Of a stretch of 5,028 nucleotides of DNA, positions 1 through 5,028 are shown in pieces. The first letter of the stretch is position 1, and each line of letters opens with the position of its first letter. Source of the stretch: Zygophlyctis sp. KS116 (lineage: Eukaryota > Fungi > Chytridiomycota); contig BAAFSQ010000509.1 of assembly GCA_054661495.1 (NCBI GenBank), forward strand, positions 1-5,028, read 5' to 3'. The translations under genes were made by a program, and so were the position numbers. The notes under the pieces were generated by a model. The model ran no database searches. It was not told the origin of the DNA and saw nothing but the letters and a program-made list of their open reading frames with translations.

Positions 1-312
1 CAGTGTTTACACGCTGATTTACCGTTGGTTTTCATGTCTATGAGCATTTGCAATCGATCCAATTCGTCACAAATTAAACATTTTTATATTATTATCTACA
101 ATGCCAATGCATCAATAAAGTCTTATTTTTGGGCTTTTTAAACTATACCAGATCAAAATCTGTAATCAAATATAGTAATGTAAAGCATTTGCGTGTTATT
201 CAAAAGTGTGGTCACGTCACAATCAGCCTAGAATGATTGTTCGAAAAATACAAAATATCTCTGATCGCTCATTTGAATGTATGTACAAGCAATTATTCTT
301 GAATCATTATTG

Positions 313-426
313 TATAAATGGTAATGAAGAAGTTAGATAGATTTATTTTTAATTTCCTATCAATCTATGACATCAGTAATGACGTTTAATCCATTGTCCA
401 AATCAGATCACTGAACACTGTCAACA
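313..426 (-). repeat. 3' LTR (114 bp)
   Basis: Base-by-base identical to 4411-4524 (offset 4098). On the minus strand it starts TGTTGACAG immediately after the PPT and ends ...CCATTTATA. Confidence 0.96.
342..347 (-). promoter_or_regulatory. Putative polyadenylation signal AATAAA in the 3' LTR (copy at 4440-4445 in the 5' LTR)
   Basis: AATAAA on the coding strand about 30 nt before the LTR end. The AT-rich context makes a chance match possible. Confidence 0.45.
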
Positions 427-3400
427 CTCCCCTTTCGGTGATATGGCTTAACGTTTAATTGCTTTCTAAACGATTCAATCTTGTGTTTGTTTAGACTTTT
501 CGTTAACACATCAGCAATTTGATCTTCAGTAGAAATGTATTTAAAGACAATATCTCCTTTTTCTTGAAGTTCTCGTAAATACTGGAGTTTGATAATAATA
601 TGTTTTGATTTTGTATTAATTGCATTGTTTCCAACCAATTGGATCAAAGCTTGATTATCACAATGAATAACAGTGGGTTCTTTGACAATGTCTAAAAATT
701 TCATATCAGTTAAAACTTGTCGTATCCATACAACTTCTTTTGCACAATCAGTAGCTGCTATAATTTCAGCTTCAGCTGCAGATGTTGCCATGGTGCTTTG
801 TTTAGAAGAGTTCCATGAAATTGTGTTCTTACCCAAATAAACAATCCACCCAGTTGTTGATTTATAATCTTCATAATTACTTCCATAACTGGCGTCACAA
901 TACGCTTCTAACATGGGATTTTCACAGTGAGAGAATTCTAAACAATGATCTTTAGTTGCATTAAGGTAACTAAAGAGTTTTCCAATGGCTTTTACATGGT
1001 TATCATCAAACTTTGAAGCAAATCGACCCAAAATACCCGTTGCATATGAGATATCAGGTCTCGTATTGATAGAAGCATATAAGGTGCTACCAATGCATTC
1101 TCTGTAGGGAAAATCTATATTTTCTGGTTGATCTGTTTTCTTAAAGATATGACCAGTAATCATAGGAATATTAGAATATGATTTGACTTTGAATTCCTCC
1201 AGTTTATCGCTAATATATTCTGATTGATGGATTTGAATCTTTGTATTATCTGCATTCACAGCAATACCACATCCAAGGATTTTTGTTGGAATACCCAAAT
1301 CTTTAATTTTGAACATCTTATTCATGCCATGAACTGTGTCTCCCCTGAGTTTGACGTCCTGAATTAACAAGAGGAAATCATCCACATGACAAATAATTAA
1401 GGCGAAAAACTCGCGTGAGTGAACAAATAAACCAGGATCAGATGGAGCTTTGTGAAAATTTAGCTTTAACAAACTGGTGACTAAGAGATCATTCCAAAGT
1501 TTCCCTGCCTGTTTCAGACCATAAAGACCTTTGTTAAGTTTAAGAACAGGTACGCCAAGAAGAGAATGAACGGGAACAGGATAACCTTCAGGAATCTTCA
1601 TGTATATCTCTTTGTCCATGGGAGCATTCAAATAAGCAAGGACTGCATCAATCTGATGTAAGCGAATATTGAATAAGACAGAAAGGGCAAAAATAATACG
1701 CCAAGTAGCAATGCGAGCAACAGGTGCATAAGTGTCATCGTAATCGACACCGTGGATTTGTGTATAGCCTTGTGCTACAAGACGGGCCTTATATCTCTCA
1801 ATTTGACCTTGGTTATTAGTCTTGAGATCAAAAACCCAGCGAGATCCAACTGCACGTCTAGATGGAGGTAATGCCATTGGAGGGGAAAATGTACCCATTG
1901 ACTCTAATCCGGCTAGTTCATTTGAGAGGGCGGAGGACCAATTACTATCATCTCCAAAGTTGATCTTATAATCTTTGTAATTCTTTGGAATAGCAAAATT
2001 GGCATATGGGATACGCTTTAAACCTTCAGGGAGAATATTACTAGTACTGATACTAGAATTTATATCTAGAGGAGCAAGTTGTGTCACAGGAATATATTCA
2101 GCATCAAACGCGGGATGATTAGTACCGTCCGTTGAAGCTTCTGAGAGATCAGGATCAGAAGATTGAGCTAAAGATTGATCTTGTACTAGAGAAGTTATAG
2201 AAGAAGTAGGGGCACTAGTGGCCGAATCATCGTCATCTTCAAGATCAATTGAATTGTAATACGGTGTTGTTGTGGATCGTTCAAACGTAACATTGCAGGA
2301 TTCAATTATCTTTCCATGTAGTAGAACTCTATAACCATTATTACAATTCCCAACCAATATCCCTTCTTCACAGACAGGGGATAGTTTACTTCCACGCCTT
2401 GGCTTTGACAATTGTACGTACGCAGGCTGACCAAATTTCTTAATGTACTTTATATTTGGTTTAAAATGATATAACTTTTCGTAAGGAGTGATACCATGGC
2501 TATCAGGCATGCGATTGAGCAAGTATACGGAATGTTTCAGAGCTTCAATTTGTATAGATTTCATTTCTTGCACAGAATTCGGTAAATCCATCAATAAAGC
2601 ACGACAAGTAGTAAAGATAGTTCGGTTTTTACGTTCAGCTGTTCCATTCTGCTGAGGGGTAGCTGTACTTGCTTGTACAAATAATATACCATGTGTTGAG
2701 CAATAAAAACCAATTTTTGTGAATTCCCCACCTTTATCGCATATCAATCTTGTAATGTTAATTTTGAATTGAGTTTTAAAGAAACTTAGTGCATCAATGA
2801 AGAAATTAAACATATCACTCTTCTGCTCTAGTACCTTTAGCAAAGTACTGTTTGACCCTTGGTGAGTTATTACACCTATGGGGGTAGATTGATTCAAAAA
2901 TGTAATATCCATGCAAAAGGTTGATTGCCTAAGGATGTGAGGATCATTAACTGAACCTGTTAATACTGTATTTGTGGATTTTGCCAGAATACAAGATTTG
3001 CAATTTTTGACTTGTTCAATTGATTTAGCATCTTGGCGTGGAGGAAGGCAACCATCAACTGCATTAGGTAATTTTAATAGACGCTCAAGACTTAGATGCC
3101 CAAAATCAATATGTAAATCATAAAGATTTTTGCATGGTTTTGCAGTTACTTGAAGACTAGTAGGGTAGTTAGTTGCAGTATTTAAATTTAAATGAAATAA
3201 TCCATCCTTTAACTGTGCAGTCATAGCATTTTTTTCATTAACTTTAACTGTCATTGAGTTGCTATCTGCTTTAATTACTGCGCCTTTATCGATTAACTTT
3301 GACATTGAAATCAAATTTACAGTAGCAGTAGGAACATAAAGGCAATCATTTAGATTGATTACGTTTCCTGTCTTGGTTTTTAAAGTAATTTGGCCGATTC

Positions 3401-4172
3401 CTTCTGCAGAGGATTGCGTATTGTTGAACCCAGTTATTTGGGTTTTATTTTTCAATATGTCAGTAAATACAGAAATATCATTGATTATATGTTCTGTTGC
3501 TCCTGAATCAAGAAGCCAAGCATCATTAAAAGTTTCAGTCTTAGATGCCATGAAAGTAAACGTGTTTTTGTCTTTTATTGGGACTGATACTTGCTGTTGT
3601 TGTCTCTTCTTTGAAACAGTATTGGCTTTAACTTTATTGGGTTTATACCAAGATGGTCGATTAGCAACATCTGCTCCACCATTAGCCCAGCATTTTGAAG
3701 TATCATGATTTTTACCACAAGTTTTACATTTAACTATTGTAGTTAACCCAAAGCTTTCATTTTTATGTCTCATTTCCCCAGAGATTTCTCGTCTCTGCCA
3801 TTCTTCTTTCAAGCAAGTTTTGAGAGATGTGAGATCGTTTAAGTAACCTTTTTGGGCTCGCAGGGCTTGAATAAATATATTGAATGAGGGAGGAAAAGTT
3901 TTAAGAATGTGGAAGATCAATTCTCCATCAGTGATCGGTGCATTTGAAGACGCAAGCAGTGATTGCAGATGCGCTAGTCTATTGAAATACCCGTTTATAT
4001 CACCACCTTCAGCTAAATTTGTCCGAGAGAAAGCATCGCGGTACATGCCTGTTGATTCTGCTGTTTGAGCTTTATGCAAATTTTCGACTCCATTCCACAA
4101 TTCACTTGCAGTGGTAAACTTGCTTAGTTCAGATTCAAATTTAGGATCAATGAATTTTCCAATGGCGCCCAT
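408..4172 (-). CDS. Copia-type Gag-Pol polyprotein (C-terminal Gag, aspartic protease, integrase, reverse transcriptase, RNase H). The true start is probably ATG 4379, upstream of an in-frame TAG.
   Basis: 1254-aa ORF with UBN2-like Gag (TASELW...LKTFPPSF), CCHC knuckle, WLLDSGATEH protease, H-x4-H...CxxC and D,D,E integrase (DKGGEF, PQQNGTAERKNRT), copia RT motifs (RYKARLVAQGYTQIHGVDY, QIDAVLAYLN, LYGLKQAG, HVDD) and RNase H (YCDAS, SAAEAE, HCDNQ, ADVLTK). Confidence 0.96.
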   Translation of the reverse strand: MGAIGKFIDPKFESELSKFTTASELWNGVENLHKAQTAESTGMYRDAFSRTNLAEGGDINGYFNRLAHLQSLLASSNAPITDGELIFHILKTFPPSFNIFIQALRAQKGYLNDLTSLKTCLKEEWQRREISGEMRHKNESFGLTTIVKCKTCGKNHDTSKCWANGGADVANRPSWYKPNKVKANTVSKKRQQQQVSVPIKDKNTFTFMASKTETFNDAWLLDSGATEHIINDISVFTDILKNKTQITGFNNTQSSAEGIGQITLKTKTGNVINLNDCLYVPTATVNLISMSKLIDKGAVIKADSNSMTVKVNEKNAMTAQLKDGLFHLNLNTATNYPTSLQVTAKPCKNLYDLHIDFGHLSLERLLKLPNAVDGCLPPRQDAKSIEQVKNCKSCILAKSTNTVLTGSVNDPHILRQSTFCMDITFLNQSTPIGVITHQGSNSTLLKVLEQKSDMFNFFIDALSFFKTQFKINITRLICDKGGEFTKIGFYCSTHGILFVQASTATPQQNGTAERKNRTIFTTCRALLMDLPNSVQEMKSIQIEALKHSVYLLNRMPDSHGITPYEKLYHFKPNIKYIKKFGQPAYVQLSKPRRGSKLSPVCEEGILVGNCNNGYRVLLHGKIIESCNVTFERSTTTPYYNSIDLEDDDDSATSAPTSSITSLVQDQSLAQSSDPDLSEASTDGTNHPAFDAEYIPVTQLAPLDINSSISTSNILPEGLKRIPYANFAIPKNYKDYKINFGDDSNWSSALSNELAGLESMGTFSPPMALPPSRRAVGSRWVFDLKTNNQGQIERYKARLVAQGYTQIHGVDYDDTYAPVARIATWRIIFALSVLFNIRLHQIDAVLAYLNAPMDKEIYMKIPEGYPVPVHSLLGVPVLKLNKGLYGLKQAGKLWNDLLVTSLLKLNFHKAPSDPGLFVHSREFFALIICHVDDFLLLIQDVKLRGDTVHGMNKMFKIKDLGIPTKILGCGIAVNADNTKIQIHQSEYISDKLEEFKVKSYSNIPMITGHIFKKTDQPENIDFPYRECIGSTLYASINTRPDISYATGILGRFASKFDDNHVKAIGKLFSYLNATKDHCLEFSHCENPMLEAYCDASYGSNYEDYKSTTGWIVYLGKNTISWNSSKQSTMATSAAEAEIIAATDCAKEVVWIRQVLTDMKFLDIVKEPTVIHCDNQALIQLVGNNAINTKSKHIIIKLQYLRELQEKGDIVFKYISTEDQIADVLTKSLNKHKIESFRKQLNVKPYHRKGSVDSVQ
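427..436 (-). promoter_or_regulatory. Polypurine tract (plus-strand primer)
   Basis: GAAAGGGGAG on the minus strand, immediately 5' of the TG that begins the 3' LTR. Confidence 0.92.
450..915 (-). other. Ty1/copia RNase HI domain (approximate bounds)
   Basis: YCDASY (Asp 894-896), STTG, ISWNSSKQ, SAAEAE, CDNQ, KHI, QIADVLTK. Confidence 0.93.
1170..1940 (-). other. Reverse transcriptase (RVT_2 type, approximate bounds)
   Basis: Catalytic Asp in QIDAVLA (1647-1649) and HVDD (1377-1388). KARLVAQG and LYGLKQ motifs present. Confidence 0.95.
2280..3125 (-). other. Integrase: HHCC zinc-binding domain, DDE core and C-terminal SH3-like part (approximate bounds)
   Basis: HIDFGH (first His 3111-3113) and CKSC (2991-3002). 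Catalytic residues D 2907-2909, D 2736-2738, E 2634-2636. Downstream TPYE, FGQPAY, SKL and GYRV motifs. Confidence 0.9.
3285..3520 (-). other. Aspartic protease domain (approximate bounds)
   Basis: WLLDSGATEHI with catalytic Asp at 3507-3509, plus downstream GIG and LYVP...NLIS motifs. Confidence 0.9.
3690..3728 (-). other. Gag nucleocapsid zinc knuckle, C-x2-C-x3-H-x4-C
   Basis: CKTCGKNHDTSKC followed by WANGG. Confidence 0.85.
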
Positions 4173-4190
4173 AGCTTGTTCATCGACTTC

Positions 4191-4379
4191 CTACCATGCT
4201 TCATTAGCAGCTGGGTCACTTATGGTCTCTTTGCCTTCTTTATTTTCTATAATATGAGGATTAACTGGATCTCTAATTGTTCTCCAAATTTTCTTTGATT
4301 TTAAATGATTCATTGTAGCAAATCGCCAAGCACAATAATTTTCGCCGTTATAAATGATGTATTCTTCTCTGTTAGTCAT
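4191..4379 (-). CDS. N-terminal segment of Gag, in frame with the downstream polyprotein but cut off by a TAG
   Basis: YNGENYCAWRFATMNHLKSKKIW matches the copia Gag N-terminal motif (F/L)xGxNYxxWxxxMxxxLxxxxLW. 4379-4172=207 nt, so the frame is the same, and the junction reads ...NEAW*EVDEQAMGAI. Confidence 0.85.
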   Translation of the reverse strand: MTNREEYIIYNGENYCAWRFATMNHLKSKKIWRTIRDPVNPHIIENKEGKETISDPAANEAW

Positions 4380-4395
4380 ATTCTTCTTTGATTCG

Positions 4396-4410
4396 ATTCG
4401 ACTGTTAATC
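4396..4410 (-). promoter_or_regulatory. Primer-binding site complementary to the anticodon arm of tRNA-Asn(GUU) (half-tRNA primer)
   Basis: Minus strand GATTAACAGTCGAAT abuts the 5' LTR. Its complement ATTCGA-CTGTTAA-TC is a canonical C32-U33-GUU-A37-A38 anticodon loop closed by A31-U39 and G30-C40. Confidence 0.8.
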
Positions 4411-4524
4411 TATAAATGGTAATGAAGAAGTTAGATAGATTTATTTTTAATTTCCTATCAATCTATGACATCAGTAATGACGTTTAATCCATTGTCCAAA
4501 TCAGATCACTGAACACTGTCAACA
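4411..4524 (-). repeat. 5' LTR (114 bp)
   Basis: Identical to 313-426. On the minus strand it reads TGTTGACAG...CCATTTATA and is followed directly by the PBS GATTAACAGTCGAAT. Confidence 0.96.
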
Positions 4525-4525
4525 A

Positions 4526-5028
4526 AAACAGGGACTTGGTCATTATACAATATATTGTGTTGGAAGATATCGGTATTTTGTCTTTTTATGCTTTCTTATA
4601 GTAAATCCAACCTATTAAAAACAACAGTTTTATATTTTATCACCTCTGGACTCTTTTGTAAAAATTGGACGGGCGGCCGTCCAAACAGGGACTTGGTCAT
4701 TATACAATATATTGTGTTGGAAGATAACTGTATTTAGTTTTATTAAGGTTTTTAATAGTAAATCCAACCTATTAAAAACAACAGTTTTATATTTTATCAC
4801 CTCTGGACTCTTTTGTAAAAATTGGACGGGCGGCCGTCCAAACAGGGACTTGGTCATTATACAATATATTGTGTTGGAAGATAACTGTATTTAGTTTTAT
4901 TAAGGTTTTTAATAGTAAATCCAACCTATTAAAAACAACAGTTTTATATTTTATCACCTCTGGACTCTTTTGTAAAAATTGGACGGGCGGCCGTCCAAAC
5001 AGGGACTTGGTCATTATACAATATATTG
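4526..5028. repeat. 157-bp tandem repeat (satellite), at least 3.2 copies, truncated by the window end
   Basis: AAACAGGGACTTGGTCATT recurs at 4526, 4683, 4840 and 4997 (period 157). Units 2 and 3 are identical, and unit 1 differs by 9 substitutions. Confidence 0.97.

What the first reader, a model, noticed from the sequence alone, without database searches (positions are those of the whole stretch)
4396..4410. Copia element apparently primed by a 5' half-molecule of tRNA-Asn(GUU)
Seen: the sequence right after the 5' LTR is GATTAACAGTCGAAT, with no TGG, so it cannot pair with a tRNA 3' CCA end. Its complement reads as tRNA positions ~26-40: A-TTCGA-CTGTTAA-TC. This gives a canonical 7-nt loop with the GUU (Asn) anticodon and self-consistent A31-U39 and G30-C40 pairs. 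Established: Drosophila copia and yeast Ty5 prime from a tRNA-iMet cleaved in the anticodon arm (PBS GG-TT-ATG-...), and Candida Tca2 uses an internal part of tRNA-Arg(UCU). This PBS (GA-TT-AAC-AGTCG) has the same register but the anticodon complement is AAC. Inference: this lineage uses a tRNA-Asn fragment ending at position 40 as primer. I do not recall tRNA-Asn half-molecule priming being described, but I cannot search the literature. CCA-based PBS finders would miss it.
Basis: partly seen in the sequence, partly recalled or inferred. Interest (0 to 1): 0.85.

Follow-up and report, generated by a model that had tools for sequence, protein, structure and literature searches.

The report
Copia retrotransposon primed by tRNA-Asn half
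A jumping gene of the copia type in a freshwater fungus-like microbe starts copying itself from a cut piece of the host's asparagine tRNA instead of a whole tRNA; the sequence evidence is strong, but it is one more member of an already known trick.

Summary
The window holds a 4.2-kb Ty1/copia element on the minus strand.

- **Structure:** it has identical 114-nt LTRs and a polypurine tract. One gag-pol frame carries a single in-frame stop.
- **tRNA match:** the 14 nt directly after the 5' LTR (4397-4410) are exactly complementary to positions 27-40 of the host's three tRNA-Asn(GTT) genes. These positions cover the 5' strand of the anticodon stem, the loop, and U39-C40.
- **Genome-wide count:** the same 14-mer occurs 18 times, in the 3 tRNA genes and at 15 retroelement sites. 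At least 11 sites lie 2.3-3.4 kb upstream of copia RTs only 29-40% identical to this one (plus two fragments of its own clade).
- **Sharp edges:** complementarity never extends to G41 and rarely to G26.
- **Other lineages here:** they use Lys(CUU), Ile(IAU) and iMet halves in the same 27-40 register.
- **Outside relatives:** seven of eight sampled carry the classic iMet-half site.

Priming by a 5' tRNA-Asn fragment ending at C40 is therefore well supported by comparison, though no RNA data exist.

Novelty is modest. Half-tRNA priming defines hemivirus-type copia elements. Halves of Arg, Ile, Lys and Tyr tRNAs are published, and Kojima 2024 briefly names tRNA-Asn-GTT for fungal TRIMs. A first-stage note (s1-560809) had already flagged this site on other DNA of this genome.

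The parts
4411..4524 (-). 5' LTR, 114 nt. It starts TGTTGACAG and ends ...CCATTTATA.
   Evidence: It is identical to 313-426. In one search the joint 4410->313 has 114 letters that fit on both sides, and one X3 contig carries a different flank before 4411.
4397..4410 (-). Primer binding site GATTAACAGTCGAA, complementary to host tRNA-Asn(GTT) positions 27-40. There is no spacer after the LTR.
   Evidence: Searches show the 14/14 match. Searches show the 18 genomic copies (3 tRNA genes plus 15 element sites). No variant letters appear at these positions in four metagenome runs.
4380..4396 (-). 17-nt leader between the PBS and the gag ATG.
   Evidence: This stretch is not conserved among sister copies.
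408..4379 (-). gag-protease-integrase-RT(-RNase H) frame. It starts at ATG 4379-4377, has one in-frame stop at 4191-4193, and is then open for 1254 codons from ATG 4172. It ends inside the 3' LTR.
   Evidence: Pfam finds Retrotran_gag_2, Pol_BBD, SH3_retrovirus and RVT_2 in that order.
427..436 (-). Polypurine tract GAAAGGGGAG, directly upstream of the 3' LTR.
313..426 (-). 3' LTR, 114 nt.
   Evidence: In one search, contigs of X2 and X4 leave the window at 312, so bases 311-312 are flank, not LTR.

Best explanation
This is a Ty1/copia LTR retrotransposon of the half-tRNA-primed (hemivirus-like) type. Its minus-strand primer is a 5' fragment of the host's tRNA-Asn(GUU).

Shown:
- The element has two LTRs, a PBS, a gag-pol frame and a PPT.
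- The 14 nt directly after U5 are exactly complementary to tRNA-Asn positions 27-40.
- This site keeps sharp edges in many diverged copia elements of the same genome.
- Outside retroelements, only the tRNA-Asn genes carry the complementary sequence.

Inferred, by analogy with Drosophila copia and Ty5:
1. The tRNA is cut between C40 and G41, in the 3' strand of the anticodon stem.
2. The anticodon stem opens and nucleotides 27-40 pair with the PBS.
3. Reverse transcriptase extends from the 3'-OH of C40 through U5-R (under 114 nt) to make minus-strand strong-stop DNA.
4. Later, plus-strand strong-stop synthesis copies the primer back from C40 to U27 and stops at G26, presumably because it is m2,2G. 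This would explain why the site is exactly 14 nt. It would also explain how the site is refreshed from the tRNA at every cycle, and how a lineage can switch primer after one mis-priming event.
For: - The 14/14 match to three host tRNA-Asn(GTT) genes.
- The PBS abuts the LTR end, as defined by LTR identity and by independent contig breakpoints.
- The 14-mer is found 18 times in the 12.7-Mb genome: 3 tRNA genes and 15 element sites.
- Eleven of those sites lie 2.3-3.4 kb upstream, on the same strand, of copia RT matches. Apart from the window's own and a fragment of its clade, these RTs are 29-39% identical to the window RT.
- Around the motif the LTR ends and leaders are unrelated. The base before it is never C (so no pairing to G41). 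The base after it is mostly A (so no pairing to G26).
- Three diverged sister copies, whose LTRs are 75-81% identical, keep the site unchanged.
- The C293 element shows the clean case: LTR...CA followed by the PBS at the 5' LTR, and LTR...CA followed by flank at the 3' LTR.
- Other copia lineages here have Lys(CUU), Ile(IAU, with C opposite inosine 34) and iMet sites in the same 27-40 register.
- PBS type follows RT clades. The window sits in a clade with 100/97 support in which every member with a known site is Asn-type.
- The predicted primer-PBS duplex energy is -22.8 kcal/mol.
Against: - There is no direct evidence. No RNA or small-RNA run holds this organism, so neither the 5' half ending at C40 nor primer-linked cDNA has been seen.
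- tRNA-Asn normally carries t6A37, and often queuosine 34, inside the paired stretch (general knowledge). These should weaken pairing, although iMet, the proven copia primer, also has t6A37.
- The nuclease is unknown.
- This copy has no target-site duplication (GTTTT versus CAATA). Its LTR ends in TA, not CA, and gag carries an in-frame stop. This particular copy is therefore probably not autonomous.
Confidence: 0.85

Rival explanations
1. The site does pair with tRNA-Asn, but no free half-molecule exists. Instead the whole tRNA (or a precursor) anneals through its anticodon arm and is nicked in place at the edge of the duplex, by the element's RNase H or a host nuclease. That nick creates the 3'-OH at C40.
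For: The cut falls at exactly the same place (40/41) for four different tRNAs, Asn, Lys, Ile and iMet, whose stems differ. That fits a cut defined by the duplex edge or by tRNA architecture rather than by sequence.
Against: For Drosophila copia, a 39-nt tRNA-iMet fragment was reported as the primer (from memory: Kikuchi et al. 1986). Nothing here distinguishes the two routes.
Confidence: 0.25
2. The motif is conserved because it is a target or decoy for tRNA-derived small RNAs, or because it acts as a packaging or dimerisation signal. The real primer would be something else.
For: tRNA fragments that target PBS sequences are known for 3' fragments in mammals (PMC12853362).
Against: No other candidate PBS exists between the LTR and the gag ATG, which is only 31 nt. 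The site abuts U5 exactly where priming must start. The sharp 27-40 window fits templating from the primer.
Confidence: 0.04
3. Self-priming of the Tf1 type: the 5' end of the transcript folds back onto the site.
For: None specific.
Against: The longest stretch of the LTR complementary to the PBS region is 7 nt, and 417 of 2000 shuffles reach that length. LTRs of the 15 elements are unrelated while the site is identical.
Confidence: 0.01
4. The match is a chance resemblance, or a relic of an insertion next to a tRNA gene.
For: None.
Against: Chance expectation is about 1e-5. The match stops at 14 nt rather than continuing into the tRNA body. It recurs in 15 elements at the same distance from the LTR.
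Confidence: 0.01

Closest known systems
Drosophila copia, yeast Ty5 and other hemivirus-type Ty1/copia elements (tRNA-iMet half primer)
   Same: The PBS directly follows the 5' LTR, has no TGG, and is complementary to tRNA positions 27-40. The gag-PR-INT-RT order is the same. Seven of eight sampled nearest outside relatives of this element carry the iMet-half site GGTTATG(A/G)GCC.
   Different: The tRNA species is Asn(GUU), not initiator Met. The LTR is very short (114 nt) and ends in TA.
Rust-fungus Copia families and Helenus TRIMs (Kojima 2024, PMC10886601)
   Same: [quoted passage not shown] The paper lists Tyr, Ile, Asp and iMet. [quoted passage not shown]
   Different: That report concerns Pucciniales and is bioinformatic. 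For Asn it covers only non-autonomous TRIMs and gives no details in the text; the text says Asp in one place and Asn-GTT in another. Here the Asn site is in autonomous elements of several RT lineages, matched to the host's own tRNA genes.
FunCo1 Copia clade of filamentous ascomycetes (Donnart 2017, PMC5445492)
   Same: Its PBS ATTAAGAGTCT matches an internal region of tRNA-Lys. This is the same site as the Lys(CUU) type found here in a sister lineage, which differs from the Asn site at 3 of 14 positions.
   Different: The tRNA is different. No relation to this element was tested.
[quoted passage not shown]
   Same: Both show half-tRNA priming by a non-initiator tRNA. The Ile type with C opposite position 34 also occurs in this genome.
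   Different: The tRNAs and the hosts are different.
Yeast Ty4 (from memory: PBS complementary to the 3' end of tRNA-Asn)
   Same: It is a copia-type element using the same tRNA species.
   Different: Ty4 would use the CCA 3' end of the whole tRNA. Here the anticodon arm is used. I could not confirm the Ty4 statement in the held literature.

Membership tests
LTR retrotransposon | Two direct long terminal repeats flanking the coding region | tested here: met
   The LTRs at 313-426 and 4411-4524 are 114/114 identical.
LTR retrotransposon | Polypurine tract directly upstream of the 3' LTR | tested here: met
   GAAAGGGGAG at 427-436 on the minus strand.
LTR retrotransposon | Target-site duplication (5 bp for copia) and TG...CA termini | tested here: not met
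   The flanks are GTTTT and CAATA. The LTR starts with TG but ends in TA. An outside relative (L130) also ends ...AATA and has a confirmed 5-bp duplication, so the TA end is tolerated. The missing duplication suggests rearrangement of this copy.
Ty1/copia (Pseudoviridae) | Copia-type gag, and integrase placed before reverse transcriptase (RVT_2) | tested here: met
   Pfam finds Retrotran_gag_2 at residues 7-129, Pol_BBD at 219-297, SH3_retrovirus (integrase C-terminus) at 569-634 and RVT_2 at 767-998. The rve core itself did not reach E 0.001 here but is present in homologues.
Hemivirus-type (half-tRNA-primed) copia | PBS next to the 5' LTR, complementary to the anticodon stem-loop of a tRNA rather than to its CCA end | tested here: met
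   A 14/14 match to host tRNA-Asn positions 27-40, with no TGG.
Hemivirus-type (half-tRNA-primed) copia | The primer is initiator tRNA-Met | tested here: not met
   The anticodon complement is AAC (Asn), not CAT's complement. iMet-type sites exist in other elements.
Hemivirus-type (half-tRNA-primed) copia | A cleaved tRNA fragment physically primes minus-strand DNA | not testable with these tools
   No RNA or raw-read run of this organism is available. Only assembled contigs could be laid on the window.

The most novel reading that the evidence does not exclude
All four half-tRNA primer types in this one genome (iMet, Ile-IAU, Lys-CUU, Asn-GUU) decode ANN codons, as does the published Arg-UCU case. 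They should therefore carry t6A37 and G26, and all are used in the identical 27-40 register. The most novel reading is that the still-unknown step making half-tRNA primers recognises the t6A-type anticodon loop and cuts at 40/41. On this reading the 5' edge of the site is set by an m2,2G26 stop, and primer switching is confined to this tRNA class. This genome, with four primer types side by side, would then be a natural system for finding that nuclease. The rival view is that the pattern only reflects mutational closeness of these anticodon arms. The published Tyr case, and perhaps Asp, in rust fungi argue against a strict rule.
Probability: 0.15. Interest if true: 0.6.

Novelty: new member of a known kind. 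Interest (0 to 1): 0.35.

Why it matters
This gives a clean, well-controlled example of a copia lineage that has swapped the classic iMet half-primer for a tRNA-Asn half. The host's own tRNA genes are in hand for comparison.

A single small genome holds four half-tRNA primer types in exactly the same register. That sharpens two old questions:
- How is the half-tRNA primer cut? This has been unknown since 1986.
- How do retroelements change primers?

There is also a practical point. PBS finders that look only for CCA-end complementarity will miss most copia elements in this genome.

Tried and rejected
- ARAGORN finds no tRNA gene in the window.
- My first guess at a symmetric stem (CTGTTAATCGAA) hit only a non-tRNA site. 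The real 3' stem strand is TCGAG.
- I considered that the last two LTR bases overlap the PBS, because the 5' copy reads GA and the 3' copy reads CA. Contigs of other samples break at 312/313, so that CA is flank. Hypothesis rejected.
- Self-priming is rejected.
- The 8-nt match GAATCGAA to the T-arm of several tRNAs, just after the PBS, is absent from sister copies. I treat it as chance.
- The C118 sister copy has no 3' LTR within 5.6 kb, so it is truncated.
Consequently:
  - The RTs of the second Asn group (C495, C152, C293, C518, C573) could not be placed on the tree.
  - Most 3' LTRs were not inspected.
  - The host iMet gene was not read.
- The tRNA list is partial: 63 of 1120 candidates were scored.
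- No RNA run holds the element, so expression, R boundaries and tRNA halves could not be examined.
- Literature searches did not retrieve the Ty4/tRNA-Asn statement. The supplements of PMC10886601 hold no text on Asn.

Full report
**What is in the window**

The element lies on the minus strand. Two identical 114-nt repeats sit at 313-426 and 4411-4524. Read on the element strand, they start TGTTGACAG and end CCATTTATA. A polypurine tract GAAAGGGGAG (427-436) abuts the 3' copy.

A gag-pol frame starts at ATG 4379-4377. It has one in-frame stop at 4191-4193 and is then open for 1254 codons. Pfam finds copia-type gag, Pol_BBD, the integrase SH3-like domain and RVT_2 in that order, which is the Ty1/copia layout.

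Contigs from four freshwater metagenomes fix the LTR limits independently. A joint has exactly 114 letters that fit both sides. Contigs of X2 and X4 leave the window at 312, and one of X3 enters the LTR at 4411 from another flank. The bases at 311-312 are therefore flank. The LTR ends in TA, and the primer binding site follows with no spacer. This copy has no target-site duplication.

**The observation**

The 14 nt after the LTR (4397-4410, GATTAACAGTCGAA on the element strand) contain no TGG. The host assembly is 12.7 Mb in 1175 contigs, and the window is contig C509. It has three tRNA-Asn(GTT) genes with identical anticodon arms, TTCGA-CTGTTAA-TCGAG.

The site is complementary at 14 of 14 to canonical positions 27-40. 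Those positions cover the 5' strand of the stem, the seven-base loop with anticodon GUU, and U39-C40. Position 4396 faces G26 and could only wobble.

Among 53 host tRNA sequences with CCA added, the next-best match is 8 nt. The chance of such a match at a fixed place is about 1e-5. The LTR has no meaningful complement to the site: the longest is 7 nt, reached by 417 of 2000 shuffles. Tf1-like self-priming is therefore out.

**Conservation**

The 14-mer occurs 18 times in the genome: in the three tRNA genes and at 15 other sites. At those 15 sites it follows unrelated LTR ends and is followed by unrelated short leaders, usually with a gag ATG soon after.

Eleven sites lie 2.3-3.4 kb upstream, on the same strand, of copia RT matches. 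These include the window's own RT and a fragment of its clade. The rest are 29-39% identical to it.

- The base before the motif is A or G, never the C that would pair with G41.
- The base after it is A in most cases, so pairing stops at position 27.
- Three sister copies with LTRs only 75-81% identical keep the motif unchanged.
- In the C293 element the 5' LTR ends ...CA followed by the motif, and the 3' LTR ends ...CA followed by flank.
- In four metagenome runs the LTR varies (4414, 4434, 4444) but 4397-4410 does not.

**Context in the same genome**

Other copia lineages carry sites in the same register.

| Site | tRNA (positions 27-40) | Where found |
|---|---|---|
| GATTAAGAGTCTCA | Lys(CUU) | 14 element sites plus the 2 tRNA genes |
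| CGTTATCAGCACCA | Ile(AAU), with C opposite position 34 (expected for inosine) | 22 element sites; the tRNA genes have T there |
| GGTTATGGGCCC | iMet type | 4 hits |

On an RT tree of 29 sequences, site type follows clades. The window sits in a clade with 100/97 support (C509, C654, C660, C516, C289) in which every member with a known site is Asn-type. A Lys clade has 100/100 support. Ile types form several groups. One Asn element (C563) lies apart on a long branch.

The nearest proteins outside this genome are only about 30% identical. Of eight whose contigs I read, seven carry the iMet-half site right after the LTR, three of them with boundaries confirmed by target-site duplications. One has a full tRNA-Met 3'-end site. 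The Asn site therefore looks derived from the common iMet-half state.

**Mechanism**

Shown: the anatomy, the exact complementarity, its sharp edges, and its recurrence.

Inferred from the copia/Ty5 model:
1. tRNA-Asn is cut between C40 and G41.
2. The stem opens and nucleotides 27-40 pair with the site. The predicted duplex energy is -22.8 kcal/mol.
3. RT extends from C40 through U5-R.

My own further inference is that the 14-nt length reflects plus-strand copying of the primer from C40 back to U27, with a stop at a modified G26. Copying the site from the primer at each cycle would explain two things: exact matches in old, diverged elements, and one-step primer switching. The Asn and Lys sites differ at only 3 of 14 positions.

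Whether the half exists free or the tRNA is nicked after annealing cannot be told here.

**Comparison with the literature**

- Half-tRNA priming is the hallmark of hemivirus-type copia elements (PMC1181622, PMC8515867).
- Plant surveys report 1/2 tRNA-Met and inosine-edited 1/2 tRNA-Ile (PMC6317226).
- Candida elements use internal regions of tRNA-Arg(UCU) and iMet (PMC4139406).
- The FunCo1 clade uses an internal tRNA-Lys site (PMC5445492).
- Kojima 2024 (PMC10886601) reports anticodon-loop sites for Tyr, Ile, Asp and iMet in rust-fungus Copia and Helenus TRIMs. One sentence states that tRNA-Asn-GTT was chosen once in fungal Helenus. The text is inconsistent between Asp and Asn, and the supplements held no text on it.

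I found no other description of a tRNA-Asn half primer. This is therefore a new and well-documented member of a known kind, not a new mechanism.

**Earlier notes of this scan**

First-stage notes on other pieces of this genome had flagged the Asn site (s1-560809), the Ile site (s1-559237, s1-553145, s1-560795) and an iMet site (s1-553136). I reached the same sites through my own searches before reading those notes.

That the organism is a freshwater chytrid comes only from such notes. I did not test it. The runs that hold the element are freshwater, lake, river and estuary metagenomes.

**Limits**

- No RNA data exist.
- The tRNA list is partial.

Noticed in passing
window 4526-5028: A tandem satellite with a 157-bp period and at least three copies about 95% alike abuts the 5' LTR. 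It has very high contig depth in all four metagenome runs.
   Followed up: no
L126 about 175-189; L127 (reverse) about 240; 14 element sites genome-wide: A sister copia lineage carries GATTAAGAGTCTCA right after its LTR. This is complementary to host tRNA-Lys(CTT) positions 27-40, a Lys(CUU) half-tRNA site like that published for FunCo1.
   Followed up: partly
L123, L124, L125 (contigs C520, C566, C571); 22 element sites genome-wide: Copia elements with CGTTATCAGCACCA after ...CA. This is complementary to tRNA-Ile(AAT) positions 27-40, with C opposite position 34 as expected for inosine. The tRNA genes have T at that place. Two further sites have the T version.
   Followed up: partly
window 4191-4193: An in-frame stop codon interrupts gag in this copy. 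Contigs from all four other samples are polymorphic at this codon.
   Followed up: partly
window 312/313 and 4410/4411: Contigs of X2 and X4 continue from 312 into other DNA, suggesting an allele or locus without the element. A contig of X3 has another flank before the LTR. Together these suggest insertion polymorphism between lake populations.
   Followed up: no
window joint 4410 -> 313 (run X2): One 578-nt contig reads the pol end, PPT, a single LTR, the PBS and gag. This could be an assembly path through the repeat, tandem elements sharing an LTR, or a one-LTR circle.
   Followed up: no
window 313-315; L130: The LTR ends in TA rather than the usual CA. An unrelated metagenomic relative (L130) also ends ...AATA, with a confirmed 5-bp duplication GAATA.
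   Followed up: partly
genome-wide: All four half-tRNA primer types here (iMet, Ile, Lys, Asn) read ANN codons. They would therefore be t6A37 tRNAs with G26, and all are used in the 27-40 register.
   Followed up: no
L005/L006 (contig C172, about 8086-8410): A tight cluster of AT-rich tRNA genes (Trp, Pro, Asp) plus an 86-nt gene that ARAGORN labels Pyl(cta). It is probably organellar, and the Pyl label is probably a mis-call.
   Followed up: no
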